A stretch of DNA of 64,000 bases from Auanema rhodensis (taxonomy: Eukaryota > Animalia > Nematoda), in contig OZ059896.1 of assembly GCA_964057225.1 (NCBI GenBank), positions 2,728,001 to 2,792,000 of the forward strand, given 5' to 3'. Positions 1-64,000 of the stretch are shown here, in pieces. Below the pieces are notes generated by a model, which made no database searches, was not told the DNA's origin, and saw only the letters and a program-made list of their open reading frames with translations. The stretch's first letter is position 1. Every line of letters begins with the position of its first letter. A program made the position numbers and the translations under genes.

Positions 1-3000
1 AGCATAAATTAAAGTTCACGTAAATTTCAAAGTCATGGTTACCATGAACCAATATCAATAAAAATTTGTTTTTAGACTAATATGGACATGGGGAATCTAA
101 TTTTGAAAACCGCATCTCTTTATCTTTCACGTGAAGCGAGTTACATACCAAGTGCACATAACGTGTACATTTAATTAGCATAAATTAAAGTTCACGTAAA
201 TTTCAAAGTCATGGTTACCATGAACCAATATCAATAAAAATTTGTTTTCAGACTAATTTGGACATGGGGAATCTAATTTTGAAATTCGCATCTCTTTATC
301 TTTCACGTGAAGCGAGTTACATACCAAGTGCACATAACGTGTACATTTAATTAGCATAAATTAAAGTTCACGTAAGTTTCAAAGTCATGGTTACCATGCA
401 CGAATATCAATAAAAATTTGTTTTCAGACTAATTTGGACATGGGGAATCTAATTTTGAAAACCGCATCTCTTTATCTTTCAAGTGAAGCGAGTTACATAC
501 CAAGTGCACATCACGTGTACATTTAATTAGCATAAATTAAAGTTCACGTAAATTTCAAAGTCATGGTTACCATGAACCAATATCAATAAAAATTTGTTTT
601 GAAACTAATATGGACATGGGGAATCTAATTTTGAAAACCGCATCTCTTTATCTTTCACGTGAAGCGAGTTACATACCTAGTGCACATCACGTGTACATTT
701 AATTAGCATAAATTAAAGTTCACGTAAATTTCAAAGTCATGGTTACCATGAACCAATATCAATAAAAATTTGTTTTTAGACTAATATGGACATGGGGAAT
801 CTAATTTTGAAAATCGCATCTCTTTATCTTTCACGTGAAGCGAGTTACATACCAAGTGCACATCACGTGTACATTTAATTAGCATAAATTAAAGTTCACG
901 TAAATTTCAAAGTCATGGTTACCATACACCAATATTAATAAAAATTTGTTTTTAGACTAATATGGACATGGGGAATCTAATTTTGAAAACCGCATCTCTT
1001 TATCTTTCACGTGAAGCGAGTTACATACCAAGTGCACATCACGTGTACATTTAATTAGCATAAATTAAAGTTCACGTAAATTTCAAAGTCATGGTTACCA
1101 TGAACCAATATCAATAAAAATTTGTTTTTAGACTAATATGGACATGGGGAATCTAATTTTGAAAACCGCATCTCTTTATCTTTCACGTGAAGCGAGTTAC
1201 ATACCAAGTGCACATCACGTGTACATTTAATTAGCATAAATTAAAGTTCACGTAAATTTCAAAGTCATGGTTACCATGAACCAATATCAATAAAAATTTG
1301 TTTTTAGACTAATATGGACATAGGAAACTAATTTTGAAAACCGCATCTCTTTATCTTTCACGTGAAGCGAGTTACATACCAAGTGCACATCACGTGTACA
1401 TTTAATTAGCATAAATTAAAGTTCACGTAAATTTCAAAGTCATGGTTACCATGAACCAATATCAATAAAAATTTGTTTTTAGACTAATATGGACATGGGG
1501 AATCTAATTTTGAAAATCGCATCTCTTTATCTTTCACGTGAAGCGAGTTACATACCAAGTGCACATCACGTGTACATTTAATTAGCATAAATTAAAGTTC
1601 ACGTAAATTTCAAAGTCATGGTTACCATGAACCAATATCAATAACAATTTGTTTTTAGACTAATATGGACATGGGGAATCTAATTTTGAAAACCGCATCT
1701 CTTTATCTTTCACGTGAAGCGAGTTACATACCAAGTGCACATCACGTGTACATTTAATTAGCATAAATTAAAGTTCACGTAAATTTCAAAGTCATGGTTA
1801 CCATGAACCAATATCAATAAAAATTTGTTTTTAGACTAATATGGACATGGGGAATCTAATTTTGAAAACCGCATCTCTTTATCTTTCACGTGAAGCGAGT
1901 TACATACCAAGTGCACATCACGTGTACATTTAATTAGCATAAATTAAAGTTCACGTAAATTTCAAAGTCATGGTTACCATGAACCAATATCAATAAAAAT
2001 TTGTTTTTAGACTAATATGGACATGGGGAATCTAATTTTGAAAACCGCATCTCTTTATCTTTCACGTGAAGCGAGTTACATACCAAGTGCACATCACGTG
2101 TACATTTAATTAGCATAAATTAAAGTTCACGTAAATTTCAAAGTCATGGTTACCATGCACCAATATTAATAAAAATTTGTTTTTAGACTAATATGGACAT
2201 GGGGAATCTAATTTTGAAAACCGCATCTCTTTATCTTTCACGTGAAGCGAGTTACATACCAAGTGCACATCACGTGTACATTTAATTAGCATAAATTAAA
2301 GTTCACGTAAATTTCAAAGTCATGGTTACCATGAACCAATATCAATAAAAATTTGTTTTTAAACTAATATGGACATGGGGAATCTAATTTTGAAAACCGC
2401 ATCTCTTTATCTTTCACGTGAAGCGAGTTACATACCAAGTGCACATAACGTGTACATTTAATAAGCATAAATTAAAGTTCACGTAAATTTCAAAGTCATG
2501 GTTACCATGCACCAATATCAATAAAAATTTGTTTTTAGACTAATATGGACATGGAGAATCTAATTTTGAAAACCGCATCTCTTTATCTTTCACGTGAAGC
2601 GAGTTACATACCAAGTGCACATCACGTGTACACTTAATTAGCATAAATTAAAGTTCACGTAAATTTCAAAGTCATGGTTACCATGAACCAATATCAATAA
2701 AAATTTGTTTTTAGACTAATATGGACATGGGGAATCTAATTTTGAAAACCGCATCTCTTTATCTTTCACGTGAAGCGAGTTACATACCAAGTGCACATCA
2801 CGTGTACATTTAATTAGCATGAATTAAAGTTCACGTAAATTTCAAAGTCATGGTTACCATGCACCAATATTAATAAAAATTTGTTTTTAGACTAATATGG
2901 ACATGGGGAATCTAATTTTGAAAACCGCATCTCTTTATCTTTCACGTGAAGCGAGTTACATACCAAGTGCACATCACGTGTACATTTAATTAGCATAAAT

Positions 3001-6000
3001 TAAAGTTCACGTAAATTTCAAAGTCATGGTTACCATGAACCAATATCAATAAAAATTTGTTTTTAGACTAATATGGACATGGGGAATCTAATTTTGAAAA
3101 TCGCATCTCTTTATCTTTCACGTGAAGCGAGTTACATACCAAGTGCACATCACGTGTACATTTAATTAGCATAAATTAAAGTTCACGTAAATTTCAAAGT
3201 CATGGTTACCATGAACCAATATCAATAAAAATTTGTTTTTAGACTAATATGGACATGGGGAATCTAATTTTGAAAACCGCATCTCTTTATCTTTCACGTG
3301 AAGCGAGTTACATACCAAGTGCACATCACGTGTACATTTAATTAGCATAAATTAAAGTTCACGTAAATTTCAAAGTCATGGTTACCATGAACCAATATCA
3401 ATAAAAATTTGTTTTCAGACTAATTTGGACATGGGGAATCTAATTTTGAAAACCGCATCTCTTTATCTTTCAAGTGAAGCGAGTTACATACCAAGTGCAC
3501 ATCACGTGTACATTTAATTAGCATAAATTAAAGTTCACGTAAATTTCAAAGTCATGGTTACCATGAACCAATATCGATAAAAATTTGTTTTTAAACTAAT
3601 ATGGACATGGGGAATCTAATTTTGAAAACCGCATCTCTTTATCTTTCACGTGAAGCGAGTTACATACCAAGTGCACATCACGTGTACATTTAATTAGCAT
3701 AAATTAAAGTTCACGTAAATTTCAAAGTCATGGTTACCATGCACCAATATCAATAAAAATTTGTTTTTAGACTAATATGGACATGGAGAATCTAATTTTG
3801 AAAACCGCATCTCTTTATCTTTCACGTGAAGCGAGTTACATACCAAGTGCACATCACGTGTACACTTAATTAGCATAAATTAAAGTTCACGTAAATTTCA
3901 AAGTCATGGTTACCATGCACCAATATCAATAAAAATTTGTTTTTAGACTAATATGGACATGGGGAATCTAATTTTGAAAACCGCATCTCTTTATCTTTCA
4001 AGTGAAGCGAGTTACATACCAAGTGCACATCACGTGTACACTTAATTAGCATAAATTAAAGTTCACGTAAGTTTCAAAGTCATGGTTACCATGCACCAAT
4101 ATCAATAAAAATTTGTTTTTAGACTAATATGGACATGGGGAATCTAATTTTGAAAACCGCATCTCTTTATCTTTCAAGTGAAGCGAGTTACATACCAAGT
4201 GCACATCACGTGTACATTTAATTAGCATAAATTAAAGTTCACGTAAATTTCAAAGTCATGGTTACCATGCACCAATATCAATAAAAATTTTTTTTAGACT
4301 AATATGGACATGGAGAATCTAATTTTGAAAACCGCATCTCTTTATCTTTCACGTGAAGCGAGTTACATACCAAGTGCACATCACGTGTACATTTAATTAG
4401 CATAAATTAAAGTTCACGTAAATTTCAAAGTCATGGTTACCATGCACCAATATCAATAAAAATTTGTTTTTAGACTAATATGAACATGGGGAATCTAATT
4501 TTGAAAACCGCATCTCTTTATCTTTCACGTGAAGCGAGTTACATACCAAGTGCACATAACGTGTACATTTAAATAGCATAAATTAAAGTTCACGTAAATT
4601 TCAAAGTCATGGTTACCATGCACCAATATCAATAAAAATTTGTTTTTAGACTAATATGGACATGGGGAATCTAATTTTGAAAACCGCATCTCTTTATCTT
4701 TCACGTGAAGCGAGTTACATACCAAGTGCACATCACGTGTACATTTAATTAGCATAAATTAAAGTTCACGTAAATTTCAAAGTCATGGTTACCATGAACC
4801 AATATCAATAAAAATTTGTTTTCAGACTAATTTGGACATGGGGAATCTAATTTTGAAAACCGCATCTCTTTATCTTTCACGTGAAGCGAGTTACATACCT
4901 AGTGCACATCACGTGTACATTTAATTAGCATAAATTAAAGTTCACGTAAATTTCAAAGTCATGGTTACCATGAACCAATATCAATAAAAATTTCTTTTTA
5001 GACTAATATGGACATGGGGAATCTAATTTTGAAAACCGCATCTCTTTATCTTTCACGTGAAGCGAGTTACATACCTAGTGCACATCACGTGTACATTTAA
5101 TTAGCATAAATTAAAGTTCACGTAAATTTCAAAGTCATGGTTACCATGAACCAATATCAATAAAAATTTCTTTTTAGACTAATATGGACATGGGGAATCT
5201 AATTTTGAAAATCGCATCTCTTTATCTTTCACGTGAAGCGAGTTACATACCAAGTGCACATCACGTGTACATTTAATTAGCATAAATTAAAGTTCACGTA
5301 AATTTAAAAGTCATGGTTACCATGAACCAATATCAATAAAAATTTGTGTTTAGACTAATATGGACATGGGGAATCTAATTTTGAAAACCGCATCTCTTTA
5401 TCTTTCACGTGAAGCGAGTTACATACCAAGTGCACATCACGTGTACATTTAATTAGCATAAAGTAAAGTTCACGTAAATTTCAAAGTCATGGTTACCATG
5501 CACCAATATTAATAAAAATTTGTTTTTAGACTAATATGGACATGGGGAATCTAATTTTGAAAACCGCATCTCTTTATCTTTCACGTGAAGCGAGTTACAT
5601 ACCAAGTGCACATCACGTGTACATTTAATTAGCATAAATTAAAGTTCACGTAAATTTCAAAGTCATGGTTACCATGCACCAATATCAATAAAAATTTGTT
5701 TTTAGACTAATATGGACATGGAGAATCTAATTTTGAAAACCGCATCTCTTTATCTTTCACGTGAAGCGAGTTACATACCAAGTGCACATCACGTGTACAT
5801 TTAATTAGCATAAATTAAAGTTCACGTAAATTTCAAAGTCATGGTTACCATGCACCAATATCAATAAAAATTTGTTTTTAGACTAATATGGACATGGGGA
5901 ATCTAATTTTGAAAACCGCATCTCTTTATCTTTCACGTGAAGCGAGTTACATACCAAGTGCACATCACGTGTACACTTAATTAGCATAAATTAAAGTTCA

Positions 6001-9000
6001 CGTAAATTTCAAAGTCATGGTTACCATGCACCAATATCAATAAAAATTTGTTTTTAGACTAATATGGACATGGGGAATCTAATTTTGAAAACCGCATCTC
6101 TTTATCTTTCACGTGAAGCGAGTTACATACCAAGTGCACATCACGTGTACATTTAATTAGCATAAATTAAAGTTCACGTAAATTTCAAAGTCATGGTTAC
6201 CATGCACCAATATCAATAAAAATTTGTTTTTAGACTAATATGAACATGGGGAATCTAATTTTAAAAACCGCATCTCTTTATCTTTCACGTGAAGCGAGTT
6301 ACATACCAAGTGCACATAACGTGTACATTTAATTAGCATAAATTAAAGTTCACGTAAATTTCAAAGTCATGGTTACCATGCACCAATATCAATAAAAATT
6401 TGTTTTTAGACTAATATGGACATGGAGAATCTAATTTTGAAAACCGCATCTCTTTATCTTTCACGTGAAGCGAGTTACATACCAAGTGCACATCACGTGT
6501 ACATTTAATTAGCATAAATTAAAGTTCACGTAAATTTCAAAGTCATGGTTACCATGCACCAATATTAATAAAAATTTGTTTTTAAACTAATATGGACATG
6601 GGGAATCTAATTTTGAAAACCGCATCTCTTTATCTTTCACGTGAAGCGAGTTACATACCAAGTGCACATCACGTGTACATTTAATTAGCATAAATTAAAG
6701 TTCACGTAAATTTCAAAGTCATGGTTACCATGAACCAATATCAATAAAAGTTTGTTTTTAGACTAATATGGACATGGGGAATCTAATTTTGAAAATCGCA
6801 TCTCTTTATCTTTCACATGAAGCGAGTTACATACCAAGTGCACATCACGTGTACATTTAATTAGCATAAATTAAAGTTCACGTAAATTTCAAAGTCATGG
6901 TTACCATGAACCAATATCAATAAAAATTTGTTTTTAGACTAATATGGACATGGGGAATCTAATTTTGAAAAACGCATCTCTTTATCTTACACGTGAAGCG
7001 AGTTACATACCAAGTGCACATCACGTGTACATTTAATTAGCATAAATTAAAGTTCACGTAAATTTCAAAGTCATGGTTACCATGCACCAATATTAATAAA
7101 AATTTGTTTTTAGACTAATATGGACATGGGGAATCTAATTTTGAAAACCGCATCTCTTTATCTTTCACGTGAAGCGAGTTACATACCAAGTGCACATCAC
7201 GTGTACATTTAATTAGCATAAATTAAAGTTCACGTAAATTTCAAAGTCATGGTTACCATGCACCAATATCAATAAAAATTTGTTTTTAGACTAATATGGA
7301 CATGGAGAATCTAATTTTGAAAACCGCATCTCTTTATCTTTCACGTGAAGCGAGTTACATACCAAGTGCACATCACGTGTACATTTAATTAGCATAAATT
7401 AAAGTTCACGTAAATTTCAAAGTCATGGTTACCATGCACCAATATCAATAAAAATTTGTTTTTAGACTAATATGGACATGGAGAATCTAATTTTGAAAAC
7501 CGCATCTCTTTATCTTTCACGTGAAGCGAGTTACATACCAAGTGCACATCACGTGTACATTTAATTAGCATAAATTAAAGTTCATGTAAATTTCAAAGTC
7601 ATGGTTACCATGCACCAATATCAATAAAAATTTGTTTTTAGACTAATATGGACATGGGGAATCTAATTTTGAAAACCGCATCTCTTTATCTTTCACGTGA
7701 AGCGAGTTACATACCAAGTGCACATCACGTGTACACTTAATTAGCATAAATTAAAGTTCACGTAAATTTCAAAGTCATGGTTACCATGCACCAATATCAA
7801 TAAAAATTTGTTTTTAGACTAATATGGACATGGGGAATCTAATTTTGAAAACCGCATCTCTTTATCTTTCAAGTGAAGCGAGTTACATACCAAGTGCACA
7901 TCACGTGTACATTTAATTAGCATAAATTAAAGTTCACGTAAATTTCAAAGTCATGGTTACCATGCACCAATATCAATAAAAATTTGTTTTTAGACTAATA
8001 TGAACATGGGGAATCTAATTTTGAAAACCGCATCTCTTTATCTTTCACGTGAAGCGAGTTACATACCAAGTGCACATAACGTGTACATTTAATTAGCATA
8101 AATTAAAGTTCACGTAAATTTCAAAGTCATGGTTACCATGAACCAATATCAATGAAAATTTGTTTTCAGACTAATTTGGACATGGGGAATCTAATTTTGA
8201 GATTCGCATCTCTTTATCTTTCAAGTGAAGCGAGTTACATACCAAGTGCACATCACGTGTACATTTAATTAGCATAAATTAAAGTTCACGTAAATTTCAA
8301 AGTCATGGTTACCATGAACCAATATCAATAAAAATTTGTTTTTAAACTAATATGGAAATGGGGAATCTAATTTTTAAAACCGCATCTCTTTATCTTTCAC
8401 GTGAAGCGAGTTACATACCAAGTGCACATCACGTGTACATTTAATTAGCATAAATTAAAGTTCACGTAAATTTCAAAGTCATGGTTACCATGCACCAATA
8501 TCAATAAAAATTTGTTTTTAGACTAATATGGACATGGAGAATCTAATTTTGAAAACCGCATCTCTTTATCTTTCACGTGAATCGAGTTACATACCAAGTG
8601 CACATCACGTGTACATTTAATTAGCATAAATTAAAGTTCACGTAAATTTCAAAGTCATGGTTACCATGCACCAATATCAATAAAAATTTGTTTTTAGACT
8701 AATATGGACATGGGGAATCTAATTTTGAAAACCGCATCTCTTTATCTTTCACGTGAAGCGAGTTACATACCAAGTGCACATCACGTGTACACTTAATTAG
8801 CATAAATTAAAGTTCACGTAAATTTCAAAGTCATGGTTACCATGCACCAATATCAATAAAAATTTGTTTTTAGACTAATATGAACATGGGGAATCTAATT
8901 TTGAAAACCGCATCTCTTTATCTTTCAAGTGAAGCGAGTTACATACCAAGTGCACATCACGTGTACATTTAATTAGCATAAATTAAAGTTCACGTAAATT

Positions 9001-12000
9001 TCAAAGTCATGGTTACCATGCACCAATATCAATAAAAATTTGTTTTTAGACTAATATGGACATGGGGAATCTAATTTTGAAAACCGCATCTCTTTATCTT
9101 TCACGTGAAGCGAGTTACATACCAAGTGCACATCACGTGTACATTTAATTAGCATAAATTAAAGTTCACGTAAATTTCAAAGTCATGGTTACCATGCACC
9201 AATATCAATAAAAATTTGTTTTTAGACTAATATGAACATGGGGAATCTAATTTTGAAAACCGCATCTCTTTATCTTTCACGTGAAGCGAGTTACATACCA
9301 AGTGCACATAACGTGTACATTTAATTAGCATAAATTAAAGTTCACGTAAATTTCAAAGTCATGGTTACCATGCACCAATATCAATAAAAATTTGTTTTTA
9401 GACTAATATGGACATGGAGAATCTAATTTTGAAAACCGCATCTCTTTATCTTTCACGTGAAGCGAGTTACATACCAAGTGCACATCACGTGTACATTTAA
9501 TTAGCATAAATTAAAGTTCACGTAAATTTCAAAGTCATGGTTACCATGCACCAATATTAATAAAAATTTGTTTTTAAACTAATATGGACATGGGGAATCT
9601 AATTTTGAAAACCGCATCTCTTTATCTTTCACGTGAAGCGAGTTACATACCAAGTGCACATCACGTGTACATTTAATTAGCATAAATTAAAGTTCACGTA
9701 AATTTCAAAGTCATGGTTACCATGCACCAATATCAATAAAAATTTGTTTTTAGACTAATATGAACATGGGGAATCTAATTTTGAAAACCGCATCTCTTTA
9801 TCTTTCACGTGAAGCGAGTTACATACCAAGTGCACATAACGTGTACATTTAATTAGCATAAATTAAAGTTCACGTAAATTTCAAAGTCATGGTTACCATG
9901 CACCAATATCAATAAAAATTTGTTTTTAGACTAATATGGACATGGAGAATCTAATTTTGAAAACCGCATCTCTTTATCTTTCACGTGAAGCGAGTTACAT
10001 ACCAAGTGCACATCACGTGTACATTTAATTAGCATAAATTAAAGTTCACGTAAATTTCAAAGTCATGGTTACCATGCACCAATATTAATAAAAATTTGTT
10101 TTTAAACTAATATGGACATGGGGAATCTAATTTTGAAAACCGCATCTCTTTATCTTTCACGTGAAGCGAGTTACATACCAAGTGCACATCACGTGTACAT
10201 TTAATTAGCATAAATTAAAGTTCACGTAAATTTCAAAGTCATGGTTACCATGAACCAATATCAATAAAAATTTGTTTTTAGACTAATATGGACATGGGGA
10301 ATCTAATTTTGAAAATCGCATCTCTTTATCTTTCACGTGAAGCGAGTTACATACCAAGTGCACATCACGTGTACATTTAATTAGCATAAATTAAAGTTCA
10401 CGTAAATTTCAAAGTCATGGTTACCATGAACCAATATCAATAAAAATTTGTTTTTAGACTAATATGGACATGGGGAATCTAATTTTGAAAAACGCATCTC
10501 TTTATCTTACACGTGAAGCGAGTTACATACCAAGTGCACATCACGTGTACATTTAATTAGCATAAATTAAAGTTCACGTAAATTTCAAAGTCATGGTTAC
10601 CATGCACCAATATTAATAAAAATTTGTTTTTAGACTAATATGGACATGGGGAATCTAATTTTGAAAACCGCATCTCTTTATCTTTCACGTGAAGCGAGTT
10701 ACATACCAAGTGCACATCACGTGTACATTTAATTAGCATAAATTAAAGTTCACGTAAATTTCAAAGTCATGGTTACCATGCACCAATATCAATAAAAATT
10801 TGTTTTTAGACTAATATGGACATGGAGAATCTAATTTTGAAAACCGCATCTCTTTATCTTTCACGTGAAGCGAGTTACATACCAAGTGCACATCACGTGT
10901 ACATTTAATTAGCATAAATTAAAGTTCACGTAAATTTCAAAGTCATGGTTACCATGCACCAATATCAATAAAAATTTGTTTTTAGACTAATATGGACATG
11001 GAGAATCTAATTTTGAAAACCGCATCTCTTTATCTTTCACGTGAAGCGAGTTACATACCAAGTGCACATCACGTGTACATTTAATTAGCATAAATTAAAG
11101 TTCACGTAAATTTCAAAGTCATGGTTACCATGAACCAATATCAATAAAAATTTGTTTTTAAACTAATATGGACATGGGGAATCTAATTTTGAAAACCGCA
11201 TCTCTTTATCTTTCACGTGAAGCGAGTTACATACCTAGTGCACATCACGTGTACATTTAATTAGCATAAATTAAAGTTCACGTAAATTTCAAAGTCATGG
11301 TTACCATGCACCAATATCAATAAAAATTTGTTTTTAGACTAATATGGACATGGGGAATCTAATTTTGAAAACCGCATCTCTTTATCTTTCACGTGAAGCG
11401 AGTTACATACCAAGTGCACATCACGTGTACATTTAATTAGCATAAAGTAAAGTTCACGTAAATTTCAAAGTCATGGTTACCATGCACCAATATCAATAAA
11501 AATTTGTTTTTAGACTAATATGGACATGGGGAATCTAATTTTGAAAATCGCATCTCTTTATCTTTCACGTGAAGCGAGTTACATACCAAGTGCACATCAC
11601 GTGTACATTTAATTAGCATAAATTAAAGTTCACGTAAATTTCAAAGTCATGGTTACCATGAACCAATATCAATAAAAATTTGTTTTTAGACTAATATGGA
11701 CATGGGGAATCTAATTTTGAAAACCGCATCTCTTTATCTTTCACGTGAAGCGAGTTACATACCAAGTGCACATCACGTGTACATTTAATTAGCATAAATT
11801 AAAGTTCACGTAAATTTCAAAGTCATGGTTACCATGCACCAATATTAATAAAAATTTGTTTTTAGACTAATATGGACATGGGGAATCTAATTTTGAAAAC
11901 CGCATCTCTTTATCTTTCACGTGAAGCGAGTTACATACCAAGTGCACATCACGTGTACATTTAATTAGCATAAATTAAAGTTCACGTAAATTTCAAAGTC

Positions 12001-15000
12001 ATGGTTACCATGCACCAATATCAATAAAAATTTGTTTTTAGACTAATATGGACATGGAGAATCTAATTTTGAAAACCGCATCTCTTTATCTTTCACGTGA
12101 AGCGAGTTACATACCAAGTGCACATCACGTGTACATTTAATTAGCATAAATTAAAGTTCACGTAAATTTCAAAGTCATGGTTACCATGCACCAATATCAA
12201 TAAAAATTTGTTTTTAGACTAATATGGACATGGGGAATCTAATTTTGAAAACCGCATCTCTTTATCTTTCACGTGAAGCGAGTTACATACCAAGTGCACA
12301 TCACGTGTACACTTAATTAGCATAAATTAAAGTTCACGTAAATTTCAAAGTCATGGTTACCATGCACCAATATCAATAAAAATTTGTTTTTAGACTAATA
12401 TGGACATGGGGAATCTAATTTTGAAAACCGCATCTCTTTATCTTTCAAGTGAAGCGAGTTACATACCAAGTGCACATCACGTGTACATTTAATTAGCATA
12501 AATTAAAGTTCACGTAAATTTCAAAGTCATGGTTACCATGCACCAATATCAATAAAAATTTGTTTTTAGACTAATTTGGACATGGGGAATCTAATTTTGA
12601 AATTCGCATCTCTTTATCTTTCAAGTGAAGCGAGTTACATACCAAGTGCACATCACGTGTACATTTAATTAGCATAAATTAAAGTTCACGTAAATTTCAA
12701 AGTCATGGTTACCATGAACCAATATCAATAAAAATTTGTTTTTAAACTAATATGGACATGGGGAATCTAATTTTGAAAACCGCATCTCTTTATCTTTCAC
12801 GTGAAGCGAGTTACATACCTAGTGCACATCACGTGTACATTTAATTAGCATAAATTAAAGTTCACGTAAATTTCAAAGTCATGGTTACCATGCACCAATA
12901 TCAATAAAAATTTGTTTTTAGACTAATATGGACATGGGGAATCTAATTTTGAAAACCGCATCTCTTTATCTTTCACGTGAAGCGAGTTACATACCAAGTG
13001 CACATCACGTGTACATTTAATTAGCATAAAGTAAAGTTCACGTAAATTTCAAAGTCATGGTTACCATGCACCAATATCAATAAAAATTTGTTTTTAGACT
13101 AATATGGACATGGGGAATCTAATTTTGAAAATCGCATCTCTTTATCTTTCACGTGAAGCGAGTTACATACCAAGTGCACATCACGTGTACATTTAATTAG
13201 CATAAATTAAAGTTCACGTAAATTTCAAAGTCATGGTTACCATGAACCAATATCAATAAAAATTTGTTTTTAGACTAATATGGACATGGGGAATCTAATT
13301 TTGAAAACCGCATCTCTTTATCTTTCACGTGAAGCGAGTTACATACCAAGTGCACATCACGTGTACATTTAATTAGCATAAATTAAAGTTCACGTAAATT
13401 TCAAAGTCATGGTTACCATGCACCAATATTAATAAAAATTTGTTTTTAGACTAATATGGACATGGGGAATCTAATTTTGAAAACCGCATCTCTTTATCTT
13501 TCACGTGAAGCGAGTTACATACCAAGTGCACATCACGTGTACATTTAATTAGCATAAATTAAAGTTCACGTAAATTTCAAAGTCATGGTTACCATGCACC
13601 AATATCAATAAAAATTTGTTTTTAGACTAATATGGACATGGGGAATCTAATTTTGAAAACCGCATCTCTTTATCTTTCACGTGAAGCGAGTTACATACCA
13701 AGTGCACATCACGTGTACATTTAATTAGCATAAAGTAAAGTTCACGTAAATTTCAAAGTCATGGTTACCATGCACCAATATCAATAAAAATTTGTTTTTA
13801 GACTAATATGGACATGGGGAATCTAATTTTGAAAATCGCATCTCTTTATCTTTCACGTGAAGCGAGTTACATACCAAGTGCACATCACGTGTACATTTAA
13901 TTAGCATAAATTAAAGTTCACGTAAATTTCAAAGTCATGGTTACCATGAACCAATATCAATAAAAATTTGTTTTTAGACTAATATGGACATGGGGAATCT
14001 AATTTTGAAAACCGCATCTCTTTATCTTTCACGTGAAGCGAGTTACATACCAAGTGCACATCACGTGTACATTTAATTAGCATAAATTAAAGTTCACGTA
14101 AATTTCAAAGTCATGGTTACCATGCACCAATATTAATAAAAATTTGTTTTTAGACTAATATGGACATGGGGAATCTAATTTTGAAAACCGCATCTCTTTA
14201 TCTTTCACGTGAAGCGAGTTACATACCAAGTGCACATCACGTGTACATTTAATTAGCATAAATTAAAGTTCACGTAAATTTCAAAGTCATGGTTACCATG
14301 CACCAATATCAATAAAAATTTGTTTTTAGACTAATATGGACATGGAGAATCTAATTTTGAAAACCGCATCTCTTTATCTTTCACGTGAAGCGAGTTACAT
14401 ACCAAGTGCACATCACGTGTACATTTAATTAGCATAAATTAAAGTTCACGTAAATTTCAAAGTCATGGTTACCATGCACCAATATCAATAAAAATTTGTT
14501 TTTAGACTAATATGGACATGGGGAATCAAATTTTGAAAACCGCATCTCTTTATCTTTCACGTGAAGCGAGTTACATACCAAGTGCACATCACGTGTACAC
14601 TTAATTAGCATAAATTAAAGTTCACGTAAATTTCAAAGTCATGGTTACCATGCACCAATATCAATAAAAATTTGTTTTTAGACTAATATGGACATGGGGA
14701 ATCTAATTTTGAAAACCGCATCTCTTTATCTTTCAAGTGAAGCGAGTTACATACCAAGTGCACATCACGTGTACATTTAATTAGCATAAATTAAAGTTCA
14801 CGTAAATTTCAAAGTCATGGTTACCATGCACCAATATCAATAAAAATTTGTTTTTAGACTAATATGGACATGGGGAATCTAATTTTGAAAACCGCATCTC
14901 TTTATCTTTCACGTGAAGCGAGTTACATACCAAGTGCACATCACGTGTACATTTAATTAGCATAAATTAAAGTTCACGTAAATTTCAAAGTCATGGTTAC

Positions 15001-18000
15001 CATGCACCAATATCAATAAAAATTTGTTTTTAGACTAATATGAACATGGGGAATCTAATTTTGAAAACCGCATCTCTTTATCTTTCACGTGAAGCGAGTT
15101 ACATACCAAGTGCACATAACGTGTACATTTAATTAGCATAAATTAAAGTTCACGTAAATTTCAAAGTCATGGTTACCATGCACCAATATCAATAAAAATT
15201 TGTTTTTAGACTAATATGGACATGGAGAATCTAATTTTGAAAACCGCATCTCTTTATCTTTCACGTGAAGCGAGTTACATACCAAGTGCACATCACGTGT
15301 ACATTTAATTAGCATAAATTAAAGTTCACGTAAATTTCAAAGTCATGGTTACCATGCACCAATATTAATAAAAATTTGTTTTTAAACTAATATGGACATG
15401 GGGAATCTAATTTTGAAAACCGCATCTCTTTATCTTTCACGTGAAGCGAGTTACATACCAAGTGCACATCACGTGTACATTTAATTAGCATAAATTAAAG
15501 TTCACGTAAATTTCAAAGTCATGGTTACCATGAACCAATATCAATAAAAATTTGTTTTTAGACTAATATGGACATGGGGAATCTAATTTTGAAAATCGCA
15601 TCTCTTTATCTTTCACGTGAAGCGAGTTACATACCAAGTGCACATAACGTGTACATTTAATTAGCATAAATTAAAGTTCACGTAAATTTCAAAGTCATGG
15701 TTACCATGCACCAATATCAATAAAAATTTGTTTTTAGACTAATATGGACATGGAGAATCTAATTTTGAAAACCGCATCTCTTTATCTTTCACGTGAAGCG
15801 AGTTACATACCAAGTGCACATCACGTGTACATTTAATTAGCATAAATTAAAGTTCACGTAAATTTCAAAGTCATGGTTACCATGCACCAATATCAATAAA
15901 AATTTGTTTTTAGACTAATATGGACATGGGGAATCTAATTTTGAAAACCGCATCTCTTTATCTTTCACGTGAAGCGAGTTACATACCAAGTGCACATCAC
16001 GTGTACACTTAATTAGCATAAATTAAAGTTCACGTAAATTTCAAAGTCATGGTTACCATGCACCAATATCAATAAAAATTTGTTTTTAGACTAATATGGA
16101 CATGGGGAATCTAATTTTGAAAACCGCATCTCTTTATCTTTCAAGTGAAGCGAGTTACATACCAAGTGCACATAACGTGTACATTTAATTAGCATAAATT
16201 AAAGTTCACGTAAATTTCAAAGTCATGGTTACCATGCACCAATATCAATAAAAATTTGTTTTTAGACTAATATGGACATGGAGAATCTAATTTTGAAAAC
16301 CGCATCTCTTTATCTTTCACGTGAAGCGAGTTACATACCAAGTGCACATCACGTGTACATTTAATTAGCATAAATTAAAGTTCACGTAAATTTCAAAGTC
16401 ATGGTTACCATGCACCAATATCAATAAAAATTTGTTTTTAGACTAATATGGACATGGGGAATCTAATTTTGAAAACCGCATCTCTTTATCTTTCACGTGA
16501 AGCGAGTTACATACCAAGTGCACATCACGTGTACACTTAATTAGCATAAATTAAAGTTCACGTAAATTTCAAAGTCATGGTTACCATGCACCAATATCAA
16601 TAAAAATTTGTTTTTAGACTAATATGGACATGGGGAATCTAATTTTGAAAACCGCATCTCTTTATCTTTCAAGTGAAGCGAGTTACATACCAAGTGCACA
16701 TCACGTGTACATTTAATTAGCATAAATTAAAGTTCACGTAAATTTCAAAGTCATGGTTACCATGCACCAATATCAATAAAAATTTGTTTTTAGACTAATA
16801 TGGACATGGGGAATCTAATTTTGAAAATCGCATCTCTTTATCTTTCACGTGAAGCGAGTTACATACCAAGTGCACATCACGTGTACATTTAATTAGCATA
16901 AATTAAAGTTCACGTAAATTTCAAAGTCATGGTTACCATGAACCAATATCAATAAAAATTTGTTTTTAGACTAATATGGACATGGGGAATCTAATTTTGA
17001 AAACCGCATCTCTTTATCTTTCACGTGAAGCGAGTTACATACCAAGTGCACATACGTGTACATTTAATTAGCATAAATTAAAGTTCACGTAAATTTCAAA
17101 GTCATGGTTACCATGCACCAATATCAATAAAAATTTGTTTTTAGACTAATATGGACATGGGGAATCTAATTTTGAAAATCGCATCTCTTTATCTTTCACG
17201 TGAAGCGAGTTACATACCAAGTGCACATCACGTGTACATTTAATTAGCATAAATTAAAGTTCACGTAAATTTCAAAGTCATGGTTACCATGAACCAATAT
17301 CAATAAAAATTTGTTTTTAGACTAATATGGACATGGGGAATCTAATTTTGAAAACCGCATCTCTTTATCTTTCACGTGAAGCGAGTTACATACCAAGTGC
17401 ACATCACGTGTACATTTAATTAGCATAAATTAAAGTTCACGTAAATTTCAAAGTCATGGTTACCATGAACCAATATCAATAAAAATTTGTTTTTAGACTA
17501 ATATGGACATGGGGAATCTAATTTTGAAAACCGCATCTCTTTATCTTTCACGTGAAGCGAGTTACATACCAAGTGCACATCACGTGTACATTTAATTAGC
17601 ATAAATTAAAGTTCACGTAAATTTCAAAGTCATGGTTACCATGAACCAATATCAATAAAAATTTGTTTTTAGACTAATATGGACATGGGGAATCTAATTT
17701 TGAAAACCGCATCTCTTTATCTTTCACGTGAAGCGAGTTACATACCAAGTGCACATCACGTGTACATTTAATTAGCATAAATTAAAGTTCACGTAAATTT
17801 CAAAGTCATGGTTACCATGCACCAATATCAATAAAAATTTGTTTTTAGACTAATTTGGACATGGGGAATCTAATTTTGAAAACCGCATCTCTTTATCTTT
17901 CAAGTGAAGCGAGTTACATACCAAGTGCACATCACGTGTACATTTAATTAGCATAAATTAAAGTTCACGTAAATTTCAAAGTCATGGTTACCATGAACCA

Positions 18001-21000
18001 ATATCAATAAAAATTTGTTTTTAGACTAATATGGACATGGGGAATCTAATTTTGAAAACCGCATCTCTTTATCTTTCACGTGAAGCGAGTTACATACCAA
18101 GTGCACATCACGTGTACATTTAATTAGCATAAATTAAAGTTCACGTAAATTTCAAAGTCATGGTTACCATGAACCAATATCAATAAAAATTTGTTTTTAG
18201 ACTAATATGGACATGGGGAATCTAATTTTGAAAACCGCATCTCTTTATCTTTCACGTGAAGCGAGTTACATACCAAGTGCACATCACGTGTACATTTAAT
18301 TAGCATAAATTAAAGTTCACGTAAATTTCAAAGTCATGGTTACCATGCACCAATATCAATAAAAATTTGTTTTTAGACTAATATGGACATGGGGAATCTA
18401 ATTTTGAAAATCGCATCTCTTTATCTTTCACGTGAAGCGAGTTACATACCAAGTGCACATCACGTGTACATTTAATTAGCATAAATTAAAGTTCACGTAA
18501 ATTTCAAAGTCATGGTTACCATGAACCAATATCAATAAAAATTTGTTTTTAGACTAATATGGACATGGGGAATCTAATTTTGAAAACCGCATCTCTTTAT
18601 CTTTCACGTGAAGCGAGTTACATACCAAGTGCACATCACGTGTACATTTAATTAGCATAAATTAAAGTTCACGTAAATTTCAAAGTCATGGTTACCATGA
18701 ACCAATATCAATAAAAATTTGTTTTTAGACTAATATGGACATGGGGAATCTAATTTTGAAAACCGCATCTCTTTATCTTTCACGTGAAGCGAGTTACATA
18801 CCAAGTGCACATCACGTGTACATTTAATTAGCATAAATTAAAGTTCACGTAAATTTCAAAGTCATGGTTACCATGCACCAATATCAATAAAAATTTATTT
18901 TTAGACTAATATGGACATGGGGAATCTAATTGTGAAAACCGCATCTCTTTATCTTTCAAGTGAAGCGAGTTACATACCAAGTGCACATCACGTGTACATT
19001 TAATTAGCATAAATTAAAGTTCACGTAAATTTCAAAGTCATGGTTACCATGCACCAATATCAATAAAAATTTGTTTTTAGACTAATATGGACATGTGGAA
19101 TCTAATTTTGAAAATCGCATCTCTTTATCTTTCACGTGAAGCAAGTTACATACCAAGTGCACATCACGTGTACATTTAATTAGCATAAATTAAAGTTCAC
19201 GTAAATTTCAAAGTCATGGTTACCATGAACCAATATCAATAAAAATTGGTTTTTAGACTAATATGGACATGGGGAATCTAATTTTGAAAACCGCATCTCT
19301 TTATCTTTCACGTGAAGCGAGTTACATACCAAGTGCACATCACGTGTACATTTAATTAGCATAAATTAAAGTTCACGTAAATTTCAAAGTCATGGTTACC
19401 ATGAACCAATATCAATGAAAATTTGTTTTTAGACTAATATGGACATGGGGAATCTAATTTTGAAAACCGCATCTCTTTATCTTTCACGTGAAGCGAGTTA
19501 CATACCAAGTGCACATCACGTGTACATTTAATTAGCATAAATTAAAGTTCACGTAAATTTCAAAGTCATGGTTACCATGCACCAATATCAATAAAAATTT
19601 GTTTTTAGACTAATATGGACATGGGGAATCTAATTTTGAAAATCGCATCTCTTTATCTTTCACGTGAAGCGAGTTACATACCAAGTGCACATCACGTGTA
19701 CATTTAATTAGCATAAATTAAAGTTCACGTAAATTTCAAAGTCATGGTTACCATGAACCAATATCAATAAAAATTTGTTTTTAGACTAATATGGACATGG
19801 GGAATCTAATTTTGAAAACCGTATCTCTTTATCTTTCACGTGAAGCGAGTTACATACCAAGTGCACATCACGTGTACATTTAATTAGCATAAATTAAAGT
19901 TCACGTAAATTTCAAAGTCATGGTTACCATGAACCAATATCAAAAAAAATTTGTTTTTAGACTAATATGGACATGGGGAATCTAATTTTAAAAACCGCAT
20001 CTCTTTATCTTTCACGTGAAGCGAGTTACATACCAAGAGCACATCACGTGTACATTTAATTAGCATAAATTAAAGTTCACGTAAATTTCAAAGTCATGGT
20101 TACCATGCACCAATATCAATAAAAATTTATTTTTAGACTAATATGGACATGGGGAATCTAATTGTGAAAACCGCATCTCTTTATCTTTCAAGTGAAGCGA
20201 GTTACATACCAAGTGCACATCACGTGTACATTTAATTAGCATAAATTAAAGTTCACGTAAATTTCAAAGTCATGGTTACCATGCACCAATATCAATAAAA
20301 ATTTGTTTTTAGACTAATATGGACATGGGGAATCTAATTTTGAAAATCGCATCTCTTTATCTTTCACGTGAAGCAAGTTACATACCAAGTGCACATCACG
20401 TGTACATTTAATTAGCATAAATTAAAGTTCACGTAAATTTCAAAGTCATGGTTACCATGAACCAATATCAATAAAAATTTGTTTTTAGACTAATATGGAC
20501 ATGGGGAATCTAATTTTGAAAACCGCATCTCTTTATCTTTCACGTGAAGCGAGTTACATACCAAGTGCACATCACGTGTACATTTAATTAGCATAAATTA
20601 AAGTTCACGTAAATTTCAAAGTCATGGTTACCATGAACCAATATCAATAAAAATTTGTTTTTAGACTAATATGGACATGGGGAATCTAATTTTGAAAACC
20701 GCATCTCTTTATCTTTCACGTGAAGCGAGTTACATACCAAGTGCACATCACGTGTACATTTAATTAGCATAAATTAAAGTTCACGTAAATTTCAAAGTCA
20801 TGGTTACCATGCACCAATATCAATAAAAATTTGTTTTTAGACTAATATGGACATGGGGAATCTAATTGTGAAAACCGCATCTCTTTATCTTTCAAGTGAA
20901 GCGAGTTACATACCAAGTGCACATCACGTGTACATTTAATTAGCATAAATTAAAGTTCACGTAAATTTCAAAGTCATGGTTACCATGCACCAATATCAAT

Positions 21001-21645
21001 AAAAATTTGTTTTTAGACTAATATGGACATGGGGAATCTAATTTTGAAAATCGCATCTCTTTATCTTTCACGTGAAGCGAGTTACATACCAAGTGCACAT
21101 CACGTGTACATTTAATTAGCATAAATTAAAGTTCACGTAAATTTCAAAGTCATGGTTACCATGAACCAATATCAATAAAAATTTGTTTTTAGACTAATAT
21201 GGACATGGGGAATCTAATTTTGAAAACCGCATCTCTTTATCTTTCACGTGAAGCGAGTTACATACCAAGTGCACATCACGTGTACATTTAATTAGCATAA
21301 ATTAAAGTTCACGTAAATTTCAAAGTCATGGTTACCATGCACCAATATCAATAAAAATTTGTTTTTAGACTAATTTGAACATGGGGAATCTAATTTTGAA
21401 AACCGCATCTCTTTATCTTTCAAGTGAAGCGAGTTACATACCAAGTGCACTTCACGTGTACATTTAATTAGCATAAATTAAAGTTCACGTAAATTTCAAA
21501 GTCATGGTTACCATGAACCAATATCAATAAAAATTTGTTTTTAAACTAATATGGACATGGGGAATCTAATTTTGAAAACCGCATCTCTTTATCTTTCACG
21601 TGAAGCGAGTTACATACCAAGTGCACATCACGTGTACATTTAATT

Positions 21646-24600
21646 AGCATAAATTAAAGTTCCCGTAAATTTCAAAGTCATGGTTACCATGAACCAATAT
21701 CAATAAAAATTTGTTTTAAACTAATATGGACATGGGGAATCTAATTTTGAAAACCGCATCTCTTTATCTTTCACGTGAAGCGAGTTACATACCTAGTGCA
21801 CATCACGTGTACATTTAATTAGCATAAATTAAAGTTCACGTAAATTTCAAAGTCATGGTTACCATGCACCAATATCAATAAAAATTTGTTTTTAAACTAA
21901 TATGGACATGGGGAATCTAATTTTGAAAACCGCATCTCTTTATCTTTCACGTGAAGCGAGTTACATATCTAGTGCACATCACGTGTACATTTAATTAGCA
22001 TAAATTAAAGTTCACGTAAATTTCAAAGTCATGGTTACCATGCACCAATATCAATAAAAATTTGTTTTTAAACTAATATGGACATGGGGAATCTAATTTT
22101 GAAAACCGCATCTCTTTATCTTTCACGTGAAGCGAGTTACATACCTAGTGCACATCACGTGTACATTTAATTAGCATAAATTAAAGTTCACGTAAATTTC
22201 AAAGTCATGGTTACCATGAACCAATATCAATAAAAATTTGTTTTTAAACTAATATGGACATGGGGAATCTAATTTTGAAAACCGCATCTCTTTATCTTTC
22301 ACGTGAAGCGAGTTACATACCAAGTGCACATCACGTGTACATTTAATTAGCATAAATTAAAGTTCACGTAAATTTCAAAGTCATGGTTACCATGAACCAA
22401 TATCAATAAAAATTTGTTTTTAAACTAATATGGACATGGGGAATCTAATTTTGAAAACCGCATCTCTTTATCTTTCACGTGAAGCGAGTTACATATCTAG
22501 TGCACATCACGTGTACATTTAATTAGCATAAATTAAAGTTCACGTAAATTTCAAAGTCATGGTTACCATGCACCAATATCAATAAAAATTTGTTTTTAAA
22601 CTAATATGGACATGGGGAATCTAATTTTGAAAACCGCATCTCTTTATCTTTCACGTGAAGCGAGTTACATATCTAGTGCACATCACGTGTACATTTAATT
22701 AGCATAAATTAAAGTTCACGTAAATTTCAAAGTCATGGTTACCATGCACCCATATCAATAAAAATTTGTTTTTAAACTAATATGGACATGGGGAATCTAA
22801 TTTTGAAAACCGCATCTCTTTATCTTTCACGTGAAGCGAGTTACATACCTAGTGCACATCACGTGTACATTTAATTAGCATAAATTAAAGTTCACGTAAA
22901 TTTCAAAGTCATGGTTACCATGAACCAATATCAATAAAAATTTGTTTTTAAACTAATATGGACATGGGGAATCTAATTTTGAAAACCGCATCTCTTTATC
23001 TTTCACGTGAAGCGAGTTACATACCAAGTGCACATCACGTGTACATTTAATTAGCATAAATTAAAGTTCACGTAAATTTCAAAGTCATGGTTACCATGCA
23101 CCAATATCAATAAAAATTTGTTTTTAAACTAATATGGACATGGGGAATCTAATTTTGAAAACCGCATCTCTTTATCTTTCACGTGAAGCGAGTTACATAC
23201 CTAGTGCACATCACGTGTACATTTAATTAGCATAAATTAAAGTTCACGTAAATTTCAAAGTCATGGTTACCATGAACCAATATCAATAAAAAATTGTTTT
23301 TAAACTAATATGGACATGGGGAATCTAATTTTGAAAACCGCATCTTTTTATCTTTCACGTGAAGCGAGTTACATACCTAGTGCACATCACGTGTACATTT
23401 AATTAGCATAAATTAAAGTTCCCGTAAATTTCAAAGTCATGGTTACCATGAACCAATATCAATAAAAATTTGTTTTAAACTAATATGGACATGGGGAATC
23501 TAATTTTGAAAACCGCATCTCTTTATCTTTCACGTGAAGCGAGTTACATACCTAGTGCACATCACGTGTACATTTAATTAGCATAAATTAAAGTTCACGT
23601 AAATTTCAAAGTCATGGTTACCATGCACCAATATCAATAAAAATTTGTTTTTAAACTAATATGGACATGGGGAATCTAATTTTGAAAACCGCATCTCTTT
23701 ATCTTTCACGTGAAGCGAGTTACATATCTAGTGCACATCACGTGTACATTTAATTAGCATAAATTAAAGTTCACGTAAATTTCAAAGTCATGGTTACCAT
23801 GCACCAATATCAATAAAAATTTGTTTTTAAACTAATATGGACATGGGGAATCTAATTTTGAAAACCGCATCTCTTTATCTTTCACGTGAAGCGAGTTACA
23901 TACCTAGTGCACATCACGTGTACATTTAATTAGCATAAATTAAAGTTCACGTAAATTTCAAAGTCATGGTTACCATGAACCAATATCAATAAAAATTTGT
24001 TTTTAAACTAATATGGACATGGGGAATCTAATTTTGAAAACCGCATCTCTTTATCTTTCACGTGAAGCGAGTTACATACCAAGTGCACATCACGTGTACA
24101 TTTAATTAGCATAAATTAAAGTTCACGTAAACTTCAAAGTCATGGTTACCATGAACCAATATCAATAAAAATTTGTTTTTAAACTAATATGGACATGGGG
24201 AATCTAATTTTGAAAACCGCATCTCTTTATCTTTCACGTGAAGCGAGTTACATATCTAGTGCACATCACGTGTACATTTAATTAGCATAAATTAAAGTTC
24301 ACGTAAATTTCAAAGTCATGGTTACCATGCACCAATATCAATAAAAATTTGTTTTTAAACTAATATGGACATGGGGAATCTAATTTTGAAAACCGCATCT
24401 CTTTATCTTTCACGTGAAGCGAGTTACATACCTAGTGCACATCACGTGTACATTTAATTAGCATAAATTAAAGTTCACGTAAATTTCAAAGTCATGGTTA
24501 CCATGCACCAATATCAATAAAAATTTGTTTTTAAACTAATATGGACATGGGGAATCTAATTTTGAAAACCGCATCTCTTTATCTTTCACGTGAAGCGAGT

Positions 24601-25163
24601 TACATATCTAGTGCACATCACGTGTACATTTAATTAGCATAAATTAAAGTTCACGTAAATTTCAAAGTCATGGTTACCATGCACCAATATCAATAAAAAT
24701 TTGTTTTTAAACTAATATGGACATGGGGAATCTAATTTTGAAAACCGCATCTCTTTATCTTTCACGTGAAGCGAGTTACATACCTAGTGCACATCACGTG
24801 TACATTTAATTAGCATAAATTAAAGTTCACGTAAATTTCAAAGTCATGGTTACCATGAACCAATATCAATAAAAATTTGTTTTTAAACTAATATGGACAT
24901 GGGGAATCTAATTTTGAAAACCGCATCTCTTTATCTTTCACGTGAAGCGAGTTACATACCAAGTGCACATCACGTGTACATTTAATTAGCATAAATTAAA
25001 GTTCACGTAAATTTCAAAGTCATGGTTACCATGAACCAATATCAATAAAAAATTGTTTTTAAACTAATATGGACATGGGGAATCTAATTTTGAAAACCGC
25101 ATCTTTTTATCTTTCACGTGAAGCGAGTTACATACCTAGTGCACATCACGTGTACATTTAATT
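21646..25163. repeat. Tandem duplication of a 10-monomer block (1759 bp)
   Basis: Rare TTCCCGTAAA variant at 21662 and 23421, and AAAAAATTG + ATCTTTTT variant monomer near 23290 and 25050, are both offset by 1759 = 10x176-1. Confidence 0.8.
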
Positions 25164-28100
25164 AGCATAAATTAAAGTTCACGTAAATTTCAAAGTCATG
25201 GTTACCATGCACCAATATCAATAAAAATTTGTTTTTAAACTAATATGGACATGGGGAATCTAATTTTGAAAACCGCATCTCTTTATCTTTCACGTGAAGC
25301 GAGTTACATACCTAGTGCACATCACGTGTACATTTAATTAGCATAAATTAAAGTTCACGTAAATTTCAAAGTCATGGTTACCATGAACCAATATCAATAA
25401 AAATTTGTTTTTAAACTAATAAGGACATGGGGAATCTAATTTTGAAAACCGCATCTCTTTATCTTTCACGTGAAGCGAGTTACATACCTAGTGCACATCA
25501 CGTGTACATTTAATTAGCATAAATTAAAGTTCACGTAAATTTCAAAGACATGGTTACCATGAACCAATATCAATAAAAATTTGTTTTAAACTAATATGGA
25601 CATGGGGAATCTAATTTTGAAAACCGCATCTCTTTATCTTTCACGTGAAGCGAGTTACATACCTAGTGCACATCACGTGTACATTTAATTAGCATAAATT
25701 AAAGTTCACGGAAATTTCAAAGTCATGGTTACCATGAACCAATATCAATAAAAATTTGTTTTTAAACTAATATGGACATGAGGAATCTAAGTTTGAAAAC
25801 CGCATCTCTTTATCTTACACGTGAAGCGAGTTACATACCTAGTGCACATCACGTGTACATTTAATTAGCATAAATTAAAGTTCACGTAAATTTCAAAGTC
25901 ATGGTTACCATGAACCAATATCAATAAAAATTTGTTTTTAGACTAATATGGACATGGGGAATCTAATTTTGAAAACCGCATCTCTTTATCTTTCACGCGA
26001 AGCGAGTTACATACCAAGTGCACATCACGTGTACATTTAATTAGCATAAATTAAAGTTCACGTAAATTTCAAAGTCATGGTTACCATGAACCAATATCAA
26101 TAAAAATTTGTTTTTAGACTAATATGGACATGGGGAATCTAATTTTGAAAACCGCATCTCTTTATCTTTCACGTGAAGCGAGTTACATACCAAGTGCACA
26201 TCACGTGTACATTTAATTAGCATAAATTAAAGTTCACGTAAATTTCAAAGTCATGGTTACCATGAACCAATATCAATAAAAATTTGTTTTTAGACTAATA
26301 TGGACATGGGGAATCTAATTTTGTAAACCGCATCTCTTTATCTTTCACGTGAAGCGAGTTACATTCCTAGTGCACATCACGTGTACATTTAATTAGCATA
26401 AATTAAAGTTCACGTAAATTTCAAAGTCATGGTTACCATGAACCAATATCAATAAAAATTTGTTTTTAGACTAATATGGACATGGGGAATCTAATTTTGA
26501 AAACCGCATCTCTTTATCTTTCACGTGAAGCGAGTTACATACCAAGTGCACATCACGTGTACATTTAATTAGCATAAATTAAAGTTCACGTAAATTTCAA
26601 AGTCATGGTTACCATGCACCAATATTAATAAAAATTTGTTTTTAGACTAATATGGACATGGGGAATCTAATTTTGAAAACCGCATCTCTTTATCTTTCAC
26701 GTGAAGCGAGTTACATACCAAGTGCACATCACGTTTACATTTAATTAGCATAAATTAAAGTTCACGTAAATTTCAAAGTCATGGTTACCATGAACCAATA
26801 TCAATAAAAATTTGTTTTTAGACTAATATGGACATGGGGAATCTAATTTTGAAAACCGCATCTCTTTATCTTTCACGTGAAGCGAGTTACATACCAAGTG
26901 CACATCACGTGTACATTTAATTAGCATAAATTAAGGTTCACGTAAATTTCAAAGTCATGGTTACCATGCACCAATATTAATAAAAATTTGTTTTTAGACT
27001 AATATGGACATGGGGAATCTAATTTTGAAAACCGCATCTCTTTATCTTTCACGTGAAGCGAGTTACATACCAAGTGCACATCACGTGTACATTTAATTAG
27101 CATAAATTAAAGTTCACGTAAATTTCAAAGTCATGGTTACCATGAACCAATATCAATAAAAATTTGTTTTTAGACTAATATGGACATGGGGAATCTAATT
27201 TTGAAAACCGCATCTCTTTATCTTTCACGTGAAGCGAGTTACATACCAAGTGCACATCACGTGTACATTTAATTAGCATAAATTAAAGTTCACGTAAATT
27301 TCAAAGTCATGGTTACCATGCACCAATATCAATAAAAATTTGTTTTTAGACTAATTTGAACATGGGGAATCTAATTTTGAAAACCGCATCTCTTTATCTT
27401 TCAAGTGAAGCGAGTTACATACCAAGTGCACTTCACGTGTACATTTAATTAGCATAAATTAAAGTTCACGTAAATTTCAAAGTCATGGTTACCATGAACC
27501 AATATCAATAAAAATTTGTTTTTAAACTAATATGGACATGGGGAATCTAATTTTGAAAACCGCATCTCTTTATCTTTCACGTGAAGCGAGTTACATACCA
27601 AGTGCACATCACGTGTACATTTAATTAGCATAAATTAAAGTTCACGTAAATTTCAAAGTCATGGTTACCATGAACCAATATCAATAAAAATTTGTTTTTA
27701 GACTAATATGGACATGGGGAATCTAATTTTGAAAACCGCATCTCTTTATCTTTCACGTGAAGCGAGTTACATACCAAGTGCACATCACGTGTACATTTAA
27801 TTAGCATAAATTAAAGTTCACGTAAATTTCAAAGTCATGGTTACCATGAACCAATATCAATAAAAATTTGTTTTTAGACTAATATGGACATGGGGAATCT
27901 AATTTTGAAAATCGCATCTCTTTATCTTTCACGTGAAGCGAGTTACATACCAAGTGCACATCACGTGTACATTTAATTAGCATAAATTAAAGTTCACGTA
28001 AATTTCAAAGTCATGGTTACCATGAACCAATATCAATAAAAATTTGTTTTTAGACTAATTTGAACATGGGGAATCTAATTTTGAAAACCGCATCTCTTTA

Positions 28101-31100
28101 TCTTTCAAGTGAAGCGAGTTACATACCAAGTGCACTTCACGTGTACATTTAATTAGCATAAATTAAAGTTCACGTAAATTTCAAAGTCATGGTTACCATG
28201 AACCAATATCAATAAAAATTTGTTTTTAAACTAATATGGACATGGGGAATCTAATTTTGAAAACCGCATCTCTTTATCTTTCAAGTGAAGCGAGTTACAT
28301 ACCAAGTGCACTTCACGTGTACATTTAATTAGCATAAATTAAAGTTCACGTAAATTTCAAAGTCATGGTTACCATGAACCAATATCAATAAAAATTTGTT
28401 TTTAGACTAATTTGAACATGGGGAATCTAATTTTGAAAACCGCATCTCTTTATCTTTCAAGTGAAGCGAGTTACATACCAAGTGCACTTCACGTGTACAT
28501 TTAATTAGCATAAATTAAAGTTCACGTAAATTTCAAAGTCATGGTTACCATGAACCAATATCAATAAAAATTTGTTTTTAGACTAATTTGAACATGGGGA
28601 ATCTAATTTTGAAAACCGCATCTCTTTATCTTTCAAGTGAAGCGAGTTACATACCAAGTGCACTTCACGTGTACATTTAATTAGCATAAATTAAAGTTCA
28701 CGTAAATTTCAAAGTCATGGTTACCATGAACCAATATCAATAAAAATTTGTTTTTAGACTAATTTGAACATGGGGAATCTAATTTTGAAAACCGCATCTC
28801 TTTATCTTTCAAGTGAAGCGAGTTACATACCAAGTGCACTTCACGTGTACATTTAATTAGCATAAATTAAAGTTCACGTAAATTTCAAAGTCATGGTTAC
28901 CATGAACCAATATCAATAAAAATTTGTTTTTAAACTAATATGGACATGGGGAATCTAATTTTGAAAACCGCATCTCTTTATCTTTCACGTGAAGCGAGTT
29001 ACATACCAAGTGCACATCACGTGTACATTTAATTAGCATAAATTAAAGTTCACGTAAATTTCAAAGTCATGGTTACCATGAACCAATATCAATAAAAATT
29101 TGTTTTAAACTAATATGGACATGGGGAATCTAATTTTGAAAACCGCATCTCTTTATCTTTCACGTGAAGCGAGTTACATACCTAGTGCACATCACGTGTA
29201 CATTTAATTAGCATAAATTAAAGTTCACGTAAATTTCAAAGTCATGGTTACCATGCACCAATATCAATAAAAATTTGTTTTTAAACTAATATGGACATGG
29301 GGAATCTAATTTTGAAAACCGCATCTCTTTATCTTTCACGTGAAGCGAGTTACATATCTAGTGCACATCACGTGTACATTTAATTAGCATAAATTAAAGT
29401 TCACGTAAATTTCAAAGTCATGGTTACCATGCACCAATATCAATAAAAATTTGTTTTTAAACTAATATGGACATGGGGAATCTAATTTTGAAAACCGCAT
29501 CTCTTTATCTTTCACGTGAAGCGAGTTACATATCTAGTGCACATCACGTGTACATTTAATTAGCATAAATTAAAGTTCACGTAAATTTCAAAGTCATGGT
29601 TACCATGCACCAATATCAATAAAAATTTGTTTTTAAACTAATATGGACATGGGGAATCTAATTTTGAAAACCGCATCTCTTTATCTTTCACGTGAAGCGA
29701 GTTACATACCTAGTGCACATCACGTGTACATTTAATTAGCATAAATTAAAGTTCACGTAAATTTCAAAGTCATGGTTACCATGAACCAATATCAATAAAA
29801 ATTTGTTTTTAAACTAATATGGACATGGGGAATCTAATTTTGAAAACCGTATCTTTTTATCTTTCACGTGAAGCGAGTTACATACCTAGTGCACATCACG
29901 TGTACATTTAATTAGCATAAATTAAAGTTCACGTAAATTTCAAAGTCATGGTTACCATGAACCAATATCAATAAAAATTTGTTTTTAGACTAATATGGAC
30001 ATGGGGAATCTAATTTTGAAAACCGCATCTCTTTATCTTTCACGTGAAGCGAGTTACATACCTAGTGCACATCACGTGTACATTTAATTAGCATAAATTA
30101 AAGTTCACGTAAATTTCAAAGTCATGGTTACCATGAACCAATATCAATAAAAATTTGTTTTTAAACTAATATGGACATGGGGAATCTAATTTTGAAAACC
30201 GCATCTCTTTATCTTTCACGTGAAGCGAGTTACATACCTAGTGCACATCACGTGTACATTTAATTAGCATAAATTAAAGTTCACGTAAATTTCAAAGACA
30301 TGGTTACCATGAACCAATATCAATAAAAATTTGTTTTAAACTAATATGGACATGGGGAATCTAATTTTGAAAACCGCATCTCTTTATCTTTCACGTGAAG
30401 CGAGTTACATACCAAGTGCACATCACGTGTACATTTAATTAGCATAAATTAAAGTTCACGTAAATTTCAAAGTCATGGTTACCATGAACCAATATCAATA
30501 AAAATTTGTTTTTAAACTAATATGGACATGGGGAATCTAATTTTGAAAACCGTATCTTTTTATCTTTCACGTGAAGCGAGTTACATACCTAGTGCACATC
30601 ACGTGTACATTTAATTAGCATAAATTAAAGTTCACGTAAATTTCAAAGTCATGGTTACCATGCACCAATATCAATAAAAATTTGTTTTTAAACTAATATG
30701 GACATGGGGAATCTAATTTTGAAAACCGCATCTCTTTATCTTTCACGTGAAGCGAGTTACATACCTAGTGCACATCACGTGTACATTTAATTAGCATAAA
30801 TTAAAGTTCACGTAAATTTCAAAGTCATGGTTACCATGAACCAATATCAATAAAAATTTGTTTTTAAACTAATATGGACATGGGGAATCTAATTTTGAAA
30901 ACCGCATCTCTTTATCTTTCACGTGAAGCGAGTTACATACCTAGTGCACATCACGTGTACATTTAATTAGCATAAATTAAAGTTCACGTAAATTTCAAAG
31001 ACATGGTTACCATGAACCAATATCAATAAAAATTTGGTTTAAACTAATATGGACATGGGTAATCTAATTTTGAAAACCGCATCTCTTTATCTTTCACGTG

Positions 31101-34100
31101 AAGCGAGTTACATACCTAGTGCACATCACGTGTACATTTAATTAGCATAAATTAAAGTTCATGTAAATTTCAAAGTCATGGTTAGCATGCACCAATATCA
31201 ATAAAAATTTGTTTTTAAACTAATATGGACATGGGGAATCTATTTTTGAAAACCGTATCTCTTTATCTTTCACGTGAAGCGAGTTACATACCTAGTGCAC
31301 ATCACGTGTACATTTAATTAGCATAAATTAAAGTTCACGTAAATTTCAAAGTCATGGTTACCATGAACCAATATCAATAAAAATTTGTTTTTAGACTAAT
31401 ATGGACATGGGGAATCTAATTTTGAAAACCGCATCTCTTTATCTTTCACGTGAAGCGAGTTACATACCAAGTGCACATCACGTGTACATTTAATTAGCAT
31501 AAATTAAAGTTCACGTAAATTTCAAAGTCATGGTTACCATGAACCAATATCAATAAAAATTTGTTTTTAGACTAATATGGACATGGGGAATCTAATTTTG
31601 AAAACCGCATCTCTTTATCTTTCACGTGAAGCGAGTTACATACCTAGTGCACATCACGTGTACATTTAATTAGCATAAATTAAAGTTCACGTAAATTTCA
31701 AAGTCATGGTTACCATGCACCAATATCAATAAAAATTTGTTTTTAGACTAATTTGAACATGGGGAATCTAATTTTGAAAACCGCATCTCTTTATCTTTCA
31801 AGTGAAGCGAGTTACATATCTAGTGCACATCACGTGTACATTTAATTAGCATAAATTAAAGTTCACGTAAATTTCAAAGTCATGGTTACCATGAACCAAT
31901 ATCAATAAAAATTTGTTTTTAGACTAATTTGAACATGGGGAATCTAATTTTGAAAACCGCATCTCTTTATCTTTCAAGTGAAGCGAGTTACATACCAAGT
32001 GCACTTCACGTGTACATTTAATTAGCATAAATTAAAGTTCACGTAAATTTCAAAGTCATGGTTACCATGAACCAATATCAATAAAAATTTGTTTTTAGAC
32101 TAATTTGAACATGGGGAATCTAATTTTGAAAACCGCATCTCTTTATCTTTCAAGTGAAGCGAGTTACATACCAAGTGCACATCACGTGTACATTTAATTA
32201 GCATAAATTAAAGTTCACGTAAATTTCAAAGTCATGGTTACCATGAACCAATATCAATAAAAATTTGTTTTTAAACTAATATGGACATGGGGAATCTAAT
32301 TTTGAAAACCGTATCTTTTTATCTTTCACGTGAAGCGAGTTACATACCTAGTGCACATCACGTGTACATTTAATTAGCATAAATTAAAGTTCACGTAAAT
32401 TTCAAAGTCATGGTTACCATGCACCAATATTAATAAAAATTTGTTTTTAGACTAATATGGACATGGGGAATCTAATTTTGAAAACCGCATCTCTTTATCT
32501 TTCACGTGAAGCGAGTTACATACCAAGTGCACATCACGTGTACATTTAATTAGCATAAATTAAAGTTCACGTAAATTTCAAAGTCATGGTTACCATGAAC
32601 CAATATCAATAAAAATTTGTTTTTAAACTAATATGGACATGGGGAATCTAATTTTGAAAACCCTATCTTTTTATCTTTCACGTGAAGCGAGTTACATACC
32701 TAGTGCACATCACGTGTACATTTAATTAGCATAAATTAAAGTTCACGTAAATTTCAAAGTCATGGTTACCATGAACCAATATCGATAAAAATTTGTTTTT
32801 AGACTAATATGGACATGGGGAATCTAATTTTGAAAACCGCATCTCTTTATCTTTCACGTGAAGCGAGTTACATACCTAGTGCACATCACGTGTACATTTA
32901 ATTAGCATAAATTAAAGTTCACGTAAATTTCAAAGTCATGGTTACCATGCACCAATATTAATAAAAATTTGTTTTTAGACTAATATGGACATGGGGAATC
33001 TAATTTTGAAAACCGCATCTCTTTATCTTTCACGTGAAGCGAGTTACATACCAAGTGCACATCACGTGTACATTTAATTAGCATAAATTAAAGTTCACGT
33101 AAATTTCAAAGTCATGGTTACCATGAACCAATATCAATAAAAATTTGTTTTTAGACTAATATGGACATGGGGAATCTAATTTTGAAAACCGCATCTCTTT
33201 ATCTTTCACGTGAAGCGAGTTACATACCAACTGCACATCACGTGTACTTTTAATTAGCATAAATTAAAGTTCACGTAAATTTCAAAGTCATGGTTACCAT
33301 GAACCAATATCAATAAAAATTTGTTTTCAGACTAATTTGGACATGGGGAATCTAATTTTGAAAACCGCATCTCTTTATCTTTCAAGTGAAGCGAGTTACA
33401 TACCAAGTGCACATCACGTGTACATTTAATTAGCATAAATTAAAGTTCACGTAAATTTCAAAGTCATGGTTACCATGAACCAATATCAATAAAAATTTGT
33501 TTTTAGACTAATATGGACATGGGGAATCTAATTTTGAAAACCGCATCTCTTTATCTTTCACGTGAAGCGAGTTACATACCTAGTGCACATCACGTGTACA
33601 TTTAATTAGCATAAATTAAAGTTCACGTAAATTTCAAAGACATGGTTACCATGAACCAATATCAATAAAAATTTGTTTTAAACTAATATGGACATGGGTA
33701 ATCTAATTTTGAAAACCGCATCTCTTTATCTTTCACGTGAAGCGAGTTACATACCAAGTGCACATCACGTGTACATTTAATTAGCATAAATTAAAGTTCA
33801 CGTAAATTTCAAAGACATGGTTACCATGAACCAATATCAATAAAAATTTGTTTTAAACTAATATGGACATGGGTAATCTAATTTTGAAAACCGCATCTCT
33901 TTATTTTTCACGTGAAGCGAGTTACATACCAAGTGCACATCACGTGTACATTTAATTAGCATAAATTAAAGTTCACGTAAATTTCAAAGTCATGGTTACC
34001 ATGCACCAATATCAATAAAAATTTGTTTTTAGACTAATATGGACATGGGGAATCTAATTTTGAAAACCGCATCTCTTTATCTTTCACGTGAAGCGAGTTA

Positions 34101-37100
34101 CATACCAAGTGCACATCACGTGTACATTTAATTAGCATAAATTAAAGTTCACGTAAATTTCAAAGTCATGGTTACCATGAACCAATATCGATAAAAATTT
34201 GTTTTTAGACTAATATGGACATGGGGAATCTAATTTTGAAAACCGCATCTCTTTATCTTTCACGTGAAGCGAGTTACATACCTAGTGCACAACACGTGTA
34301 CATTTAATTAGCATAAATTAAAGTTCACGTAAATTTCAAAGTCATGGTTACCATGAACCAATATCAATAAAAATTTGTTTTTAGACTAATATGGACATGG
34401 GGAATCTAATTATGAAAACCGCATCTCTTTATCTTTCACGTGAAGCGAGTTACATACCAAGTGCACATCACGTGTACATTTAATTAGCATAAATTAAAGT
34501 TCACGTAAATTTCAAAGTCATGGTTACCATGCACCAATATTAATAAAAATTTGTTTTTAGACTAATATGGACATGGGGAATCTAATTTTGAAAACCGCAT
34601 CTCTTTATCTTTCACGTGAAGCGAGTTACATACCAAGTGCACATCACGTGTACATTTAATTAGCATAAATTAAAGTTCACGTAAATTTCAAAGTCATGGT
34701 TACCATGAACCAATATCAATAAAAATTTGTTTTTAGACTAATATGGACATGGGGAATCTAATTTTGAAAACCGCATCTCTTTATCTTTCACGTGAAGCGA
34801 GTTACATACCTAGTGCACATCACGTGTACATTTAATTAGCATAAATTAAAGTTCACGTAAATTTCAAAGTCATGGTTACCATGCACCAATATCAATAAAA
34901 ATTTGTTTTTAGACTAATTTGAACATGGGGAATCTAATTTTGAAAACCGCATCTCTTTATCTTTCAAGTGAAGCGAGTTACATATCTAGTGCACATCACG
35001 TGTACATTTAATTAGCATAAATTAAAGTTCACGTAAATTTCAAAGTCATGGTTACCATGAACCAATATCAATAAAAATTTGTTTTTAGACTAATTTGAAC
35101 ATGGGGAATCTAATTTTGAAAACCGCATCTCTTTATCTTTCAAGTGAAGCGAGTTACATACCAAGTGCACTTCACGTGTACATTTAATTAGCATAAATTA
35201 AAGTTCACGTAAATTTCAAAGTCATGGTTACCATGAATCAATATCAATAAAAATTTGTTTTTAGACTAATTTGAACATGGGGAATCTAATTTTGAAAACC
35301 GCATCTCTTTATCTTTCAAGTGAAGCGAGTTACATACCAAGTGCACATCACGTGTACATTTAATTAGCATAAATTAAAGTTCACGTAAATTTCAAAGTCA
35401 TGGTTACCATGAACCAATATCAATAAAAATTTGTTTTTAAACTAATATGGACATGGGGAATCTAATTTTGAAAACCGTATCTTTTTATCTTTCACGTGAA
35501 GCGAGTTACATACCTAGTGCACATCACGTGTACATTTAATTAGCATAAATTAAAGTTCACGTAAATTTCAAAGTCATGGTTACCATGCACCAATATCAAT
35601 AAAAATTTGTTTTTAAACTAATATGGACATGGGGAATCTAATTTTGAAAACCGCATCTCTTTATCTTTCACGTGAAGCGAGTTACATACCTAGTGCACAT
35701 CACGTGTACATTTAATTAGCATAAATTAAAGTTCACGTAAATTTCAAAGTCATGGTTACCATGAACCAATATCGATAAAAATTTGTTTTTAGACTAATAT
35801 GGACATGGGGAATCTAATTTTGAAAACCGCATCTCTTTATCTTTCACGTGAAGCGAGTTACATACCTAGTGCACATCACGTGTACATTTAATTAGCATAA
35901 ATTAAAGTTCACGTAAATTTCAAAGACATGGTTACCATGAACCAATATCAATAAAAATTTGTTTTAAACTAATATGGACATGGGTAATCTAATTTTGAAA
36001 ACCGCATCTCTTTATCTTTCACGTGAAGCGAGTTACATACCTAGTGCACATCACGTGTACATTTAATTAGCATAAATTAAAGTTCACGTAAATTTCAAAG
36101 TCATGGTTACCATGCACCAATATCAATAAAAATTTGTTTTTAAACTAATATGGACATGGGGAATCTAATTTTGAAAACCGTATCTCTTTATCTTTCACGT
36201 GAAGCGAGTTACATACCTAGTGCACATCACGTGTACATTTAATTAGCATAAATTAAAGTTCACGTAAATTTCAAAGTCATGGTTACCATGAACCAATATC
36301 AATAAAAATTTGTTTTTAGACTAATATGGACATGGGGAATCTAATTTTGAAAACCGCATCTCTTTATCTTTCACGTGAAGCGAGTTACATACCAAGTGCA
36401 CATCACGTGTACATTTAATTAGCATAAATTAAAGTTCACGTAAATTTCAAAGTCATGGTTACCATGAACCAATATCAATAAAAATTTGTTTTTAGACTAA
36501 TATGGACATGGGGAATCTAATTTTGAAAACCGCATCTCTTTATCTTTCACGTGAAGCGAGTTACATACCAAGTGCACATCACGTGTACATTTAATTAGCA
36601 TAAATTAAAGTTCACGTAAATTTCAAAGTCATGGTTACCATGAACCAATATCGATAAAAATTTGTTTTTAGACTAATATGGACATGGGGAATCTAATTTT
36701 GAAAACCGCATCTCTTTATCTTTCACGTGAAGCGAGTTACATACCTAGTGCACATCACGTGTACATTTAATTAGCATAAATTAAAGTTCACGTAAATTTC
36801 AAAGTCATGGTTACCATGAACCAATATCAATAAAAATTTGTTTTTAGACTAATATGGACATGGGGAATCTAATTATGAAAACCGCATCTCTTTATCTTTC
36901 ACGTGAAGCGAGTTACATACCAAGTGCACATCACGTGTACATTTAATTAGCATAAATTAAAGTTCACGTAAATTTCAAAGTCATGGTTACCATGCACCAA
37001 TATTAATAAAAATTTGTTTTTAGACTAATATGGACATGGGGAATCTAATTTTGAAAACCGCATCTCTTTATCTTTCACGTGAAGCGAGTTACATACCAAG

Positions 37101-37300
37101 TGCACATCACGTGTACATTTAATTAGCATAAATTAAAGTTCACGTAAATTTCAAAGTCATGGTTACCATGAACCAATATCAATAAAAATTTGTTTTTAGA
37201 CTAATATGGACATGGGGAATCTAATTTTGAAAACCGCATCTCTTTATCTTTCACGTGAAGCGAGTTACATACCAAGTGCACATCACGTGTACATTTAATT

Positions 37301-39412
37301 AGCATAAATTAAAGTTCACGTAAATTTCAAAGTCATGGTTACCATGCACCAATATCAATAAAAATTTGTTTTTAGACTAATATGGACACGGAGAATCTAA
37401 TTTTGAAAACCGCATCTCTTTATCTTTCACGTGAAGCGAGTTACATACCAAGTGCACATCACGTGTACATTTAATTAGCATAAATTAAAGTTCACGTAAA
37501 TTTCAAAGTCATGGTTACCATGCACCAATATCAATAAAAATTTGTTTTTAGACTAATATGGACATGGGGAATCTAATTTTGAAAACCGCATCTCTTTATC
37601 TTTCAAGTGAAGCGAGTTACATACCAAGTGCACATCACGTGTACATTTAATTAGCATAAATTAAAGTTCACGTAAATTTCAAAGTCATGGTTACCATGCA
37701 CCAATATCAATAAAAATTTGTTTTTAGACTGATATGGACACGGAGAATCTAATTTTGAAAACCGCATCTCTTTATCTTTCACGTGAAGCGAGTTACATAC
37801 CAAGTGCACATCACGTGTACATTTAATTAGCATAAATTAAAGTTCACGTAAATTTCAAAGTCATGGTTACCATGCACCAATATCAATAAAAATTTGTTTT
37901 TAGACTAATATGGACATGGGGAATCTAATTTTGAAAACCGCATCTCTTTATCTTTCAAGTGAAGCGAGTTACATACCAAGTGCACATCACGTGTACATTT
38001 AATTAGCATAAATTAAAGTTCACGTAAATTTCAAAGTCATGGTTACCATGCACCAATATCAATAAAAATTTGTTTTTAGACTAATATGGACATGAGGAAT
38101 CTAATTTTGAAAACCGCATCTCTTTATCTTTCACGTGAAGCGAGTTACATACCAAGTGCACATCACGTGTACATTTAATTAGCATAAATTAAAGTTCACG
38201 TAAATTTCAAAGTCATGGTTACCATGCACCAATATCAATAAAAATTTGTTTTTAGACTAATATGAACATGGGGAATCTAATTTTGAAAACCGCATCTCTT
38301 TATCTTTCACGTGAAGCGAGTTACATACCAAGTGCACATCACGTGTACATTTAATTAGCATAAATTAAAGTTCACGTAAATTTCAAAGTCATGGTTACCA
38401 TGCACCAATATCAATAAAAATTTGTTTTTAGACTAATATGGACACGGAGAATCTAATTTTGAAAACCGCATCTCTTTATCTTTCACGTGAAGCGAGTTAC
38501 ATACCAAGTGCACATCACGTGTACATTTAATTAGCATAAATTAAAGTTCACGTGAATTTCAAAGTCATGGTTACCATGCACCAATATCAATAAAAATTTG
38601 TTTTTAGACTAATATGGACATGGGGAATCTAATTTTGAAAACCGCATCTCTTTATCTTTCAAGTGAAGCGAGTTACATACCAAGTGCACATCACGTGTAC
38701 ATTTAATTAGCATAAATTAAAGTTCACGTAAATTTCAAAGTCATGGTTACCATGCACCAATATCAATAAAAATTTGTTTTTAGACTGATATGGACACGGA
38801 GAATCTAATTTTGAAAACCGCATCTCTTTATCTTTCACGTGAAGCGAGTTACATACCAAGTGCACATCACGTGTACATTTAATTAGCATAAATTAAAGTT
38901 CACGTAAATTTCAAAGTCATGGTTACCATGCACCAATATCAATAAAAATTTGTTTTTAGACTAATATGGACATGGGGAATCTAATTTTGAAAACCGCATC
39001 TCTTTATCTTTCAAGTGAAGCGAGTTACATACCAAGTGCACATCACGTGTACATTTAATTAGCATAAATTAAAGTTCACGTAAATTTCAAAGTCATGGTT
39101 ACCATGCACCAATATCAATAAAAATTTGTTTTTAGACTAATATGGACATGAGGAATCTAATTTTGAAAACCGCATCTCTTTATCTTTCACGTGAAGCGAG
39201 TTACATACCAAGTGCACATCACGTGTACATTTAATTAGCATAAATTAAAGTTCACGTAAATTTCAAAGTCATGGTTACCATGCACCAATATCAATAAAAA
39301 TTTGTTTTTAGACTAATATGAACATGGGGAATCTAATTTTGAAAACCGCATCTCTTTATCTTTCACGTGAAGCGAGTTACATACCAAGTGCACATAACGT
39401 GTACATTTAATT
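37301..39412. repeat. Tandem duplication of a 6-monomer block (1056 bp)
   Basis: Same order of rare variants (CACGGAGA, TCAAGT, ACTGAT+CACGGAGA, TCAAGT, ATGAGG, TGAACAT) at 37301 and 38357; the spurious ORFs at 37651 and 38707 are 1056 apart. Confidence 0.9.
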
Positions 39413-42400
39413 AGCATAAATTAAAGTTCACGTAAATTTCAAAGTCATGGTTACCATGAACCAATATCAATAAAAATTTGTTTTCAGACTAATTTGGACA
39501 TGGGGAATCTAATGTTGAAAACCGCATCTCTTTATCTTTCAAGTGAAGCGAGTTACATACCAAGTGCACATCACGTGTACATTTAATTAGCATAAATTAA
39601 AGTTCACGTAAGTTTCAAAGTCATGGTTACCATGCACGAATATCAATAAAAATTTGTTTTCAGACTAATTTGGACATGGGGAATCTAATTTTGAAAACCG
39701 CATCTCTTTATCTTTCAAGTGAAGCGAGTTACATACCAAGTGCACATAACGTGTACATTTAATTAGCATAAATTAAAGTTCACGTAAATTTCAAAGTCAT
39801 GGTTACCATGAACCAATATCAATAAAAATTTGTTTTCAGACTAATTTGGACATGGGGAATCTAATTTTGAAAACCGCATCTCTTTATCTTTCAAGTGAAG
39901 CGAGTTACATACCAAGTGCACATCACGTGTACATTTAATTAGCATAAATTAAAGTTCACGTAAATTTCAAAGTCATGGTTACCATGAACCAATATCAATA
40001 AAAATTTGTTTTTAAACTAATATGGACATGGGGAATCTAATTTTGAAAACCGCATCTCTTTATCTTTCACGTGAAGCGAGTTACATACCTAGTGCACATC
40101 ACGTGTACATTTAATTAGCATAAAGTAAAGTTCACGTAAATTTCAAAGTCATGGTTACCATGCACCAATATCAATAAAAATTTGTTTTTAGACTAATATG
40201 GACATGGGGAATCTAATTTTGAAAATCGCATCTCTTTATCTTTCACGTGAAGCGAGTTACATACCAAGTGCACATCACGTGTACATTTAATTAGCATAAA
40301 TTAAAGTTCACGTAAATTTCAAAGTCATGGTTACCATGAACCAATATCAATAAAAATTTGTTTTTAGACTAATATGGACATGGGGAATCTAATTTTGAAA
40401 ACCGCATCTCTTTATCTTTCATGTGAAGCGAGTTACATACCAAGTGCACATCACGTGTACATTTAATTAGCATAAATTAAAGTTCACGTAAATTTCAAAG
40501 TCATGGTTACCATGCACCAATATTAATAAAAATTTGTTTTTAGACTAATATGGACATGGGGAATCTAATTTTGAAAACCGCATCTCTTTATCTTTCACGT
40601 GAAGCGAGTTACATACCAAGTGCACATCACGTGTACATTTAATTAGCATAAATTAAAGTTCACGTAAATTTCAAAGTCATGGTTACCATGAACCAATATC
40701 AATAAAAATTTGTTTTTAGACTAATATGGACATGGGGAATCTAATTTTGAAAACCGCATCTCTTTATCTTTCACGTGAAGCGAGTTACATACCAAGTGCA
40801 CATCACGTGTACTTTTAATTAGCATAAATTAAAGTTCACGTAAATTTCAAAGTCATGGTTACCATGAACCAATATCAATAAAAATTTGTTTTCAGACTAA
40901 TTTGGACATGGGGAATCTAATTTTGAAAACCGCATCTCTTTATCTTTCAAGTGAAGCGAGTTACATACCAAGTGCACATCACGTGTACATTTAATTAGCA
41001 TAAATTAAAGTTCACGTAAATTTCAAAGTCATGGTTACCATGAACCAATATCAATAAAAATTTGTTTTTAGACTAATATGGACATGGGGAATCTAATTTT
41101 GAAAACCGCATCTCTTTATCTTTCACGTGAAGCGAGTTACATACCAAGTGCACATCACGTGTACATTTAATTAGCATAAATTAAAGTTCACGTAAATTTC
41201 AAAGTCATGGTTACCATGAACCAATATCAATAAAAATTTGTTTTTAGACTAATATGGACATGGGGAATCTAATTTTGAAAATCGCATCTCTTTATCTTTC
41301 ACGTGAAGCGAGTTACATACCAAGTGCACATCACGTGTACATTTAATTAGCATAAATTAAAGTTCACGTAAATTTCAAAGTCATGGTTACCATGAACCAA
41401 TATCAATAAAAATTTGTTTTTAAACTAATATGGACATGGGGAATCTAATTTTGAAAATCGCATCTCTTTATCTTTCACGTGAAGCGAGTTACATACCAAG
41501 TGCACATCACGTGTACATTTAATTAGCATAAATTAAAGTTCACGTAAATTTCAAAGTCATGGTTACCATGAACCAATATCAATAAAAATTTGTTTTTAGA
41601 CTAATATGGACATGGGGAATCTAATTTTGAAAACCGCATCTCTTTATCTTTCACGTGAAGCGAGTTACATACCAAGTGCACATCACGTGTACATTTAATT
41701 AGCATAAATTAAAGTTCACGTAAATTTCAAAGTCATGGTTACCATGAACCAATATCAATAAAAATTTGTTTTTAGACTAATATGGACATGGGGAATCTAA
41801 TTTTGAAAACCGCATCTCTTTATCTTTCACGTGAAGCGAGTTACATAACTAGTGCACATCACGTGTACATTTAATTAGCATAAATTAAAGTTCACGTAAA
41901 TTTCAAAGTCATGGTTACCATGAACCAATATCAATAAAAATTTGTTTTTAAACTAATATGGACATGAAGAATCTAATTTTGAAAACCGCATCTCTTTATC
42001 TTACACGTGAAGCGAGTTACATACCTAGTGCACATCACGTGTACATTTAATTAGCATAAATTAAAGTTCACGTAAATTTCAAAGTCATGGTTACCATGAA
42101 CCAATATCAATAAAAATTTGTTTTTAGACTAATATGGACATGGGGAATCTAATTTTGAATACCGCATCTCTTTATCTTTCACGTGAAGCGAGTTACATAC
42201 CAAGTGCACATCACGTGTACATTTAATTAGCATAAATTAAAGTTCACGTAAATTTCAAAGTCATGGTTACCATGAACCAATATCAATAAAAATTTGTTTT
42301 TAGACTAATATGGACATGGGGAATCTAATTTTGAAAACCGCATCTCTTTATCTTTCACGTGAAGCGAGTTACATACCAAGTGCACATCACGTGTACATTT

Positions 42401-45400
42401 AATTAGCATAAATTAAAGTTCACGTAAATTTCAAAGTCATGGTTACCATGAACCAATATCAATAAAAATTTGTTTTTAGACTAATATGGACATGGGGAAT
42501 CTAATTTTGAAAACCGCATCTCTTTATCTTTCACGTGAAGCGAGTTACATACCTAGTGCACATCACGTGTACATTTAATTAGCATAAATTAAAGTTCACG
42601 TAAATTTCAAAGTCATGGTTACCATGAACCAATATCAATAAAAATTTGTTTTTAGACTAATATGGACATGGGGAATCTAATTTTGAAAACCGCATCTCTT
42701 TATCTTTCACGTGAAGCGAGTTACATACCAAGTGCACATCACGTGTACATTTAATTAGCATAAATTAAAGTTCACGTAAATTTCAAAGTCATGGTTACCA
42801 TGCACCAATATCAATAAAAATTTGTTTTTAGACTAATATGGACATGGGGAATCTAATTTTGAAAACCGCATCTCTTTATCTTTCACGTCAAGCGAGTTAC
42901 ATACCAAGTGCACATCACGTGTACATTTAATTAGCATAAATTAAAGTTCACGTAAATTTCAAAGTCATGGTTACCATGAACCAATATCAATAAAAATTTG
43001 TTTTTAGACTAATATGGACATGGGGAATCTAATTTTGAAAACCGCATCTCTTTATCTTTCACGTGAAGCGAGTTACATACCAAGTGCACATCACGTGTAC
43101 ATTTAATTAGCATAAATTAAAGTTCACGTAAATTTCAAAGTCATGGTTACCATGCACCAATATCAATAAAAATTTGTTTTTAGACTAATATGGACACGGA
43201 GAATCTAATTTTGAAAACCGCATCTCTTTATCTTTCACGTGAAGCGAGTTACATACCAAGTGCACATCACGTGTACATTTAATTAGCATAAATTAAAGTT
43301 CACGTAAATTTCAAAGTCATGGTTACCATGCACCAATATCAATAAAAATTTGTTTTTAGACTAATATGGACATGGGGAATCTAATTTTGAAAACCGCATC
43401 TCTTTATCTTTCAAGTGAAGCGAGTTACATACCAAGTGCACATCACGTGTACATTTAATTAGCATAAATTAAAGTTCACGTAAATTTCAAAGTCATGGTT
43501 ACCATGCACCAATATCAATAAAAATTTGTTTTTAGACTAATATGGACATGGGGAATCTAATTTTGAAAACCGCATCTCTTTATCTTTCACGTGAAGCGAG
43601 TTACATACCAAGTGCACATCACGTGTACATTTAATTAGCATAAATTAAAGTTCACATAAATTTCAAAGTCATGGTTACCATGCACCAATATCAATAAAAA
43701 TTTGTTTTTAGACTAATATGGACACGCAGAATCTAATTTTGAAAACCGCATCTCTTTATCTTTCACGTGAAGCGAGTTACATACCAAGTGCACATCACGT
43801 GTACATTTAATTAGCATAAATTGAAGTTCACGTAAATTTCAAAGTCATGGTTACCATGAACCAATATCAATAAAAATTTGTTTTTAAACTAATATGGACA
43901 TGGGGAATCTAATTTTGAAAACCGCATCTCTTTATCTTTCACGTGAAGCGAGTTACATACCTAGTGCACATCACGTGTACATTTAATTAGCATAAATTAA
44001 AGTTCACGTAAATTTCAAAGTCATGGTTACCATGCACCAATATCAATAAAAATTTGTTTTTAGACTAATATGGACATGGGGAATCTAATTTTGAAAATCG
44101 CATCTCTTTATCTTTCACGTGAAGCGAGTTACATACCAAGTGCACATCACGTGTACATTTAATTAGCATAAATTAAAGTTCACGTAAATTTCAAAGTCAT
44201 GGTTACCATGAACCAATATCAATAAAAATTTGTTTTTAGACTAATATGGACATGGGGAATCTAATTTTGAAAACCGCATCTCTTCATCTTTCACGTGAAG
44301 CGAGTTACATACCAAGTGCACATCACGTGTACATTTAATTAGCATAAATTAAAGTTCACGTAAATTTCAAAGTCATGGTTACCATGCACCAATATTAATA
44401 AAAATTTGTTTTTAGACTAATATGGACATGGGGAATCTAATTTTGAAAACCGCATCTCTTTATCTTTCAAGTGAAGCGAGTTACATACCAAGTGCACATC
44501 ACGTGTACACTTAATTAGCATAAATTAAAGTTCACGTAAATTTCAAAGTCATGGTTACCATGCACCAATATCAATAAAAATTTGTTTTTAGACTAATATG
44601 AACATGGGGAATCTAATTTTGAAAACCGCATCTCTTTATCTTTCACGTGAAGCGAGTTACATACCAAGTGCACATAACGTGTACATTTAATTAGCATAAA
44701 TTAAAGTTCACGTAAATTTCAAAGTCATGGTTACCATGCACCAATATCAATAAAAATTTGTTTTTAGACTAATATGGACATGGAGAATTTAATTTTGAAA
44801 ACCGCATCTCTTTATCTTTCACGTGAAGCGAGTTACATACCAAGTGCACATCACGTGTACATTTAATTAGCATAAAGTAAAGTTCACGTAAATTTCAAAG
44901 TCATGGTTACCATGCACCAATATCAATAAAAATTTGTTTTTAGACTAATATGGACATGGGGAATCTAATTTTGAAAATCGCATCTCTTTATCTTTCACGT
45001 GAAGCGAGTTACATACCAAGTGCACATCACGTGTACATTTAATTAGCATAAATTAAAGTTCACGTAAATTTCAAAGTCATGGTTACCATGAACCAATATC
45101 AATAAAAATTTGTTTTTAGACTAATATGGACATGGGGAATCTAATTTTGGAAACCGCATCTCTTTATCTTTCACGTGAAGCGAGTTACATACCAAGTGCA
45201 CATCACGTTTACATTTAATTAGCATAAATTAAAGTTCACGTAAATTTCAAAGTCATGGTTACCATGCACCAATATTAATAAAAATTTGTTTTTAGACTAA
45301 AATGGACATGGGGAATCTAATTTTGAAAACCGCATCTCTTTATCTTTCACGTGAAGCGAGTTACATACCAAGTGCACATCACGTGTACATTTAATTAGCA

Positions 45401-48400
45401 TAAATTAAAGTTCACGTAAATTTCAAAGTCATGGTTACCATGAACCAATATCAATAAAAATTTGTTTTTAGACTAATATGGACATGGGGAATCTAATTTT
45501 GAAAACCGCATCTCTTTATCTTTCACGTGAAGCGAGTTACATACCAAGTGCACATCACGTGTACATTTAATTAGCATAAATTAAAGTTCACGTAAATTTC
45601 AAAGTCATGGTTACCATGCACCAATATCAATAAAAATTTGTTTTTAGACTAATATGGACATGGAGAATCTAATTTTGAAAACCGCATCTCTTTATCTTTC
45701 ACGTGAAGCGAGTTACATACCAAGTGCACATCACGTGTACATTTAATTAGCATAAATTAAAGTTCACGTAAATTTCAAAGTCATGGTTACCATGCACCAA
45801 TATCGATAAAAATTTGTTTTTAGACTAATATGAACATGGGGAATCTAATTTTGAAAACCGCATCTCTTTATCTTTCACGTGAAGCGAGTTACATACCAAG
45901 TGCACATAACGTGTACATTTAATTAGCATAAATTAAAGTTCACGTAAATTTCAAAGTCATGGTTACCATGCACCAATATCAATAAAAATTTGTTTTTAGA
46001 CTAATATGGACATGGAGAATCTAATTTTGAAAACCGCATCTCTTTATCTTTCACGTGAAGCGAGTTACATACCAAGTGCACATCACGTGTACATTTAATT
46101 AGCATAAATTAAAGTTCACGTAAATTTCAAAGTCATGGTTACCATGCACCAATATTAATAAAAATTTGTTTTTAAACTAATATGAACATGGGGAATCTAA
46201 TTTTGAAAACCGCATCTCTTTATCTTTCACGTGAAGCGAGTTACATACCAAGTGCACATCACGTGTACATTTAATTAGCATAAATTAAAGTTCACGTAAA
46301 TTTCAAAGTCATGGTTACCATGAACCAATATCAATAAAAATTTGTTTTTAGACTAATATTTACATGGGGAATCTAATTTTGAAAATCGCATCTCTTTATC
46401 TTTCACGTGAAGCGAGTTACATACCAAGTGCACATCACGTGTACATTTAATTAGCATAAATTAAAGTTCACGTAAATTTCAAAGTCATGGTTACCATGAA
46501 CCAATATCAATAAAAATTTGTTTTTAGACTAATATGGACATGGGGAATCTAATTTTGAAAACCGCATCTCTTTATCTTTCACGTGAAGCGAGTTACATAC
46601 CAAGTGCACATCACGTGTACATTTAATTAGCATAAATTAAAGTTCACGTAAATTTCAAAGTCATGGTTACCATGCACCAATATTAATAAAAATTTGTTTT
46701 TAGACTAATATGGACATGGGGAATCTAATTTTGAAAACCGCATCTCTTTATCTTTCACGTGAAGCGAGTTACATACCAAGTGCACATCACGTGTACATTT
46801 AATTAGCATAAATTAAAGTTCACGTAAATTTCAAAGTCATGGTTACCATGCACCAATATCAATAAAAATTTGTTTTTAGAATAATATGGACATGGGGAAT
46901 CTAATTTTGAAAACCGCATCTCTTTATCTTTCACGTGAAGCGAGTTACATACCAAGTGCACATCACGTGTACACTTAATTAGCATAAATTAATGTTCACG
47001 TAAATTTCAAAGTCATGGTTACCATGCACCAATATCAATAAAAATTTGTTTTTAGACTAATATGGACATGGGGAATCTAATTTTGAAAACCGCATCTCTT
47101 TATCTTTCAAGTGAAGCGAGTTACATACCAAGTGCACATCACGTGTACATTTAATTAGCATAAATTAAAGTTCACGTAAATTTCAAAGTCATGGTTACCA
47201 TGCACCAATATCGATAAAAATTTGTTTTTAGACTAATATGAACATGGGGAATCTAATTTTGAAAACCGCATCTCTTTATCTTTCACGTGAAGCGAGTTAC
47301 ATACCAAGTGCACATAACGTGTACATTTAATTAGCATAAATTAAAGTTCACGTAAATTTCAAAGTCATGGTTACCATGCACCAATATCAATGAAAATTTG
47401 TTTTTAGACTAATATGGACATGGAGAATCTAATTTTGAAAACCGCATCTCTTTATCTTTCACGTGAAGCGAGTTACATACCAAGTGCACATCACGTGTAC
47501 ATTTAATTAGCATAAATTAAAGTTCACGTAAATTTCAAAGTCATGGTTACCATGCACCAATATTAATAAAAATTTGTTTTTAAACTAATATGAACATGGG
47601 GAATCTAATTTTGAAAACCGCATCTCTTTATCTTTCACGTGAAGCGAGTTACATACCAAGTGCACATCACGTGTACATTTAATTAGCATAAATTAAAGTT
47701 CACGTAAATTTCAAAGTCATGGTTACCATGAACCAATATCAATAAAAATTTGTTTTTAGACTAATATTTACATGGGGAATCTAATTTTGAAAATCGCATC
47801 TCTTTATCTTTCACGTGAAGCGAGTTACATACCAAGTGCACATCACGTGTACATTTAATTAGCATAAATTAAAGTTCACGTAAATTTCAAAGTCATGGTT
47901 ACCATGCACCAATATCAATAAAAATTTGCTTTTAGACTAATATGGACATGGAGAATCTAATTTTGAAAACCGCATCTCTTTATCTTTCACGTGAAGCGAG
48001 TTACATACCAAGTGCACATCACGTGTACATTTAATTAGCATAAATTAAAGTTCACGTAAATTTCAAAGTCATGGTTACCATGCACCAATATCGATAAAAA
48101 TTTGTTTTTAGACTAATATGAACATGGGGAATCTAATTTTGAAAACCGCATCTCTTTATCTTTCACGTGAAGCGAGTTACATACCAAGTGCACATAACGT
48201 GTACATTTAATTAGCATAAATTAAAGTTCACGTAAATTTCAAAGTCATGGTTACCATGCACCAATATCAATAAAAATTTGTTTTTAGACTAATATGGACA
48301 TGGAGAATCTAATTTTGAAAACCGCATCTCTTTATCTTTCACGTGAAGCGAGTTACATACCAAGTGCACATCACGTGTACATTTAATTAGCATAAATTAA

Positions 48401-49145
48401 AGTTCACGTAAATTTCAAAGTCATGGTTACCATGCACCAATATTAATAAAAATTTGTTTTTAAACTAATATGAACATGGGGAATCTAATTTTGAAAACCG
48501 CATCTCTTTATCTTTCACGTGAAGCGAGTTACATACCAAGTGCACATCACGTGTACATTTAATTAGCATAAATTAAAGTTCACGTAAATTTCAAAGTCAT
48601 GGTTACCATGAACCAATATCAATAAAAATTTGTTTTTAGACTAATATTTACATGGGGAATCTAATTTTGAAAATCGCATCTCTTTATCTTTCACGTGAAG
48701 CGAGTTACATACCAAGTGCACATCACGTGTACATTTAATTAGCATAAATTAAAGTTCACGTAAATTTCAAAGTCATGGTTACCATGAACCAATATCAATA
48801 AAAATTTGTTTTTAGACTAATATGGACATGGGGAATCTAATTTTGAAAACCGCATCTCTTTATCTTTCACGTGAAGCGAGTTACATACCAAGTGCACATC
48901 ACGTGTACATTTAATTAGCATAAATTAAAGTTCACGTAAATTTCAAAGTCATGGTTACCATGCACCAATATTAATAAAAATTTGTTTTTAGACTAATATG
49001 GACATGGGGAATCTAATTTTGAAAACCGCATCTCTTTATCTTTCACGTGAAGCGAGTTACATACCAAGTGCACATCACGTGTACATTTAATTAGCATAAA
49101 TTAAAGTTCACGTAAATTTCAAAGTCATGGTTACCATGAACCAAT

Positions 49146-49415
49146 TTCCGCGCCGTGACCTCATTCCGCGCCGTGACCTCATTCCGCGCCGTGACCTCAT
49201 TCCGCGCCGTGACCTCATTCCGCGCCGTGACCTCATTCCGCGCCGTGACCTTTTTCCGCGCCGTGACCTCATTCCGCGCCGTGACCTCATTCCGCGCCGT
49301 GACCTCATTCCGCGCCGTGACCTCATTCCGCGCCGTGACCTCATTCCGCGCCGTGACCTCATTCCGCGCCGTGACCTCATTCCGCGCCGTGACCTCATTC
49401 CGCGCCGTGACCTCA
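49146..49415 (+). repeat. 15 x 18-bp GC-rich tandem repeat TTCCGCGCCGTGACCTCA at the LINE 5' end
   Basis: 270 bp equals 15 whole units. Fourteen are identical; unit 6 (49236-49253) ends CCTTT instead of CCTCA. Confidence 0.98.
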
Positions 49416-49429
49416 ACGTGAGCGGTCGT
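49395..49429 (+). promoter_or_regulatory. Putative internal Pol II core promoter: Inr TCATTC (A+1 = 49397) plus DPE GGTCGT (+28 to +33)
   Basis: TCATTC (49395-49400) matches the Drosophila Inr TCAKTY. GGTCGT (49424-49429) matches DPE RGWYV(T) at the canonical spacing, and +24 (49420) is G. Inr/DPE internal promoters are established for jockey-type LINEs. Activity here is inferred. Confidence 0.6.
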
Positions 49430-49665
49430 TTGCTGTCGATCAATAGCTGCTGTTCAAGTTTACGCCGGACTGGTTTTTTTCAAGGTACGCTACTTTTTCC
49501 TGTTTTTATACATTTATTCTAATTTTTTTTCATTTATTCTTTCTTGTCCATTACTCACTTTTTTACTTATCTTTCTCATTTGTATCACCTATCTTTTCTC
49601 CATTTTCACTTGTTTTTATCTCTCTATTTTTCCTATTTTCATTCACTTTTTTTTTCAATATTATC

Positions 49666-50715
49666 ATGTCAGTTGTAACAAAAGATTTTTTTACTGAAAC
49701 ACTTGATGTTCTTTCCAAATCTCTTCGTGATTCTTTTTCACAACTTTCTGCTGAAATTAAAAACGAGCTGAACAACATTAAAACCAATGTTGCGGTTAAT
49801 GAAATGCGTATTAAAAATCTCGAAGACGATTTCAAGTTACGTATTGAGGGTTTAGAAAAGAAATTTCTTAATGTATCAAAATCTATTGTTACTTCTACCT
49901 CTCAATCATCCTCTTCTACTGTTCTGTGTCAGGTTCAAAAAGTTAGATCTGAGGAGTCAAAGTTTTCCTATCGTTTGAATAGAGCGGTGTGGTTTCGTGT
50001 TCCCCACGACTCATCCGAACTACCCTCGGACCCCACTTCTCTCCTAAAACTTGTCGTTGAAAAATCTAACGACTCTACTTTGACTTCTCTCATTAACAGC
50101 AACCAAATTACTATAACCCGTTCAACTCTAAAATCTAAATCTCTTGGTCCTCTTGTAATTTCATGTTCAACAGTTGATTTACGTGACAAAATTATTGATA
50201 TCATTAAGTCCAACAAAGCGAAATGCTTTGCTTGTTTGTCAAAAACTTTTATTCGCCGCGACTATCTTCCTTTCGAGGTAGAAATAGAAAAAAAACTACG
50301 TGAGGAAGCTAAAAATAAAAATCTGGACAATAATGAATCAATTTACCTTGTACGCGACCTTAAACTTATCAAGGTTCTTCGTAAATCAACTTCACCCTCT
50401 ATTCATGTTCTCTCAAACATTAATGCTTCTCAAAATGTCTCCAGTCTCTGTCCTGTGGTCCAAAATGACCCTATCGTTCCGTCTGTGTCCGACACTGTTG
50501 TAATATCCAGTCCGCCTTCTAAATCTGGTAGGAATAGCCGTTCAGCAGGTAGATCCAAACCTCTTTCTACGGTTGAGAGATTTTCAATCAGCCCCAGAAA
50601 GAGGAAAAATCCCCCACGCTGTACTAAAACCAATTCCGAGTACCATACCAGATCTAAAAGCGGTTCTAATATAACATCTCAACCTGAGTCTGATACGAAC
50701 AGGTTATTTCGTTAA
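49666..50715 (+). CDS. LINE ORF1 protein, 349 aa (putative RNA-binding/chaperone)
   Basis: ATG-initiated, intact, directly upstream of ORF2. N-terminal heptad-like segment (LSAEIKNELNNIK..IKNLEDDFKLRIEGLEKKF), central FIRRDY..EKKLREEA..YLVRDLKL segment resembling CR1-type ORF1s, basic Ser/Pro-rich tail. No CCHC knuckle. Confidence 0.85.
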   Translation: MSVVTKDFFTETLDVLSKSLRDSFSQLSAEIKNELNNIKTNVAVNEMRIKNLEDDFKLRIEGLEKKFLNVSKSIVTSTSQSSSSTVLCQVQKVRSEESKFSYRLNRAVWFRVPHDSSELPSDPTSLLKLVVEKSNDSTLTSLINSNQITITRSTLKSKSLGPLVISCSTVDLRDKIIDIIKSNKAKCFACLSKTFIRRDYLPFEVEIEKKLREEAKNKNLDNNESIYLVRDLKLIKVLRKSTSPSIHVLSNINASQNVSSLCPVVQNDPIVPSVSDTVVISSPPSKSGRNSRSAGRSKPLSTVERFSISPRKRKNPPRCTKTNSEYHTRSKSGSNITSQPESDTNRLFR

Positions 50716-53563
50716 GGCTTCACAACCGTCAACTACGTCCAGTTCCTGTGTCCCTGTTAATTTTTCTGTTCATTGTTATAATGCACGCTCTATTCTCAAC
50801 AAATTTCATTTTCTTACTACTATCCATAGTATTTCATCTCCTGATATCATTGCTATATCAGAATCCTGGCTTTTTCCCAATTTCAACTCTAATCATATTC
50901 CGCTCGGTAACTATTACAATCTATTCAGAGCCGACAAGTGTACAGCCCGTGGCGGCGGCACTCTTATCTTCATCAAAAAATCTATTAACTCTACCTTACT
51001 TTCTTGTTCTTCTCAATCTTCTTCCGTCCAATTCATCAACATACTCATCTCTTCTATCAACACAGTTTTTTCGGTTTGTTACCGCTCTCCCTCTTCTCTT
51101 CATTCCGATTTTTCTCATTATCTTTCAGATCTTACTGGCCATATAAAAAACCGTTCATTTCTCATCACAGGTGATTTAAATTTTCCCTACATCAACTGGG
51201 ATCTTTCTGAATCTTCCCGCCCGTCCCCCTCCAGTGGATCTATTTTTCAATTTTTGAAAGATAGCTGTTCGGATCAGCTGGTAAATTTTCCTACCCGGGG
51301 AAAATATATTCTCGACTACATCATCACAAATAATTCTACTATGGTCAGTAACATAGTCCGTTCCTCCCCTTTAGGTAACTCCGACCACTACTCTGTCATT
51401 TTTTCTATACTCAGCAACTCTGTCAGATCGGATTTGTCTCTTCCTCCCGTTGTTTCACCTATCAATTCTTCTTTACCAAACTTTGCTCAACTCAATTTTC
51501 TTCGGGCGGATTACAACATAATTAACCACCACCTTGCCAGCATCGACTTTGCTACGGAACTTTCCGTTCTTACTCCTCTGGACTCCTACACAAAATTTAT
51601 CGAAATTATTCACTCTGTCATTAACAGGTTTGTTCCCTATAAGCAGCCAAAACGAAAGAACAAAATCGATAAAGAAATTGCTAGTCTTTCTAGTTTTATC
51701 AGCAGACTTAGTTCATCTATCTGCCCTCGAGACGAACTTCATCGCAAAAAACTGACTATCAAGCTTGATAGACTTCTGAAACTTAAATCTGCTTCTGAAG
51801 AAGAGAAAACCGCAGCTCTCAACAACCCTAGAATTTTCTATCAATTTTGCAGAGCTCGTCTTGGAGCATGCACTTCAGATATCCCCACCATTAAATGTGA
51901 AAACAACACGTACTCATCCGACAGCGATAAAGCATCTGTTTTCGCAGATACTTTTTTTGTCAAACCAGGATCTTCTTTCAAAAAAATAAATCCTTCCCCT
52001 GCTTTTTCTTCTACCATAGACTTCATAGATATTTCTCCGGACAAAGTCTACAAGGTTCTTTCTCGTCTTCCTCTTAGATTTTCAACTTCTCCGGACGGAA
52101 TTCCTTACTACTTTCTCAAACAATGCGCTTTCTCTCTCACTCTCCCACTGGCTTTCATTTTTCACAATCTTCTCGTTTCCTCATCCTGTCCTCCTGCTTG
52201 GAAAAAAGCTTGGATTCGACCAATCTTCAAATCCGGCAATCGTTCTACTCCTTCCAATTATCGTCCTATATCTCTTACTCCTAGTCTCTCCAAGGTTTTT
52301 GAGCGTCTTATAAGCTCTCCCCTTCTCAACTTTGGCATTTCAACCGGTTCAATATCTTCTAACCAACACGCTTTTCTTCCTAAGCGTAATACGGTTTCAG
52401 CCATTATCAACAGTCATATTGCTTGGAGATCATCTATCGACAAAAACTTACCAGCTTTTGTTGCATTCATAGATTTCTCAAAAGCATTTGACCTCATCAA
52501 TCACTCTATACTCATCCACAAACTTCACTCCATTGGTGTGCGTGGCTCTCTTCTATCATTTCTCAAAAATTTCATCACAAACAGATCTTACTCAGTTTTG
52601 GTCAATAATTCTCTCTCCAACTCTACCAATTTATTGTGTGGCGTTCCCCAAGATACTGTTTTAGGCCCTCTTCTTTTTCTTTTTTACATCAACGACATCA
52701 CATCTTTTCTCCCTGATGACGTTCATTCCACTTTATTTGCTGACGATCTCAAGCTGTACAGCACTAACCGGGTAAGTCTTCAAAATGCACTCAATTCTCT
52801 TAATGATTGGTGTAACAACAACGGAATGAGAGTCAACACAAGCAAAACTAAAATAATGGTGTTTTCTGATGATAGCTCATCTCAAAAAATTGAAAAAACG
52901 TTTTCTTTCGGTGAGTTCCCTTTGTCTCTAGCATCAAGCTATAAAGACCTCGGAGTTTTAACAGACCAAAACTTATCATTTGGTAGTCACATCAACTATG
53001 TTAGCAACTTGGCAGCTCAAAAATGCCGCATTATCCTACGTTGTTTTCATTCTAGATCCCCGGTCTTAATGTTTAGACTTTTTTGTTGCTATGTTCGTCC
53101 TATTCTTGAGTACGCATCAGTCGTATGGTCACCACAGGATAACAAAAACAAAGCTCGTATAGAAAACGTACAGAAAAAGTTTTTGCGTGCAGTTTTTTGT
53201 AGGGCAGGAATTTTTTCTAGCTACGCCGATCAGCTTACCGCTCTTCAAGCCGATGATCTATCAACCAGAAGGCTGGTAACCGATCTTTTATTTTATTTTA
53301 ACCATATTAAAGCTGAGGCAGAATTTAGAATTTTTGAAATTAAACTTTTTTCTCACTCTCTACGTAGACACCAATGGAATGTTGTTTTTCCGAATCTTCG
53401 GAAAAACACTTCAAGAAACGGCATCGAATACAGAGCTATAAAGGCATGGAATTCCTTACCTGAGAACCTAATTCAACAAACAAAAATCGGAAGCTTCAAG
53501 AAACACCTCTACAATGCCCTACGAGGCTCACAACATGATTCTTCCACATTTTTATGTAGTTAA
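50675..53563 (+). CDS. LINE ORF2: APE endonuclease + reverse transcriptase (962 sense codons stop-to-stop; true start unknown)
   Basis: Manual translation shows the frame of the 51254 ORF stays open back to TAA at 50672-50674. It contains APE motifs YNARS, PDIIAISESWL, RGGG, YRSP, GDLNFP, LDY, SDH and RT motifs SPDGIP, PIFK, NYRPISL, KVFE, FIDFSKAFD, GVPQD, FADD (52736-52747), YKDLGV. No internal stop or frameshift. Confidence 0.95.
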   Translation, partial: HLNLSLIRTGYFVKASQPSTTSSSCVPVNFSVHCYNARSILNKFHFLTTIHSISSPDIIAISESWLFPNFNSNHIPLGNYYNLFRADKCTARGGGTLIFIKKSINSTLLSCSSQSSSVQFINILISSINTVFSVCYRSPSSLHSDFSHYLSDLTGHIKNRSFLITGDLNFPYINWDLSESSRPSPSSGSIFQFLKDSCSDQLVNFPTRGKYILDYIITNNSTMVSNIVRSSPLGNSDHYSVIFSILSNSVRSDLSLPPVVSPINSSLPNFAQLNFLRADYNIINHHLASIDFATELSVLTPLDSYTKFIEIIHSVINRFVPYKQPKRKNKIDKEIASLSSFISRLSSSICPRDELHRKKLTIKLDRLLKLKSASEEEKTAALNNPRIFYQFCRARLGACTSDIPTIKCENNTYSSDSDKASVFADTFFVKPGSSFKKINPSPAFSSTIDFIDISPDKVYKVLSRLPLRFSTSPDGIPYYFLKQCAFSLTLPLAFIFHNLLVSSSCPPAWKKAWIRPIFKSGNRSTPSNYRPISLTPSLSKVFERLISSPLLNFGISTGSISSNQHAFLPKRNTVSAIINSHIAWRSSIDKNLPAFVAFIDFSKAFDLINHSILIHKLHSIGVRGSLLSFLKNFITNRSYSVLVNNSLSNSTNLLCGVPQDTVLGPLLFLFYINDITSFLPDDVHSTLFADDLKLYSTNRVSLQNALNSLNDWCNNNGMRVNTSKTKIMVFSDDSSSQKIEKTFSFGEFPLSLASSYKDLGVLTDQNLSFGSHINYVSNLAAQKCRIILRCFHSRSPVLMFRLFCCYVRPILEYASVVWSPQDNKNKARIENVQKKFLRAVFCRAGIFSSYADQLTALQADDLSTRRLVTDLLFYFNHIKAEAEFRIFEIKLFSHSLRRHQWNVVFPNLRKNTSRNGIEYRAIKAWNSLPENLIQQTKIGSFKKHLYNALRGSQHDSSTFLCS

Positions 53564-54042
53564 GTTCATTCTTGGTTATAATCTCTTTGTTTTGTTTTTT
53601 TTTCATATTACTCTTCGCGTTTTTGTTTTTTTCTCTTTAAATGTTTTTCTGATTATGACTAAGTGCGACAGTTTCATTTCTTTTTTCCAACCCTTCTACA
53701 CTTCTTGTTACTTCGCTTCAAATCTTATAGACATGAGTCATACGGATTGAATGCAAGTTACCTCCTATTGTTAGAACGGGCTCGGCTCGAATCATGAGTA
53801 CCTCCGTACCTAACAACTACCAACCGGAGGTCAGCAATTCGCTGAACAAAACCCCCTGTTCTCACTGGAAAAATTTGAAAGAAACTGCTCACTGCAACTC
53901 ATTCTCAGATCATTCTCTCCCTAACTATGTTTTATAATGTTTCCTATTTTTCCTGTTCCTATTGTAAGGTTCTTATACATCCTACTACACAACTATTTAC
54001 TCATTTCGTTAAACCTGTAATATTGAACATTAAACCAATAAA
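53564..54042 (+). other. LINE 3' UTR (about 480 nt), T-rich with a structured GC-richer core
   Basis: Lies between the ORF2 stop and the return to satellite; complementary segments at 53773-53862. Confidence 0.85.
54037..54042 (+). terminator. AATAAA polyadenylation-signal-like hexamer at the LINE 3' terminus
   Basis: ..TAAACC-AATAAA-CGTGTACATTT..; its last 1-2 A residues are shared with the satellite. No poly(A) follows. Confidence 0.5.
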
Positions 54043-57000
54043 CGTGTACATTTAATTAGCATAAATTAAAGTTCACGTAAATTTCAAAGTCATGGTTACC
54101 ATGCACCAATATCAATAAAAATTTGTTTTTAGAATAATATGGACATGGGGAATCTAATTTTGAAAACCGCATCTCTTTATCTTTCACGTGAAGCGAGTTA
54201 CATACCAAGTGCACATCACGTGTACACTTAATTAGCATAAATTAATGTTCACGTAAATTTCAAAGTCATGGTTACCATGCACCAATATCAATAAAAATTT
54301 GTTTTTAGACTAATATGGACATGGGGAATCTAATTTTGAAAACCGCATCTCTTTATCTTTCAAGTGAAGCGAGTTACATACCAAGTGCACATCACGTGTA
54401 CATTTAATTAGCATAAATTAAAGTTCACGTAAATTTCAAAGTCATGGTTACCATGCACCAATATCAATAAAAATTTGTTTTTAGACTAATATGGACATGG
54501 GGAATCTAATTTTGAAAATCGCATCTCTTTATCTTTCACGTGAAGCGAGTTACATACCAAGTGCACATCACGTGTACATTTAATTAGCATAAATTAAAGT
54601 TCACGTAAATTTCAAAGTCATGGTTACCATGAACCAATATCAATAAAAATTTGTTTTTAGACTAATACGGACATGGGGAATCTAATTTTGAAAACCGCAT
54701 CTCTTTATCTTTTACGTGAAGCGAGTTACATACCAAGTGCACATACGTGTACATTTAATTAGCATAAATTAAAGTTCACGTAAATTTCAAAGTCATGGTT
54801 ACCATGCACCAATATCAATAAAAATTTGTTTTTAGACTAATATGGACATGGGGAATCTAATTTTGAAAATCGCATCTCTTTATCTTTCACGTGAAGCGAG
54901 TTACATACCAAGTGCACATCACGTGTACATTTAATTAGCATAAATTAAAGTTCACGTAAATTTCAAAGTCATGGTTACCATGAACCAATATCAATAAAAA
55001 TTTGTTTTTAGAATAATATGGACATGGGGAATCTAATTTTGAAAACCGCATCTCTTTATCTTTCACGTGAAGCGAGTTACATACCAAGTGCACATCACGT
55101 GTACACTTAATTAGCATAAATTAATGTTCACGTAAATTTCAAAGTCATGGTTACCATGCACCAATATCAATAAAAATTTGTTTTTAGACTAATATGGACA
55201 TGGGGAATCTAATTTTGAAAACCGCATCTCTTTATCTTTCAAGTGAAGCGAGTTACATACCAAGTGCACATCACGTGTACATTTAATTAGCATAAATTAA
55301 AGTTCACGTAAATTTCAAAGTCATGGTTACCATGCACCAATATCAATAAAAATTTGTTTTTAGACTAATATGGACATGGGGAATCTAATTTTGAAAATCG
55401 CATCTCTTTATCTTTCACGTGAAGCGAGTTACATACCAAGTGCACATCACGTGTACATTTAATTAGCATAAATTAAAGTTCACGTAAATTTCAAAGTCAT
55501 GGTTACCATGAACCAATATCAATAAAAATTTGTTTTTAGACTAATACGGACATGGGGAATCTAATTTTGAAAACCGCATCTCTTTATCTTTTACGTGAAG
55601 CGAGTTACATACCAAGTGCACATACGTGTACATTTAATTAGCATAAATTAAAGTTCACGTAAATTTCAAAGTCATGGTTACCATGCACCAATATCAATAA
55701 AAATTTGTTTTTAGACTAATATGGACATGGGGAATCTAATTTTGAAAATCGCATCTCTTTATCTTTCACGTGAAGCGAGTTACATACCAAGTGCACATCA
55801 CGTGTACATTTAATTAGCATAAATTAAAGTTCACGTAAATTTCAAAGTCATGGTTACCATGAACCAATATCAATAAAAATTTGTTTTTAGACTAATACGG
55901 ACATGGGGAATCTAATTTTGAAAACCGCATCTCTTTATCTTTTACGTGAAGCGAGTTACATACCAAGTGCACATCACGTGTACATTTAATTAGCATAAAT
56001 TAAAGTTCACGTAAATTTCAAAGTCATGGTTACCATGAACCAATATCAATAAAAATTTGTTTTTAGACTAATATGGACATGGGGAATCTAATTTTGAAAA
56101 CCGCATCTCTTTATCTTTCACGTGAAGCGAGTTACATACCAAGTGCACATCACGTGTACATTTAATTAGCATAAATTAAAGTTCACGTAAATTTCAAAGT
56201 CATGGTTACCATGCACCAATATTAATAAAAATTTGTTTTTAGACTAATATGGACATGGGGAATCTAATTTTGAAAACCGCATCTCTTTATCTTTCACGTG
56301 AAGCGAGTTACATACCAAGTGCACATCACGTGTACATTTAATTAGCATAAATTAAAGTTCACGTAAATTTCAAAGTCATGGTTACCATGCACCAATATCA
56401 ATAAAAATTTGTTTTTAGACTAATATGGACATGGAGAATCTAATTTTGAAAACCGCATCTCTTTATCTTTCACGTGAAGCGAGTTACATACCAAGTGCAC
56501 ATCACGTGTACATTTAATTAGCATAAATTAAAGTTCACGTAAATTTCAAAGTCATGGTTACCATGCACCAATATCAATAAAAATTTGTTTTTAGAATAAT
56601 ATGGACATGGGGAATCTAATTTTGAAAACCGCATCTCTTTATCTTTCACGTGAAGCGAGTTACATACCAAGTGCACATCACGTGTACACTTAATTAGCAT
56701 AAATTAATGTTCACGTAAATTTCAAAGTCATGGTTACCATGCACCAATATCAATAAAAATTTGTTTTTAGACTAATATGGACATGGGGAATCTAATTTTG
56801 AAAACCGCATCTCTTTATCTTTCAAGTGAAGCGAGTTACATACCAAGTGCACATCACGTGTACATTTAATTAGCATAAATTAAAGTTCACGTAAATTTCA
56901 AAGTCATGGTTACCATGCACCAATATCAATAAAAATTTGTTTTTAGACTAATATGGACATGGGGAATCTAATTTTGAAAATCGCATCTCTTTATCTTTCA

Positions 57001-60000
57001 CGTGAAGCGAGTTACATACCAAGTGCACATCACGTGTACATTTAATTAGCATAAATTAAAGTTCACGTAAATTTCAAAGTCATGGTTACCATGAACCAAT
57101 ATCAATAAAAATTTGTTTTTAGACTAATACGGACATGGGGAATCTAATTTTGAAAACCGCATCTCTTTATCTTTTACGTGAAGCGAGTTACATACCAAGT
57201 GCACATACGTGTACATTTAATTAGCATAAATTAAAGTTCACGTAAATTTCAAAGTCATGGTTACCATGCACCAATATCAATAAAAATTTGTTTTTAGACT
57301 AATATGGACATGGGGAATCTAATTTTGAAAATCGCATCTCTTTATCTTTCACGTGAAGCGAGTTACATACCAAGTGCACATCACGTGTACATTTAATTAG
57401 CATAAATTAAAGTTCACGTAAATTTCAAAGTCATGGTTACCATGAACCAATATCAATAAAAATTTGTTTTTAGAATAATATGGACATGGGGAATCTAATT
57501 TTGAAAACCGCATCTCTTTATCTTTCACGTGAAGCGAGTTACATACCAAGTGCACATCACGTGTACACTTAATTAGCATAAATTAATGTTCACGTAAATT
57601 TCAAAGTCATGGTTACCATGCACCAATATCAATAAAAATTTGTTTTTAGACTAATATGGACATGGGGAATCTAATTTTGAAAACCGCATCTCTTTATCTT
57701 TCAAGTGAAGCGAGTTACATACCAAGTGCACATCACGTGTACATTTAATTAGCATAAATTAAAGTTCACGTAAATTTCAAAGTCATGGTTACCATGCACC
57801 AATATCAATAAAAATTTGTTTTTAGACTAATATGGACATGGGGAATCTAATTTTGAAAATCGCATCTCTTTATCTTTCACGTGAAGCGAGTTACATACCA
57901 AGTGCACATCACGTGTACATTTAATTAGCATAAATTAAAGTTCACGTAAATTTCAAAGTCATGGTTACCATGAACCAATATCAATAAAAATTTGTTTTTA
58001 GACTAATACGGACATGGGGAATCTAATTTTGAAAACCGCATCTCTTTATCTTTTACGTGAAGCGAGTTACATACCAAGTGCACATACGTGTACATTTAAT
58101 TAGCATAAATTAAAGTTCACGTAAATTTCAAAGTCATGGTTACCATGCACCAATATTAATAAAAATTTGTTTTTAGACTAATATGGACATGGGGAATCTA
58201 ATTTTGAAAATCGCATCTCTTTATCTTTCACGTGAAGCGAGTTACATACCAAGTGCACATCACGTGTACATTTAATTAGCATAAATTAAAGTTCACGTAA
58301 ATTTCAAAGTCATGGTTACCATGAACCAATATCAATAAAAATTTGTTTTTAGACTAATATGGACATGGGGAATCTAATTTTGAAAACCGCATCTCTTTAT
58401 CTTTCACGTGAAGCGAGTTACATACCAAGTGCACATCACGTGTACATTTAATTAGCATAAATTAAAGTTCACGTAAATTTCAAAGTCATGGTTACCATGC
58501 ACCAATATTAATAAAAATTTGTTTTTAGACTAATATGGACATGAGGAATCTAATTTTGAAAACCGCATCTCTTTATCTTTCACGGGAAGCGAGTTACATA
58601 CCAAGTGCACATCACGTGTACATTTAATTAGCATAAATTAAAGTTCACGTAAATTTCAAAGTCATGGTTACCATGAACCAATATCAATAAAAATTTGTTT
58701 TTAGACTAATATGGACATGGGGAATCTAATTTTGAAAACCGCATCTCTTTATCTTTCACGTGAAGCGAGTTACATACCAAGTGCACATCACGTGTACATT
58801 TAATTAGCATAAATTAAAGTTCACGTAAATTTCAAAGTCATGGTTACCATGCACCAATATCAATAAAAATTTGTTTTTAGACTAATTTGAACATGGGGAA
58901 TCTAATTTTGAAAACCGCATCTCTTTATCTTTCAAGTGAAGCGAGTTACATACCAAGTGCACATCACGTGTACATTTAATTAGCATAAATTAAAGTTCAC
59001 GTAAATTTCAAAGTCATGGTTACCATGCACCAATATTAATAAAAATTTGTTTTTAGACTAATATGAACATGGGGAATCTAATTTTGAAAATCGCATCTCT
59101 TTATCTTTCACGTGAAGCGAGTTACATACCAAGTGCACATCACGTGTACATTTAATTAGCATAAATTAAAGTTCACGTAAATTTCAAAGTCATGGTTACC
59201 ATGAACCAATATCAATAAAAATTTGTTTTTAGACTAATATGGACATGGGGAATCTAATTTTGAAAACCGCATCTCTTTATCTTTCACGTGAAGCGAGTTA
59301 CATACCAAGTGCACATCACGTGTACATTTAATTAGCATAAATTAAAGTTCACGTAAATTTCAAAGTCATGGTTACCATGCACCAATATCAATAAAAATTT
59401 GTTTTTAGACTAATATGGACATGGGGAATCTAATTTTGAAAATCGCATCTCTTTATCTTTCACGTGAAGCGAGTTACATACCAAGTGCACATCACGTGTA
59501 CATTTAATTAGCATAAATTAAAGTTCACGTAAATTTCAAAGTCATGGTTACCATGAACCAATATCAATAAAAATTTGTTTTTAGACTAATATGGACATGG
59601 GGAATCTAATTTTGAGAACCGCATCTCTTTATCTTTCACGTGAAGCGAGTTACATACCAAGTGCACATCACGTGTACATTTAATTAGCATAAATTAAAGT
59701 TCACGTAAATTTCAAAGTCATGGTTACCATGAACCAATATCAATAAAAATTTGTTTTTAGACTAATATGGACATGGGGAATCTAATTTTGAAAACCGCAT
59801 CTCTTTATCTTTCACGTGAAGCGAGTTACATACCAAGTGCACATCACGTGTACATTTAATTAGCATAAATTAAAGTTCACGTAAATTTCAAAGTCATGGT
59901 TACCATGCACCAATATCAATAAAAATTTGTTTTTAGACTAATATGGACATGGGGAATCTAATTTTGAAAACCGCATCTCTTTATCTTTCAAGTGAAGCGA

Positions 60001-63000
60001 GTTACATACCAAGTGCACATCACGTGTACATTTAATTAGCATAAATTAAAGTTCACGTAAATTTCAAAGTCATGGTTACCATGCACCAATATCAATAAAA
60101 ATTTGTTTTTAGACTAATATGGACATGGGGAATCTAATTTTGAAAATCGCATCTCTTTATCTTTCACGTGAAGCGAGTTACATACCAAGTGCACATCACG
60201 TGTACATTTAATTAGCATAAATTAAAGTTCACGTAAATTTCAAAGTCATGGTTACCATGCACCAATATCAATAAAAATTTGTTTTTAGACTAATATGGAC
60301 ATGGGGAATCTAATTTTGAAAACCGCATCTCTTTATCTTTCACGTGAAGCGAGTTACATACCAAGTGCACATCACGTGTACATTTAATTAGCATAAATTA
60401 AAGTTCACGTAAATTTCAAAGTCATGGTTACCATGCACCAATATCAATAAAAATTTGTTTTTAGACTAATATGGACATGGGGAATCTAATTTTGAAAACC
60501 GCATCTCTTTATCTTTCAAGTGAAGCGAGTTACATACCAAGTGCACATCACGTGTACATTTAATTAGCATAAATTAAAGTTCACGTAAATTTCAAAGTCA
60601 TGGTTACCATGCACCAATATCAATAAAAATTTGTTTTTAGACTAATATGGACATGGGGAATCTAATTTTGAAAATCGCATCTCTTTATCTTTCACGTGAA
60701 GCGAGTTACATACCAAGTGCACATCACGTGTACATTTAATTAGCATAAATTAAAGTTCACGTAAATTTCAAAGTCATGGTTACCATGCACCAATATCAAT
60801 AAAAATTTGTTTTTAGACAAATATGGACATGGGGAATCTAATTTTGAAAATCGCATCTCTTTATCTTTCACGTGAAGCGAGTTACATACCAAGTGCACAT
60901 CACGTGTACATTTAATTAGCATAAATTAAAGTTCACGTAAATTTCAAAGTCATGGTTACCATGAACCAATATCAATAAAAATTTGTTTTGAAACTAATAT
61001 GGACATGGGGAATCTAATTTTGAAAATCGCATCTCTTTATCTTTCACGTGAAGCGAGTTACATACCAAGTGCACATCACGTGTACATTTAATTAGCATAA
61101 ATTAAAGTTCACGTAAATTTCAAAGTCATGGTTACCATGAACCAATATCAATAAAAATTTGTTTTAAACTAATATGGACATGGGGAATCTAATTTTGAAA
61201 ACCGCATCTCTTTATCTTTCACGTGAAGCGAGTTACATACCAAGTGCACATCACGTGTACATTTAATTAGCATAAATTAAAGTTCACGTAAATTTCAAAG
61301 TCATGGTTACCATGCACCAATATCAATAAAAATTTGTTTTTAGACTAATTTGAACATGGGGAATCTAATTTTGAAAACCGCATCTCTTTATCTTTCAAGT
61401 GAAGCGAGTTACATACCAAGTGCACTTCACGTGTACATTTAATTAGCATAAATTAAAGTTCACGTAAATTTCAAAGTCATGGTTACCATGAACCAATATC
61501 AATAAAAATTTGTTTTTAAACTAATATGGACATGGGGAATCTAATTTTGAAAACCGCATCTCTTTATCTTTCACGTGAAGCGAGTTACATACCAAGTGCA
61601 CATCACGTGTACATTTAATTAGCATAAATTAAAGTTCACGTAAATTTCAAAGTCATGGTTACCATGCACCAATATCAGTAAAAATTTGTTTTTAAACTAA
61701 TATGGACATGGGGAATCTAATTTTGAAAACCGCATCTCTTTATCTTTCACGTGAAGCGAGTTACATACCTAGTGCACATCACGTGTACATTTAATTAGCA
61801 TAAATTAAAGTTCACGTAAATTTCAAAGTCATGGTTACCATGCACCAATATCAATAAAAATTTGTTTTTAAACTAATATGGACATGGGGAATCTAATTTT
61901 GAAAACCGCATCTCTTTATCTTTCACGTGAAGCGAGTTACATACCTAGTGCACATCACGTGTACATTTAATTAGCATAAATTAAAGTTCACGTAAATTTC
62001 AAAGTCATGGTTACCATGAACCAATATCAATAAAAATTTGTTTTTAAACTAATATGGACATGGGGAATCTAATTTTGAAAACCGCATCTCTTTATCTTTC
62101 ACGTGAAGCGAGTTACATACCTAGTGCACATCACGTGTACATTTAATTAGCATAAATTAAAGTTCACGTAAATTTCAAAGTCATGGTTACCATGAACCAA
62201 TATCAATAAAAATTTGTTTTTACACTAATTTGGACATGGGGAATCTAATTTTGAAAACCGCATCTCTTTATCTTTCAAGTGAAACGAGTTACATACCAAG
62301 TGCACATCACGTGTACATTTAATTAGCATAAATTAAAGTTCACGTAAATTTCAAAGACATGGTTACCATGAACCAATATCAATAAAAATTTGTTTTTAAA
62401 CTAATATGGACATGGGGAATCTAATTTTGAAAACCGTATCTCTTTATCTTTCACGTGAAGCGAGTTACATACCTAGTGCACATCACGTGTACATTTAATT
62501 AGCATAAATTAAAGTTCACGTAAATTTCAAAGTCATGGTTACCATGAACCAATATCAATAAAAATTTGTTTTTAAACTAATATGGACATGAGGAATCTAA
62601 TTTTGAAAACCGCATCTCTTTATCTTTCACGTGAAGCGAGTTACATACCTAGTGCACATCACGTGTACATTTAATTAGCATAAATTAAAGTTCACGTAAA
62701 TTTCAAAGTCATGGTTACCATGAACCAATATCAATAAAAATTTGTTTTTAGACTAATATGGACATGGGGAATCTAATTTTGAGAACCGCATCTCTTTATC
62801 TTTCACGTGAAGCGAGTTACATATAAAGTGCACATCACGTGTACATTTAATTAGCATAAATTAAAGTTCACGTAAATTTCAAAGTCATGGTTACCATGCA
62901 CCAATATCAATAAAAATTTGTTTTTAGACTAATATGGACATGGGGAATCTAATTTTGAAAATCGCATCTCTTTATCTTTCACGTGAAGCGAGTTACATAC

Positions 63001-64000
63001 CAAGTGCACATCACGTGTACATTTAATTAGCATAAATTAAAGTTCACGTAAATTTCAAAGTCATGGTTACCATGAACCAATATCAATAAAAATTTGTTTT
63101 TAGACTAATATGGACATGGGGAATCTAATTTTGAAAACCGCATCTCTTTATCTTTCACGTGAAGCGAGTTACATATAAAGTGCACATCACGTGTACATTT
63201 AATTAGCATAAATTAAAGTTCACGTAAATTTCAAAGTCATGGTTACCATGCACCAATATCAATAAAAATTTGTTTTTAAACTAATATGGACATGGGGAAT
63301 CTAATTTTGAGAACCGTATCTCTTTATCTTTCACGTGAAGCGAGTTACATACCTAGTGCACATCACGTGTACATTTAATTAGCATAAATTAAAGTTCACG
63401 TAAATTTCAAAGTCATGGTTACCATGCACCAATATTAATAAAAATTTGTTTTTAGATTAATATGGACATGGGGAATCTAATTTTGAAAACCGCATCTCTT
63501 TATCTTTCACGTGAAGCGAGTTACATACCAAGTGCACATCACGTGTACACTTAATTAGCATAAATTAAAGTTCACGTAAATTTCAAAGTCATGGTTACCA
63601 TGCACCAATATCAATAAAAATTTGTTTTTAAACTAATATGGACATGGGGAATCTAATTTTGAAAACCGTATCTCTTTATCTTTCACGTGAAGCGAGTTAC
63701 ATACCTAGTGCACATCACGTGTACATTTAATTAGCATAAATTAAAGTTCACGTAAATTTCAAAGTCATGGTTACCATGCACCAATATCAATAAAAATTTG
63801 TTTTTAGACTAATATGGACATGGGGAATCTAATTTTGAAAACCGCATCTCTTTATCTTTCACGTGAAGCGAGTTACATATAAAGTGCACATCACGTGTAC
63901 ATTTAATTAGCATAAATTAAAGTTCACGTAAATTTCAAAGTCATGGTTACCATGCACCAATATCAATAAAAATTTGTTTTTAAACTAATATGGACATGGG
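54042..64000. repeat. 176-bp satellite array, right arm (about 56 monomers, continues beyond window end)
   Basis: Resumes at monomer position 161 (ACGTGTACATTTAATT) in the same orientation; first full monomer starts at 54058. Confidence 0.99.
54058..58277. repeat. Nested higher-order repeats: 5-mer (879 bp) pairs repeated with a 14-mer (2462 bp) period
   Basis: AGAATAAT monomers at 54058, 54937, 56520 and 57399, each followed by TTAATGTTC, AAAATCG and AATACGG/TTTTACG/CATACG (1-bp deletion) monomers. Confidence 0.9.

What the first reader, a model, noticed from the sequence alone, without database searches (positions are those of the whole stretch)
49146..49429. Possible self-regenerating promoter: tandem copies of the LINE's first 18 nt rebuild the initiator
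Seen: the unit TTCCGCGCCGTGACCTCA has no Inr alone, but each unit junction creates TCA|TTC. Only the last junction (A at 49397) has a DPE match at +28 and G at +24. Known: internal-promoter LINEs lose bases upstream of +1 on retrotransposition, and some (mouse L1 monomers, Dictyostelium TRE5-A modules) carry much longer 5' repeats. Inference: the transcript starts near 49397, so the 14 upstream units are copies of its 5'-terminal 18 nt, added by reiterative RT slippage or template jumping. This would restore the Inr independent of the target site and insulate the promoter from satellite chromatin. The odd unit ending CCTTT could be an imprecise jump.
Basis: partly seen in the sequence, partly recalled or inferred. 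Interest (0 to 1): 0.85.

Follow-up and report, generated by a model that had tools for sequence, protein, structure and literature searches.

The report
Tip-growing repeat array heading nematode LINEs
A jumping gene (LINE) in a roundworm satellite starts with 15 copies of an 18-letter unit, and its relatives show that such arrays are regrown at the outer tip at new insertions, which may be how these elements keep their start signal.

Summary
At 49146-49415 there are 15 head-to-tail copies of TTCCGCGCCGTGACCTCA. They form the exact 5' end of a 4.9-kb LINE with open ORF1 and APE+RT ORF2, inserted in a 176-bp satellite.

The 18-mer is never unlinked from this LINE in the 181-Mb genome. All nine full-length copies of two subfamilies carry 3-26 units.

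All nine related families (ORF1 identity down to 34%) carry 5' arrays of 17-19-nt, family-specific but related units, from 1 to more than 72 copies. Most units keep TGAC(C)T and an initiator-like TCAKTY.

- Sibling insertions with identical bodies have very different arrays.
- Private variant units always sit at the distal tip.
- DNA-level duplicates keep identical arrays.
- Two truncated copies (L081, L078) have their new terminus reiterated. In L063 and L076 the units include body bases.

So growth at the tip during retrotransposition is well supported. Promoter function and the start site are untested, because no RNA data exist. The DPE match is absent from subfamily B, which has the same unit. 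A single start at 49397 is too strict.

The scan found the same phenomenon before on other DNA of this genome (s1-420614).

Closest known: mouse L1 monomer arrays. Verdict: a new variant of a known kind.

The parts
49146..49415 (+). 5'-terminal array: 15 tandem copies of the 18-nt unit TTCCGCGCCGTGACCTCA (unit 6 ends CCTTT)
   Evidence: TRF. Sequence. Unit-by-unit listing, (L043).
49395..49400 (+). Last unit junction TCATTC (initiator-like TCAKTY; A at 49397). The same hexamer recurs at the 12 other canonical junctions; the junction after variant unit 6 reads TTTTTC.
   Evidence: Read. Motif check on circular units. Function untested.
49413..49429 (+). Start of the non-repeated body, TCAACGTGAGCGGTCGT. 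It contains the DPE-like GGTCGT at 49424-49429. The block is shared with families G and H, and resembles TCAGCGAGCGGTCGT in a Caenorhabditis remanei LINE.
   Evidence: L093:1381-1395. The segment is missing in subfamily B.
49416..49665 (+). Non-repeated 5' UTR (pyrimidine-rich)
   Evidence: 94-96% identical to the subfamily A2 copies.
49463..49490 (+). Conserved 5' UTR blocks CGCCGGACTGG and CAAGGTACGC, present in all nine related families
   Evidence: read in every family's upstream region.
49666..50715 (+). ORF1 (349 aa), no Pfam family, no homologues in the large protein database
50675..53563 (+). ORF2 open frame (about 962 codons; 961 scanned, no ATG at its start): APE endonuclease (aa 54-240) plus reverse transcriptase (aa 525-734); no RNase H domain found
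   Evidence: Best named relatives are Caenorhabditis RT proteins at 32-37% identity.
53564..54043 (+). 3' UTR. The element ends ...CCAATAAA with no poly(A).
   Evidence: Other copies' matches end at the same base.
49078..49145 (.). Satellite stretch next to the 5' junction. It recurs at 54044-54111 with one mismatch, so it is either a 68-bp target duplication or, more likely, a 108-bp target deletion.

Best explanation
The 15 units are a miniature 'monomer' array that forms the true 5' end of an APE+RT LINE. This architecture is shared by a whole lineage of at least nine LINE families in this nematode.

Each unit, or unit junction, carries an initiator-like TCA(G/T)TY and usually a TGAC(C)T core. 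Transcription probably starts at one or several of these junctions, so an RNA carries one to many units. This step is inferred.

When the RNA is copied into DNA at a new site, the terminal 17-23 nt are re-copied over and over at the outer (5') tip. This happens by re-alignment of the nascent cDNA on the repeated template, or by repeated jumps back to the template end. The array therefore regrows, sometimes to dozens of units, and any oddity of the tip unit is amplified as a private block. Tip growth linked to insertion events is shown comparatively. The enzyme responsible is inferred to be the element's reverse transcriptase.

The activity appears to work on any template end, because truncated copies can also acquire arrays. 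Selection then keeps units that carry the start signal. The net effect is that daughters regain a complete start signal and several copies of it. This is a 5'-end maintenance system comparable in logic to mouse L1 monomers and, mechanistically, to telomerase-like reiterative copying.
For: 1. Linkage. The two-unit pattern occurs at 9 loci only, and each lies directly 5' of the LINE UTR. All 80 hits of the 15-mer lie in these arrays, apart from one inverted 1.4-unit piece on a truncated copy.

2. Lineage-wide architecture. Nine families, with ORF1 identity to the window copy from 100% down to 34%, all have 5'-terminal arrays of 17-19-nt related units. Copy numbers run from about 1 to more than 72.7.

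3. Conserved motifs. TCAKTY is present in 6 of 8 unit types (chance 1-7% each). TGAC is present in 7 of 8 (chance 5-8% each).

4. Arrays change with insertion events.
- Family G copies L073-L076 have 399/399 identical downstream sequence. Their arrays are 24 x 18 nt, 39 x 18 nt, 12 x 21 nt plus one 18-nt unit, and 40 x a different 21-nt unit.
- Family B copies L050-L052 are 255/255 identical, with about 12, 5 and 21 units.
- L076's 21-nt unit includes 3 body bases and exists at that locus only.

5. Polarity. Of 8 arrays with a variant block, canonical units lie next to the body in all 8. In the 7 whose tip was held, the private block reaches the distal tip (sign test on 8, p = 0.004).

6. DNA-level duplicates keep identical arrays. 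L071/72 have flanks 995/1000 identical, L079/80 998/1000, and L060/61 are identical.

7. Newly seeded reiterations.
- L081 lacks the canonical units and the first 35 nt of the body. Its new end is repeated 4 x 17 nt exactly at the satellite junction.
- L078 has the terminal 22 nt doubled, plus inverted UTR pieces.
- L063 has irregular units that include body bases.

8. Phase. By eye, about 60% of copies begin within about 3 nt of the initiator-like A. Several arrays hold whole numbers of units in that phase. An extra T at the tip is common, and is amplified through the whole array in L058.

10. The Inr motif is enriched at C. elegans start sites (PMC3730107).
Against: - No transcript data. The only listed runs are three small contig sets that hold the satellite but not the LINE. 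Start site, promoter activity and the number of units in the RNA are therefore unknown.
- Four of six 5'-truncated copies examined (L032, L036, L053, L085) show no reiteration. The activity is therefore not obligatory.
- A minority of copies start mid-unit, for example L046 and L054 at CCGTGACC.
- Array L069 has interspersed rather than polar variants.
- Rapid DNA-level minisatellite change cannot be strictly excluded. Only three duplicate pairs, with arrays of 35-164 nt, serve as the stability control.
- The enzyme is not identified. A host repair polymerase could make such templated additions.
- The DPE match is not conserved across families.
Confidence: 0.6

Rival explanations
1. An inherited monomer promoter whose copy number changes only at the DNA level, by unequal exchange or replication slippage as in any minisatellite. 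Transcription starts at the outermost unit, and nothing is added during reverse transcription.
For: Variable unit number is typical of minisatellites. Unequal crossing-over is one of the two models proposed for mouse L1 monomers (PMC6454616). L069 and L091 show interspersed variants. The elements sit in recombination-prone satellite arrays.
Against: Private variant blocks lie at the distal tip, with canonical units next to the body in 8 of 8 arrays. Repeats are seeded exactly at the junction of truncated copies (L081, L078). DNA-level duplicates with 0.2-0.5% flank divergence keep identical arrays, while sibling insertions with 0% body divergence differ completely.
Confidence: 0.15
2. There is one start site at the last junction (A at 49397), positioned by a DPE at +28. 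Every RNA carries one unit, and all upstream units are added afresh at each insertion.
For: GGTCGT lies exactly at +28. Family C has GGTCGA at +28, and family G has GGTTGT at +28 from its last TCA (read). Some copies begin at the last junction (L057, L055). L076's array is explained by a founder RNA with one unit.
Against: Subfamily B has the same unit and copies with identical bodies, but lacks the GGTCGT segment. Families D, E and I have no match at +28. Many arrays retain 2-6 canonical proximal units beneath a private block. L065 and L066 share a variant in their third-last unit, so RNAs with several units are copied.
Confidence: 0.12
3. Tip reiteration is real but is made by a host repair polymerase during joining of the 5' junction (templated insertions of the polymerase-theta end-joining type), not by the LINE reverse transcriptase.
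For: L078 combines direct and inverted short copies of nearby sequence at the junction. L095 has an inverted 1.4-unit piece. From general knowledge, not tested here: nematode germlines rely heavily on polymerase-theta end joining, which leaves short templated inserts.
Against: Arrays of 20 to more than 70 uniform units are far longer than known templated inserts. The narrow unit length (17-23 nt) across families suggests a fixed ruler tied to the element's own machinery.
Confidence: 0.13
4. The array is not a promoter. It acts at the RNA level, as a sacrificial 5' buffer or as binding sites for element proteins. Transcription is driven from elsewhere, such as the conserved CGGACTGG...CAAGGTACGC blocks, or read-through from the satellite.
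For: The downstream blocks are conserved in all nine families, more so than the units. Satellite contigs are present in the putative RNA runs. The newly seeded unit in L081 has no TGACCT or TCAKTY.
Against: TCAKTY and TGAC are retained in most unit types despite rapid unit divergence. Copy 5' ends cluster at the initiator-like A. Elements at non-satellite sites and in both orientations have the same structure. No ribozyme or other Rfam family was found in the element.
Confidence: 0.15

Closest known systems
Mouse L1 (L1Md) monomer promoters
   Same: Tandem units lie at the 5' end, followed by a non-repeated stretch and ORF1. Unit number varies between copies. The outermost unit is often cut near a start site. 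Daughters lose units because transcription starts inside the array (0.6-1.8 monomers lost, PMC10620060). Arrays must be re-extended, with 'second-strand priming' or unequal crossing-over proposed and the mechanism unresolved (PMC6454616).
   Different: Units here are 17-19 nt, not about 200 bp. Arrays reach more than 70 units. The architecture is shared by nine diverged families with related units. Tip polarity, body-including units and seeding at truncated ends give direct comparative evidence for growth at the tip. The LINE clade and the host phylum differ.
Initiator/DPE internal promoters of insect LINEs (jockey, Doc, I factor)
   Same: A TCA(G/T)TY motif lies at the presumed first base. 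A downstream RGWYVT lies at +28 in the window copy. The promoter would lie inside the transcript.
   Different: The motif is reiterated in a tandem array. The DPE-like match is not conserved (absent in subfamily B and in families D, E and I). No start-site or activity data exist. DPE use in nematodes is not established.
Telomerase and rolling or reiterative reverse transcription (e.g. bacterial DRT2, PMC12039810)
   Same: A reverse transcriptase would copy a short template stretch repeatedly, by returning to its start, and so make head-to-tail repeats of fixed length.
   Different: Here the 'template' would be the 5' end of the element's own mRNA, not a dedicated RNA. The product becomes part of a transposon copy. 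The enzymology is wholly inferred.
Drosophila TART/HeT-A and Dictyostelium TRE5-A 5'-end solutions (recalled from memory, not re-read here)
   Same: They address the same problem: a non-LTR element must recover sequence upstream of its start site. Their solutions use repeated or duplicated terminal modules.
   Different: Those use long repeats, or the neighbour's 3' promoter. None uses 17-19-nt tip-growing arrays.

Membership tests
LINE (non-LTR retrotransposon) with APE + RT ORF2 | Apurinic-type endonuclease and reverse transcriptase in one ORF, preceded by ORF1; insertion without LTRs | tested here: met
   Pfam hits Exo_endo_phos, Exo_endo_phos_2 and RVT_1 in an open stretch of 961 codons. 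ORF1 lies upstream. The element is bounded by satellite on both sides.
CR1 clade of LINEs (label used by earlier notes) | Placement of the RT within the CR1 clade by phylogeny; CR1-type 3' end | not tested
   The only evidence is best hits to unnamed Caenorhabditis RT proteins. No reference tree was built. The 3' end has no poly(A), which is compatible but not diagnostic.
Monomer-type LINE 5' promoter (mouse L1 kind) | Tandem units at the extreme 5' end, upstream of a non-repeated UTR; number variable between copies | tested here: met
   3.3 to 25.8 units in subfamilies A and B; about 1 to more than 72.7 across families.
Monomer-type LINE 5' promoter (mouse L1 kind) | Each unit has promoter activity and start sites | not testable with these tools
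   No RNA runs hold the element. There is only motif evidence and clustering of copy 5' ends near the initiator-like A.
Monomer-type LINE 5' promoter (mouse L1 kind) | Unit length of about 200 bp with several factor sites | tested here: not met
   Units are 17-19 nt, and private variants are up to 24 nt.
Inr + DPE core promoter | Initiator TCAKTY with the A at the start site | tested here: inconclusive
   The motif is present at every canonical junction. The start site is unknown.
Inr + DPE core promoter | RGWYV(T) at exactly +28 to +33, conserved and required | tested here: inconclusive
   Exact match in the window copy (49424-49429). A 5-of-6 match in family C and an exact match in family G from its last TCA. 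Absent in subfamily B (same unit) and in families D, E and I.

The most novel reading that the evidence does not exclude
The reverse transcriptase of this LINE lineage behaves like a telomerase on its own messenger. On running off any RNA 5' end, it processively re-copies the last 17-23 nt, a length possibly set by the enzyme's footprint on the RNA-DNA hybrid. This seeds and extends tandem arrays that rebuild the element's initiator. It would be a general, enzyme-encoded solution to the 5' end-replication problem of internal-promoter retrotransposons, and a mechanism for how LINE 'monomer' promoters arise.
Probability: 0.3. Interest if true: 0.85.

Novelty: new variant of a known kind. Interest (0 to 1): 0.7.

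Why it matters
How LINEs with internal promoters keep their first bases, and how monomer arrays such as those of mouse L1 are re-extended after each shortening, is still unresolved (PMC6454616).

This nematode offers a compact natural system for the question. The units are tiny, many families are young, and there are sibling insertions with identical bodies but different arrays. Newly seeded arrays occur at truncated ends.

It makes the question directly testable, by start-site mapping, pedigree sequencing and run-off assays with the ORF2 protein. If the element's own enzyme makes the arrays, it would also show a telomerase-like activity in a LINE reverse transcriptase.

Tried and rejected
On 49362-54100, as the tool suggested, it laid contigs only on the satellite flank. 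No start-site information was obtained.
- RNA structure. The array plus UTR folds no better than shuffles (z = +0.56).
- Rfam. No family, and so no HDV-like ribozyme, in 48900-54200.
- The bacterial promoter and terminator scan is irrelevant to a eukaryote.
- ORF1 has no homologues in the large protein database, so ORF1-based comparison with other species was impossible.
- Caenorhabditis relatives. The C. remanei locus L093 shows no clear 5' array, only the shared GAGCGGTCGT block. The C. brenneri locus L094 was uninformative.
- Literature. Five searches found no description of short 5' arrays in nematode LINEs. The library is incomplete, so this is not proof of novelty.
- Species identity. 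It was sought in three papers on DNA elimination. The 176-bp satellite was not found, and the species is left unnamed.
- Further truncated copies could not be examined.
- Rejected: the 18-mer as an independent minisatellite, and the DPE as a required element (missing in subfamily B).

Full report
**What is in the window**

The whole 64-kb window is a 176-bp AT-rich satellite. It has a single insertion of higher GC content between about 49.1 and 54.0 kb.

The insertion (49146-54043) is a LINE.
- ORF1 spans 49666-50715.
- ORF2 is open from 50675 to 53563. It has an apurinic-type endonuclease and a reverse transcriptase, no ATG at its start and no RNase H domain.
- The 3' UTR has no poly(A).
- The best named relatives of the RT are Caenorhabditis proteins at 32-37% identity.
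- Earlier notes of this scan describe the genome as that of a roundworm that eliminates this satellite from body cells. I did not establish the species.

TRF finds 15.0 copies of TTCCGCGCCGTGACCTCA at 49146-49415 with 98% matches. One unit ends CCTTT.

Unit junctions read TCA|TTC. From the A at 49397, position +24 is G and positions +28 to +33 are GGTCGT. The array is the exact 5' end of the element: satellite ...ACCAAT, then the array, then TCAACGTGAGCGG....

**The 18-mer is never separate from the LINE**

A two-unit pattern occurs at nine loci in the 181-Mb genome. Each lies directly upstream of the LINE 5' UTR.

The 15-mer core has 80 hits. Seventy-nine are in these arrays. One is an inverted 1.4-unit piece joined to a 5'-truncated copy.

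The nine arrays belong to two subfamilies.
- Subfamily A has UTRs 94-100% identical to the window copy. Its arrays hold 15.0, 7.7, 3.3, 5.0 and at least 5 units.
- Subfamily B has UTRs only about 67% identical and ORF1 66% identical. Its arrays hold 11.9, 5.1, 21.1 and 25.8 units.

No full-length A or B copy lacks the array.

**The architecture is lineage-wide**

ORF1 searches found seven further families, with 57% to 34% identity. I read the region upstream of ORF1 in 45 copies.

| Family | ORF1 identity to window (%) | Unit | Length (nt) | Copy numbers seen |
|---|---|---|---|---|
| A | 98-100 | TTCCGCGCCGTGACCTCA | 18 | 15.0, 7.7, 3.3, 5.0, at least 5 |
| B | 66 | TTCCGCGCCGTGACCTCA | 18 | 11.9, 5.1, 21.1, 25.8 |
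| C | 54-56 | TTCCGCGATTTGACCTCA | 18 | under 1 to more than 72.7 |
| D | 57 | TTGACCTAGTTTCCTCG | 17 | 6.1; 2.8 (irregular) |
| E | 54 | CCCGTTCGTCAGTTGACCT | 19 | 6.0, 6.0 |
| F | 51-53 | CCCACTCGTCAGTTGACCT | 19 | 2.8 to 27.5 |
| G | 47-48 | TTTTCGACTCACACTACA | 18 | 3.2 to 40.1 |
| H | 38-39 | CAGTTGACCTAGTTTGT | 17 | 1 to 3.4 |
| I | 33-34 | TTTTGATCTTGTGACTCA | 18 | 1 to 6.9 |

The units are visibly related. TGAC(C)T is present in most; TCATT occurs in A, B, C and I; GTCAGT occurs in E, F and H; CCTAGTTT occurs in D and H. TCAKTY is present in 6 of 8 unit types and TGAC in 7 of 8. Shuffles of each unit give 1-7% and 5-8% respectively.

Downstream, all families share CGGACTGG and CAAGGTACGC-like blocks. 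Families A, G and H share a CGTGAG(Y)GGT(Y)G block at the start of the body. A Caenorhabditis remanei relative has TCAGCGAGCGGTCGT at a comparable place but no clear array.

**Arrays change with insertion events, at the outer tip**

- In family G, four copies are 399/399 identical downstream of the array. Their arrays are 24 units of 18 nt, 39 units of 18 nt, 12 units of 21 nt plus one 18-nt unit, and 40 units of a different 21-nt form.
- The last of these (L076) has a unit that includes three bases of the body (GACTCCTC|ACAC). It can only have been made by re-copying a segment that spans the unit-body boundary. It occurs nowhere else in the genome.
- In family B, three copies are 255/255 identical, with about 12, 5 and 21 units. 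In family F, L068 and L070 are 227/227 identical, with 19 and 11 units.
- Eight arrays have a block of private variant units: L050, L051, L054, L056, L059, L068, L070 and L075. Canonical units lie next to the body in all eight, and in the seven whose tip was held the private block reaches the distal tip (sign test on eight, p = 0.004).
- Three pairs are plainly DNA-level duplicates of one insertion. Their flanks are 995/1000, 998/1000 and 1000/1000 identical, and their arrays are identical.

Remodelling therefore goes with retrotransposition rather than with residence in the genome. This control rests on only three pairs.

**New seeding**

- L081 (family H) lacks the canonical units and the first 35 nt of the body. 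Its new terminus GGTATTCACTGTTGC, plus two extra bases, is repeated four times (17-nt period) exactly at the satellite junction. Downstream it is 98-99% identical to its relatives.
- L078 (family G) has its terminal 22 nt doubled, preceded by two inverted copies of a UTR piece.
- L063 (family D) has irregular units of 20 and 23 nt that include body bases.
- Four other truncated copies (L032, L036, L053, L085) show no reiteration. The activity is therefore facultative.
- An earlier follow-up of this scan, on other DNA of this genome, reports the same thing, including an array built from ORF1 coding sequence at a truncation point (s1-420614). I could not fetch that locus and did not test it. My cases are independent of it.

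**Phase and tips**

By eye, about 60% of independent copies begin within about 3 nt of the A of the initiator-like motif. This was not scripted.
- The window copy begins TTCCGCG.
- L057 begins (A)TTCCGCG at the last junction, with no full unit.
- L086 begins ATTTT.
- L079 begins ACACTACA.

Several arrays hold whole numbers of units in that phase, for example 4.0 and 39.0 in family G.

An extra T at the tip is frequent (window, L048, L052, L064). In L058 the extra-T form fills the whole 15-unit array. This again suggests that the tip unit serves as the template.

A minority of copies begin mid-unit. L046 and L054 both begin at CCGTGACC.

The core inference is well supported by comparison: upstream units are copies of the transcript's 5' end, added around reverse transcription.

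Copies that begin at the last junction exist, so starts there are plausible. But arrays with several canonical proximal units beneath a private block show that RNAs with several units are also copied. So does the variant shared by L065 and L066 in their third-last unit. As in mouse L1, starts at several junctions are the simplest reading (PMC10620060).

The DPE is weak evidence. It is exact in the window copy, 5 of 6 in family C and exact in family G. It is missing in subfamily B, which has the same unit and copies with identical bodies, and in families D, E and I.

The Inr motif is enriched at C. elegans start sites. The paper I read does not mention a DPE (PMC3730107).

Start site and promoter activity could not be tested. 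The only runs listed do not hold the element.

**Mechanism**

- Shown comparatively: growth at the tip, linked to insertion events, with units of 17-23 nt, from whatever sequence lies at the template end.
- Inferred: the element's reverse transcriptase re-aligns on the repeated template end, or jumps back to it.
- Speculative: the narrow unit length may reflect the enzyme's footprint on the RNA-DNA hybrid.
- Not excluded: a host repair polymerase. The inverted pieces in L078 and L095 would fit that.
- Argued against, but not excluded: purely DNA-level minisatellite change. Polarity, junction-exact seeding and the duplicate-pair control speak against it.

**Comparison and novelty**

The closest known system is the monomer promoter of mouse L1. 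Its daughters lose units, and its re-extension mechanism is unresolved (PMC10620060, PMC6454616).

This case differs in several ways.
- Units are ten times shorter.
- The arrangement is conserved across nine diverged families.
- It gives clear comparative evidence for how arrays regrow.

I found no description of it in five literature searches, which is not proof of novelty. I rate it a new variant of a known kind.

The scan noted the same phenomenon before in this genome (s1-420614).

**Limits**

- No transcript data were available.
- The phase table was made by eye.
- The species was not identified.
- Clade assignment was not tested.
- No more genomic loci could be fetched.

Noticed in passing
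window 49078-49145 and 54044-54111: The same 68-nt satellite stretch flanks the LINE on both sides, with one mismatch (ATGAACC versus ATGCACC). It is either a 68-bp target duplication or, more likely, joining in the next monomer with a 108-bp deletion. Most other copies have both junctions at the CACATCACGTG spot.
   Followed up: partly
junctions in L046-L091: Nearly all insertions lie at one of two spots of the satellite monomer: CACATCACGTG in sense orientation, and GAACTTTAATT in antisense orientation. A few lie in non-satellite DNA (L037, L071, L077, L089, L090, L092) or in another LINE copy (L050). This agrees with earlier notes on satellite-targeted LINEs.
   Followed up: partly
window 50675-50715: ORF2 is open from 50675, has no ATG and overlaps the end of ORF1 in another frame. 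This was already noted as s1-409970. How it is translated is unknown.
   Followed up: partly
window 49463-49490, and the same place in L055-L092: CGCCGGACTGG and CAAGGTACGC are conserved in the 5' UTR of all nine families, down to 34% ORF1 identity. They are more conserved than the units themselves. CAAG|GTACGC also resembles a splice donor. Function unknown.
   Followed up: no
L093:1381-1395 (Caenorhabditis remanei contig DS269285.1): A related LINE has TCAGCGAGCGGTCGT about 140 nt upstream of its ORF. This resembles the window's body start TCAACGTGAGCGGTCGT. The block may be an ancient 5'-end element of this LINE group.
   Followed up: partly
L095:930-965 (G000:C1:29234): An inverted 1.4-unit piece of the array is joined to a copy truncated at ORF1 residue ~170, next to satellite CACGTA. 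This looks like priming from the second target strand on the ACGTG at the start of the body (twin-priming-like).
   Followed up: partly
L037/L049 (G000:C8:26443717-26443932): A copy 99% identical to the window element has five units and a partial sixth, fused directly to ORF1 codon ~44 (CCGTGA|AATGCG, shared TGA). This is either an internal deletion or a template switch from inside ORF1 to the array.
   Followed up: no
L086 (G000:C3, family I): At the array tip, the T-run of the unit (CATTTTG) is expanded to runs of about 18 and 31 T. This is homopolymer slippage at the same tip where units are added.
   Followed up: no
window 54042-54100: Small public runs of the same species label (guessed to be RNA) hold contigs of the satellite but none of the LINE. 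Whether the satellite is transcribed is open.
   Followed up: no
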